DNA of 63,859 nucleotides, the filler included, from Octopus bimaculoides (taxonomy: Eukaryota): assembly GCF_001194135.2 (NCBI RefSeq). It is 10 parts of 9 records of this genome, joined end to end, with 100 filler letters (N's around TTAATTAATTAA, not from the genome) between each part and the next. Parts side by side here need not be neighbours in the genome. Positions count along the whole stretch, not along the records: positions 50,433 to 57,893 come from NC_069006.1; 9 more parts are not named here. One strand, 5' to 3'. The number at the start of each line of letters is the position of its first letter. The first letter of the stretch is position 1. Below the pieces are notes generated by a model that saw nothing but the letters and a program-made list of their open reading frames with translations, did not search any database and had not been told where the DNA came from. Of the stretch, positions 1 through 63,859 are shown piece by piece. Made by a program: the position numbers and the translations under genes.

Positions 1-222
1 AAAAAAATATTCAGACAAATACATAACAAAAACACCAGGACTTACAAATATATATAACATACCGAAAATTGCACTACTGGGCACAGCACACATCCTACGC
101 AAAACACTTTTAATACAGTAACCATAAGAGCACCACAGCAAACCACAGCACATACCCAAGGCGCACAGAGCTGCGCTCGGTAGTGAAGTGAAAGCACGTT
201 ATAAAAATAAAACTACTGAACA

Positions 223-295
<73 letters not shown>

Positions 296-316
296 TAATA
301 ATAATAATAGTAATAA
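1..316 (+). mobile_element. 3' end of R4/Dong-type (RLE) non-LTR retrotransposon with (TAA)n tail
   Basis: Frame from nt 2 reads KKYSDKYITKTPGLTNIYNIPKIALLGTAHILRKTLLIQ* (stop 119-121). The 3'UTR is near-identical to those at ~8640-8740 and ~13720-13830, and a (TAA)n tail follows at ~228-316. Confidence 0.9.
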
Positions 317-507
317 CCCCTTTGTTTACTAAGGTAGAAGCCCTGAAATTTGGCGGGGAAGGAACTTGGTGATTGCAGCATCCTTAGAGCTCGATTTGTT
401 CATCATTTTATCGACTCTGAAACAATAAAATGCAAAGTAAACCTTAGCAGTATTTGATCCCGTAGCCTAAAGCCAGAACAAATGCTGCTAATTTTATTCT
501 GGCGTGT

Positions 508-541
508 TCTACTGCTGCCGCTGCTGCCGCTGCTGCTGCTG

Positions 542-607
<66 letters not shown>
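508..607. repeat. (CTG)n/(CTA)n trinucleotide microsatellite
   Basis: Directly visible; explains the poly-L and poly-S ORFs. Confidence 0.95.
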
Positions 608-1074
608 TTCAATCTGTATATTATTTTTAGTGTAATTCTTTCATTTTATTATTTTATTATTCAACTATTGGCTGTTGTTTTCACTGCTGGAGTCGTTTCC
701 ACTTCCTTGTATCTAAATGGGAAATATATGTAGCTATGGTTATCGAAGCTATAAGTGTCCCTTGCTGACAATGGCAGCACCATTTGGTGCAGATAAACAA
801 CAGAAATCGAAAACACACAAGTACACATACTGTGACACAAAAAAGCCCATACGCTGACATATATTTAATAACTAACATCGAAGTACACACACGTTACATA
901 CGTATACACTAATTCCATCTTTGGCGCTCACAGGGAAATTTACAACATTTGTAGTTTAACATATAAACTTGTGATTTTGTATGCATGTATGTACGTATGT
1001 ACGTTTGTATGTATGTATGCATGTATGTATGTAGGTATGTATATATGTTTGTATGTACGCATTTATACGCGTTG

Positions 1075-1113
<39 letters not shown>

Positions 1114-1481
1114 NNNNNNNNNNNNNNNNNNNNNNNNNNNNNNNNNNNNNNNNNNNNNNNNNNNNNNNNNNNNNNNNNNNNNNNNNNNNNNNNNNNNNNN
1201 NNNNNNNNNNNNNNNNNNNNNNNNNNNNNNNNNNNNNNNNNNNNNNNNNNNNNNNNNNNNNNNNNNNNNNNNNNNNNNNNNNNNNNNNNNNNNNNNNNNN
1301 NNNNNNNNNNNNNNNNNNNNNNNNNNNNNNNNNNNNNNNNNNNNNNNNNNNNNNNNNNNNNNNNNNNNNNNNNNNNNNNNNNNNNNNNNNNNNNNNNNNN
1401 NNNNNNNNNNNNNNNNNNNNNNNNNNNNNNNNNNNNNNNNNNNNNNNNNNNNNNNNNNNNNNNNNNNNNNNNNNNNNNNNN

Positions 1482-1522
<41 letters not shown>

Positions 1523-1709
1523 TATGCATGTATGTACGTATGTATATTGCATCAACTCTTTTTATTTGCTCACTGTAGAACTGTTAAAAGAAGTGCCATT
1601 AGTAGTAAAATCGGCAAAAACACATATTGACAAACTTTTCTCAAACGGGAAACATAACTGAAATCTGCTAATGACGGGAGACATTTGCCCTTTGGTGTAT
1701 CATACTCAC

Positions 1710-1807
1710 CTATCAAATATCTTTGAAATTCTTTGATCCAACACAAATTTCCTTTGAAATGCAATGGAGAACAAACACATTGCCGACGCAACGGTATTTC
1801 TCTTAAT
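1710..1807 (-). CDS. candidate isolated internal exon (98 nt), product unknown
   Basis: Minus strand shows a polypyrimidine tract plus CACAAG acceptor and a G|GTGAGT donor. Two frames are open (IKRNTVASAMCLFSIAFQRKFVLDQRISKIFD or LREIPLRRQCVCSPLHFKGNLCWIKEFQRYLI). No homology recognised. Confidence 0.3.
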
Positions 1808-3900
1808 CTTGTGATAAATAAGAAGAAAAAAAAGCAGATATCAAAAAACACTCTACAGTATTATCTTAACATTTTCCATCACTCTGGTTAATAAATTTCA
1901 GAGACAATCTCTAAATGTCAGGTACCATTACTCACTGCCAAAGCTTCGCATATATTCATTCAGTGTACTATGGTTGAATCTGTAAATGATAGTCAGATAT
2001 TACCAAAAGAAAGGGAAAATATATTATAAAATGTTGCTTCTACTGCTTCTTCTTGGATCAAGTATATTTCAGAAGGTAACTAATCCTTACCAATATATTT
2101 TACTTGAGGTAATCCTTGTCAGTTTAGGTTTTTTTTTTTTTGCTTTTTTTTTTCTGCTTCTAGTTCTATTAAAGATACCACACACACAATCGGTAATGTT
2201 GTAAACGTACATTTTCTAACTTAAAAGATTAAAAATTCACTAGCGAAATATTCAAAGTCCTTAAATTGAAGAGTAAGACTAAAGGTATGAACCAATGAAA
2301 ATCGTAAGTTCAGTCGTTCGAAATAACAGCTAAATGTATCTTGTATCACAATTGTATATTTCCCAAAATAGAAAGGTCCTTTTGTTACAGCTTTGTCGAA
2401 GTCACTATGCCTTTGATAACTAGTCAGATCTCTCATTCAAACAATGACGACACAAAATCAACCCCCAGCACCTCCTCTACCACCGCCATTAATGAGAATT
2501 ACTGCTACATTAGAAGGTTGGCAAAATGATTTCTTTGCATTTTGAATTGTAAAATGTATATGTGATGAAATATTTATCACATTTTAAGAAATACGACGAA
2601 TGCATGGGTATCTAATAGTGCTGCAGTCCAGTTTAAGTGAACAAACACACACTAAGTTGAGAACCGTAGTTTAGAAGACAGTTACAACATTAATTTTATT
2701 TGATGACGATATAGACTCTTGTTCTTTCAATTTCTACGCACAGACATGCTCAAAGACACTCAAGCTATGACCATCGCTTGTTTTAAAAGACTACAATACA
2801 GCAATAATTTTTTGTGCTATATTTTTATTCTTTCAGCAAGTAGAAGATTCTTCACTTGTTATTTCGGTACGGTATTTAACGGCCAACCATTTCATATCAA
2901 AAGGATTTAAATAGTTTGCAATCATTACATTCTTACTAGGTGGCCATTATTATAATACATTGGCATACAATTTACTCATTATTGTGGCATGGTAGGATCG
3001 ACGGAAAAGCAAAAAAGTGCCTTGCGTTATTTACTTCTCCTTATGTTTTGAGTTCGAGTTTATCCGTAATGTTATTAATACTTTCATCCCTTCATTAGTA
3101 ACAAAATAATGTACCAGTGAAGTAGAGTGTCAGATTGAATCGACTAACGCCAAATCTTCATAATTACTGGTCTTGTACCACAAAGAGAAACTAGTATTAT
3201 ACATTTCGCTCGAATTTTAATTCTTAACGCACCAACAAGCAGTCGTTCAATCTCTACAAATAGCAGCGAAATTTTCTTCTCAATTCGCAGCCTACCTACT
3301 GCTTCCACTTAACAATATAATGAAAATAAATCTATTATTTCATGACTGCGTTTCTTCAATTTCGAAACTGCTTGGACCACCCAATATACTGAATTGATTT
3401 TCACAGGTAGGCACAGTATAAAATACTGATGGAATAATTGTTAGTATACTTTCAGGATAGAATATATTTATCAGCTCGTTTTAAATTTTGCCAGCACGTT
3501 ACCGTTTGGTGTTGTTAAACCTTGAAAGTAATAAAATAAGATTCTCTCTGTCTGAGAGTTTAGAAAGCATCGTGGGCACCATACTTTCTTTACTAACAGC
3601 ATCATATGAAGAAGGGAAAAGAACAGCTGACATGTCTTTTCTCGTAGGTGCGCTCATTCAAAATACATTTGGGAGAATGTAGCGACGACAACAGTTGTCA
3701 GTGACTAAGCGAGGTTTATATATACATGTATACATAGATAAATACACACACGTACACATACACACACACAGACACACACACACACACACATAAACACACA
3801 TATATACACATGTATATTAATGTTTGTCTTTATGTTCAGTTATAATAAAAACATGTTTACATTAATTTGATGGGTTACAGTATAGCTTTGCACAGTGCAA

Positions 3901-4048
3901 ATTTAATATTCTTAAACAAGAATGTTGTTGAAAATGACTTTTATGTTTCTGCTAGAAAAGCCATCATCAGACTGCTGACGATGGCTTTCCTACGCGAAAC
4001 TTCGAGACTTGTCATTGTCTACAACATTCTTCTTTAAGAATAATAAAT
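3901..4048. repeat. fold-back of two diverged inverted copies, each starting with a hammerhead-like core
   Basis: Arms 3901-3970 and 3975-4048 are reverse-complementary. Each reads CTGA(T/C)GA...GAAAC...GTC outward from the centre. Confidence 0.7.
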
Positions 4049-4153
4049 ACACACACACACAAACACACCTGTATATACATAAATACACACACATATATAT
4101 ATGCACATATTACACATACATACAAATACAGACATTCAAATATATATATATGC

Positions 4154-4194
<41 letters not shown>

Positions 4195-6942
4195 TTGGAC
4201 ATTTTACTCTGAGCCTCTCTGAAAACTGAATCATTTACTTAGAAGTAATCTTATTTAAGACATTTCAGTAAATGATAAGCAGATATTTTGTTACACTATT
4301 CTATCGATTTTGCATCGTTCTACTGTATCTCAGTAAGGCAATGTAACTGTTTGTGTGACATAGTCATAGAAGTGTAACGAAATTATTTGACACTTCATAA
4401 TAATACGTTCTATCTAGGAAAACAAAAATTAAAATGTGCCTGAGTTTTTAAGGGATTATCATACGAAGTCATTTTTAGATTTGGGTTACGTTTAAACTAT
4501 TCAGGTTTAGTATTTATAAATGTGCATGAAAATATATACGATTAATTGTGAGTAATAAGGTCCTGAGTATGAGTTCAAACTGCATCCGGTACTAGGTCGC
4601 TAGCTCGGGATTTACAGGGTTTTGAGGAGTGTGGAAGCTCCTCTTGACTTTTGTTCCCAACTCTGCTCTGGCCCAGATTAGTAGTACGTTATCGAGTTCT
4701 CAACTATGGGTTAAATAGCATGAAACCACCTGAGTCAGTGCACTTTGAAATCGTGTGATGCAGCATAATGGATATTGCAGAAGATGAACTTATTGAGTCA
4801 GTGGAAAACATAACTAGATACTGAGCAGATGAGTACACAACGAACTCACAACGTTCAGGATCATGCACTTTAGTTAGCGAATTATTGTTATTATCTGTAA
4901 TCGTGGTGTGCACAGATGGGCTGCTATTTCAGCTAACGAAAAACTAATATTATTAAAACATACGCCAGATATTCATGTCTCATCATTCGATCAGGACATC
5001 CCATATGGAACAGTTACATATTGGTCGGGGCAAGATTGTATGGTGATGATCAATAATGATCCACAACTGTTTCGTTATTATCAATCCAAGTAGAATGCAT
5101 ATACTATTATACAATTTACCGAATACACCATAAACTAACATACTTAAAATATTTTATAGAAAACTCAAAATCTTCTGGTATCAATTTCTGCCACAGGTCA
5201 AACTATACTGCACGAAATTATATACGTGATTTTGATTATGGAATTACCATTCGCTAATCTTATTTGTATCACAGTCACTCTCTGTTCCTTATGCTCTGAA
5301 TTTAAATGAGATTGTACTACTTGCTTTATTAATTTAAACTTTATATCAATACAACCTAATGGATTTAATTTCTGAAAAATCAATCACTTACATAATGTGG
5401 TAAAGACGTCAGTGCAATAGCAACAAATAGTAGCCAATTATTCTCGCATTACGCACTATTCTCTTAAAAGCTCATCTTCAATAGTTAGTCGTAAATAAGC
5501 TATATTTGCAGATCATAGCTGATTTATGACTACACTAGCCTCTGATCATAAATCTGCTAAGTTCGCTACGGCGCACAGTATTCTATAAAAATTGATATAT
5601 CTATATAATCTGAATAAATCACCTTGATATTTCAATAAATCGATAGGAATAATAGCACATAACTAACACTAATCAAGCGGCACTTCTGTTAATATAGTTT
5701 TTTCTTCATGTGAAAAATGTCTTTTAGCATTACCAAGGGGTTGGCCTTTCCGAAATATATCGAATCATTACAGAATTTGCTATTTCAATATACCAAAATA
5801 ATCTTAAACACACCAAAGTATTTTATATTTCAATTATTGACTTTCACTACCTTCCAAGACAGATCATTACGTTTCTGGGATATACCTGCTATCTCTGTCT
5901 CTCATTTCCATGCATAGACTATTTGGGACTGCGAAGTATCAGGGTATAATTAAAGTGTATTTTGCACCGTGTTAGTCCCGCATCAAGTGACGAGATATCA
6001 GCGCCTTCCGTTAGTTGCTAATATGCTAATATGCTTGTATATATGTATATATATACATACATATATATNNNNNNNNNNNNNNNNNNNNNNNNNNNNNNNN
6101 NNNNNNNNNNNNNNNNNNNNNNNNNNNNNNNNNNNNNNNNNNNNNNNNNNNNNNNNNNNNNNNNNNNNNNNNNNNNNNNNNNNNNNNNNNNNNNNNNNNN
6201 NNNNNNNNNNNNNNNNNNNNNNNNNNNNNNNNNNNNNNNNNNNNNNNNNNNNNNNNNNNNNNNNNNNNNNNNNNNNNNNNNNNNNNNNNNNNNNNNNNNN
6301 NNNNNNNNNNNNNNNNNNNNNNNNNNNNNNNNNNNNNNNNNNNNNNNNNNNNNNNNNNNNNNNNNTATAATTTTCCAGAGGAAAATTTCAAAGTTAAAAA
6401 CCTTATATATATATATATACTATAAATTAACTAACAACAAAAATAATTGGTAAGCTAATTAAAAAAAATCATCACCAAAATAGCAGAGAAAAACGACAGT
6501 GAAGGTATGCAGACTCTTCAAGAATCGATCCTTTTGGTTATATTAATAATAATAACGGATTTACTACGCAAAAACGTATATATTCAAACGAACATATTTA
6601 TCTTCTTCAATATATATTTCAGTATAAAGAATTCATTAAGAGACTTAATAAATCAAAATTTCTTTACACATCTTCAGGAATAACTATAAGATCAGAAAAA
6701 TATACATTCGGTTTAAAAACACAAACCGTTCATGGCGAAACAATTTCACAATTACACAAACGGAACAAAATTTTTAAAGTTTTAGCAAAAAAAACGCTAT
6801 TACCTTCATGCAGTCATCCTCAAATGCGCCCGTACACACACGCACATACGTTCATGCGCGCACACACGTGCACGCTCACATGCATATGTATGCATACACA
6901 ATCAAGCAAAATTAACAAGTCATAAACACACACACACACATC

Positions 6943-6986
<44 letters not shown>

Positions 6987-7086
6987 NNNNNNNNNNNNNN
7001 NNNNNNNNNNNNNNNNNNNNNNNNNNNNNNTTAATTAATTAANNNNNNNNNNNNNNNNNNNNNNNNNNNNNNNNNNNNNNNNNNNN
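6987..7086. other. assembly spacer 44N-TTAATTAATTAA-44N
   Basis: The same 12-mer sits inside N runs at 7031, 8823, 34822, 37452, 49065, 50377, 57938, 61449 and 62688. It carries stops in all six frames, so it is an artificial join. Confidence 0.95.
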
Positions 7087-7195
7087 GGGGGTATATACAA
7101 ACTCTTTATATATGCCCACCTGAAGAGATGTAATTCACTTCTGTTGCTGAGATGATGATGATGATCATGATCATGATGATAACAACAACAACAGC

Positions 7196-8741
7196 TGGAA
7201 ATATTGCTACAGACTATACATGGATTTACCAAAGAAATAAACATGAAATTTGGCTCAGAAAAATGTGCCAAAGCAACCTTGAAACGAGGAAAACTAGTTA
7301 TGAGTAACAACATCGCATTAGATAAAGCAAATTCAATAAGAGAATTAGACCAAAGCCAGACATACAAATACTTAGGAATCAATGAACTAGATACGATGCA
7401 ACACACACAAATGAGAAAGAAGATAAGAAAGGAACACTATAGACGAGTTAGATTAATACTGAAAACAGAGCCCAGTGCGATAAACAAGATAATAGGTGTC
7501 AAGACTCTAGCCGTCTCAGTTATAAGTCATAGCTACAATATTCTTAACTGGACTCAAAATGAACTAATCAAAATAGAAGGAAAACAAGAAAAATAATGAC
7601 AGGATTTATGATTCACCACCCAAAATCTGACATAGAAAGGTTATATATACAAGGTATAGAAGGTAGTAGAGGCCTTATACAGCTAGAAAACTATTACAAA
7701 ATAACCACTATAGGATTACAGAAATACCTGCTTCAGAAGCAAAGAAAACTGATTCAAATAGCCACAAAACACGAGCAAAACAAAAGACTGTTTTCTGTCT
7801 TTAAGAAAGCTGACAAATACCAAAAAGAAGTCACTGTACCTAACAACTATGAAGAAAAAAAGGAAACAATAAAAACTGTAAAGCAACTGAAATCCAAACT
7901 AAAACTGGAGCAGCAACGTATCATGATAAAACGATGGCAAGAAAAGCCCCTACATGGCTGAGAAGCTCAGGACTCAAAGCAGGAACTGGAGGATCTTTAA
8001 CTGCAGCACAAGATCAAAGCCTTCCCACCAGAAATCACCAAAAACACATAATGAAAAGAAATAAAAGTAACGGCAGAATATGTGGTGATGGACAAGAAAC
8101 AATAAATCATATTGTCTCTGGCTGCCCAGTCCTAGCTAAGAAGAAATATATTCACAAACACGACGGAGTTGGGACCTATATACAGTGGAAGCTATGCCAA
8201 CACTATGGAATAACAACAGAAGAAAATGGTACAGGCACACCCCAGAAAAAGTCACAGAAAATGAGAAAGCAACCATACTATGAGATATGCCAATACACAC
8301 AGATAGAGAAATCAAGGCTAATAGGCCGGATTTAGTTGTCAGAGATCACCAAGAAGAAAAATACTTTCTAATCGATGTATCAATACCAATAGATGAAAAC
8401 GTTTCTCTAAAAGAAACGGAGAAACTTTCAAAATACAAAGATCTGGAAATTGAGGTAACTCGAATTTAGAGTCTAAAAACAGAAATAATTCCTATTATAG
8501 TAGGTGCATTATGTATGATAAAAAAAACATTCAGACAAATCCATAACAAAAACACCAGGATTTACAAATATATATAACACACAGAAAATAGCACTACTAT
8601 GCACCGCATACACTCTACGTAAAACACTTTCAATACAGTGAAAATAGGAGCAGTACAACAAACCACACCACATACCCAAGGCACACAGAGCAGCGCTCGT
8701 TAGTGCAGTGAAAGCACGTGATAAAGCACTACTAAATATTA

Positions 8742-8778
<37 letters not shown>
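7196..8778 (+). mobile_element. 5'-truncated, frameshifted R4/Dong-type RLE LINE (RT C-terminus, CCHC region, PD-(D/E)xK nuclease)
   Basis: Motifs TYKYLG, HPKSDIERLY, WQEKPLHG, AAQDQSLPTRN, RICG..ETINHIVSGC and ANRPDLVV..LIDVSIP..EKLSKYKDLEIE are split over several ORFs; (TAA)n tail at the 3' end. Confidence 0.92.
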
Positions 8779-9780
8779 NNNNNNNNNNNNNNNNNNNNNN
8801 NNNNNNNNNNNNNNNNNNNNNNTTAATTAATTAANNNNNNNNNNNNNNNNNNNNNNNNNNNNNNNNNNNNNNNNNNNNAGTAGTAGTAGTAGTAGTAGCA
8901 GTAGTAGTTGTTGTAGTAGTAGTATGGGAACATGCGCTGTAACAGCACGTCATGGCATCCATCATTTGTTGGTGATCCCCCCCCCTCCTGGTGGATGACA
9001 CCTTTGCGGAACTCAGGCAACGACTCTCCAATGCATGGGTTCGTTTGGGTGGTTGTGGCTGGTGAGCGTTTTTACGAGGTCAGAGTGCAAATTTGATCTC
9101 AACTTCTTTTAACTTCAAAATTAGCTCTAATTACATCAGCCCCTGTATTTCACTGGCCCCTTTATCACATGCCGAGGAAACATTGGGTCTATTCTTTGAC
9201 ATGCTCGTCCCTGCATAGCATTGAAGTCAATGTTCTATTTTTATAGTTCTCTTTTACTCTTTTANNNNNNNNNNNNNNNNNNNNNNNNNNNNNNNNNNNN
9301 NNNNNNNNNNNNNNNNNNNNNNNNNNNNNNNNNNNNNNNNNNNNNNNNNNNNNNNNNNNNNNNNNNNNNNNNNNNNNNNNNNNNNNNNNNNNNNNNNNNN
9401 NNNNNNNNNNNNNNNNNNNNNNNNNNNNNNNNNNNNNNNNNNNNNNNNNNNNNNNNNNNNNNNNNNNNNNNNNNNNNNNNNNNNNNNNNNNNNNNNNNNN
9501 NNNNNNNNNNNNNNNNNNNNNNNNNNNNNNNNNNNNNNNNNNNNNNNNNNNNNNNNNNNNNNNNNNNNNNNNNNNNNNNNNNNNNNNNNNNNNNNNNNNN
9601 NNNNNNNNNNNNNNNNNNNNNNNNNNNNNNNNNNNNNNNNNNNNNNNNNNNNNNNNNNNNNNNNNNNNNNNNNNNNNNNNNNNNNNNNNNNNNNNNNNNN
9701 NNNNNNNNNNNNNNNNNNNNNNNNNNNNNNNNNNNNNNNNNNNNNNNNNNNNNNNNNNNNNNNNNNNNNNNNNNNATATA

Positions 9781-9946
9781 TATGACGGGCTTCTTTCAGT
9801 TTCCGTCTACCAAATCCACTCACAAGGCTTTGGTCGGCCCAAGGCTATAGTAGAAGACACTTGCCCAAGGTGCCACGCAGTGGGACTGAACCCGGAACCA
9901 TGTAGTTGGTAAGCAAGCTACTTACCACACAGCTACTCCTGCGCCT
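9781..9946 (-). mobile_element. tRNA-type SINE family A (head GGCGCAGGAGTGGCTGTGTGG...GGTTCAGTCC)
   Basis: A-box/B-box-like head; many homologous copies in the window. Confidence 0.85.
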
Positions 9947-10309
9947 ACCAACAAACCTCTCAACAAACCATACATCCTGGATTTAAGCGGTCAGAGAAAA
10001 ATAAGTTAAGTGTCATGCTAATGATCCCCCACTCCCACCCCACATGCTCAGCAAAAAAAAAAAAAAAATTGAAGAAAAAAAGAAAGAAAAGAAACGAAAA
10101 AGAAAAGAAGGTGGTAGTCCTCATTTCTGACTTTAAATGAATGGTATAGAAACACTAAACCATCCCCTTACAAAATTGCATATCATCATCATCACTATCA
10201 TCATCACCAGTATCATATCAACATTACTATCATCATCATCATTATATCAATATAACTATCATCAACATCGCTATCATCACCACCATCATCTCCATCACCA
10301 TCATAATCA

Positions 10310-10500
10310 TCACTATTGTCATCATTTAACATCCTCCTTCCATGCTGGCATAGATTGGTTGGTTCAGCAGGAGCTGGTGGGCCAGAGGACTACGCCAAGC
10401 TCTATTGTCTACTTTCGCATGGTTTCTATAAATGGTAGTCGTTTGCCAACCACTTTACAGAGTTTACTGGGTGCTCTTTACATGGCACCAGCACCAGTGA
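10310..10500 (-). mobile_element. degraded RTE LINE 3'UTR fragment
   Basis: Similar to 30690-30850 (catcatttaac...catgctggcat...tttcta). Confidence 0.6.
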
Positions 10501-10564
10501 GGTAACCAAGTAAATAGCAAGACAAAGACCCTCTCAACTTAGGTTGGGGATAAGTATTGAGAGA

Positions 10565-11000
10565 AGTAGCTGGTAAGTACTTCTCTCAAGAAGCTTGCTT
10601 CCCAACCACATGGTTCTGGGTTCAGTCCCATAGTGTAACACCTTGACCAAGTGGTTTCTATATAGCCTTGCGCTGACCAAAGCCTCATGAGTGCATTTGG
10701 TAGATGGAAACTGAAAGAAGTTTGTCATGTTGTGTGTTTGTGTGTCTGTGTGTGTGTGTGTGTCTGTGTGTGTGTGTGTGTCTGTGTGTGTCTGTGTTTG
10801 TGCCACCTTCACCACCATTTGACAATGGTGTTGGTGTATTTACATCCCTGTAATTTAGCAGTTCAGCAAAAGAGACCAATAGAATCAGTACTAAGCTTAA
10901 AAAAGAAAAGAAGTAATGGGGTTGATTCATTCACCTAAAATCTCTTCAAGGCAGTGCACCAGCATGGCCATAGTCTAATGACTGAAACCACTAAAAAAAA
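10565..11000 (+). mobile_element. SINE family A, near full length with internal (TG)n
   Basis: Head, central TG repeat and 3' part ending ccagcatggcc...gactgaaac. Confidence 0.8.
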
Positions 11001-11526
11001 GTTTAAAAATAACTTAATTATTAGACCACCTTCTATTATTTCCTATTTGCTTATCCCTAGAAAGTATGAAAAATGGCAAATATTTCCTTGAAACATTGCT
11101 TTTGTTACATTTATTGAAACCCCAAAGAATCCCATTCGACACATGGCTATGTGCTCCCCCACTACTCCTGCTCTTCTTCAGTGATGCATGTAATGTCAGT
11201 CACTAAAGGACATGCTCAAGTGGTTACGGTCAAGCAACTGATAAGGTAAATCTGTGTGGTATTGAGCAGAATATTTACTATAACGATATTTCTGCCTCAA
11301 CGACTCAGCATTGAATCTGTCTGAAATGTAATGGAAAATAGGTCAGTTTCAAAACATTGATGTCCAGGTTACAAAAGCAAACTTTAAAGGGAATAGTAAA
11401 CATTTCCTTTGATTTCTAGATAGAAGCAAATAGGAAATGACCCTTAGTGACCAAAGACAAAAAGAAAGAAAATTTTTGTCCTGCAGTGTACTTAAAGGAA
11501 ACCAGAATGATAATATAAGCATAAAC

Positions 11527-11648
11527 AGGTGCAGGCATGGCTATGTGATTGAGAAACTTGTTTCCCAACCACGTGGTCTTGGGGTCAGTCCCATTATGCA
11601 GCACCTCGGGCATGTGTCAGCTATTGTAGCCCTGGCCCAACCAAAACC

Positions 11649-11690
<42 letters not shown>

Positions 11691-11835
11691 AAAAATGAGC
11701 TTTTTCAGTTTCTGGTTACCAAATCCAATCATAAGGTTTTGGTTGACCCAGGACTATAGTTGGAAACATTTGCTCAGGGTGCTGTGCAGTGAGACTGAAC
11801 ACGGAACTACATGGTTGAGAAGTAAACTCCTTGAC
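11527..11835. mobile_element. two partial SINE family A heads in tail-to-tail orientation around (CA)n
   Basis: Plus copy ~11527-11640 and minus copy ~11694-11835. Confidence 0.7.
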
Positions 11836-12341
11836 CGCACAGCCACACTTGTGCCTAGCAATTTATGTATCATAATATATATGTACATCATTGAAAGGCA
11901 ATTTACTGTGATATTCATCAACACCTTTATGGAAGTACTGTGTTTAAAAACAATATACAGAAGGAAGAAAACCATCCCAGCAGCAGCAGCTAGTGAGAAT
12001 GTCCAATGCAGTTTATCCTTGTTGAGCCTTATCAATGATGTGTACACATAGCCAGCCACATGCTTAGATGAAGTTTATAAGAAATAATGAATAAACAATA
12101 AAAATTTACTGTTATTGTGAATAACCACCTGGCTGAATCATAATAATAATAATAGTAATAATAATAATTATAATAATATGTCCTTAAGGAAGTTGAAAAA
12201 TACAAGAAAATGTCATTAATACCTGACAGCTATGAAGAAAAAGAAGAAACAACAAAAGCTGTAAAACAACTGATATCTTGTGAGACCTTTGACAACAGAT
12301 TGCTGTCCACTCTCACATAATTAACCAGAACAAGTAAAATC

Positions 12342-12474
12342 ATACAATTAAACCTTGGGAGAGGCATTATGCCAGTAATAAACACACGCACTGGTTCAGT
12401 CCTTTATTAATTTATAAACAGTATATAACAGTATATATTACCGGCATAATGCCTCTCCCAAGGTTTAATTGTAT
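12342..12474. repeat. inverted repeat, 39-bp arms, 1 mismatch
   Basis: 12342-12380 is the reverse complement of 12436-12474. Confidence 0.9.
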
Positions 12475-12602
12475 TTCTTTCAACACACGTATCCACATCA
12501 AGAATCTTGCACACGAAATACACATACGAGGTAAGATCATGATCTCTGAGAAGTAAAATTTAATTATAAATAATAATAATAATAATAAGAAGAAGAAGAA
12601 GA

Positions 12603-13843
12603 AGAAAAATAATGACAGGATCTAGGATGCCCCACCCAAAATCTGACATAGAAAGGCTATATATACAATGTACAGAAGGTGGTAGGGGTCTTATACAGCT
12701 GGAAAACTATTATAAAATAACCACCATAGGACTGCAAAAATACCTACTTCAGAAGCAAGGAAAACTAATACAAATAGCCACAAAACACGAGCAAAACAAA
12801 AAACTGTTTTCAGTATTTAAGGAAGCTGACAAATACAAACAAGAAATCATACTACCTANNNNNNNNNNNNNNNNNNNNNNNNNNNNNNNNNNNNNNNNNN
12901 NNNNNNNNNNNNNNNNNNNNNNNNNNNNNNNNNNNNNNNNNNNNNNNNNNNNNNNNNNNNNNNNNNNNNNNNNNNNNNNNNNNNNNNNNNNNNNNNNNNN
13001 NNNNNNNNNNNNNNNNNNNNNNNNNNNNNNNNNNNNNNNNNNNNNNNNNNNNNNNNNNNNNNNNNNNNNNNNNNNNNNNNNNNNNNNNNNNNNNNNNNNN
13101 NNNNNNNNNNNNNNNNNNNNNNNNNNNNNNNNNNNNNNNNNNNNNNNNNNNNNNNNNNNNNNNNNNNNNNNNNNNNNNNNNNNNNNNNNNNNNNNNNNNN
13201 NNNNNNNNNNNNNNNNNNNNNNNNNNNNNNNNNNNNNNNNNNNNNNNNNNNNNNNNNNNNNNNNNNNNNNNNNNNNNNNNNNNNNNNNNNNNNNNNNNNN
13301 NNNNNNNNNNNNNNNNNNNNNNNNNNNNNNNNNNNNNNNNNNNNNNNNNNNNNNNNNNNNNNNNNNNNNNNNNNNNNNNNNNNNNNNNNNNNNNNNNNNN
13401 NNNNNNNNNNNNNNNNNNNNNNNNNNNNNNNNNNNNNNNNNNNNNNNNNNNNNNNNNNNNNNNNNNNNNNNNNNNNNNNNNNNNNNNNNNNNNNNNNNNN
13501 NNNNNNNNNNNNNNNNNNNNNNNNNNNNNNNNNNNNNNNNNNNNNNNNNNTAACTCGAATGTGGAATCTAAAAACAGAAACAATTCCTATCATAGTAGGT
13601 GCCTTAGGTATAATAAAAAAATATTCAGACAAAAACACATGGACTTACAAATATATATAACATACAGAAAATTGCACTACTGGGCACTGCACACATCCTA
13701 CGCAAAACACTTTCAATACAGTAACCATAAGAGCATCACAGCAAACCACAGCACATACCCAAGGCACACAGAGCTGCGCTCGGTAGTAAAGTGAAAGCAT
13801 GTTATAAAAATAAAACTACTGAACAATAATAATAATAATAATG

Positions 13844-13880
<37 letters not shown>

Positions 13881-13882
13881 TA
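12603..13882 (+). mobile_element. R4/Dong-type LINE copy (same family as 7196-8778), middle lost in a gap
   Basis: Reads MTGSRMPHPKSDIERLY...GGRGLIQLE; the 3' end matches nt 1-220; (TAA)n on both sides. Confidence 0.9.
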
Positions 13883-13939
13883 AGCATAAGATCAGAGCTG
13901 ATGTACCAGAAACTACCATGCAAATATCCTTAAAGATGG

Positions 13940-14670
13940 ATCTGACCCCTTATGCAGAATTTGTGGAAAATTCACAGAGACTATTGAACATGTTGTTTCT
14001 GGCTGCCCAGTCCTTGCTGAAAAGAGTACCTCATAAGACATGACAGACTAAGGCAGTACGTCCACTGGAATGCTTGTAAACACTACAAAATTAAATCCCA
14101 TGATAAGTGGTACAGGTACCATCCAGAGGATGTAGTAAACGGCAAGAGTGCCGCCATCCTTTGGAACTTCCCAATACAAACAGACAGAAAAATTAACTCC
14201 AATTGACCAGACATTGTGATCAAAGATTACAAAAGAGGGACTTATCTGTTAATAGATATGTCTGTCCCACAAGATCAAAACGTCTCAAGAAAGGAATATG
14301 GAAAGCTTTCTCACTATCAAGATCTGCAAATTGAGATCACAAAAATGTGGAAGCTTAGTACTACGATAATACCAGTAGTAATCGGTGCATTGGGAATGAT
14401 AAAGAAGGGAGCTAAGAAATATATTAAGCAACTCCCTGGTAACTCCAATCTCCGTGAACTACAAAAGATAACCTTGATGGGTACAACTCATATACTACGG
14501 AAAGCACTCGCCATCTAAAATGAAATAAATGTGGTGATAATTTTAGCATGCTTAGCAAAACAAAAGTGCCCTTGCTACTCTTGGCCTCTGGAGGATGCCT
14601 GGTACTAAGACAGGTGAAATAAAGTTATAATGAAAGGAAACCATAAATGATAATAATAATGATGATGATT
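13940..14670 (+). mobile_element. 3' part of a second R4/Dong-type family (CCHC + RLE)
   Basis: Reads PLCRICGKFTETIEHVVSGC, RHD, LLIDMSVP..KLSHYQDLQIEITKMWK..GTTHILRKALAI*, followed by a TAA/TGA tail. Confidence 0.88.
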
Positions 14671-15540
14671 TCATTTATTTACCACAAGAGCAAGCTCTGA
14701 TGTAGTACCAAGCAGTGACTCTCATGGCTTCTGATCTTTACTGATTGGAAGTGTTATCATGTATATGTTTTGTCTTGGTATAAAAGATAGGCTACAGCAA
14801 ATATTCTGCTCAATACCACAGATTTGCTTGACTTTAACCAGTTGAGCATGTCCCTTAGTGGCTGATGATATGTGCATCATCTCTGATCATGAGCAGAAGT
14901 AGTGGGGGAGCATTATAGCCATGTGCTGAAAGGAATTGTTTGGGATTTGAATAATTCACCTTTGGAACCATGGGTATTTCATTCAACATACTTAAACAAC
15001 CTTTATTCAAGGACCTTTTGAGCAGAATGAGCTGTTGAACCTGAATAAAATTCTAACTGGGTCCCCACCTGCAAGGTCTTGTGCTGTTCATCTTGATTTC
15101 AGATCACCATGTTATGCACATATGCTTGTGATGCACGTCCCTGGTGTACCTTTATCAGACAGGTAGTCTTGATGGATATATTGGGCTTCATATATTTGTA
15201 CTCCTGTATCACTTTAGTGGTATGCATTGCTTTCTCACTCAATAATAATAATAATAATAATAACAATAAGAATAAGAAGAAGAAGAATACCTGGGGGATT
15301 TTAAGTACTTGAAAGACTATAGAAAGCCTGTGGATACCTAAGGTTACTGGTAGTAACCTGCTATCCACATAAATTCTTCCAGGAATAAGAAGGAACCTGA
15401 GTCAAATCATGAATAATAATAAAAATCATCACCATCATCATTATCACCATCATCCACCATCACAGCTGCCACCACTGCAACTGCCTCTGCTACCACCACT
15501 ACCATCATTTAACATAATTTTCCCATGCTAATATAGGAGT

Positions 15541-16462
15541 CAATTGTGTGATGTGCGGCCGAGCGTTGTCGTGGAGAAGAATTGGTCCTTTTCTATTGAC
15601 CAATGCTGCTGTTGTTGCTGGAGTTTCTTATACGTTTCATCCATTTGCTGACAGTACTCCACCATTATGGTTTTGCTTGGATCCAAAAAGCTGTGATGAA
15701 TGAGACCGGCCACAGACTACCAAACAGTCTCCATGGCCTTCTTTTGGTGCAACTTTGACTTTGCGAAGTGCCATGGAGCTTTGTCAGCGTCCAACCACTG
15801 AGCTAAGTGTTGCCAGTTGTCGTAAAGAATCCACTTTTCATCACAAGTCACAATCCGGTTAAGAAACAGGTCATTCTTGTTGCATAAAAGAAGGGAAAAC
15901 AACACTTCAAAATGGCGTTTTTTTTGTTTTTTTTGGTTGTCATTCAATACATGCGGCACCCATTTCTCAAGTGTTTTTGTTTTTCCAGTCTCTTTCAAGT
16001 GGTTGGAAATTGTCGAATATGTTACGTCTAATTCAGAAGCAAGCTCTCGAACAGTTGTGTGTGGATCGGGTTACACGAAGGCTTTTCGTTGATCGTTGTC
16101 AACATCCGATGGCCGACCACTATGCTTATCATCTTGAAGACTCTTGTCACTGCTACAAAATTTCTTGAACCACCATTGTGCTGTGCGTTCATTAGGGGTT
16201 CCTGGGCCAAACATATCGTTGATGTCACGAGCTGTTTCAGCAGCTTTTTGGCCTAGCTTGAACTGGAATAAGAAAATTGTGCGAATTTGCTTTTTGTCCA
16301 TGTTGTATTCAACATTCCAGAAAAAATGGCCTAATTATTTAAAAACAAACACCACGCAATTAGGTAGAGCGAAAAACGGGCTTTAAAATGAAAGTCAGAG
16401 TAATTTAATGAAAATTAATTTGAAAATATATCATTTAAAACCAAACTTTCTTGACAACCTAA
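15541..16462 (-). mobile_element. mariner-family (Hsmar1/cecropia-like) transposon, degenerate and 3'-truncated
   Basis: TA followed by TTAGGTTGTCAAG TIR-like start at 16462. N-terminal HTH MDKKQIRTIFLFQFKLG..AAETARDIN, WVPH, TCDEKW and HDNARPH (15553-15573) are present; the third catalytic motif is missing. Confidence 0.92.
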
Positions 16463-17661
16463 TATTATTCTGTAAAATGATATTTAATTAGTTTAAATGT
16501 ACACAAATGCATAAAAATAATTTTTAATTCCATTAGACATTCTAAAATACAATTAAATTTCATTCAATTTTAAAAAAAGGTAAAATCAGACAGAACTTAT
16601 GGGATGACCTGATATAATAAATCAATAATAAGGGGAACAGAGGTTTATACACCCAGTTTTATTCTGCTGTCTGGAAAGACATGATTGACAGTAGAATAGG
16701 ACTGGATATATAAATCTCTGCTCTCTTTATTATGATATTAATTTGTTATTTCTTCTCTACTGACAGCATGCAGTCTCTATGGAGACATATGGATTTACCA
16801 ATGTGAAGATCTACTGTGGATAGTAAAATAAACTAAATGGAGTTTTTCTACACTAATGAAGGTTAACCAGCATTATTAATCAGTAAAAGTAAATATGTTA
16901 CCTGCTAGGATTGAATGTCCCTACCAACCTAATTTGGAAACTTACCTTTTTACACACACACACACATATCCTGAGCAACAAATTTGGTGTATGAACAAAA
17001 CACATACACAAAGCATGTATTTTTAATTGCAATTTAACTTTCTTTCATATGAGCTATGCCATAGTACATCTGCAAATAGATTTCACTCTTTGTGCATATA
17101 AGTCACACAGCAGCAATTCACATTGTTTGGAGATGAGTACATGCGACTGATAAGCCACAATATTGGTGAAATGTCAGTATCTACGATTCTCAGCATCCAA
17201 GTCTGGTCTTCACCATTCAGCACTCTTTAACTCACCAGTGTGCTGGGCACTTTCCCTAGACATTACCCCACAGCAAATTTGGCAAATAAACAAAACACTT
17301 ATACTATATGTGACTGAAGCCTCGTGAGTGGATTTGGCAGATGAAAACTGAAAGGAGCCTGTTGTGTGTATATATATTCTTTTGTTCTTTTCCATGTTTC
17401 AGTCATTTGATTGTGGCCATGCTGGAGCACCACCTTTAGTCAAACAAATCAACCTCCAGGACTTATTCTGTGTAAGCCTAGTACTTATTCCATTGGCTTC
17501 TTTTGCCAAACCACTAAGTTACAGGGGCATAAACACACCAACATCGATTTTCAAGTGATGGTGGGGGTGCAAACACAGACACATACACAAATATACACAT
17601 TAAACTTAAAATTAAATTAACTTTAAATTAATTTATTTAATTTGAACATTGAACTAGAAAC

Positions 17662-18176
17662 TATAGTACACGATTAAGCCACTGTAATTTTGAAATAAAC
17701 TTTTATTCATCTCGTCCGCTTTTTACAGCTATTTCATATCAAGGTAAATCATGTTTATTTGAACATCTATTTTCAACATGCAAGGAAGTAGATTTCGCTG
17801 TCTTCCTCTTTCTCTCTGTCTATATATACATATTTGCTATCTTGGAAAGAAGCATGTTGAATTTTTGAAAGGAAAGTTATACTTTCTTACCCACTAAATT
17901 TCTGAAAATATTTATAAACCATTAACTTAGAATTGCTGTGGATGAGAAAGGTAATATTTTAGAATTATACATACTTTTCATAAATATGGGCATATAATGC
18001 TGAAGTGAGTAACTATAGTATACTATTAAGCCATTGTAATTTTGAAATAAACTTTTATTCATCTCGCTCGCTTTTTACAGCTATATCGTATCAAGGCAAA
18101 TCGTGGATGTTTATTTGAACACCTATTTTCAATGTGCAAGGAAGTAGGTTTCACTATCCTCCTATTTCTCTCTGTC
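17662..18176. repeat. pair of ~160-bp diverged direct repeats
   Basis: 17662-17820 and 18014-18176 share ...ctgtaattttgaaataaacttttattcatctcg...caaggaagtag. Confidence 0.85.
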
Positions 18177-18210
<34 letters not shown>

Positions 18211-18221
18211 TGCACACACAT

Positions 18222-18388
18222 TTATACGACGAACTTCTTTCAGCTTCCATCTACCAAATCCAAACACAAGGTTTTGGTCAGCTTGAGGCTATAGTAGAAG
18301 ATACTGGCCCAAGGTGCCATGCAGTGGGACTGAATCCAGAACCATGTGCTTGGGAAGCAAACATCTTTCCACACAGCCACACTGCACC
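18222..18388 (-). mobile_element. SINE family A head
   Basis: Homologous to 9781-9946. Confidence 0.8.
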
Positions 18389-19274
18389 TATATATATATA
18401 TAGGCAAGAAAGTATACTAGCCTTTATATATTTAATTCTCTATATTTAATACTCAATATTTCATATATTCAATAAGACATTCAATTCTTCATTTCATTTT
18501 ACTATTTATATTTTATATTCCATATTCTATATCCCACATTAATTTTATAAGAATATAAATAAAACATAAAAAACGGACAGAGTTGGAACTCTTTTAAATA
18601 ATATATTCCTCTCATACAAAACCCTTTTTTNNNNNNNNNNNNNNNNNNNNNNNNNNNNNNNNNNNNNNNNNNNNNNNNNNNNNNNNNNNNNNNNNNNNNN
18701 NNNNNNNNNNNNNNNNNNNNNNNNNNNNNNNNNNNNNNNNNNNNNNNNNNNNNNNNNNNNNNNNNNNNNNNNNNNNNNNNNNNNNNNNNNNNNNNNNNNN
18801 NNNNNNNNNNNNNNNNNNNNNNNNNNNNNNNNNNNNNNNNNNNNNNNNNNNNNNNNNNNNNNNNNNNNNNNNNNNTATATATATCTGTGTGTATCTTTGT
18901 ATATGTGTTTGTATATGTGGTTATTTATCTATCTATATATATATATATATATTCACCTTCTCTTCGACTTATGAATATCTGTACTTACAACCACAATAAA
19001 ATAAATAAATAAATAAATAAAAAGTCAATTTTCGGACATTGGACAGCTGCACATATGGTAACTATGGCAGCATCTGGCATTGCCGGCCTCCCTCAGACCC
19101 AAGTATCCACTGCCTGCCACTGTCTCTCACTCAGTCACTATTAAGCATCAGTTGCATGAATGAAAATAGTGTTGAAAAATATAAATCCAATACATGACCA
19201 GATCGACCTATGACCTGTCAGTCAGAATGAAACTTGGTTGTAAGTTAAGGAGAAGATGTATATATATACTTATA

Positions 19275-19416
19275 GGTGCAGGAGTGGCTGTGTGGTAAAT
19301 AGCTTGCTTACTAACCACATGGTTCCAGGTTGAGTCCCACTACATGGCACCTTGGGCAAGTGTCTTCTACTATAGCCTCGTGGATTTGGTAGACGGAAAC
19401 TGAAAGAAGCCCGTCG

Positions 19417-19481
<65 letters not shown>

Positions 19482-19675
19482 NNNNNNNNNNNNNNNNNNN
19501 NNNNNNNNNNNNNNNNNNNNNNNNNNNNNNAGACTCTTTTTGCCGAACTGGTGTGTTTACGTTCCCGTAACTTACCAGTTCGGCAAAAAGAGTCTGATAG
19601 AATAAGTACTAGGCTTACAAAGAATAAGTCCTGGGGTCGATTTTCTCGACTAAAGGCAGTGCTCCAGCATGGGGA
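19275..19675 (+). mobile_element. SINE family A
   Basis: Head at 19275, (TG)n/gap, then 3' part to ccagcatgg. Confidence 0.85.
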
Positions 19676-19804
19676 GACAATGTAACTCCTTAATAATTCA
19701 CGTGCTATAAAATATCATGGTATCTGGGGCACTAAAAATCTGCAAGACCTTCTAAAGATTTAAAGCATGATAAATAAAATAAGATGTTTTCCTTCACAAA
19801 CTTA

Positions 19805-20027
19805 TAGGTGCAGGAGTGGCTGTGTGGTAAGTAGCTTGCTTACCAACCACATGATTCCGAGTTCAGTCCCACTGCATGGCACTTTGGGCAAGTGTCTTCT
19901 ACTATAGCCTCAGGCCGACCAAAGCCTTGTGAGTGGATTTGGTAGACGGAAACTGAAAGAAGACCGTCATATATATGTATATGTATATATATGCATGTGT
20001 GTTTGTGTGTCTGTGTTTGCCACCCCC
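19805..20027 (+). mobile_element. SINE family A, runs into a gap
   Basis: High similarity to the other copies. Confidence 0.85.
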
Positions 20028-21012
20028 NNNNNNNNNNNNNNNNNNNNNNNNNNNNNNNNNNNNNNNNNNNNNNNNNNNNNNNNNNNNNNNNNNNNNNNNN
20101 NNNNNNNNNNNNNNNNNNNNNNNNNNNNNNNNNNNNNNNNNNNNNNNNNNNNNNNNNNNNNNNNNNNNNNNNNNNNNNNNNNNNNNNNNNNNNNNNNNNN
20201 NNNNNNNNNNNNNNNNNNNNNNNNNNNNNNNNNNNNNNNNNNNNNNNNNNNNNNNNNNNNNNNNNNNNNNNNNNNNNNNNNNNNNNNNNNNNNNNNNNNN
20301 NNNNNNNNNNNNNNNNNNNNNNNNNNNNNNNNNNNNNNNNNNNNNNNNNNNNNNNNNNNNNNNNNNNNNNNNNNNNNNNNNNNNNNNNNNNNNNNNNNNN
20401 NNNNNNNNNNNNNNNNNNNNNNNNNNNNNNNNNNNNNNNNNNNNNNNNNNNNNNNNNNNNNNNNNNNNNNNNNNNNNNNNNNNNNNCACACACACTTATT
20501 TGTCAGGGATTGGTTTTATGACAATAATCATGTTATTTTTGTATCATTCATTTAAAGTGAGAATGTTTTTTTTCATTTCAATCCTGGTTCAAAATGAGGT
20601 GTAACTTTTCCTTATGTTTTTCCTGTTCTATTTTTAGTATGGCCACTCATTTTCTTTTCCTTGTTTTTTTTGCCTATTATCTTCAATGAAATAGATTGTT
20701 TTTTTTTTTTCTTCATTTGCTTTGTCCTATTTTCTATTGAGAAATGACATTAGTAAAAGTTATTTATTGAATTCATTATATATACCAAGAAGAATTTTGG
20801 AATACACTGAACCACAAAAGAAACTTGAGACATGTGTGATTGTGAAATATGTTTTAATTCCATTATGTCAGAGATAAATTTTGGTAAATCTGATAAAGTC
20901 AATTACTTGGATACACTTTGACCACAGTCTATGGGTCATTGTCATGTGTTCAGGTAGTGGGTGGATCCAGCACATTGAGATTGTAGGGCATGACATGTTC
21001 AATACCCTAGGT

Positions 21013-21668
21013 CAGGGGGTTTTCAAACTTTTTGACTTGTGGACCCCTTTATATTTCAGGCTTTACCTTAGGGACCCCCTTATAAACGCTTATGAAATTT
21101 ATACATAAATATTTGCTTAAAATAACATATATTTTTACATTTGTTTATTTAACGGTATTTAACAAATAGGTTTATTGTCAATTAAAAGATTTCGATTAAA
21201 AACCAAATATAAAATCAAATTGCCCATAAAAAGTATTTGCGGACCACAGTTTGAAAACCANNNNNNNNNNNNNNNNNNNNNNNNNNNNNNNNNNNNNNNN
21301 NNNNNNNNNNNNNNNNNNNNNNNNNNNNNNNNNNNNNNNNNNNNNNNNNNNNNNNNNNNNNNNNNNNNNNNNNNNNNNNNNNNNNNNNNNNNNNNNNNNN
21401 NNNNNNNNNNNNNNNNNNNGGGGGTTTTCAAACTTTTTGACTTGTGGACCCCTTTATATTTCAGGCTTTACCTTAGGGACCCCCTTATAAACGCTTATGA
21501 AATTTATACATAAATATTTGCTTAAAATAACATATATTTTTACATTTGTTTATTTAACGGTATTTAACAAATAGGTTTATTGTCAATTAAAAGATTTCGA
21601 TTAAAAACCAAATATAAAATCAAATTGCCCATAAAAAGTATTTGCGGACCACAGTTTGAAAACCACTG
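21013..21668. mobile_element. hAT (Charlie-like) MITE, ~250 bp, shown twice across a gap
   Basis: TIRs CAGGGGGTTTTCAAAC / GTTTGAAAACCACTG; 8-bp TSD CCCTAGGT at 21005-21012 and 21669-21676. Confidence 0.9.
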
Positions 21669-21676
21669 CCCTAGGT

Positions 21677-22654
21677 GTTTGAAACGGCCATACACCATCG
21701 GTACATGGAGTGCATGAAGCAGTTCACAAAAGCCATTGGCACTTGTGCCCACACTCTGAGGAAAGCTGCCTCCAGTTTCACATGAGTTGTCAGCCTTGGG
21801 ACAATCTGGTTTAGCCATCTCTGGATTTCATCTCACAGGTATTCAATTAGGTTCAAATCCCGGCTGAGAACTGGCCAAAGCATGGTTCTGATGTTATGCT
21901 GATGCACAAAGTCCATGGTGACCCTGGCTGTTTGGGAGGAAGCATTGTCCTGCTGGAACACGTGGCTATGGTGACACACGAAGAAGGGCACGATGTGAGA
22001 TCTTAGGATCAGGTCAATGTAGCACTGCACTGTGATACTATTCCCTCTGCATGCACTAACATTTTGGAACACACAAGGCCCAATTATCTGATTCTGGCCT
22101 ATAGCACCCCAAGTCATGATGCTTTGGCCACCCCACACAGCTCTCTCCATGACACATGCATCTTTGTCGCATTCATCCCACTTACACCACACCCTCACTC
22201 TGCCATCCGAGGTGGAAACGCAATACCGGCTCTTGTCAAAGAAGACTATCAACCTCCATTGTTGATGCCACCAATGTCGGTGTTGTGTAGCCCACTGTAG
22301 TCATGTCTGACGGTGGTGGGTGGTGAGAACAGGCCCTCAAACAGGACGCCTGCAACGCAGGTTGTTAGCAGCCAGTTGACATTGTACCATGTCGTCGCTG
22401 ATGGGTCACTGTCCAGTACCAATGGTCTCATAAGTTATCATGCCGGTCTGAAGCGATCATTAAGGAGTTGCAGGTGGATGAACCAATCCTGCTTGACCGT
22501 GATCACCCAGGATAGGCGGAGGGGGGGCTCCCTCTACAGTGCTGTTGGTGCTGTATCTTTGTTGCAGGCGATAGATGGTGCTGACATGAATACGCTGCTC
22601 TGCTTGCAATCAGTTGATAGCTTGTTCTCTCTGCACTGCTGACAATTGGGTCAT
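21677..22654 (-). mobile_element. Tc1-family DD34E transposase remnant
   Basis: Start MTQLSAVQREQAIN, then FFDKSRY (cf. FSDESRF), WG, FQQDNA and WPVLSRDLNLIEYL, with exactly 34 residues between the second D and E. Stops and frameshifts are present. Confidence 0.9.
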
Positions 22655-23269
22655 ACCTGATGCATCCAAATTACGAATGCCAGGAATGCGGTTCAAGTTG
22701 ATTTTTATACCCATAACCTCGATGCGATGCATGTGCATTTCAGTTTTCATGGCAATTGTTTGTGACTGCCACCCATAGCATTCAATGCAGCTGCGTTTTG
22801 GCATCTTGTTTCAGGGAAAGTTGAAAGGTTACCTACAATTTGGGTCTCAGCCATAAACCAGCATGTCTCGGAATATTTACACTTACATCCCCAAAATAAA
22901 TTTTCAGAATTTACCATATAAAATGACATTCGTGTTTCTATTGCGGTTCAATGCATTTCATTTTTGTTTTTTGCTTTCTTTCAGTGGTATAACCTGTTCT
23001 TTACATTTTCACTCAGTTTATATCCAATAGAATAGTCTCCTTTTTCTTTTTAGAGTCTGAATAGTTATTCATTTTGTTCATTGTAAAGCCTAAGATTTTC
23101 CAGTAAAATTCTGTAAGAGCTTAGTATTCTGTTTCGTAATTATGACAGAAAACAGAATTGGTTGGAGGAAGTTCAGAGAGCTATTATCTTTGTTAGCAAC
23201 AAAAGGACTCTCTCTCTCAGTGAGAGTATGATGCTTGTGTGCGAACAGCTATACTGCATGGTAGTGAGA

Positions 23270-23480
23270 CATGGGCTCTAAATGCAGGAGACTGGAGAGA
23301 AATGCAGGTAATACGCTCCATTGGATGTGCAACATCAGTGCACATGTACAGCAAAGTGCAAATGCATTGAGAGAAAAGTTGGGCATAAGAGGATTCAAAT
23401 GTAGCATGGAAGAGAGAAGGCTATGCTTGTTTGGACATGTGACGTGTATGAATGAGGACAGCTGTGTAAAGAAGTGCTAG
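23270..23480 (+). mobile_element. RTE LINE C-terminal fragment
   Basis: LHWMCN..LREKLGIR..EERRLCLFGHVTCMNEDSCVKKC is homologous to 31114-31455. Confidence 0.8.
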
Positions 23481-24975
23481 TCACTGTAAGTGGATGGTTT
23501 TGCTTCCACTTGCCCCAACAGGTCTTCGCAAGTGGAGTTTAGTGTCCAATGAAGGAGAGGTTGGCATGGGTGCCAGTCTACAAATTTGGTTCGATTTTGA
23601 TTTCACTTGCCTCAACAGGTCTTTGCAAACAGAGTTTAGTGTCCAATGAAGGAAAGGTACGCATAAGTGGGCTGGTTACACCCCTGGCAGAGGCCTCATA
23701 TATATGTATATATATGTATATATATGTATATATATGTATATNNNNNNNNNNNNNNNNNNNNNNNNNNNNNNNNNNNNNNNNNNNNNNNNNNNNNNNNNNN
23801 NNNNNNNNNNNNNNNNNNNNNNNNNNNNNNNNNNNNNNNNNNNNNNNNNNNNNNNNNNNNNNNNNNNNNNNNNNNNNNNNNNNNNNNNNNNNNNNNNNNN
23901 NNNNNNNNNNNNNNNNNNNNNNNNNNNNNNNNNNNNNNNNNNNNNNNNNNNNNNNNNNNNNNNNNNNNNNNNNNNNNNNNNNNNNNNNNNNNNNNNNNNN
24001 NNNNNNNNNNNNNNNNNNNNNNNNNNNNNNNNNNNNNNNNNNNNNNNNNNNNNNNNNNNNNNNNNNNNNNNNNNNNNNNNNNNNNNNNNNNNNNNNNNNN
24101 NNNNNNNNNNNNNNNNNNNNNNNNNNNNNNNNNNNNNNNNNNNNNNNNNNNNNNNNNNNNNNNNNNNNNNNNNNNNNNNNNNNNNNNNNNNNNNNNNNNN
24201 NNNNNNNNNNNNNNNNNNNNNNNNNNNNNNNNNNNNNNNNNNNNNNNNNNNNNNNNNNNNNNNNNNNNNATATATATATATATATATACTACACGTATCC
24301 TTAAACATGGCAATGATGAATTACATTCTTTTTACATTATACTACAATGTCCAAAACTGCAATATATAATTGAATATCCAAAAATGTTGGCTGCTTATTG
24401 TAACAGACAATGCACAGTTAGCTAAAATGCATACATTACACAACTGATGACACCTGATCTGAGTCAGTGTGTGTAACATAGAAAGGTAATTCTCATGAGA
24501 ATAATGCACTCTTTTTTAATTAGGGGTGAAAAAACGTAACTATTTACATATTAGAGCTTCACCCACTGTGCCCAAGTTTGCTCTTCTCTATGCAAATTCA
24601 GTAAAGAGACACTTGAAACAAAACTTGACCAAAAAGTAGAAGAAAATAGTTGTATTGATTTATATAGGACTCAAGGAAAAAATATAGTATTGAGGTATAG
24701 TGGACTTGTGGAAAAATTTCTTCGTGATTGTTTTTTAATATTCTTTTATTCTTTTATTTGTTTCAGTCATTCGATTGTGGCCATGTTGTAGCACTGCCTT
24801 AAAGGGTTTTAGTTGAAAAAATTGACCCCATGACTTATTCTTCATAAGCCTAGTACTTATTCTATTGGTGTCTTTCTCCAAACCACTAAGTTACAGGGAC
24901 ATAAATACACCAGCATCAGTTGTCAAGCAATGGTAGTGGTGCCAAACACACACACACACACACACATAAAAATAT

Positions 24976-25021
<46 letters not shown>

Positions 25022-26268
25022 ATACATACATATATCTTATATATAAATGGTGTGTGTGTGTGTGTGTATCGCATCCTATAACTGTCTGACTTTCTACTTT
25101 TGTAGGGAATTCACTGTTGCTGTCCACACATTGCGAGATTTTAAAACTACATCAAAATTTTCAAATTTGATATATTGAAATAATTTTCCATGTTAAATCC
25201 AGTTTTGTTATTTATTTGTTTCAGAAAAAATGCAGGAAAATGTTACTGAGATTTAACGTTTTGTAGGACCTCGTTTGGCCCTGCCTGCCTGAGGTTTGAA
25301 ACTGAATCTGGAAATTCTCCACAGTCATAAGCCCATTGTGCTGTCAAAAGGTCCTGGCAGGTCTATGTGTTTTCCACTTGACTTATGACCTTGCTATACC
25401 ATAAAAAGTTTAGGTAATCAAAGTGTGACCAATATTAATTTAGCTATGGTTATAATTGTATATCCATTTTTCTAGATTAGTCTATAGAACACAGACCATT
25501 TCCTTTCTCGCTATCTTTTGCATCAGCCATGACCAGGAGCAACACTTCCCTTTGTTCTTCACACGCTGTACGAAGAGAAGCTTTTGGCCAAAATCAAGAA
25601 AGGACAATGCCACAATTACCCTTTCTTCCTCTCTTGTCAGCACAGGGCAATCTCTATTCTTTCACTCTCTACTAACAGACTGCAACTTTCACACTATTGG
25701 CTACAAACTAGCAGGCGAACCTTTTGTCACTGTCACTACAATTACTGCTGACTTAATAACTACTTGCTGGGCAAATAAAAAAATGTAAATAATGTTCATT
25801 CCTTTTTATTCGTCAATGTTCTTCACTGGTATCTCCATCACAAGAACCTCAAGCCTTACATTTACACGCTACATTTGGTAGTCGGCTACATCATATCGAC
25901 ATGATTCTACATATTACTTTAGCCACTACAGTTTAATCCATTTTACCTAATCAGAAAACAGGATTTGGAAGCTGGAATTTTCTGTATGATAGCTGTCTAT
26001 CACAAAACAAAATCAAAATCATTAGGAGGAGGAATTTTAAATAAACAAATGTCAGTGATCAGCTTTGTTGATACCGGTATGACTTTGAATCTTTGTAATG
26101 ATTCATAATAATGATTTTTACACTTCATAATTCCTCTTCAAATCATCTAATTGTATGTATATATATTTGCTTTTCTTAAAGAACCCTTTATTTTTTATAT
26201 CTAATGTGCATTTTCTTTGTTTTCTTTTTACTTTTCCCCTATATATATATATATTTGTNNNNNNNNNN

Positions 26269-26447
26269 ATTTACCTTACACGTCTTCAGGGAAATAAATT
26301 TAAGAACAAACAAAAAATCGAGAACAAGAGGTAAATACCAAAATTGAATATGGACTGGACTTAGAGACGATGTCTTGGTATTTACCTCTTGTTCTCGATT
26401 TTTTGTTTGTTCTTAAATTTATTTCCCTGAAGACGTGTAAGGTAAAT
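26269..26447. repeat. perfect inverted repeat, 73-bp arms, 33-nt spacer
   Basis: 26269-26341 is the exact reverse complement of 26375-26447. Confidence 0.9.
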
Positions 26448-26599
26448 TATATGTTTGACTTAAATTTGACAGTCAAATATAGCCTTATACAGAAATGTTG
26501 ACATAGGAATAAATTTCAATAATAATGGATATTAGCGTCAAAACTCTCTTCTAAATTTAAAACTTTGGATATATATGTGTGTGTGTGTGTACACATACA

Positions 26600-26900
26600 C
26601 GGTGAGGGCACATGGCCTAGTGATTAGTGTGTTGTACTTATGATCTAGCGATCATGATTTCAATTCTTAGACCAGGTGGTGCATTGTGTTCTTGAGCAAA
26701 ACACTTCATCTCATACATTGCTCTGCAATCACTTCGACACCTGACATGTGGTACACAGTGTACCTGTTCAGACAATGTCAGTTTGATGGAGAGAGTGAAC
26801 TAATGTGTGGCATGGACATTTGATGACTATATACAAATCATTTGTGCAGGTCATTTGGCAAAAAGCTGAATGCTCATTAGTCCATCTTCAACAAGAGAGC
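26600..26900 (+). mobile_element. degraded tRNA-type SINE family B
   Basis: tggcctagtg A-box-like head and ttgtgttcttgagcaaaacactt body, as in 38058-38385. Confidence 0.65.
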
Positions 26901-26943
<43 letters not shown>

Positions 26944-27200
26944 ATATTAGGGACAAAATCCAAAATTACAGGTAAAAACTCAATTAAAATCAATTTATAA
27001 ANNNNNNNNNNNNNNNNNNNNNNNNNNNNNNNNNNNNNNNNNNNNNNNNNNNNNNNNNNNNNNNNNNNNNNNNNNNNNNNNNNNNNNNNNNNNNNNNNNN
27101 NNNNNNNNNNNNNNNNNNNNNNNNNNNNNNNNNNNNNNNNNNNNNNNNNNNNNNNNNNNNNNNNNNNNNNNNNNNNNNNNATTGAGCTTTACAGAGTAAA

Positions 27201-27506
27201 ATATATATAAATATATAGTTTTAGGGAAAAGAACCAAGGTTCATGAACTCATCGATGAAAATCCACTGTCACATATAGAAAAATTAATAATTAAAAGCAC
27301 AATAAATGAGTATAATATAATACAAAGTAAATATCATAAGATAAAGATATCTTTATTATTATCTTTATCTTATAATATTTACTTTGTTTTATATTATACT
27401 CATTTATTGTGCTTTTAATTATTAATTTCTCTATGTGACAGTGGATTTTCATCGATGAGTTCATGAACCTTGGTTCTTTTCCCTAAAACTATATATTTAT
27501 ATATAT
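27201..27506. repeat. long near-perfect palindrome, ~150-bp arms, ~10-nt loop
   Basis: 27201-27349 versus 27360-27506, with a few mismatches and a 2-nt indel. Confidence 0.92.
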
Positions 27507-28199
27507 ATATACACACAGACACACAGATGTTGACATTATGCAAGTGCTGTCTTTTGTTTCCAATTTTCTGTAGAAACATGTCTAGCTATGGGGAAATATT
27601 ACCTTACTTGGAAACAAGCAAGGGTGAATGACATGAAGGGCAACCAGCTGTAGGAAATCTGCCACAACAAACTCCATCCAACACATCCAAGCATAGAAAA
27701 GTGGACATTACGAAGATGATGAGGATGTATGCGTGAGTGTGTGTATTTGTGTTTGAATTGCACCATTGTTTGACTAATGATGTTGATTTTTTTTTTGTGT
27801 TTATGTAATTTAGCAATCTGGCAAAAGAGATAAATGAATAAGTACCAGACTTAACAGTATGTACTAGGGTCGATTTGTTTGACTAAACTCTTGAAGATGG
27901 TGCTCCAACATTTTTGTAGTTGAATGTCTTAAACAAGTAAAAAGTAAAAGATAAAAGATAAAAGAAAGATGAAAGTTTATCTAAATAAAGTTGATAAAAA
28001 TTTCACTGTATTTAAATACAATGGCTATCATTATTCTGTTGTGTCTGGGGAGAGTCATTTTCTTATTGTGCCTTTAGGAAAATAAAAATAAGAAATAGGG
28101 GGAAATTTTACCGGTGAGTGTGTTAAATTTTAAGGCACAATAAGAAAATGACTCTCCCCAGACACAACAAAATATGCTTCAACACACGAAATCGCATAA

Positions 28200-28710
28200 A
28201 AAATCTTGCAAACCAAATCCAAAGACTATCATTATGTTCCATGGCAATTTAATATGCTGGTCATTATAACAACACGAAAAATATTTACAAATGCAAATAT
28301 CAACTGTAAAAGCAGGAATTTGATTTATTGTACCAAATTCCCAAATTGTGAAGAAATATGTATATTGACCAAACAAGAAACTTATTACTATTTTTAAATC
28401 TCACAACCTGAGATATTCAGCAATAGTACTTTGTAGTAAAAATTGTTTGCCAACATAACATGGAAGTCCTGGTTTATGATTAATGTTGCTGTAATTTAGC
28501 CCCAGGTGACATCATTTCCAGCTGGCTATGTGACACGATCTGTGTCCTTATATTTTTGAACAAGTGAGTAGGGGTCCTAGATTCTCTTGTTCAAAAATAT
28601 AAGGACACAGATCGTGTCACATAGCCAGCTGGAGATGATGTCTCCTGGGGCTAAACCAGTACTGCCATGTTATGTTGGCAAAAAATCTTTACTTCAAAGA
28701 AACTTATTGT
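28200..28710 (+). mobile_element. Penelope-like element GIY-YIG endonuclease remnant with fold-back
   Basis: Reads NINCKSRNLIYCTKFPNCEE then (frameshift) MYI[D]QTRNL, matching the PLE motif C.S.N.IY...C..C...YIGQT. A 70-bp inverted repeat (28495-28564 / 28586-28655) follows. Confidence 0.7.
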
Positions 28711-29514
28711 CAAAGTGCATGTGAGCCAAAAATGCTAGGGACCCTAATTGGAGGAAGATCCCACTAAGTGGTCATTTGTGAACATCGTCCTCATCCTCAT
28801 CAACATTGCTGTCGTCATTGTTGTTGTCGCCATTGCCGTCGTTGTCCTGGTCATTGTCGTCATCATCATCATCATTATCATCACTATCATCATCCCCATC
28901 ATTATCATCTTAATGTGCTCTTTTCCGAGCACGCATGGGTCAAATAGAATTTGTTGAGACAGATTTTCTATGGCTAGATGCTCTTCATGTTGCCAATCCT
29001 CACCTGTTTCCAAATATGCTAATATTTCTCCCATGGCCTGGCATGTTTTCACATGCTGCAATAAAATTCTTTTAGTGATTGCATTTTATAAACTTTACGA
29101 CACAAATGAAGCCAAAAGCAGAATATACAAAAAAAAAAAAAGAATTTAACTGCAAAATTCAAACAAGTACTGAATAGACCATAATATAAATTTGAATCTA
29201 ACTTGATCTGAAAATGATATTTTCTCAAAAATTATTATAATACAGAAAATATTTTATAGATTATCTTCTTTTGCTAGTAATGTAATGCTACCAAGTAATA
29301 GTTACTGTTGCTATGTAAACAATACCTGATGTTGTAAAACATGAAAGTACTTGTGAAAATACAAAAAATAAACAAGTAAAATGTGAACATCCAGCCATGA
29401 TGGAATTTAACAAACTAATAGCAGTGTCTATCATCATCATCATAAATATACACACACACACTCTTTCTCTCTCACACACACACACACATATATACATTTA
29501 TATATATATCAAAC

Positions 29515-29900
29515 CCATTGGATGCCAGAACTTCATTGTAACAGGGAGCTGTGGTGTCAAAAATCTCTTGATTTGAGGACAAATTTGAGATCTTCTTGCT
29601 AACATCTTTCACTAGGGTAGGTGGCAGGAGGCTGTATTGATATAGGACAGCCTCTCATTTGTTTTACAGTATGGCTTGTATCAACAGGAGCCCAGATCCA
29701 ATGTAACATCTAAGAAGTTTACAGTGGTAAGGTTGGTCTCGATTGTAACCTTAAGTCTCATTGAGCTAAGGGTGCTAATTAAGTCCTTCCTATGCTTATA
29801 TAGGGTATGTCATTTAACTCCTCTAGAGGTAGCCAAAATATCATCTCTGTATAGACCAAAGAGGACTGATGGGAGCCTCTTCTTTAAGGGGTCTAGTATA
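29515..29900 (-). mobile_element. Penelope-like element reverse transcriptase fragment
   Basis: Catalytic FGLYRDDIL (29841-29860), VNFLDVTLDL, YKPYCKTN and SKKISNLSSNQEIFDTTAPCYN; contains stops. Confidence 0.85.
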
Positions 29901-30097
29901 TACAGTTCTGTAAACCTTTATTAAACAGTAGCATTTTCCTAGCATGCATGATTATGTCAGTGTCTCTATCACTAATGTCAGTGAAGCTAAAGTCATATAT
30001 ATATATATATATACATCTGACAATACACCATGAAGCTAGACCCTTTATGAAAAGGAAACCTAAGGTAGTCCCATAAACCAGCCTTCTCCATTTTTAA

Positions 30098-30212
<115 letters not shown>

Positions 30213-30384
30213 GTATATGTATAATTAACATAATAGGGTAAAAATTTGATATTAATTAATATCAATTTAATACCAGGAAACCAACACATTAAAAGAATCA
30301 GAAGATTCAGAAAACATTTTCTGAGATCCTAAAAGGATTATAGTACATGTGTACTATAATTCTTTTATATGTATATGTACGTGT

Positions 30385-30540
30385 ATATATGGCAGGCTTC
30401 TTCCAGTTTCCCTTGACCAAATCTACTCACAAAGCCTTGGTTGACCTAGTAGAAAACACTTGCAGAAATGCTAAGCAGTGAGACTGAACTCAGAACCATG
30501 TAGTTGGGAAGCAATCCTCTTACCACACAACCATGTACAT
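30385..30540 (-). mobile_element. SINE family A head, degraded
   Basis: Homology to 9781-9946. Confidence 0.75.
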
Positions 30541-30671
30541 GAATGTGTAAACATATATGTATATACAGTATATACATATGTATGTACGTATGCATGTATG
30601 TATGTATGCTTGTATATATGTATGTACGTATGTATTATGTATCTATGTATATATCTATGTATGTGTGTGTG

Positions 30672-31455
30672 TGATCATCATCATCATCATCATCGTTTAA
30701 CGTCCGCTTTCCATGCTAGCATGGGTTGGACGATTTGACTGAGGACTGGTGAAACCGGATGGCAACACCAGGCTCCAGTCTGATTTGGCAGAGTTTCTAC
30801 AGCTGGATGCCCTTCCTAACGCCAACCACTCAGAGAGTGTAGTGGGTGCTTTTACGTGTCACCCGCACGAAAACGGCCACGCTCGAAATGGTGTCTTTTA
30901 TGTGCCACCCGCACAAGCCAGTCCAGGGGCACTGGCAACGATCTCGCTCGAAAATCCTACAGGAGCCAGTCAGGCGGTACTGGCAACGGCCACGCTCAAA
31001 ATGGTGCNNNNNNNNNNNNNNNNNNNNNNNNNNNNNNNNNNNNNNNNNNNNNNNNNNNNNNNNNNNNNNNNNNNNNNCCCGCACAAGCCAGTCCAGGGGC
31101 ACTGGCAACGATCTTACTTGGCTTGCCGGGTCTTCTCACGCACAGCCCATTTCCAAAGGTCTCGGTCCGTAGTCATCGCCTCGGTGAGGCCCAATGTACG
31201 AAGGTCTTGCCTCACCACCTCAGCCCAGGTCTTCCTGGGCCTACCTCTTCCACGGGTTCCCTCAACTGTTAGGGTGTGGCACTTTTTCACGCAGCTATCC
31301 TCCTCCATTCTCACCACATGTCCATACCAGCGCAATCGTCTCTCTTGCACGCCACAACTGATGCTTCTAATGTTCAGCTTTTCTCTCAAGATACTTACAC
31401 TCTGACGGGTATTCACATTGACATTACACATCCAACGGAGCATACTGGCTTCATG
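30672..31455 (-). mobile_element. RTE-clade LINE 3' portion with repetitive 3'UTR and (GAT)n tail
   Basis: Reads EASMLRWMC..QERRLRWYGHVVRM..GRGRPRKTW..DRDLWK*. The 3'UTR has internal repeats, and the tail appears as (CAT)n at 30672-30693. Confidence 0.93.
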
Positions 31456-31974
31456 TGATGTATGTATATATATATATATATGTATATATGCATTTGTATG
31501 TATATGTATATATATATCAACATAACTGTTAGTTTGCAAGTTCAAAAAATTCTTTGAGCTCTATGTATGTATGTATGTATCTATCTGTCTGTCTGTCTGT
31601 TTGTCTGCCTGTCTGTCTATCTATTTATCTATCTATCTATCCCCCACCTCTGTCCCTCATGTGTCGACAATAATGCAACCAATCCTGAATCATACAAACA
31701 TTCACACAGACAGCAATAATCACAAATATACGTAACAGATGATGTGTGGGTGGTTTTGTTTGTATGTGTGCATGAGTGTCTGTGTTTATGTTTGCCAATG
31801 TAAACCAGTGCATCAATTTGTGTCTTGTTATGTTGATGTGTAACTTAGTAATTCTATTGGAGTTAATGTGATCAACTTCAAGGTGTTATCCTAGCATGGC
31901 TAAAGACCAGTCTTATGAGCATAATGTACTGCTTTGATTTTATTAATCTTTAGCTGAGATTAGGGCATAGCTAT

Positions 31975-32780
31975 AGGCACAGGCATGGCTGTGTGGTAAG
32001 AAGTTTGCTTCTCAACCACATGGTTCTAGGTTTAGTCCCACTGCATGGTACCTTGAGCAAGTACCCTCTACTATAGCCTTGGGCTGAAAAAAAACTTTGT
32101 GAGTAGATTTGTTAGATGGAAACTAAAAGAAGACTATCAAATATATATATATATATATATATATAAATTCAGAAGAGTGGTACAAGGCACCAATATTTAT
32201 AGGGCTATTTTTTGCTGGAAATTAATACATCTGTATTGAAATAATTTTCATTGATATATATATATATATAAGTTCAAAAGAGGAAAAGGACAAGAAAACA
32301 ACANNNNNNNNNNNNNNNNNNNNNNNNNNNNNNNNNNNNNNNNNNNNNNNNNNNNNNNNNNNNNNNNNNNNNNNNNNNNNNNNNNNNNNNNNNNNNNNNN
32401 NNNNNNNNNNNNNNNNNNNNNNNNNNNNNNNNNNNNNNNNNNNNNNNNNNNNNNNNNNNNNNNNNNNNNNNNNNNNNNNNNNNNNNNNNNNNNNNNNNNN
32501 NNNNNNNNNNNNNNNNNNNNNNNNNNNNNNNNNNNNNNNNNNNNNNNNNNNNNNNNNNATATATATATTTGTGTGTGTGTGTCTTTGTGTCTGTGTTTGT
32601 CTCCCCATCACCACTTGATAACCAACATTGGTCTGTTCGCCAAAAGTGAATGATAGAATATGTAATAGGCTTACAAAGAATAAGTTCTGGAGTTGATTTC
32701 TTCGGCTAAAAACCCTTCAAGGTGGTGCTCCAGCATGGCTGCAGTCAAATGACTAAACAAGTAAAAGAATAAAAGAATTA
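31975..32780 (+). mobile_element. SINE family A split by a gap
   Basis: Head 31975-32140 and 3' part 32575-32780. Confidence 0.75.
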
Positions 32781-33733
32781 GTTTGGTGATTACAAGAGAT
32801 GGTTAGGCCCTTCACAATGAGCATTGCATTCATCATCATCACCATCAACATTTAACACCTGTTTTCCATACAGGCATGGGTTGAACAGCTTGACAGGAAC
32901 TGGTAAGGCCAGGGACCACACCAGGCTCCATTGTCTGTTCTGGTATAGTTTCTACAGCGGGATGCCCTACCTAATGCCAACCATCCCACAGAGTGTACTG
33001 GATGAGTTTTATGTGGCACCATCACAAGTACTTTTTACCTGGGACCAGCATCCACACAATGCTTTTTACATGGCACATTGGTTTTAGGATCCTTGAATTT
33101 AGGCACCCTGGTTTCTGTTGTGGTGAGTGGGTGGGTCTTCACAAGTACAGCAATGCCCCACATATCTCAGCCTCCTGGCATATCCTTTGTAAGGTTCAGC
33201 ATTTTGAGACCAGTCTGAATACTAAAGGGTTAATATAGAAAGGTGTAGATTATAGGAAAATTTTGGTGCCATTACTTGTAGTCACATCAAGTAACCACAG
33301 TGAGACTCCATCTATGGAGAAAAAAATTAAAAATTTTTTCTAAGAGTTCCAGAAGAATTAATAAAGAAAATCTACAAAAAAATAATTCTCAATTCTGCCC
33401 AAAATAACCCTTTTTTGGGGGCAGAATTGCAGACTGGCAGCAACAAAGTATCTAAAAGAAAAGAAGAGAACAACTCCTCTCTAGCTATCTAACAGACTCA
33501 GTATTAGCTAAAGATTGACACAATATGAAAGTGGCAAGTTAAACAAAAGATCGGCTGGTCACAGTTCAATCATTAAAACCTGTCAATTAAAATAGACAGA
33601 CAGAAGAAAACACATGTACCACCTCCACCCATCCATCCACAAACACACATACACACTCATGTATGTAATGTTTAAATGTGTGTGTATGTGTGTGTGTGTG
33701 TGTGTATGTGTGTGTGCATGTAAATCTACATGC

Positions 33734-33769
<36 letters not shown>

Positions 33770-34425
33770 NNNNNNNNNNNNNNNNNNNNNNNNNNNNNNN
33801 NNNNNNNNNNNNNNNNNNNNNNNNNNNNNNNNNNNNNNNNNNNNNNNNNNNNNNNNNNNNNNNNNNNNNNNNNNNNNNNNNNNNNNNNNNNNNNNNNNNN
33901 NNNNNNNNNNNNNNNNNNNNNNNNNNNNNNNNNNNNNNNNNNNNNNNNNNNNNNNNNNNNNNNNNNNNNNNNNNNNNNNNNNNNNNNNNNNNNNNNNNNN
34001 NNNNNNNNNNNNNNNNNNNNNNNNNNNNNNNNNNNNNNNNNNNNNNNNNNNNNNNNNNNNNNNNNNNNNNNNNNNNNNNNNNNNNNNNNNNNNNNNNNNN
34101 NNNNNNNNNNNNNNNNNNNNNNNNNNNNNNNNNNNNNNNNNNNNNNNNNNNNNNNNNNNNNNNNNNNNNNNNNNNNNNNNNNNNNNNNNNNNNNNNNNNN
34201 NNNNNNNNNNNNNNNNNNNNNNNNNNNNNNNNNNNNNNNNNNNNNNNNNNNNNNNNNNNNNNNNNNNNNNNNNNNNNNNNNNNNNNNNNNNNNNNNNNNN
34301 NNNNNNNNNNNNNNNNNNNNNNNNNNNNNNNNNNNNNNNNNNNNNNNNNNNNNNNNNNNNNNNNNNNNNNNNNNNNNNNNNNNNNNNNNNNNNNNNNNNN
34401 NNNNNNNNNNNNNNNNNNNNNNNNN

Positions 34426-34464
<39 letters not shown>

Positions 34465-34877
34465 TATTATATTATGTGAGTGTGTGCATATCTGTGTACA
34501 TACATGCACACACATCCATGTGTATATATGTATGTCCGTTTGTGTGAATGTATGTATGTATGTATATGTATGCATGTATGTACATTTGTGTGTGTGTTTG
34601 TATGCATGTGTGTGTGTGTGTATGTATGTATGGACGTATGTGTTCAATCATTAAAACTTGTAAATTAAAATAGACAGACAGAAGAAGACACATGTACCAC
34701 CTCCACCCATCCATCCACAAACACACATACACACTTATGTATGCAATATTTAAATGTGTGTGTGTGTGTGTGTGTGTNNNNNNNNNNNNNNNNNNNNNNN
34801 NNNNNNNNNNNNNNNNNNNNNTTAATTAATTAANNNNNNNNNNNNNNNNNNNNNNNNNNNNNNNNNNNNNNNNNNNN

Positions 34878-34922
<45 letters not shown>

Positions 34923-35617
34923 GTATGTATGCATGTATATATGTATACAGTCTTACCTACACTCACATTTACACACACACTCTCTCTCACTCTTTCTCTC
35001 CCTCCCTCTATCTCTCTCTCCCTCTCTCCCTCTCTCTCTCCTCTTCTCTCTGGCACACACATACAAAGCAGTTCTACAAGTAGGACAGTTTGTCAAACGA
35101 TATGTGATTGTGATAATAACGGAAATATCAATAATACTGCCCCATAAAAAGGAAGACATCGAAATCAGTCTCATCTCAGTGTTATCTGACTGAATTTCAA
35201 GGAGAATCCTTTATCGCCATTGCTTTTATTCTTGTTCTGATTTTTGGAATAGATTTGCTGAATAAAAGTAATAAAATTTTCGATCGTTTCGGACAAACTG
35301 TAATTCATAAAATCTATAATCATGTTCTAAATGTATGTCGAGAAACGTAAATCTAGAGAGTGAGATCACTGAAATTTACGCACAGGAATAACGAAATATA
35401 TAGCTTTATTTTTATTGAACGATGTGAGTAAAGTGTATACCAACATTTTGATTGCATGACTTGACTGCAAAACTTAGACAAAACGTGTCCAAAAGAGAAA
35501 TGACCATGAACTATTCTCACGTATCATCCTCCACACCAAATGAGAATGAAGGAAAAGTGTCAAAGATATGAAAGAAAATCTTCTTTGAACCCTATGAGAC
35601 AACCGAATACCTTCCGC

Positions 35618-35619
<2 letters not shown>

Positions 35620-35681
<62 letters not shown>

Positions 35682-36420
35682 TAATTCAGGCAGTGTTAAA
35701 ACCCTTGAATTTTTGCACGTGTACCGTGCCTTGCGACCTGCAGCTCAGAGTACCATGTTATCTGCTATTTTCAACTAATACTTTCCTGATTAATCTCGCC
35801 GTGCCAAGAAGATGAAAAATTTTGTAGCAACTCTACTTGAGACTCTATTCCGATTCCCTTTATTTTCCTCTTGATGCTTTCTCACACTGTCCCCAAGGAT
35901 CCGTTCATAATTAGCGCTATCTTCACCTTCTTCATTTTCCACAGTCGGGCTCCCTCGTATTTGATAGGATTGCATATGCCTTCCCTCTTGGCTATTCATA
36001 GGTCAAAGAAGCACGCAACCTCAGTTGTATTGCACATGCTGTTCACTTTCCCCACCACCATTAGGCCTGGCTTGTACTCTAGCACTTGGTCTGTTTGATT
36101 TGGGAAATTCCAAAGGGATTTTGCATGTTTCCAACACCGCCACTCTCTTCGGTTTGTGCTCATACTATGTCTTGCCTCTCTCTACACCCTACTTTTACAG
36201 CTTCTAATGAAGCACGTTTGCTACGTCATCGTATCTTCAAAACATATAATAGTTATGGGCACGTCTAGGGCATTCGTTCTCAATTTGGGCGATGGTTTCG
36301 TGAACCCTATTACAGATTCGCCACAGTAGAGGATCTTGCGCATTCCCAACGCTGAGCCTTCCATTGTGACCAAAGCTTGGTCTTGCGTTACCAGCATGGT
36401 GTTCTTAGCCTCGATCAGCT
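35620..36420 (-). mobile_element. R4/Dong-type LINE 3' end
   Basis: Degenerate QDQALVT, RICNRVHETIA..ECPR, RYDDVANVLH and LLGTARLIRKVL; (TAA)n tail at 35620-35680. Confidence 0.8.
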
Positions 36421-36554
36421 AAGAGAGTAAAGATAATCTTAAATTACAAAATGAAAACTCTTGAAATTACAATTATTCTCGTTTTATATGATAGTGCGGA
36501 TATATGCGATTTAGTCGGTTTATACATGTTAAACCATCTTAATTCGAAATTTCC

Positions 36555-37080
36555 TGGTCATAACATCGACGATGCTTTTCCAGTATCATGCAATTGTGTT
36601 GACCATTCTATGGATTCCTTTAGAAAGTAATTAATTTCTACTTTCAGCTCTTCAAGACTTAACATATCTATCGCTACCAACTTAACTAAAACTAACGTTT
36701 TAGAATTTCCCTTAGTTCTCAAGACTAATTCATATAAGCCGTTCAACAAACCTAACGAGGACTTAGAACATATCAATAAACACTCCTGTTACCCATTTAT
36801 TGTTTTTAAAGAATTCAATTGCAAATATTAGCCGTAGGATTACATGCGTTTCTTCTTCTAAAGAAATACTCGGAAAGGCCGCTCCCTATTATATTAAGGC
36901 CCTACAGGATAGCGACTTTATTGATTACATTTTCTGCATCCCCTATCAACTCTCTCATCTAGTCGTAAGAATAGACGTGGGAGAGGTTTATGGTTTGCCA
37001 TACACACCTTTTCTCCCTTAATGCTAGGACAAATGTGGGTTGAAGATTCTTGTCGGAATTTTGAAGTAGACTACCGGACA
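36555..37080 (+). mobile_element. Penelope-like RT/thumb remnant
   Basis: GHNIDDA (cf. GLYRDD), SYKPFNKPNEDLEHINKHS, ISRRITCVSSSKEILGKAAPYY..AL and PFSLNARTNVG (cf. PPFSxNVxTNIG). Confidence 0.78.
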
Positions 37081-37314
37081 TTTAGTGAAGCATTAACATC
37101 TGGTTTATGTCTGCTTGAAATTGAATTATTGTAACGGTGATTACGTTTCTTGTGTTTTTTTTTTCTTTTTGTCTTATTACAAACGTATCTTGTTTAAATG
37201 TTATCTCTTCAAAAGACAATTGACAAACGATCTTGTTTACAGCTTGATAGATAGCGCAATAAATTATCATTTCGGCTACGAAACACTGGGTAGCGTTACA
37301 GATGTTTGGTCTTG

Positions 37315-37357
<43 letters not shown>

Positions 37358-37374
37358 CCCCCCTCTCTCCCTGT

Positions 37375-37407
<33 letters not shown>

Positions 37408-37507
37408 NNNNNNNNNNNNNNNNNNNNNNNNNNNNNNNNNNNNNNNNNNNNTTAATTAATTAANNNNNNNNNNNNNNNNNNNNNNNNNNNNNNNNNNNNN
37501 NNNNNNN

Positions 37508-37865
37508 ATTGTTATTTTGGGCAAGTCTAGGGCATTCGTTCGTGATATGAGCAATTGTTTCATCCATTCTATTGCAGATGCGGCACAGCGGAGACACTTG
37601 CTCATTTCGTGGCCAAAGCTTGGTCTTGCGCAGCTCTCGGTCTCTTTTTTAGGGTTCCTTTCATCAGCCAATCCCACCTATTTTTTCCAGCAACTTCCGT
37701 TGTGGATACATGGAATCGATTGTGTAGTCCCTTCTTACGTAATTTTTCTTCATATCTTTTTTGTACTTCTTCCTTTGTTTTCTCTATTTTCTCTGCTCAA
37801 AAAACTCTCTCGTTCCTAACTGTCTTTAGCAAGGTTTCCTTACTTTGGACTAGGTATCTCATTAA
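37508..37865 (-). mobile_element. R4/Dong-type LINE fragment (CCHC region)
   Basis: WDWLMKGTLKKETE..AQDQALAT and LCRICNRMDETIAHITNECPRLAQN. Confidence 0.8.
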
Positions 37866-37872
37866 GCTTTCG

Positions 37873-37910
<38 letters not shown>

Positions 37911-38057
37911 TAGTTGTAGTAGTAGTAGTAGTAGTAGTAGTATCATCATCATCATTGTCTCCTTTTTTCAATTTTGCTTCCATTTCTTGCCGAGTGTCTT
38001 CCCAACACCTAGGGCAAAGAAACTCACTTTATTATTATTATTATTTTAATTATTATT

Positions 38058-38385
38058 GGCACTCCATCGGTTACGACGACGAGGGTTCCAGTTGATCTGA
38101 TCAACAGAACAGCTTACTCGTGAATTGAACGTGCAAGTGGCTGAGCACTCCGCAGACACATGTACCCTTAACGTAGTTCTCAGGGAGATCCAGCGTCACA
38201 CAAAATGTGACAAGGCTGGCCGGCCCTTTGAAATACAGGTACTACTCATTTTTGCCAGCTGAGTGGATTAGAGCAATGTGAAATAAAGTATCTTGCTTAA
38301 GGACACAACGCGTCGCCGGGGAATCGAACTCACGATCTTACAATCGTGAGCCGAATACTCTAACCACTAAGCCACGGGCCTTCAC
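38058..38385 (-). mobile_element. tRNA-type SINE family B, full length
   Basis: A box TGGCTTAGTGG and B box GTTCGATTCC; partial copies at ~53065, 57110-57270 and 57994-58180. Confidence 0.85.
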
Positions 38386-38684
38386 TATTTTTATTATTCC
38401 TTTTCTCATTCAGGTTCGATCATATGTGGTTAGTGGGTTTCTACTTGTAGATTAAGTATCCATAAGTTTTCGGCAGTCTTTCAAATGCTTAGAACTCTCC
38501 TGATAATTCTTGCGGTCCCTAAGAGACAAAATTTTGTAGGAGCTCTACCGAACATTCTATTTCAATCTCCTTCAGCCATTTGTCTATATCTTTGCTTACT
38601 GTTCCCAACGCACCAATTATAATAGGCACGACCTTTACAGTTCGCATATTCCAAATTCTTCCTATTTCAAATTTTAATGGATTG

Positions 38685-38739
<55 letters not shown>

Positions 38740-38874
38740 TTATGTTTGACTTTTGCTTTGCATTTGTACAAGCTGGATCCAAGTCTCACCCAGAGACCTC
38801 AAGAGACAACAAGTTAGAAGTTCATGTAGGTGTTATGCCTAGGGTACCATATTATAATTATTATATTATTATTA

Positions 38875-38927
<53 letters not shown>

Positions 38928-39149
38928 ATCTACGAAATTCAGCTTATTCATGGAGGTGCACTAGTTGTTCACTTCCCGTGAACTTTGGTGGGACTTTCTT
39001 CTCAGGTCTTGAGACTTTTGCGTTGTGGTCAGACAGGATATTGGCCTGAAGTTATCAATAGCACTTCCCATTGATGCTTCTTTCTGACAAAATATTGTTT
39101 TGTCTTTGGTCAACCAGCCTGGGATTTATATGTCGTCTTCAAGTAATGC

Positions 39150-39800
39150 CTTTTTATGTGATCTATTTACATATTTTTCCTATCATTTCCCCCAATATTT
39201 TTTTATTCACTGTACCTTGGGCACCAGCAATTATGGGAACTTCATTGACCACAGCTTTTTGGTTTCTCTCCTCAGAGTTTCATATCGCGTTTTCTCCTTT
39301 TTCGACAATTCTACTGTCATCAGGGTAAGCGATGTTTATTGTCAGACATGACGCCACTCCCTTGTCTATCAGTACAATATCGAATTTCCGATGTTAAACT
39401 CTATGATTACAGTGGATCATGAAGTCCCAAAGGATCATAAACTCAGTCATTTTCTACTACACCCTTTGGCTCATGTTTATACTCTTTTCTCACTCTTTCC
39501 AATCCAAATTTGTCACGTAGTTCCCAGTGGACCACTCTGGCAACATTGTCGTGCTTTCTCTTGTATTCCCACTGGTCCAATTTGCAGCATTCGCCTAAAA
39601 TATGTCGCACTCTCTCTCTAGTTTCACCAAACCTTCTGCTTTTTATTTAATTCTGCTGATTGCTTAATTCTGTGATTGACGTAATTAGGTCTTAGTACTT
39701 TAGTACTTGTTCTTGTACTGCTCATATCAAATCCTCCGCGTCAGATTTCAAGCCATATTTTTGTAATCACAGCCATCTTTTATCTAGGCCTGTGTCCTTT

Positions 39801-39872
<72 letters not shown>

Positions 39873-42200
39873 TCCCCCCTCTCTCTCTCTCAAGAACTGA
39901 CGGTGCATCTTCTTAACCTTCCAGTTGTTTTCCTTCTTCGTTTCTGTCCTTATTTTGTAATTCGTTTTGTTCTGACTGTTTTCTGTATGTAATAGACATG
40001 CCTTTCTTACTTGTACGAACAATATTTCTTTTGCGTTCTTTATAAATGAAGCAATTTTGTTTCCTTCTGTCTGAAAATAATCCTCACAACTTAATCCCCT
40101 CTCTCCTTTCTTTCTCGTGAAATGTTGCCTGTCAATATCACTTTTCGGGCGGAACGCACCGTGTATTGTTAGCAGCTTTCTTGTTTTCTTATCCAAGCAT
40201 TGTAGTTCCCCTGTTCGTCATTGTAGCATTCCTGCTCCATATCTCAAGAGGATAATTACTCATGAATTTATTGCTTGGAACCTATTCCTCCCATTCAGTT
40301 CAGTTTTCAAAATCGATTTCATCCTTGTGAGAATACCTTCTTCATTTGGCTTTCCATCAATTCCCCTACTTCCAATACATCCAGATATTTATGTCCTTCT
40401 TTGTCAATTCTCTCCTCGAGGGCAATTCACACCATCCACTTGTTGGACTTTACCTCGTTTTAGAGTCAATAGTCCACACTCCGTTTTAATATCCAGGCTA
40501 AAGCGATGCACAATGTGACTCAATGAAATAAGTTGGTTTTCATCTTTCCCAAGTCGTCGATAAAAAGGCGACTAATCTTATTTTTTTCTTTCTTTGAACT
40601 CACACCCAGCTTTCGTACTTCTCAAAATCAAAGTCAGCGGAACCATGCAAAATACAAAAAAAAAAAAAAAAAAAAAAAAAAGAATGGTGACAAACTATCT
40701 CGTTGGAAAATTGCGCCTTTGATGTTGACCAAATCTAGGCTTTGCTTCCAGATGTAAATTCAGTGATCCATTCATTCATTCTTCGGTTCAATAGATTCAT
40801 GATATTGTGTGCAATTCAAAATATTTTCAAACAATTCAGAATTCACTATTGAAGAACCATATCATATTCTTTCCAGTAGTCTATCTTTGCCATCCCTAAG
40901 TTGATTTTGCGCTTTTTTGTGATCTTTTGATACTATTTTTTTATATTAATAGTTGATCTTTGATCCCTCTACATTCACATTTACATCCTTTTTGCTCTTC
41001 CAGTAAGATATTATTCTGGTCCATGAACACGTACATTTCAACTGCCAGTATTCTGGTTAACAGTAACCACATGATGGGCAGACATTCCCTTTGGTGCTTC
41101 TTTCTGACAAAATACTGTTCAGTATTGGTCAACCAAACTGGAATTTTTGTGTGGTCTTCAAATAATTCCTTTACTCAATTCCCCCGAGTGTCATTTTGGC
41201 CTGCCGCTTTCTAGTTGCTTATCTTTCTACTTACTAGTCAAATAGTCTCTTTGCTTAACTTAATGTCTTCTTGCGGAGGATTTATATTAGTCTTTCACGT
41301 TTCATAGTCACTCTGCGTTAGTATTGTGTGTTTCCTCTTTCTCCCTTATCTTGTTCCAGAATCTTTGACTTTCATCTGCATTTGGGTGAATGTATCTTTG
41401 TCTGTTTCTCCTTTTATTTCCCGATAAAATCATGTTTAGTAAATTTTGAAGAGTCTGTTTTGTCTGCACTGTTTGATTTTCTGATCATATCGAGTGATAT
41501 TTGCTCTATTGGCTTGTACACGTTGTTTTAGTTTCTCGATTACTATCAGTAACCATTTGAAATCGAGACCATGCTTTTCATCCAACATGTTATATTTGCA
41601 CTGATTCTTCGGTTCTCCCTTTCTTCTTCTGTCTAGTACTGACAGATCACTCTGTATTCTTTTTATGTCTCCAAGGATCCTTCTCTTCCACCATAGTTCA
41701 TTGTTCATTCTTCTTTTCGGTTTACTCCCATTGCTCAGGGGACATCTTACTTCAAATCACATATTTTATACTACTACTATACTTGCTACTTTTATTAGTC
41801 TATTAGTTTCGGTGATATTGTTTGTGTGCATATACTTTAATATATATTGCTTACTTTTCCTGTTCGCTGCATCAGTTTCCATTGGTCCACTTTCTTAAAG
41901 TCACATATCACGTCAAAATTCTCTATCCTTACTAACTCCACCACTCGATCTACAATTCTTTTTCTTCTTCTGTAATAGCTGTATCAGATACTTTTGATAT
42001 ATTGGGCAGATTCATTTGTATTTCTGCTGCTATTTGAGGAACTATATTAGTCTCGGTCAGTTCTTCGTTATGTATCTCTGCATTGTCGTCGTCTTCGTAT
42101 GCTTTTCTCTGAATTATTTCCAGTTCTAAATCTGTTAACCAGTCTTTCTTTCTTATCATTTGCTCGGAACATTCTTCGTTGCTGTCATTCTCGGTTAATC
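39150..42200 (-). mobile_element. near full-length, heavily decayed R4/Dong-type LINE interrupted by (GA)n
   Basis: Colinear motifs: WLTDLELE, WWKRRI..LKQR..RY..QNRLF, IDY, IFQRDSLSP, LFIDDL, KYL, PKSDIDR, RHILGEC..KHDNVARVVHW, ILWDF and RLE. Microsatellite at 39801-39890. Confidence 0.85.
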
Positions 42201-42249
42201 CTTTCTCTATATCCTCTTAATGGTATTCCATTTTCATCCGTAATTTGGC

Positions 42250-42470
42250 TCCAATAGTAGCACTCTATGAAGATCGCGATGATGTTCTCGAGGAAACTCC
42301 AGGTGTCGACGAAGATGAACGAGCTGACGTGTTTCGGGGGTTTCGAGACCGGTACTGCCATGGATAACTTCCAGAAACCCCTGACTTGGCATTGCTACTA
42401 GTTCGAGATAAACTCTACAGACACGGAAGCGCTGTCGAAAAGGACTGTCCACGATGCGCGCAGAACATCT
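42250..42470 (+). mobile_element. L1/Tx1-like ORF2 C-terminal (zf-RVT) fragment
   Basis: MDNFQKPLTWHCY followed by VRDKLYRHGSAVEKDCPRC. Confidence 0.55.
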
Positions 42471-42479
42471 AGGAATAGA

Positions 42480-43930
42480 CGAAACAACTAAAATGTTACA
42501 CTCAGAAATGAAAGAGAAAATTAGGAGAGAATATTCTTTTCTACTCTAGGCACAAAGCCTGAAATTTGGGGGTGGGGAAGGCAGTCGATTAGAACGACCC
42601 CAGTACGCAACAGGTACTTAATTTATCGACTCCGAAACAATGAAAGGCAAAGTCGACCCCGGCGTAATTTGAACTCAGAACGTAAGGATAGACGAAATAC
42701 CGCTAAGCATTTCGTCCGGCGTACTAACGTTTCTGCTAGCTCATCGCCTTAGGAGAGAATATTAAGAAGAGTTTGACTAATCTAATATTAAACAGTTAGA
42801 GAACTACAATAAAATAGCAACAGTTGGACGAGAAAAAGTACTCAGAAATAAAAAGATGGAAGACGACTAGATGTAATAAAGCAACACGAGAAAAAGAAAA
42901 TGCTTTTCTCTAAATACAAGGAGGCAACAAAATACAAAACAGAAACAAACTACACTGATACACTGATCTCAGATGACAACATAGCAGAAACGGTCAAAGA
43001 GACAAAAAAACATGAAAACAGAACTACAAAACATGCTAAAGAAGAAATGGAGATAAAAATCACTCTATGGCCAATACTCTGCAAGTCTGACAGAGAAGTG
43101 AGCCTAAGTAAAAGACAACAATAGCTCAAAAGCTCAGTACTAACAAATGAAATAGAAGGACTGATTCTCGCTGCACAAGACCAGTGCCTGACCACAAACA
43201 ACAAGAGCAAAATAACGAAAACAGGCCCTAGCACCAAATGCACAATGTGCAACTAGCACAATGAGGCAGTTGACTACATCATCTCTGGCTGTCCAGTCCA
43301 TTCCAAATATAAATAAATTATACAGACATGGCCGAGTAAGTAGTTATACCCAGTGGACAATATGCCAATACTACAACATAAAAGCTAGTACTTAATTTAT
43401 TGACTCCGAAACAATGAAAGGCAAAGTCAACTCCGGCGGAATTTGAACTCAGAACGTAAGGATAGACGAAATACCGCTAAGCATTTCGTCCGGCGTACTA
43501 ACGTTTCTGCCATCTCATCGCTGGTATTAGCATGTGCCAAACAAGGTACATGACAACGACTAGGCTACAATCATCTGGGATATGCCTGTTCAAACTGACA
43601 AAGAAATAGAAGCTAATCACCCAGACTTAATAATCAAATATTGGAAACAAAAAACTCCGGCATACTGATAGACATTGCAGTCCCTTTTGACCAAAATATT
43701 GCCCAAAAAGAAGTACAAAGACCTCGAAATTCAGGTATTCAAGATGTGAGGCATAAAGGTGAAAACAATACCAGTAATAATTGGAGCATTGGGCATGATA
43801 AAAAAGATATGAACACAAATGAAGAAGCTATACCTGGACCCTCAACACTATACACTATGCAAAAAATAGCCCTGCTAAGAACAGCCACATCCTACGCAAG
43901 ACACTATCAATTCAATAATACAATCCACAA
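42480..43930 (+). mobile_element. R4/Dong-type LINE fragment carrying two SINE C insertions
   Basis: EIEGLILAAQDQCLTT, IISGCP, IWDMPVQTDKEIEANHPD, ILIDIAVP and MQKIALLRTA. Confidence 0.8.
42536..42750 (-). mobile_element. tRNA-type SINE family C with TSD
   Basis: B-box GAGTTCAAAT; TTAGGAGAGAATATT at 42521-42535 and 42749-42763. Confidence 0.88.
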
Positions 43931-44379
43931 AACAAGACACACTCTATATAGCAAATATCCAATAAAATAAAACAACCACCGACAGACCGACTACCCAACA
44001 GAAGAACACAACTTGCATTACACACACAACACACAATACAAACATTAATGCAACAAAAGACTGAAACCAGATTCCATAATAAAACAAACTAATTCAATAC
44101 AATACCGAGAAGAGTTTGTACTCCCACAAAAGAATACATACACATACACACCAACAACATGGAGGTGTAGAAACTTTCTATTGCAAATCCCACTAATGTA
44201 AGATGTTTCTGTTGTATGTTTTAATTGTTTTGATAGTTATATATATTTAGGAAGAAGTGCTTATTACAAATATTGCAGCTTTATAGTTTTTCTCTTGAAT
44301 GTAAGTGTTGATGTTTAATTAAGTTATTTCTAATATAAAAAGATTTACCTCTTTTCCCAGTGGAAAGGATTATTTTCAT

Positions 44380-45720
44380 CAGTATACATATGGTTTCTCA
44401 CCTCTATGAGCTCATTTATATCCAAAGAAACAGAAGCTTTCAGAGAAAGATTTAAGACAGATTTCACATTTGTATGATTTCTCTCTAGTGTGTATCTGAT
44501 GATGTTTTGCCAATGTAGTATGTTGAGAGAAAGACTTTCTACAAATAACACAAGTTAAGGTCTTTCTCTCATATGTAGACGGACATATTCCACTAAGTTT
44601 GGTTCTAGAGAGAAATAAATTCTGAACAGTTTACAATATGGTTTCTCACCTGTATGTATTCGTCTGTGATGAAGTAAATTCCTGCTTTGAGTAAAAGATT
44701 AATAACAAAATTCATAACTGTAAGGTTTCTCATATGTATGTAAACGAATGTGTTTTGATAGTGTTCCCTTTGAAGAAAAAGATCTTCTGCTATGTGAACA
44801 CTTATATGATTTCTCTCCTGTATGTATCCATTTATGTTTAGTCAAATTACTATTAATAAGAAAAATTTCCCACAAAATTTACAAATATAAGGTTTTACAC
44901 CATATATGGTTTTACACCATATATGGTTTTACACCTATATGTATCTGTTTATCCCTTAACAAGCAAAATTTTTTGAAAAGTAATTTACCACAAACTTCAC
45001 AAGAATAGACCCTTCCATCAGCGTGATCTTCCTATTTTCTTGTAAATAAGAACTGTCAGAAAAAGATTTATTAAAAATTTCATACAAAAGCAGATCTTAT
45101 TCTCTTCTTTGTGCAACAATACATGCTTTGATAGACTAGTCTCTTGAGGAAAAACCTCGGCAACAAATTTGACTAGAAAATGAAGTTTTACCATCATGTA
45201 TCTGAATATGTCTAAATAAGGTTCTAGCTACCAAAAACAATTTCCCACAAGACGTACTGAGAAAGTTTACTTTTCTTGCATGATTTTATGCGCCAATAAA
45301 ATATTTGGAGCCAAAATATATACCACAAATTTTACAAAGTTGTGCATTCTCACCTGGCTGCCTTTCAATAGGTTAAAAAAGAAAACCTATTTTGTTTTGA
45401 CATTGAAATTCTACATTTTTATTTCTTAAATTTTTGGGAGACCAAAATAGATCTTATGGGAAACTCTCTGCATGAATTATTGCTTTGGGAACATGCAACA
45501 TCCTTTACTTCCTGTTGTTGTGATGTTTCCCATTTGTGTATCTCTGCTTATGGAAAATATATTCTAAAAGGAAAGCTTTTACTGCATATTTTACACAAAT
45601 CTAGCTTCAGCTGTTTGTGTATCCTTCCATGTTGCAAAAGGTTAAATCTTAAAACAAAACTTCCACACATTTTACAGTAAAATTATTTTGTTGAGAATGT
45701 AACTTTTTATTTTTATTTTA
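44380..45720 (-). pseudogene. decayed C2H2 zinc-finger tandem array
   Basis: Repeated fingers and linkers: SCEVCGK, HIGVKPY, CKFCGK..NLTKHKWIHTGEKSY, KHIRLHTYEKPY, HRRIHTGEKPY, HQIHTREKSYKCEIC. Many stops and frameshifts. Confidence 0.88.
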
Positions 45721-47129
45721 GAATCTCTTGTGGAGTAATCTTCCTAGAATTTTTATCATGAATCAGTTTTAGTGCCGCTGAAGTGTATGGCCTGATGTGA
45801 ATAGTTTGGCTTAAGTAGAAATGTTTTCCTAAATTTTTTCATTTCATGAAATCTTTTTTGCATTAACTGACTTTTCCATAGGATTCAATAAACCTGTCAG
45901 GTTTTAAAATTATATTAAAATAGAGTAAAATGTCATTGTGAATAAAGTAACAAAAACTGACCAATAGGTGACCAGAACATTACCAAACAAATGGTAAATT
46001 GTNNNNNNNNNNNNNNNNNNNNNNNNNNNNNNNNNNNNNNNNNNNNNNNNNNNNNNNNNNNNNNNNNNNNNNNNNNNNNNNNNNNNNNNNNNNNNNNNNN
46101 NNNNNNNNNNNNNNNNNNNNNNNNNNNNNNNNNNNNNNNNNNNNNNNNNNNNNNNNNNNNNNNNNNNNNNNNNNNNNNNNNNNNNNNNNNNNNNNNNNNN
46201 NNNNNNNNNNNNNNNNNNNNNNNNNNNNNNNNNNNNNNNNNNNNNNNNNNNNNNNNNNNNNNNNNNNNNNNNNNNNNNNNNNNNNNNNNNNNNNNNNNNN
46301 NNNNNNNNNNNNNNNNNNNNNNNNNNNNNNNNNNNNNNNNNNNNNNNNNNNNNNNNNNNNNNNNNNNNNNNNNNNNNNNNNNNNNNNNNNNNNNNNNNNN
46401 NNNNNNNNNNNNNNNNNNNNNNNNNNNNNNNNNNNNNNNNNNNNNNNNNNNNNNNNNNNNNNNNNNNNNNNNNNNNNNNNNNNNNNNNNNNNNNNNNNNN
46501 NNNNNNNNNNNNNNNNNNNNNNNNNNNNNNNNNNNNNNNNNNNNNNNNNNNNNNNNNNNNNNNNNNNNNNNNNNNNNNNNNNNNNNNNNNNNNNNNNNNN
46601 NNNNNNNNNNNNNNNNNNNNNNNNNNNNNNNNNNNNNNNNNNNNNNNNNNNNNNNNNNNNNNNNNNNNNNNNNNNNNNNNNNNNNNNNNNNNNNNNNNNN
46701 NNNNNNNNNNNNNNNNNNNNNNNNNNNNNNNNNNNGTAAGTAAAAAATTATTGATATCTGTTATATCCTAACACCTCCAACATCATAGTACAGGTGATAC
46801 TGTCGACAATAGATAAAGAATACACTGTAACAGGGTTATAACAATATAAAATAGAAACAGCGACAGTAACAAACACGCAATGAACCAACAACAATCAATA
46901 TTTCCAACACATTAACTCGAACTGTAAACTGTACCTAGACTTCGAAAACCAAACTACAAACTTCCAACTATGTCAGACTGCTACTATTTATATGTAGTGG
47001 TCCTGTCTATTCTCACCGGAGGGTGCTGTACTCTCGCCACATAAATATCAATAGTAAAAATACGACAGAATTTCTTTTAATTGGAAATGGGTACAAGATG
47101 TTCAAAGTGATATTATATATAAATATCTG

Positions 47130-48786
47130 AACTGAATTAACCATTTCAACTTCGCCTATGTGATTTGGGGAAACCTTTCTCTGGTATTTCTCTTCCCTAG
47201 TGTCTTTACAAACTGTTTCAGCAGTCCAAGCTTTATGTGCAAAGGAGGTAATAGGACATTACATGGATCTACAAGAGGTGTATTCTTGATGCCAGACAGT
47301 CCTGGCTGGTATGATGTTCTTGTCTGCCAGTTTGATTCCAAACAATGTCTGTCAGTAGCCCGACTATCCCATAGACACAAGAAACAACAGTATTTTGTGA
47401 AACCTGGCTGCATTCTTATTAACATTCTAATAACTTTTAAAACTCCACATATTTTCCATGAGTGGCTTTCCTAGGCAATGGCATGAAGTAAACGTTCCAT
47501 ATTCTTATATGATCCATGAAGATGAACAGAGTGTGCAATAGGAATGGAAGGCTTCAAATTACCATTATGGAGAAGTACAGCTGTTATACTTCGATTTGAA
47601 GAGTCAATAAATAATGCCACTTTGCAGGATCATGATTTTGTGATAAACATTCGAAAAGTCCATCAATGTTACTGCAAAAGCAAAGCGGGCCTTCAACAGG
47701 AAAACACGATTGTAGAACCACATTTCTCTGCCAAAAATAAGTTATACGAACACCATGCTCTAGCTGATACTGCTCCTTGAGTCTTGATGCCAACAGTTCT
47801 GCTTTATCTTTTAAGAAGGATAGGTCTCTGACAAGGTCATTCAGTTCAGTTTGGGAAAATTTCTGAGGGTCAAAGCTATTGTCATCAGCTATGTAATCTT
47901 CCTCAGCAGCACTATCGTGACAGTCAGCATCATCATCTGATGTTTCAATACCATCATCTGGTGGAACTGGAATTGGCAGACTTCTATTGTGAGGCACGGG
48001 TCTCATTGCGGAATTCAAATTGGGATACACAATTTTGTGTTTATTTTCATAGAAAATCCTGTGACATTTACTTAGCAAGAATAACAGTCATTAAGATGGT
48101 CTTTCGGCTCCCTCCATATCATTGGAATGGCAAAAAGCATGGACTTCTTATTATTGAACCAGTTGCAAAAGCCATTTGAGCAAGCTAAGAAGACTTGTCC
48201 TGATCTCCAAATAAGAAGACCTGTCCTGATCTCCAGTTTGTCCTGATCTCCAAGAGGACAGTCAAAGTATAGCTTATAAATCTTCTTGATCTCTGGAGTT
48301 ATTGTACGTTTCTGAGCTTTCACAATAAATTGTCCACAAACATAACAAAAGACATCATCTTGACATTGTTAACTCTGTAAAACAAGTAAGGAAATAGATA
48401 CAAACGGTTATACTTATGTTGAATTTGAGATGATGAAATATTTCATCAGACCAATTATGACTGGACAATTTGAGATGCTGAAATACCTATTTCATCTGAC
48501 AAAACTTGACTGGTTAATTTAAGATGATGAAAGATTGCATCTGAACTATGCAGCAATGAATAATGTAGTTTATTTTAAAAGTATGTTTCCATGATGTAAA
48601 TGAAATATATGCATACACATCATTAATTGGAATTTCTATATAATGCATGAGCTAAAGCCAAAAACTTTCTCATCTTGAAAACTGTATGTGATGTCGAAAA
48701 ACTAATTGTATATTTGAAATCAGCATTAAAAACTACACTAAGTACAGCTTGACATATGCTTGATGAAAAATACCTGTTGACCAATG
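47130..48786 (-). mobile_element. Chapaev3-like (CMC superfamily) DNA transposon, 3'-truncated
   Basis: FCYVCG..LGDQDK, PMIWREPKDH..DCY, IVYPNLNSAMRPVPH, FSQTELNDLVRDL, CCFLCLWDSRA and LPPLHIKLGLLKQFVK; terminus CATTGGTCAACA at 48786. Family name assigned from motif memory. Confidence 0.75.
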
Positions 48787-49120
48787 ATATGCTTTATTGC
48801 ATATAACTGCAATTGTTTCAATACATCACTACCAGCTGTTTTTCGTTGTTTTCTTCGTTGTTCGAAAAAAGTTCGTTTTCTGTTTCGTTTTTATGTTTTC
48901 GTTTCTCATTGTGTTTAACGTTTTTTTAATGTCTTGTACCCATATATGCATGTATGTATACATATAGATGTAGGTATGTACATATATGTATGGATATGTG
49001 CATATATTTATATATTATTTNNNNNNNNNNNNNNNNNNNNNNNNNNNNNNNNNNNNNNNNNNNNTTAATTAATTAANNNNNNNNNNNNNNNNNNNNNNNN
49101 NNNNNNNNNNNNNNNNNNNN

Positions 49121-50331
49121 TTCTTGACCTGATGTCATTTAGGAAGCTTCCTTGCTTCCAGCTAGACATCAGGCCACGAACATTTATACAACCAATGTGA
49201 ATAGACATGACTTACCTGTTAATCGGGGCTGTCCGGTGAAGAGGGACCCTCCACCTTTTCTTGATACAGAGTCGGAGATGGCAGGTTTGGGAAATAGATT
49301 TGTTAAAAGCCCGTCTCATTACCGACATAGAATTATCAGGTGGAAGTGGGGTCTCCACCTTTTCCTTTTCTCGCGGGATCGGGGTTGGTAATCCATGAAA
49401 TATAGTATTATTAAAGTCCAATCTCATTGATGATACTGTCTTACGGTATTTTGTAAAATTCTATGAGTCTTATTTGAGACTTTATACACGCCATAATTGT
49501 TAAATTTCTCCGAAAGGTTATCTATTTTTTTTTTTGCAGTCTTAATCAATTGGGTGTCTCTCATTAGCTCAGTATCTTTAGTGTATACGGCTATTATGCT
49601 TTTCCTCTTTTTATCTTCTGGCAGTCTTTTTTGGTCGTTGGTATGTAGTAGTCGCCGCTCTCGGTTGAGTTGCTGATTGTATTATTCTTTTGTTTGTTGT
49701 TTTCTTCTCATCTTTTTATTATTTTCTTCTTCTTCCTCTTTTTCTTCTTTTTCCTCCTCTTCCTCTTCCTCATTTTCCTTGCAGTTCCTTCGAATGTGGC
49801 CTAATTGGCCNNNNNNNNNNCCATCTCCTATTCTACGTCCCTTCTTAGCTAAACTTATGCTAAACCTAATGGACTCATATTTGATGGCTCTTTTTACGGC
49901 GTGCCACCATTTGTTATTAATGATAGTACCTGTTAATGCCCTCCGTATTAACATCTAGATCCGCTTTCTGTACTCCTCAATCGCCAAAAGGGACATATTG
50001 AGTTTCCAGTAGCCAGATCCCTGACTTATCTACCGTCAGTTTACAGGTAACCATCTTGTGGTCACTGTAGCTGACTAGAAAAAACTGTGGACACTTAGTT
50101 ATGGACTTATCTGTTTCTCTAATTAAAATCCTATCTAGATATGTTCTGAAAGACCCGCTACTGTTTGACCACGTCCACTGTGGAGTGTTCGGGTGTTCCA
50201 ACCTATATGGATCTGCTAGCTGAAAGTGACTTAGCAGATCCCGTAAGCCTGGGTTACATTTTCTGTTCATCTTCGAGCCAACACAATCTGTGTGTGCCTC
50301 ACATATTGTGTTAAAGTCTCCTAACAATACT
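49121..50331 (-). mobile_element. L1/Tx1-like non-LTR element fragments (ORF1 knuckle end, APE endonuclease)
   Basis: GQLGHIRRNC; ORF2 start MSIHIGCINVRGL at 49208; GDFN, YLDRIL, SDH and YWKLN. Confidence 0.88.
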
Positions 50332-50534
50332 ANNNNNNNNNNNNNNNNNNNNNNNNNNNNNNNNNNNNNNNNNNNNTTAATTAATTAANNNNNNNNNNNN
50401 NNNNNNNNNNNNNNNNNNNNNNNNNNNNNNNNAAAACTGATGCTTCTAATGTTCAGCTTTTCTCTCAAGATACTTACACTCTGACGGGTATTCACATTGA
50501 CATTACACATCCAACGGAGCATACACATATATAT

Positions 50535-50722
50535 ATATATATATATATACATATATACGACGGGCCTCTTCCAGTTTCCGTCTACCAAATCCACTCACAA
50601 GGCTTTGGTCAGCCCGAGGCTATAGTAGAAGACACTTGCCCAAGGTGCCACGCAGTGGGACTGAACCCGGAACCAATGTGGTTGGTAAGCAAGCTACTTA
50701 CCACACAGCCACTCCTGCGCCT
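50535..50722 (-). mobile_element. SINE family A head, young copy
   Basis: Close to 9781-9946. Confidence 0.88.
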
Positions 50723-51394
50723 AAAGAAATATGGAACGCTTTAACTTTTAAAATTTGCTGTGTCTGTCATTCTGTGTGTGTGTGTGTGTGTGTGTTAGTC
50801 TATGTTGGTCTTCATTAGGTCCAGGTGTATATCTTTGCGGGGTGAGTCAATGTATTTGTCTCTGAGTCAAATCTCTGAATCCGTTTGTCTATATTTGTCT
50901 ATATGATGATGATGATGATGATGAATGTGAGGGGAAGGAGGAGGAGGATGAAGATGATGGCAGCAATGGTGAGGATAATGATGATAATTGTCGATGATGA
51001 CAACGATGACGACGACGACGATGACGATGACAATGTTTAAACGCATGAATGTGTTGTGTGTCTGTCTTTGTATCTGTGGTTCTCTGTGTCTCTGCATCTA
51101 TGTGCACATCTGTGTGTGTGTGTGTGTTTGTGTACGCATGTTGATTTATATGTGTGTGTGTGTGTGTGTGTGTATATGATCCCATGGTTGTGTCTGTGGG
51201 TTTAAAGTGTGTATTCGTTTAAATATCATCTTGACTTTAAACTTCTGAAATTCAAATACTTCTAAAAAATTATTTGTTTTGCTGTGAGTGGAAGGGGGTG
51301 GGGTGCTGGGGTGGATGGTGGCAGGGGTGGTGTTGGCAGGGGTGAATTTGTTTGTTTGTTTATTTTTTTCTGTTTATTTTTTGACTTCGTTGAT

Positions 51395-51905
51395 TTCAGT
51401 CTGTTATCATCATCATCGTTATCCTCCTCTTCCTCCTCCTCAAAATCCTTATCGTAATCATCATCATTGTTATCAACATCATCATCATTGTGATTGTCAT
51501 TATCTTCCTCATCCTCAACCTCATCATCATTGTTGTCGTTGTCACCATCATGGTCTTCCTCCACCTCCTCCTCTTCCACCTCCTCCCCTTCCACCTCCTC
51601 CCCTTCCACCTCCTCCTCTTCCACCACCTCCTCTTCCACCTCCTCCTCCTCCTCTTCATCATCATCATCATCACCTCCACTACCATCACAATCATTGTCG
51701 TCGTTATTGTCCTCCTCCTCTTCTTCACCACCATCTCCTCCTCCTCCACCACCACCATTATCATCAAGGTTGTCATCACCCTCCTCCTCATCGCTACCAC
51801 TTCCACTACCATCACCATCATTATCATCATCATCATCATCATCATGGTCATCATTGTTGTCCCCCTTCTCATCATCACCACCACCACCACCACCACCACC
51901 ATCAT
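51395..51905. repeat. compound (CAT/CCT/CAC)n low-complexity tract
   Basis: Directly visible; source of the poly-H/P/S/I ORFs. Confidence 0.95.
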
Positions 51906-52004
51906 TCTCTCTTCAGTTCCATCTGTTGATTGTTTCATTTCAATTGACATATTCTGAAATCCTCCTCCACTGCACAAAAGTTCATTGTTCAATGACCTTT
52001 TAAT

Positions 52005-52270
52005 CTAACCATCCAAACCAGCCAACCAGACAAACCAACCAGCCAACCAGCCAGCCAGCGAGCCAGTCAGCCGACCAGTCAACCAGCCACTTCTTCAGCT
52101 ATTCCATTGGACCATGTAGCAAGTCAGCCACCCAACCAGCTGGCTAACCAACAAACTGGCCAACCAACCAGACAACTATCCATCCAAAACTTCAGCCATC
52201 CATCAAACCAGTTTTCAATCCATTAATCTGATCCATCCAGCCAGCCATCCCCAGATACCCTCAGATACCC
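52005..52270. repeat. degenerate (CCAG/CCAA/CCAT)n tetranucleotide tract
   Basis: Directly visible. Confidence 0.8.
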
Positions 52271-52472
52271 ATCCACCTATTCATCTATTTCGCTATGTTC
52301 TCTAACAGATCAATCATCTCGCTCTTATAGCTGTTCATAAATACGCTAAGGCTTTCTCTACTACTACTACTACTACTACTGCTACTACACATATATATGT
52401 ATATGTTGGTATTATATATTCTTTTATTCTTTTACTTGTTTCAGTCATTTGACTGTGGCCATGCTGGAGTAC

Positions 52473-52515
52473 TCCAGACTGAGGAAGAGCAATGCCTCTG
52501 AAACTAGTCTCTGGA
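52473..52515 (+). ncRNA. minimal type I hammerhead ribozyme
   Basis: UCCAGA-CUGAGGA-AGAG(CAAUGC)CUCU-GAAA-CUAG-UC-UCUGGA: 6-bp stem I, intact core, 4-bp stem II, palindromic ACUAGU stem III and a GUC cleavage triplet (cut after 52509). Confidence 0.8.
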
Positions 52516-52754
52516 TGCTGGTTTTGCTGGGTGGAGGTGCTTATCTCCCCTGTTTGAAAACATAAGGACACAGTACACTTGTGTCACATAGCCAACTGGA
52601 AACAATGTTTCCTGGGGCTAAATAGCAGTAACATTCTTCCCTTTCATGGGACTGCCACATTAAGTTGGCAATAAACCATCACTTTATCGTGCTGCTACTG
52701 TATAAATCTCTCTGAGAGATTTAGAAATGTAATATTTCTAATTTTATATATATG

Positions 52755-53034
52755 GGACTGGCTCCTGTGCTGGTGGCACGTAAAAAACATCATTTTGAGC
52801 GTGGCTGTTGCCATTGCCGCCTGACTGGCCCTCATGCCTGTGGCACGTTTAAGCACCCACTACACACTCGGAGTGGTTGGCGTTAGGAAGGGCATCCAGC
52901 TGTAGAAACCCTGCCAGATCAGATTGGAGCCTTGTGCAGCCTTCTGGTTTACCAGTCTTCAGTCAAATCGTCCAACCCATGCTAGCATGGAAAGCGGACG
53001 TTAAACGATGATGATGATGATGATGATGATGATG
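52755..53034 (+). mobile_element. RTE LINE 3'UTR with (GAT)n tail
   Basis: Reverse-orientation homologue of 30672-30900. Confidence 0.85.
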
Positions 53035-53589
53035 ATATATATATATATGTATATATATATATGTACGATTGTGAGGTTGTGAGTTCGATTCCCAGACCGG
53101 GCCGAGTATCGTGACTGCATATGGGTGACTGATGGTCTTCCACAAACAAATTAGCCCAGTTTGGCTTCTTGTTTTAGGAAAATAGATAAAAGTTGGGTGT
53201 GAGTCTACAAAAAGAGCCAAACAAATAATGAACATTTATATACATATATATATATATTTTATTAAAAAATAAAACAATCTGTATAAGTTGTTGTTCTTGT
53301 TGTTGCTGTAATTGCTGCTGCAGTTGGTGCTGCTGCAGTTGGTGCTGCTGCAGTTGTTGCTTTATTCTTGTACTCAGTGTTGTTACTATTTCTGTTGTTG
53401 CTGCTGCTGCTGGTGTTGTTGTTGTTATAGTTATAGTTTTTTGCTATTGTTTGTTTGTTTGTTTGTTGATGCTTTTTTTAGCAGCTTCTGTTGTCATGGT
53501 TACATTTACATCCAATCAAGAAATTAAAACATATTTTTTTAAAATCTAAAATTTAAAATATTTATTTCACTTCTGTGACAGAAAGAGAG

Positions 53590-53845
53590 AGACGACGACG
53601 ATGATGATGATGGTGATGAGGTAGATGTCGGGGGCGGGGGATGATGATGATGATGATGATAACACTGATGAAGAAGGTAACATTGATGATGATGATGATC
53701 ATGGTGATGATGATAACGATGATGACAATGATGACAAAAATGATGATAACAATGATGATGATGATGATGACGACAACAATGACAATGATGATAATGATGG
53801 TGATGATGAAGATGCTGATGATGATGTTGGTGATGATGATGATGT
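53590..53845. repeat. (GAT)n degenerate microsatellite
   Basis: Directly visible. Confidence 0.92.
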
Positions 53846-54500
53846 TTACTGACATACTCCACAAAACCACAATAATTTCAGGAAAAAAACTCCCCCCCAA
53901 AAAACACTTCAAAAGCATGAGTAAAATATTTAAAAGTTTTTTTTTCTTTTAATATTGTAAAGAAAAAAGAATGTAAAAAGGAANNNNNNNNNNNNNNNNN
54001 NNNNNNNNNNNNNNNNNNNNNNNNNNNNNNNNNNNNNNNNNNNNNNNNNNNNNNNNNNNNNNNNNNNNNNNNNNNNNNNNNNNNNNNNNNNNNNNNNNNN
54101 NNNNNNNNNNNNNNNNNNNNNNNNNNNNNNNNNNNNNNNNNNNNNNNNNNNNNNNNNNNNNNNNNNNNNNNNNNNNNNNNNNNNNNNNNNNNNNNNNNNN
54201 NNNNNNNNNNNNNNNNNNNNNNNNNNNNNNNNNNNNNNNNNNNNNNNNNNNNNNNNNNNNNNNNNNNNNNNNNNNNNNNNNNNNNNNNNNNNNNNNNNNN
54301 NNNNNNNNNNNNNNNNNNNNNNNNNNNNNNNNNNNNNNNNNNNNNNNNNNNNNCTACGTGTGTTTGTGTTTTATGTATGTGTATAGTTATAAATATAAGT
54401 ATACACACATGCATGTATGTACATATATTCAATATATAAATATATATACATATATAAGTAGATATATATATATATATATACTTATATATATATATATATA

Positions 54501-54550
<50 letters not shown>

Positions 54551-54586
54551 TATATATATACACTTATATACATATATATATATGCG

Positions 54587-54629
<43 letters not shown>

Positions 54630-55805
54630 GTCAGGTCATTTGTGAGGTTACCCATGAGTACTACTGGTAGCATGGAGTCCAGTACAAGTTATTGCATGGT
54701 TGGGTCAGTGGAGACTAAACCAGCACCACCACAAGGCCTGCCTGGTGCGAAGGGTTGCTAAAAATATTGTCTATACATATATATATTTATATATGTCTAT
54801 ATGTACACATATTTCCCTTTTCCCCACCAAAATAGAGCATAAAAATATTAAAATATTTCAGTACACTATAATATGTTTTCTTGTATAAAAGATATATTGT
54901 GTTGCTGTTTAGAAAAGAAAAGAAACAGTCCTCATTGGGTAAATATATATTACTTTGAAGAGTTTGGTAAAAGTGAGAGGAGCGCTAGGGTGAGCTTCAG
55001 GTTTTTACGGATGAATAAGTTCATTTAACACACTCAAATGCATGCAGTTACATGTACAACTGCTACTGGTATGTTTAGAACTCCATGTAAATTATTCTTA
55101 TTTGATCTGTATAACATGAATCAATAAAGTGTACCTCTGATGATCTGTTGTGGTCTAACATCCAATTGCTCTTGGAACATGAAATACACAAGTTCCAAAC
55201 TACCACAATGTTGAAACATATGTAGGGAACATATTATATATAAACTGCATCTTGTGTTTATCATAATTTCTCCTCTATGTAACTATATACTTACACACAC
55301 ACATATATGCACACACACTCACACATACATATTACACATATATCTATGTATGTATATGTATGATTGATATTATTACTATATACTGTAGCTCAATGCAATG
55401 TAAGTCTGTATTATTATAATTCTCAGTCTGAAAAATTACTAATAGGAGATGTTTTACATGTTTTTCTGCAGGTATATCTATATAACTCCTATTAGTAACA
55501 AAACATATGTAATGCAGAATAAATAATGCCAAGAAGTTTTTGCAGTTTTCTCTTTTAACATGTAATTACTCTGCAATAATTATTTTCCCGTATTTAACAA
55601 TATAACCGCATCCTCCAGTATTTTCAACTCTCATATAAAATATAACATCTACAAATATAATTTGGAGTACTGGAATACACGGATGTACTTTATGAGGACA
55701 CAACTGGGATTATAACCCTATCTACATACTAAGTATGTTTTTTTATATATGTATGTATGTATGTGTATGTATACAGACATGAAAAGAAATACTGAGGGGT
55801 AAAAC

Positions 55806-56257
55806 TTAATCCGTTCTTTGACACATATAACAGATAATCAAAATTATGACTGTTAGTACAGCCACTGCCAGCAAGATATACACAATCATAATATGAACTA
55901 TGCAATAGATAAAGACAGATCGATTGCACCAGTCTATTGGTTTGTGGAGGCTTCCGTAGGGGTTAGGCCACCAAATTCCAAATACCCATACGTTACCTAG
56001 CACAAACCAGACAATTAGGAATAAAGTGAGGAAGTTGCTGGTGAACTTCAGCATTTTGGTTACAACAAGTGATTCGTCGTCATCATCGTCATCGTAGTCA
56101 TTGTGGTGGGTGTTGTAGCTTTCGTACTTCTGGCTACGTCGAAACGAGACTTGGCGCCAAAGGGACAGGATCATCTTCAGGGTCCCTGTACTCCCTGTCA
56201 CTAACAGATAGACAAGAATGCGGGGTTCTTTGGGACATTCCTCTTGGAAACTGGAAC
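55806..56257 (-). CDS. TMEM272: TMEM272-like transmembrane protein, terminal coding exon
   Basis: CAG acceptor at 56260-56258, phase 1. Translation G-SSFQEECPKEPRILVYLLVTGSTGTLKM...YDDDDDDE...LFLIVWFVLGNVWVFG..P...DWCNRSVFIY...CQRTD* matches the TMEM272 pattern (CP..P...YLLV.G..GTLK, acidic run, WF.LGN.WVF, C.K/R). Confidence 0.9.
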
Positions 56258-56363
56258 CTGTGGTGAGAAGGAAATATGATTTATTATTTTACAATATATG
56301 TATGTATATATATATATATATATACACATACATACTTTATTTAAAAGCAGCAGAAATATAACA

Positions 56364-56397
<34 letters not shown>

Positions 56398-57427
56398 CAA
56401 TTACATAAATGGCAAATTCTGTCTGTCTGATCTGTCTATCTGTTACCATCTTGCTGTCTGCACCAGTGAACCAACCTTGACGAAAGTTTGCGTACATGTT
56501 AAACTAACATCCAGTTGAATTATAGGCTAAGTGGATTTCATTAAAAACCTATAATGGCCCTCTAGGCGGGGTGCTGTAGTATGTTTACCAATCAATAACA
56601 CATCTACAGATATGAATTAAGTAAGGCTTTTGTAAGAGCTCAACCATGCATTCCTTCATGTAAATTTTCATGAGAGCAATTCAGCTTTCTAAAAGGAAAA
56701 CAATTCTGCATGTAGTGCCTTTACATCACGCTAAGGTCACATTAAGGACATGGTCAGCTGCAGGACTTGTGGATAGGATATGGAACAATTTAATGACCAG
56801 TGACCTGGAAGTTGGTTCACCATGAGATTAATTTGATGAGTGAAATCCAAATTACCGTAACATCTTAATTACTTTTATCATGCAACATGAGACATGACCA
56901 CACTAAGATAAGCTATGACATGTGGCAATGTCAGCTACAATACGCGGACTATTTGTCAATGTATTTGTAAATCTATCTATTTATCTAATTTATTTTATTC
57001 AGATGTATATTCGTTTGTTAAAATAATATAGGGACAGTCATTATTCATCCACTAAATGAATTAGTATTTGGTGTGTATATTCCCCACCAGGACAGGACAG
57101 GGCATTAGTTTATCACAGAATAACTTATTTTTGCCAGCTGAGTGGACTGGCGCAACATGAAATGAAGTGTTTTGCTCAAGAACACAACACATCACCCGGT
57201 CCTGGAATTGAAACCGCAATCTTACGATCACAAGTCTAACACCCTAACCACTAAGCCATGTGCCTCCACATACTCAAATATTGCAGTAGCGTATTAGAAT
57301 AAATGCTGGACTAGAATAAATTCTGGTGAGGTTGATACAATCAACTGAAATCGGTTCAATCCCAAAAATGAAACCAGTAAAGAGTAAAAGAGGAATAGAA
57401 TAGTAGAATAATGTATTTTGTACTCAC

Positions 57428-57487
57428 CGACAAATATCATAGATAAGGGTAACAGAAGGACTATGACCAATGTAACTGTGAATATAT
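57428..57487 (-). CDS. TMEM272: TMEM272-like, preceding 60-nt coding exon
   Basis: TTCCAG acceptor and G|GTGAGT donor, phase 1/1. Encodes IFTVTLVIVLLLPLSMIFV-G (cf. LALPLSMTFIG) in frame with the terminal exon. Confidence 0.88.
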
Positions 57488-58484
57488 CTGGAAGGAACAT
57501 ATAAATGAGCATGAAAATATAAAGATACACTAAGTCATGAATATCAATTGTTTTCTGTCATATCTGTGTGTGTGTGTGTGTGTGTGTGTGTATAAATATA
57601 TTGAAAAAAAGAAAAAAAATGGAACAAGAACATAACAGGTGACAGCAAAACATCTGGAAAGTATGTGCAACCGAAACCCCTAGGGGCATCCTGAAGGACG
57701 ACCCAGATAGATAGATATTATACTGTTTTTTATCTTTGTGGGTGGATACTACTACATTTTAACATGACACCCAAACAGGTTAAATCAAAAAAAAAAAAAA
57801 AACTGCTCAAGGCATGTCTATTAAAATCTTAGATTAAATATTATTTACTTAATGTATCAAATGTCATCATTCTGCTTCCAAGAAATTACTAAANNNNNNN
57901 NNNNNNNNNNNNNNNNNNNNNNNNNNNNNNNNNNNNNTTAATTAATTAANNNNNNNNNNNNNNNNNNNNNNNNNNNNNNNNNNNNNNNNNNNNTGTCAGG
58001 CTCATGAGGGTCGGTTTCCAGGTTTCAATGGCGTATATATTCCTCGCCAGGGTTACTCATTTTTGCCAGATAAGTAGATGGAAGCAACGTAATTGAAGCG
58101 TTTTGTTGAAGAATACATGTCGCCCGGTCCAGGTATCGAAATTGCAATCTTACTATGAGTCTAACGCCCTAATCACTAATGTACACTTCTATATACATAA
58201 TAGGTTGTCCATTTCTGTGATCTTCTTCCTAGAGGTAAGACAAAAATTTTCTCATGCTCTCAGCCCGAACATATCTTTTCCTCTATACATTCAGTAAAGC
58301 ATTACCTAGTGTCGAATGCTTATCGACTGCTATTTCCAGCAAAAATTGGTACCTTGTTGCGCCACTATTTTCTGATTATAATTCTACTTTTACGGTGCTT
58401 TATTTCGTTGGAAAATAACACTATTCTATGGAAAATAATTCTACTGTATTGTAATAATATTTATAACTTATATATATATTTATA

Positions 58485-58536
<52 letters not shown>

Positions 58537-59539
58537 CACGCACACACATACATATGAGTGTTTGTGTTGCGCACATGAGAGAGAGAGAGAAAATAAATTG
58601 CTACTCACAGCTCTAGGTAAGTTTTCATTGAATTTAAACGTCGAATTGAAAATCAGAAGAAATACAAAGGAACTGCTCCAGCCTATGGAAGGATATAAAA
58701 ATAGAAGAGAATCATTGCTTTCGTAGATGAGGGACATATCATAGATATCATGAAGATATAAATATAATTATTAATATAATAACAGTGAGGTGAGTTTTAT
58801 TGAGATGAGGGGAGCTGACAAGGGATTCACTTAATTTACAACTGACAAATGCATGAATTCCACATGTTTATATTTCTTTTGTTGATGACACCAGAGAGCC
58901 TATACAGCTCAAAAGAGCTTGCAAAATAAGTAAAATGTTGGCCCGTTTATATTCTGTTACTTTATCATAGTTACAGCTTTACCGCCGCTTGTAGTCAATA
59001 AGTAACTAACGGAAGAACAATCCGTTTTAATCACAAACCAAAACATTTTAACAAACCGACAGAAATTACATCAATGTAATCATACACATACATAAATATA
59101 AACTCACATTCATACAAACGCATAGATAGAGAACAGTCATATACGCGTATCTACCCACAGAATATATTACGCATAGATGCACATTCACGTAAATACATCT
59201 TCATAAACACACACACATTATTTATTGACAGGACGCAATACATGTCTTTATGTGCTACTAATAATTTCATATGTTGTGAAATATCACAAGCATATTATTC
59301 AGGTACAAGCTACATATCGTAACGAATGAATAAAATTGAATAAGAGAGAAAAAGTTCAAAACCTGAGAAGGGAACATATAGAAAACATGGAAGGTTAAGA
59401 AAACGGAAAACGAAAAATTTAAAACTAAGTGCTAAAAGTAAAAGAGAAAAAAAATTAAAAGAGTTATCCCCTTAGATCTTAAATTACAAGGATGGAAAGA
59501 TATCAACAAGGTAATCAGGGATAGGTGGAGTTTTCCAAT

Positions 59540-59880
59540 TTCAAAATATATTTATACATGTTTCCGACATAAGAATAAAGAAATGCTACTAAGTTGGCTA
59601 ACCATGTTGGAGTTTGAAAGCTAACAAAATACCACATGTGTTTAAGTGGAAAAGAAACTCAGAAATCCACACTTTATGTTACTGGGTCAAATAAATATAG
59701 GCTATGTTTAGCTGAAAAAGCTCAAATGCTTTTCAAATCTAGGATCCCTAACTTTCAACTGAAATTTAGGTCTAGAATTCTCAGCTGTTGAAAACGAATA
59801 TAAAAAAATATTTTGAAGAATTGGAAAATCCTTGTTCTGAAGAGTAACTTCGTTAGGATAATTTACTACTTCCAAGGTTC
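59540..59880 (+). mobile_element. Penelope-like GIY-YIG C-terminus followed by a decayed hammerhead
   Basis: CFRHK..NATKLANHVWSLK..KW..YVTGSNKYRLCLAEKAQM..RSRILSC across frameshifts; CTGAAGA-GTAACTTCGTTAG-GATA at 59837-59860. Confidence 0.72.
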
Positions 59881-60770
59881 TGATAGCTATGATACATATA
59901 TAACCTGGATTCTATCTACAACATTCCCTAAATTTTGGATGCTTATTCGCATATGCAACAATCACAGTTGCTAACCACGAACTAAAAAATTAACTGATTT
60001 CAGCTAACCGTACTTCGATACGAGGAAAGTTCACATACTTCTGCGCCAATAAACGACTACTTTTCTCAAAATTTATTTTTCTAATATCTTCTACGGATTG
60101 CTTGAACCTCAGTAACTTCCTACACTTTGATCCTTGGATCTCACCTTTACATATTAATTTATNNNNNNNNNNNNNNNNNNNNNNNNNNNNNNNNNNNNNN
60201 NNNNNNNNNNNNNNNNNNNNNNNNNNNNNNNNNNNNNNNNNNNNNNNNNNNNNNNNNNNNNNNNNNNNNNNNNNNNNNNNNNNNNNNNNNNNNNNNNNNN
60301 NNNNNNNNNNNNNNNNNNNNNNNNNNNNNNNNNNNNNNNNNNNNNNNNNNNNNNNNNNNNNNNNNNNNNNNNNNNNNNNNNNNNNNNNNNNNNNNNNNNN
60401 NNNNNNNNNNNNNNNNNNNNNNNNNNNNNNNNNNNNNNNNNNNNNNNNNNNNNNNNNNNNNNNNNNNNNNNNNNNNNNNNNNNNTATATATACATATACA
60501 CGTATATACATACACACAAATCCACATCCACATTATGCAAAGTAGTAGCTCCAGTTCTGTAAACATTCTGGATTTGTTATGTATATAAACAGATTGGGTG
60601 TTTGTTTCTCTGAGATTTGTCATGTAATGAAAACACCTTTCATGAGATCACAATAGATTTTAAATATCGATTAAAGAAGCTGTTCAGTAATTTTTTAACT
60701 TACAGAGAGTGATAAGAATTCGCCATATTTGTATCTCTACTACAAATGTTTAAACACACGCACACACACT

Positions 60771-60803
<33 letters not shown>

Positions 60804-61144
60804 ATATATATATGTATATATATATATAGACACAATTATAATTAAGGGCAGAGAAAAATTCTTGCCTCTTTGCTGAAAGGTACGCTAAATCTTCGAACCA
60901 CATCAAATATCATCTCTACTATTATTACACATGACACCGAGTCTGCTCTTTTGTGGGTCTATATAAGTATTTCATTTATTTCCTCTCTATTCTCTGCTGA
61001 CGGAGGAAAAACCTTTGAGTTAATCCAGAAATTGGCTGACCCAAAGATGACTCGATTTTATGAACTTTCGTTACGTTCCTCCTTGAATTTTCAACACGTG
61101 TGTAATAATAATAGTAATAATAACAATGATGCCATTTAATTTGG

Positions 61145-61168
61145 TTAGGGTTAGGGTTAGGGTTAGGG
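61145..61168 (+). repeat. interstitial (TTAGGG)4
   Basis: Four exact TTAGGG units. Confidence 0.95.
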
Positions 61169-61504
61169 CTAGACGATTTAGTGTCTGTTTTCAACATAGA
61201 GGCAAGAATATTTTTATGCCCTGAATTCTAATCGTCTTTATGATTTCACCTTAATAGGTCTAACTTTCTTATATGCTGGCCTCTCATAATTTTGTAACTA
61301 TTTTATCCTTTGTGATTATTTTGGCTTGACCATCAAGTTAAAAAAAAGAACAGTTGTAACGTTCCAACCTGCAAGTTGTGCTGTTTGCAACCCCATATAT
61401 ATATNNNNNNNNNNNNNNNNNNNNNNNNNNNNNNNNNNNNNNNNNNNNTTAATTAATTAANNNNNNNNNNNNNNNNNNNNNNNNNNNNNNNNNNNNNNNN
61501 NNNN

Positions 61505-61545
<41 letters not shown>

Positions 61546-61551
61546 TATATA

Positions 61552-61789
61552 CCAAATTTTATTTTGGTTCGCGAGAGCAACTGCCTTTCGAAGCCTCATA
61601 TTGTCGTTAAATGCTCGAAATGAGGAGTAGATAGACAGCCGACAACCGATGAACGGTCGTTCTTTATATTACTTGTTTTATTTTCCATTTGTTTCTCTCG
61701 TTGTTTGCATACCCAAGTTTGTCTTCGTACTTTATATTGTTTTCGTATTTCATGTTGTTTACGTTTTGTGACGTCCTGTACCCATATAT

Positions 61790-61837
<48 letters not shown>

Positions 61838-62634
61838 CTATATCTACATGTATATGTATGTACATATATGTATATATATATGCATATATATTTTTTTATA
61901 TTATCATATGATTGAACGCCATGCATCTATAACTAAGTTTATCTTATTAATTTTGATGCGACTCTACCCGTATTGTTAACTCTCTCTCCCCCTTTCGTTT
62001 TCTCCCTCTTCCTTTCTCTAATTCTTTTTCTCCCCTTCTTCCCCTTTCGTTTTTTTCTCTCTCATCCTTTCTCTAATTCTTTTTTCTCCCCTCCACCATT
62101 TTGTATCTCTCTCTCTCCCTCTCACTCTCTCTCCTTTACTCTCTCTCTCGTTTCTCACACGTAACCATCGTCCATCTTTCTTTTCCTCCTATGACCATCT
62201 TTCTCTTCCTTCAGTCTGTCGTACAGACCAGACACATGCTTATCTGTCACCTCTTCTATCGTTTCTCTTGTCAAAGACAATATTCCTCGAGCGTTCGCTA
62301 CCTTAGCTCGTCTGGCCTGATGGCCCTCCATGTTTGTTTTCACTTGCTTTCTTGTATGTCTCCACTGTCTTGCTTTTGTTACCATCTTTAACCCCCCGCA
62401 AATTCCAAATTTTATTTTGGTTCGCGGGAGCAACTGCCTTTCGAAGCTTCATATTGTCATTAAATACTCGAAATGAGGAGTAGATGGACAGCCGACAACT
62501 GATGAAGGGTCGTCCTTTATGTTATTTGTCTTGTTTTCAATTTGTTTCTCACGTTGTTTGAATACCCAAGTTTGTTTTCGTATTTCGTATGTCATGTCAT
62601 GTGTATGTTTTGTGACTCCTGTACCCATATATGC
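61552..62634. repeat. pair of ~235-bp diverged direct repeats
   Basis: 61552-61792 and 62405-62634, each ending gtacccatatatgca plus a microsatellite. Confidence 0.85.
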
Positions 62635-63539
62635 ATATATATANNNNNNNNNNNNNNNNNNNNNNNNNNNNNNNNNNNNNNNNNNNNTTAATTAATTAAN
62701 NNNNNNNNNNNNNNNNNNNNNNNNNNNNNNNNNNNNNNNNNNNATATGCACATATCTATACTTGTATGTGTGTTCCATGTGTATATTTCTGTAAAGTCAT
62801 GTAAATGTGTGCTTATCACAACTACTGTTTTTTGTGAGTATCTACACACATAATATATATTTATATTGGGTGGTATAAGTATTTCAAAATATATAGATTC
62901 ACACACGCTGAGACATACACATAGACAGACAAACACACATACACACCCTCACACAACTTGATAGATATTATGCATACATCCTTCACGAAAAAGAAAAAGA
63001 AAAGTAATCAAATAGAAGTCTCTGGAACAATCACATACAGATATACATAATCATAAACAACTTAAATTCTCACGCATGTTGAAAACTTTAGCACATATAC
63101 ACACATGTGTATACAAACCACAAAATCGTGTGTGTGTAAAAAGTACTCCTAGGAATTGCAAACTGACATTTTAGCAACCAACTCTGTTTTCACTTTCACA
63201 ATAAACTGTCAAATATGACAGAATTTACTTTACTTTTTTTAAGTATACTAACATACACGCACATATACTTATGTATATACATGTATGTGTTTGTGTGTGT
63301 GTTTTTGAGGACGCATACATACACACAAACATAGATACATACATATATACTTGTATAGGTGTATATATGTATGCATAGTTATATAAAATTTGGAATTAAT
63401 GTAAGGTAGAAATTATAGACAAACAAAAACCAAGTTCATTTGTGTATACATACATATATTTGTGTGCACGTATATTTATATGTATGCGTATGTATTTATA
63501 TGTATGTATGCGTATGTATTTATGCGTATGTATATATAT

Positions 63540-63543
63540 ATAT

Positions 63544-63598
<55 letters not shown>

Positions 63599-63700
63599 CA
63601 TACATACATACATACATACATACATACATACATACATGCATGCATACATACATATATACATACATACATACATACATATATACATATATGGAAAGATATA
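63540..63700. repeat. (ATAG)n/(ATAC)n tetranucleotide microsatellite
   Basis: Directly visible. Confidence 0.95.
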
Positions 63701-63859
63701 TATGCCTATATATACCTAAATCATTTTCTCCCTCTCTCCCTTTCTCTCCTTCTCTTTATCTCTTTCTCTCTCTCTCTCCATAGCAGGCACATATCATTTG
63801 CCTATATAGGTACATACATACACACATACATACATACATACATACATACATACATGCAT

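What the first reader, a model, noticed from the sequence alone, without database searches (positions are those of the whole stretch)
52473..52515. Structurally intact minimal type I hammerhead ribozyme hidden between SINE and RTE debris
Seen: every conserved hammerhead element is in order on the plus strand. Stem I is UCCAGA (52473-78) with UCUGGA (52510-15); the core CUGAGGA is 52479-85; stem II is AGAG/CUCU; GAAA is 52500-03; stem III is the palindrome ACUAGU; cleavage follows GUC at 52509. Established: minimal type I hammerheads with a very short palindromic stem III are characteristic of Penelope-like elements and retrozymes and are thought to cleave as dimers. Inference: this is a possibly still active self-cleaving RNA from a cephalopod PLE or non-autonomous retrozyme-like family. 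I cannot tell whether this family has been described. It lies ~3.3 kb downstream of the TMEM272-like stop codon but on the opposite strand.
Basis: partly seen in the sequence, partly recalled or inferred. Interest (0 to 1): 0.85.

Follow-up and report, generated by a model that had tools for sequence, protein, structure and literature searches.

The report
Lone hammerhead ribozyme relic, octopus-like DNA
A complete 43-base hammerhead self-cleaving RNA motif really is present, but it looks like a single, cut-off leftover of a known kind of ribozyme-carrying mobile element, and it is unlikely to cleave well where it sits.

Summary
Positions 52473-52515 (+) read UCCAGA|CUGAGGA|AGAG-CAAUGC-CUCU|GAA|ACUAGU|C^|UCUGGA, a type I hammerhead with every invariant core base.

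Such a motif is not expected by chance in this piece (about 1.5e-4 for stems of 6 and 4 bp). Tens could arise by chance in a whole ~2.8 Gb genome.

The stronger evidence is a metagenome scan that fixed only helix I (5' strand), the core and helix III. It returned six marine eukaryotic loci. All carry the unspecified complementary UCUGG, a sixth covarying helix I pair and different compensating helix II sequences. One locus is a 727-bp head-to-tail repeat. Prokaryotic and viral collections gave no match.

The window copy is therefore most likely a descendant of a real hammerhead lineage, of the canonical metazoan "6/4/1 bp plus palindromic tetraloop" kind that cleaves as dimers (retrozymes and Penelope-like elements).

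It is also solitary. No partner, tandem unit or Penelope-like ORF lies within 7.4 kb. Its 5' flank is read (from memory) as an unrelated SINE end, so any distal helix I is missing. It has A10.1-U11.1 instead of G-C, and its predicted fold in context disfavours the ribozyme. Rfam does not detect it. Present activity is unlikely and untested. It is a new member of a known kind, of low to moderate interest.

The parts
52473..52478 (+). Helix I, 5' strand (UCCAGA; positions 2.6-2.1)
   Evidence: It pairs with 52510-52515. CCAGA is identical in six metagenome hammerheads. The outermost pair covaries across them: U-A, A-U, G-U.
52479..52485 (+). Core box 1: C3 U4 G5 A6 G7 G8 A9
   Evidence: All invariant bases are present. 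N7 is G here and C or U in the relatives.
52486..52499 (+). Helix II (AGAG/CUCU, 4 bp) with 6-nt loop CAAUGC; the 10.1-11.1 pair is A-U
   Evidence: All four helix II pairs show changes on both sides across the family. The relatives all have G10.1-C11.1.
52500..52502 (+). Core box 2: G12 A13 A14
52503..52508 (+). Helix III, palindrome ACUAGU. As a monomer this is A15.1-U16.1 closing the tetraloop CUAG. Between two copies it can form a 6-bp helix.
   Evidence: The ACUAGU self-duplex is -4.8 kcal/mol. The sequence is identical in all metagenome relatives, but it was part of the search pattern.
52509..52510 (+). Predicted cleavage site: after C17 (52509), before U1.1 (52510)
   Evidence: Inferred from the position in the motif and hammerhead numbering. 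Not tested experimentally.
52510..52515 (+). Helix I, 3' strand (UCUGGA; positions 1.1-1.6)
   Evidence: UCUGG was not specified in the metagenome pattern, yet it is present in all six loci.
52420..52472 (.). Unrelated 5' flank. I read it as the terminal ~50 nt of an octopus-type SINE in reverse orientation, preceded by a TA-rich tail. It replaces whatever distal helix I the element once had.
   Evidence: Sequence. The SINE identity comes from my memory of octopus repeats. The other half of the same SINE type is at 50556-50722. Only one copy of this 30-mer exists in the window.
52464..52477 (+). Palindrome CUGGAG-UA-CUCCAG spanning the junction. It competes with helix I for the 5' strand.
   Evidence: Sequence. 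It forms in the MFE folds of the 71-nt and 181-nt contexts.
52516..52754 (+). About 240 bp of unclassified sequence 3' of the ribozyme, probably the rest of the same element. With the ribozyme it makes a 283-nt unit.
   Evidence: No match to the metagenome loci or elsewhere in the piece. The 283-nt stretch folds with z = -2.81; 1 of 200 shuffles folds as well.
52755..53036 (+). A second SINE-like repeat ending in (GAT)10, which bounds the fragment on the 3' side
   Evidence: Sequence. (GAT)10 at 53007-53036. The SINE identity is from memory.

Best explanation
The 43 nt are a genuine hammerhead-lineage sequence. I read it as a solitary, 5'-truncated remnant (about 283 bp, 52473-52755) of a hammerhead-bearing retroelement. 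The parent would be either a PLE-dependent non-LTR retrozyme unit or the 3'/pLTR end of a Penelope-like element, now sitting between two SINE-like repeats.

In the parent element the ribozyme would act on multimeric or tandem transcripts. Two copies pair through the palindromic ACUAGU to build a stable shared helix III (a 'double hammerhead'). Each active site then cuts after GUC, releasing unit-length RNA with 5'-OH and 2',3'-cyclic phosphate ends. That RNA can be circularised and reverse-transcribed by a PLE reverse transcriptase.

At this locus the copy is probably inert. It has no partner copy, no distal helix I or loop 1, a weak A/U-containing helix II with A10.1-U11.1, and flanks that favour other folds.

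Shown here: the motif, its local non-randomness, the existence of natural relatives with compensating helices in repeated elements, and solitariness within 7.4 kb. Inferred: retroelement origin, the dimer mechanism (taken from the literature on this architecture), and present inactivity.
For: - The motif is complete and is the only descriptor hit in the piece. Expected by chance: 1.5e-4 per piece at this stem quality.
- A metagenome scan with CCAGA-CUGANGA-N12-16-GAAACUAGUC gave six loci. All have the unspecified UCUGG, a sixth helix I pair and a proper helix II of differing sequence.
- The same pattern gave 0 matches in 596 Gb of prokaryotic genomes. A wider-gap version (N10-22) gave 0 in viral contigs.
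- On the model-fitted alignment, 97.2% of cells are paired, against 20-42% when partners are slid. Five pairs change on both sides, and 0 of 500 shuffles reach the covariation score.
- The relatives lie in repeats: a 727-bp head-to-tail repeat in L003; L002, L003 and L005 are 68-84% identical over hundreds of bp; L001 and L004 share 428 bp at 96.7%.
- The architecture (helix I 6 bp, helix II 4 bp, helix III of one pair plus a palindromic tetraloop) is what PMC4209133 calls the canonical metazoan type I HHR. PMC7229834 describes it for amphibian retrozyme HHRs that cleave poorly as monomers and well as dimers.
- PLEs are present in Octopus vulgaris, including families listed as recently active (PMC13282606). 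Retrozymes are argued to be PLE derivatives (bioRxiv 10.64898/2026.07.22.740005).
- Solitariness: no second copy by repeat search, BLASTN or family covariance model.
- Weak fold in context: P(helix I) is 0.01-0.12 and P(helix II) 0.07-0.12 with 35-70 nt flanks. The relatives give 0.27-0.89 for helix I, and about 1.0 for helix II in the four loci where the register could be scored.
Against: - No homologous copy from the source genome could be examined, because no cephalopod DNA is reachable with these tools. Family membership, copy number and covariation within the host are therefore untested.
- The flanks show no similarity to the metagenome elements.
- No RT or GIY-YIG ORF and no tandem unit are present in the piece.
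- Rfam's hammerhead models do not report the motif even at E<=10 in a 111-nt search. This is weak evidence, since a clear relative reaches only 20.5 bits against a gathering score of 34.
- The family-model score of 38.4 bits is partly circular, because the relatives were retrieved with a pattern taken from the window.
- Thermodynamic predictions do not measure co-transcriptional ribozyme activity.
Confidence: 0.7

Rival explanations
1. The motif is a chance occurrence. A CUGANGA...GAAA...UC arrangement with fortuitous complementary flanks in AT-rich repetitive DNA, with no hammerhead ancestry.
For: - The stem-less core pattern is expected 0.67 times per window.
- Markov simulation gives 2 hits per 98 Mb with stems >=6 and >=4 bp, so tens are possible in a ~2.8 Gb genome if the whole genome was screened.
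- Rfam gives no hit.
- The MFE z-score of the 43-mer is only -0.54.
- The 10.1-11.1 pair is not G-C.
Against: - Its helix I 5' strand and helix III are base-for-base those of natural hammerheads. A 21-base pattern taken from it retrieved six loci that all complete the ribozyme with unspecified bases. It retrieved none in 596 Gb of prokaryotic DNA.
- A random motif would have to match a natural helix I plus helix III combination by luck, roughly 4^-9 per natural family.
- The architecture (6/4/1 bp plus palindromic tetraloop) is the canonical metazoan one (PMC4209133).
Confidence: 0.07
2. The motif is a currently functional ribozyme. It would be either a member of an active cephalopod retrozyme or PLE family whose transcripts dimerise in trans, or a domesticated hammerhead acting on a host transcript near the neighbouring gene.
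For: - All invariant core bases, the A15.1-U16.1 pair and the GUC site are intact.
- G-C to A-U at 10.1-11.1 is a change on both sides that keeps the pair. It would need two independent transitions, hinting at selection at the RNA level.
- The 283-nt unit is more structured than shuffles, z = -2.81.
- Octopus vulgaris has recently active PLE families (PMC13282606).
Against: - It is a single copy with no partner within 7.4 kb.
- The distal helix I seen in the relatives is replaced by an unrelated flank.
- The ribozyme fold is a minor predicted species in context.
- PLE-type and amphibian-type hammerheads with this helix III show little or no monomer activity in vitro (PMC4209133, PMC7229834).
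- It lies about 3.3 kb from the nearest exon-like ORF and on the other strand. No expression data are available.
Confidence: 0.1
3. The motif is specifically the pLTR/3' end of an autonomous Penelope-like element, severely 5'-truncated on insertion, rather than a non-autonomous retrozyme unit.
For: - PLE hammerheads lie in pLTRs near the 3' end, and most genomic motifs are single and attributed to truncated PLEs (PMC4209133, PMC8557442).
- The hammerhead sits at the extreme 5' edge of the fragment.
- TA-rich microsatellite lies on both sides, and PMC8557442 notes that PLEs favour microsatellite targets.
Against: - The architecture is not the PLE min-HHR described in PMC4209133 (long helix II, short helix I, bulge after A9, no helix III). 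It is the canonical type found in retrozymes (PMC7229834).
- The 283-nt fragment size falls within the 170-400 nt retrozyme range.
- No RT or endonuclease remnant is present in the piece.
Confidence: 0.25

Closest known systems
Canonical metazoan type I hammerheads of non-LTR retrozymes and satellite repeats (newt satellite 2, axolotl HHR_Amex1, Schistosoma Sm-alpha; PMC7229834, PMC4209133)
   Same: - Type I topology.
- Helix I of 6 bp and helix II of 4 bp.
- Helix III of a single A-U pair closing a palindromic tetraloop, which implies double-hammerhead (dimer) cleavage.
- GUC cleavage site.
- Fragment size (283 nt) within the retrozyme unit range.
   Different: - Solitary rather than tandem.
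- A10.1-U11.1 instead of G-C.
- No recognisable loop 1 or distal helix I for the loop-loop tertiary contact.
- No evidence of expression or circular RNA.
min-HHRs in pLTRs of Penelope-like elements (Cervera and de la Pena 2014, PMC4209133)
   Same: - Type I, with palindromic 15.2-16.2.
- Mostly found as single, dispersed motifs thought to be truncated elements.
- Low monomer activity.
- The host group has PLEs (PMC13282606).
   Different: - min-HHRs have helix II of 7-8 bp, helix I of 4-5 bp, an unpaired base after A9, G10.1-C11.1 and usually no helix III. The window motif has none of these.
- No PLE ORF is nearby.
Uncharacterised marine-eukaryote hammerhead repeats found here (L001-L006)
   Same: - Identical CCAGA/UCUGG helix I, a sixth helix I pair, identical ACUAGU helix III and the same GUC site.
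- 4-6 bp helix II.
   Different: - They have G10.1-C11.1, C or U at position 7, GC-rich helix II and a second distal helix I segment (AUUAC/GUAAU or CUCUG/UAGAG).
- Their ribozyme folds are stable in context.
- Their flanks are unrelated to the window.
Rfam Hammerhead_1 (RF00163)
   Same: Same secondary-structure layout. The relative L003 aligns end to end with the model.
   Different: The window motif does not reach E<=10. L003 scores 20.5 bits against a gathering score of 34.

Membership tests
Hammerhead ribozyme, type I | Invariant core: C3 U4 G5 A6 N7 G8 A9, G12 A13 A14, A15.1-U16.1, H17 | tested here: met
   sequence. Descriptor hits.
Hammerhead ribozyme, type I | Three helices around the core, with helix I open (5' and 3' ends in helix I) | tested here: met
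   Helix I is 6 bp, helix II 4 bp, and helix III one to two pairs plus a palindrome. The pairs are supported by covariation across relatives.
Hammerhead ribozyme, type I | G10.1-C11.1 base pair (highly conserved but not strictly invariant) | tested here: not met
   A-U in the window and G-C in all six relatives. Compensatory changes at this pair are reported in cricket satellite hammerheads (PMC2837043).
Hammerhead ribozyme, type I | Reaches the Rfam Hammerhead_1 gathering score (34 bits) | tested here: not met
   No hammerhead match at E<=10. A clear relative also fails, at 20.5 bits, so this test has low power for this subtype.
Hammerhead ribozyme, type I | Loop 1 / loop 2 tertiary contact (distal helix I) needed for fast cleavage at physiological Mg2+ | tested here: inconclusive
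   The relatives have a second helix I segment beyond an internal loop. In the window the 5' flank is unrelated sequence, and only a scattered -12.6 kcal/mol duplex with the 3' flank is predicted.
Hammerhead ribozyme, type I | Site-specific self-cleavage after position 17 | not testable with these tools
   This needs in vitro transcription of monomer and dimer constructs, or RNA end mapping.
Non-LTR retrozyme (metazoan) | Head-to-tail tandem repeats of about 170-400 bp, each with a type I hammerhead | tested here: not met
   A single copy in 7.4 kb. Monomeric insertions do exist in the family according to bioRxiv 10.64898/2026.07.22.740005.
Non-LTR retrozyme (metazoan) | Canonical 6/4 helices with a short palindromic helix III | tested here: met
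   compared with the descriptions in PMC4209133 and PMC7229834.
Non-LTR retrozyme (metazoan) | Many related genomic copies, and linear and circular RNA of unit length | not testable with these tools
   No cephalopod genome or transcriptome is in the collections (searches returned nothing).
Penelope-like element (pLTR hammerhead) | RT plus GIY-YIG ORF flanked by direct repeats that each carry the hammerhead | tested here: not met
   No long ORF, no YxDD-type motif and no second hammerhead in the piece. A truncated remnant cannot be excluded.
Penelope-like element (pLTR hammerhead) | min-HHR architecture (long helix II, short helix I, bulged base after A9, no helix III) | tested here: not met
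   The window has helix II of 4 bp, helix I of 6 bp, no bulge and a helix III palindrome.

The most novel reading that the evidence does not exclude
The copy could be one member of a still undescribed, possibly active cephalopod retrozyme or PLE family. Its hammerhead would carry an A10.1-U11.1 variant and share helix I and helix III base for base with elements of distant marine eukaryotes. That would point to an unusually conserved ribozyme lineage or to horizontal transfer, and such a family might be expressed as small circular RNAs in octopus tissues.
Probability: 0.15. Interest if true: 0.5.

Novelty: new member of a known kind. Interest (0 to 1): 0.3.

Why it matters
Hammerheads of this architecture are already known in very large numbers in animal genomes, as parts of retrozymes and Penelope-like elements. 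One more solitary copy changes little.

It has modest value in three ways:
- The open literature I searched has no description of hammerhead ribozymes in octopus, although octopus genomes carry Penelope-like elements (PMC13282606).
- It gives a concrete seed sequence for finding the family in cephalopod genomes.
- The exact sharing of helix I and helix III with elements of unidentified marine eukaryotes is a small curiosity.

It also shows that Rfam's hammerhead models miss this subtype.

Tried and rejected
- **Rfam.** cmscan over the piece and over 111 nt gave no hammerhead hit. The top 'microRNA' hits are TG/TA microsatellites. The positive control shows the models are weak for this subtype.
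- **Finding genomic copies through the protein database.** I translated both strands across the ribozyme and searched. No candidate was returned, not even for the flank I read as an abundant SINE. An exact-ORF look-up also found nothing. The collections evidently lack this genome's repeats.
- **Identifying the organism.** A search with the neighbouring exon-like ORF gave no homologue and no significant Pfam family.
- **Flank homology.** There is none between the window and the metagenome loci.
- **PLE ORFs next to the metagenome hammerheads.** Only RVT_1 ORFs more than 7 kb away in L004, and unrelated kinase and TSP1 ORFs.
- **Other scans of the piece.** A six-frame look for RT-like motifs found nothing. 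ARAGORN found no tRNA-like SINE heads.
- **Literature search for the ribozyme strings.** Only unrelated primers turned up. Supplements held nothing.
- **Alternative register.** A bulged A after A9 with G10.1 would leave an extra U before G12 and an A-C mismatch, so I rejected it.

Full report
**Observation.** The plus strand at 52473-52515 reads UCCAGA CUGAGGA AGAG CAAUGC CUCU GAA ACUAGU C UCUGGA. In hammerhead numbering this is:
- helix I, 5' strand: positions 2.6-2.1;
- core: C3 U4 G5 A6 G7 G8 A9;
- helix II: A10.1-U11.1, G-C, A-U, G-C, with a 6-nt loop;
- G12 A13 A14;
- helix III: A15.1...U16.1 enclosing CUAG;
- C17;
- helix I, 3' strand: positions 1.1-1.6.

My own descriptor finds this as the only hit on either strand of the 7,461-base piece. 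The descriptor requires the core, helix I >=4 bp, helix II >=3 bp, A15.1/U16.1 and H17.

**Is it more than chance?** The core boxes alone are not significant, at 0.67 expected per window. With the stems they are. In 98 Mb of first-order Markov sequence of the piece's composition (both strands), the relaxed descriptor hit 61 times. Two hits had helix I >=6 bp and helix II >=4 bp, and none also had helix III >=2 bp. That gives about 0.005 (relaxed) and 1.5e-4 (strict) expected in the piece. The same rates predict tens of chance motifs in a genome of about 2.8 Gb. Local statistics therefore cannot by themselves exclude a lucky find from a genome-wide screen.

**Related sequences.** No tool here reaches the source genome.
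- Translations across the motif on both strands found nothing in the protein collection. One of them included the flank I read as an abundant SINE.
- Exact ORF look-up failed.
- The neighbouring exon-like ORF has no homologue there.

I therefore scanned the metagenome collection once with CCAGACTGANGA-N12-16-GAAACTAGTC. This fixes helix I (5' strand), the core and helix III, but leaves helix II and the 3' strand of helix I free. Six loci matched, and all six complete the ribozyme with bases I had not specified:
- UCUGG directly after GUC;
- a sixth helix I pair (A-U or G-U, against U-A in the window);
- a proper helix II of different sequence (GGCC/GGCC, GACC/GGUC, GGUCG/CGACC), always with G10.1-C11.1, twice with the extra base after A9;
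- a second, distal helix I segment beyond an internal loop that also covaries (AUUAC/GUAAU against CUCUG/UAGAG).

The same pattern found nothing in 596 Gb of prokaryotic genomes. A version with a wider gap (N10-22) found nothing in viral contigs.

On the model-fitted alignment of the window plus the relatives, 97.2% of cells are paired, against 20-42% when partners are slid. All four helix II pairs and the outer helix I pair change on both sides. No shuffle out of 500 reaches the covariation score.

The relatives sit in repeats:
- L003 is a 727-bp head-to-tail repeat with one ribozyme per unit.
- L002, L003 and L005 are 68-84% identical over hundreds of bases.
- L001 and L004 share 428 bp at 96.7% around the ribozyme, within otherwise different eukaryotic contigs.

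So the window's particular helix I and helix III sequences are those of a natural hammerhead lineage. A random pseudo-motif would match them only by a roughly 4^-9 coincidence per natural family. I conclude that the motif descends from a real hammerhead. Apart from the ribozyme itself, the flanks of the window and of these loci are unrelated.

**Rfam.** No hammerhead family is reported for the window motif, either in the 7.4-kb search or in a 111-nt search at E<=10. As a control, the six loci gave nothing at E<=0.1. In a 121-nt search the L003 ribozyme reached only 20.5 bits on Hammerhead_1, whose gathering score is 34. The negative result is therefore weak evidence. It does show that the window copy scores lower than its relative by a margin I estimate at 10 bits or more, because of G7, the A-U at 10.1-11.1 and the AU-containing helix II. 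A model built from the relatives scores the window at 38.4 bits, against 62-70 bits for the relatives themselves. This is partly circular, because the relatives were fished with a pattern from the window.

**What kind of hammerhead.** Helix I of 6 bp, helix II of 4 bp, and a helix III that as a monomer can be no more than A15.1-U16.1 closing the palindromic tetraloop CUAG is the architecture Cervera and de la Pena call canonical for metazoan type I hammerheads (PMC4209133). The same architecture is described for amphibian retrozyme ribozymes. Those cleave poorly as single motifs and efficiently as dimers, because two copies pair through the palindrome to build a long shared helix III (PMC7229834).

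It is not the 'min-HHR' of PLE pLTRs as that paper defines it: helix II 7-8 bp, helix I 4-5 bp, a bulged base after A9, and no helix III. Retrozymes are now argued to be non-autonomous derivatives of PLEs (bioRxiv 10.64898/2026.07.22.740005). Octopus vulgaris carries PLEs, including families listed as recently active (PMC13282606). I found no open paper that describes hammerheads in octopus.

**State of this copy.**
- It is alone. No second copy or degenerate partner appears in 7.4 kb by repeat finding, tandem-repeat finding, BLASTN of the 283-bp fragment, or the family model with filters off. There is also no long ORF or RT-like motif.
- Sequence that I recognise, from memory and not from a tool, as the terminal ~50 nt of an octopus SINE in reverse orientation runs up to 52472. 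The other half of that SINE type is at 50556-50722. The ribozyme therefore begins exactly at a junction, and whatever distal helix I it once had is gone.
- The junction creates the palindrome CUGGAG-UA-CUCCAG (52464-52477). This competes for the helix I 5' strand. The 3' flank GCUGGUUU can also pair with GAAACUAGU.
- With 35-70 nt of flank, the predicted probability of helix I is 0.01-0.12 and of helix II 0.07-0.12. The relatives give 0.27-0.89 for helix I, and about 1.0 for helix II in the four loci scored in the correct register.
- On the 3' side, about 240 bp of unclassified sequence runs to a second SINE-like repeat at 52755-53036. The 283-nt fragment is within the retrozyme unit size range and is more structured than shuffles (z = -2.81). 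This is suggestive only.
- The piece is CpG-depleted (observed/expected 0.39), and C11.1-G12 would be a CpG. The U at 11.1 could therefore be ordinary decay. The matching A at 10.1 needs a second, non-CpG transition, which hints that the A-U pair was already present in a functional parent. Without sister copies this cannot be decided.

**Conclusion.** The most likely reading (about 0.7) is a solitary, truncated relic of a hammerhead-bearing PLE-type retroelement. A retrozyme unit is somewhat more likely than a pLTR end. Its ribozyme worked in the parent by double-hammerhead cleavage of multimeric transcripts. At this locus it is probably inactive. A pure chance motif (about 0.07) and a currently functional ribozyme (about 0.1) remain possible. 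This is a new member of a known kind. The decisive step is a search of the source genome for sister copies, followed by monomer-versus-dimer cleavage assays.

Noticed in passing
window 53984-54353: A run of 370 N (assembly gap) inside the piece. ORFs listed across it are artefacts.
   Followed up: yes
window 54356-54631, 55274-55401, 56294-56406: The best Rfam 'hits' of the piece (mir-297, mir-3149, mir-1277) fall on TA/TG/CA microsatellites and are far below gathering scores. They are false positives.
   Followed up: yes
window 50556-50722, 52420-52472, 52755-53036, about 53060-53110: Several SINE-like pieces, which I recognise from memory as octopus-type SINEs. One has a tRNA-like box (gagttcgattccc) and one ends in (GAT)10. 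ARAGORN calls no tRNA. No repeat library was available to confirm this.
   Followed up: partly
window 52007-52250: A degenerate (AACCAGCC)n / (CCAG)n microsatellite about 250-450 bp upstream of the ribozyme. It is complementary to the GCUGG motifs that follow the ribozyme, and to UCUGG-like helix I sequences. I cannot tell whether this is coincidence or a target or by-product of the element.
   Followed up: no
window 51288-51929 and 53640-53844: Long trinucleotide-type low-complexity tracts (ATC/CTC-rich, and GAT-rich). They are inverted relative to each other (70-76% complementary arms about 2 kb apart) and bracket the ribozyme region. The long 'ORFs' there are compositional artefacts.
   Followed up: partly
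It has no significant Pfam family and no homologue in the protein collection.
   Followed up: partly
window 52913-52948: Inside the SINE-like repeat, a hairpin GCCAGA-N24-UCUGGU with the same helix I sequence as the metagenome hammerheads but no core. It scores 11.5 bits, E 0.086, with the family model. Probably chance.
   Followed up: partly
L003 1-1284 (OBQE01000158.1); also L002, L005: A 727-bp head-to-tail repeat carrying one canonical type I hammerhead per unit, in a marine metagenome contig. Related repeats are 68-84% identical in two other marine contigs. It looks like a retrozyme-like or circular-RNA-derived element of an unidentified marine eukaryote.
   Followed up: partly
L001 2175-2602 and L004 1-428: Two 10-kb eukaryotic contigs from one metagenome share a 428-bp, 96.7% identical repeat containing the hammerhead. 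Elsewhere they encode a protein kinase, a TSP1-domain protein and RVT_1 reverse transcriptases more than 7 kb away.
   Followed up: partly
window 50433-57893: GC is 37% and CpG observed/expected is 0.39, which indicates methylation-driven CpG decay in this genome region.
   Followed up: no
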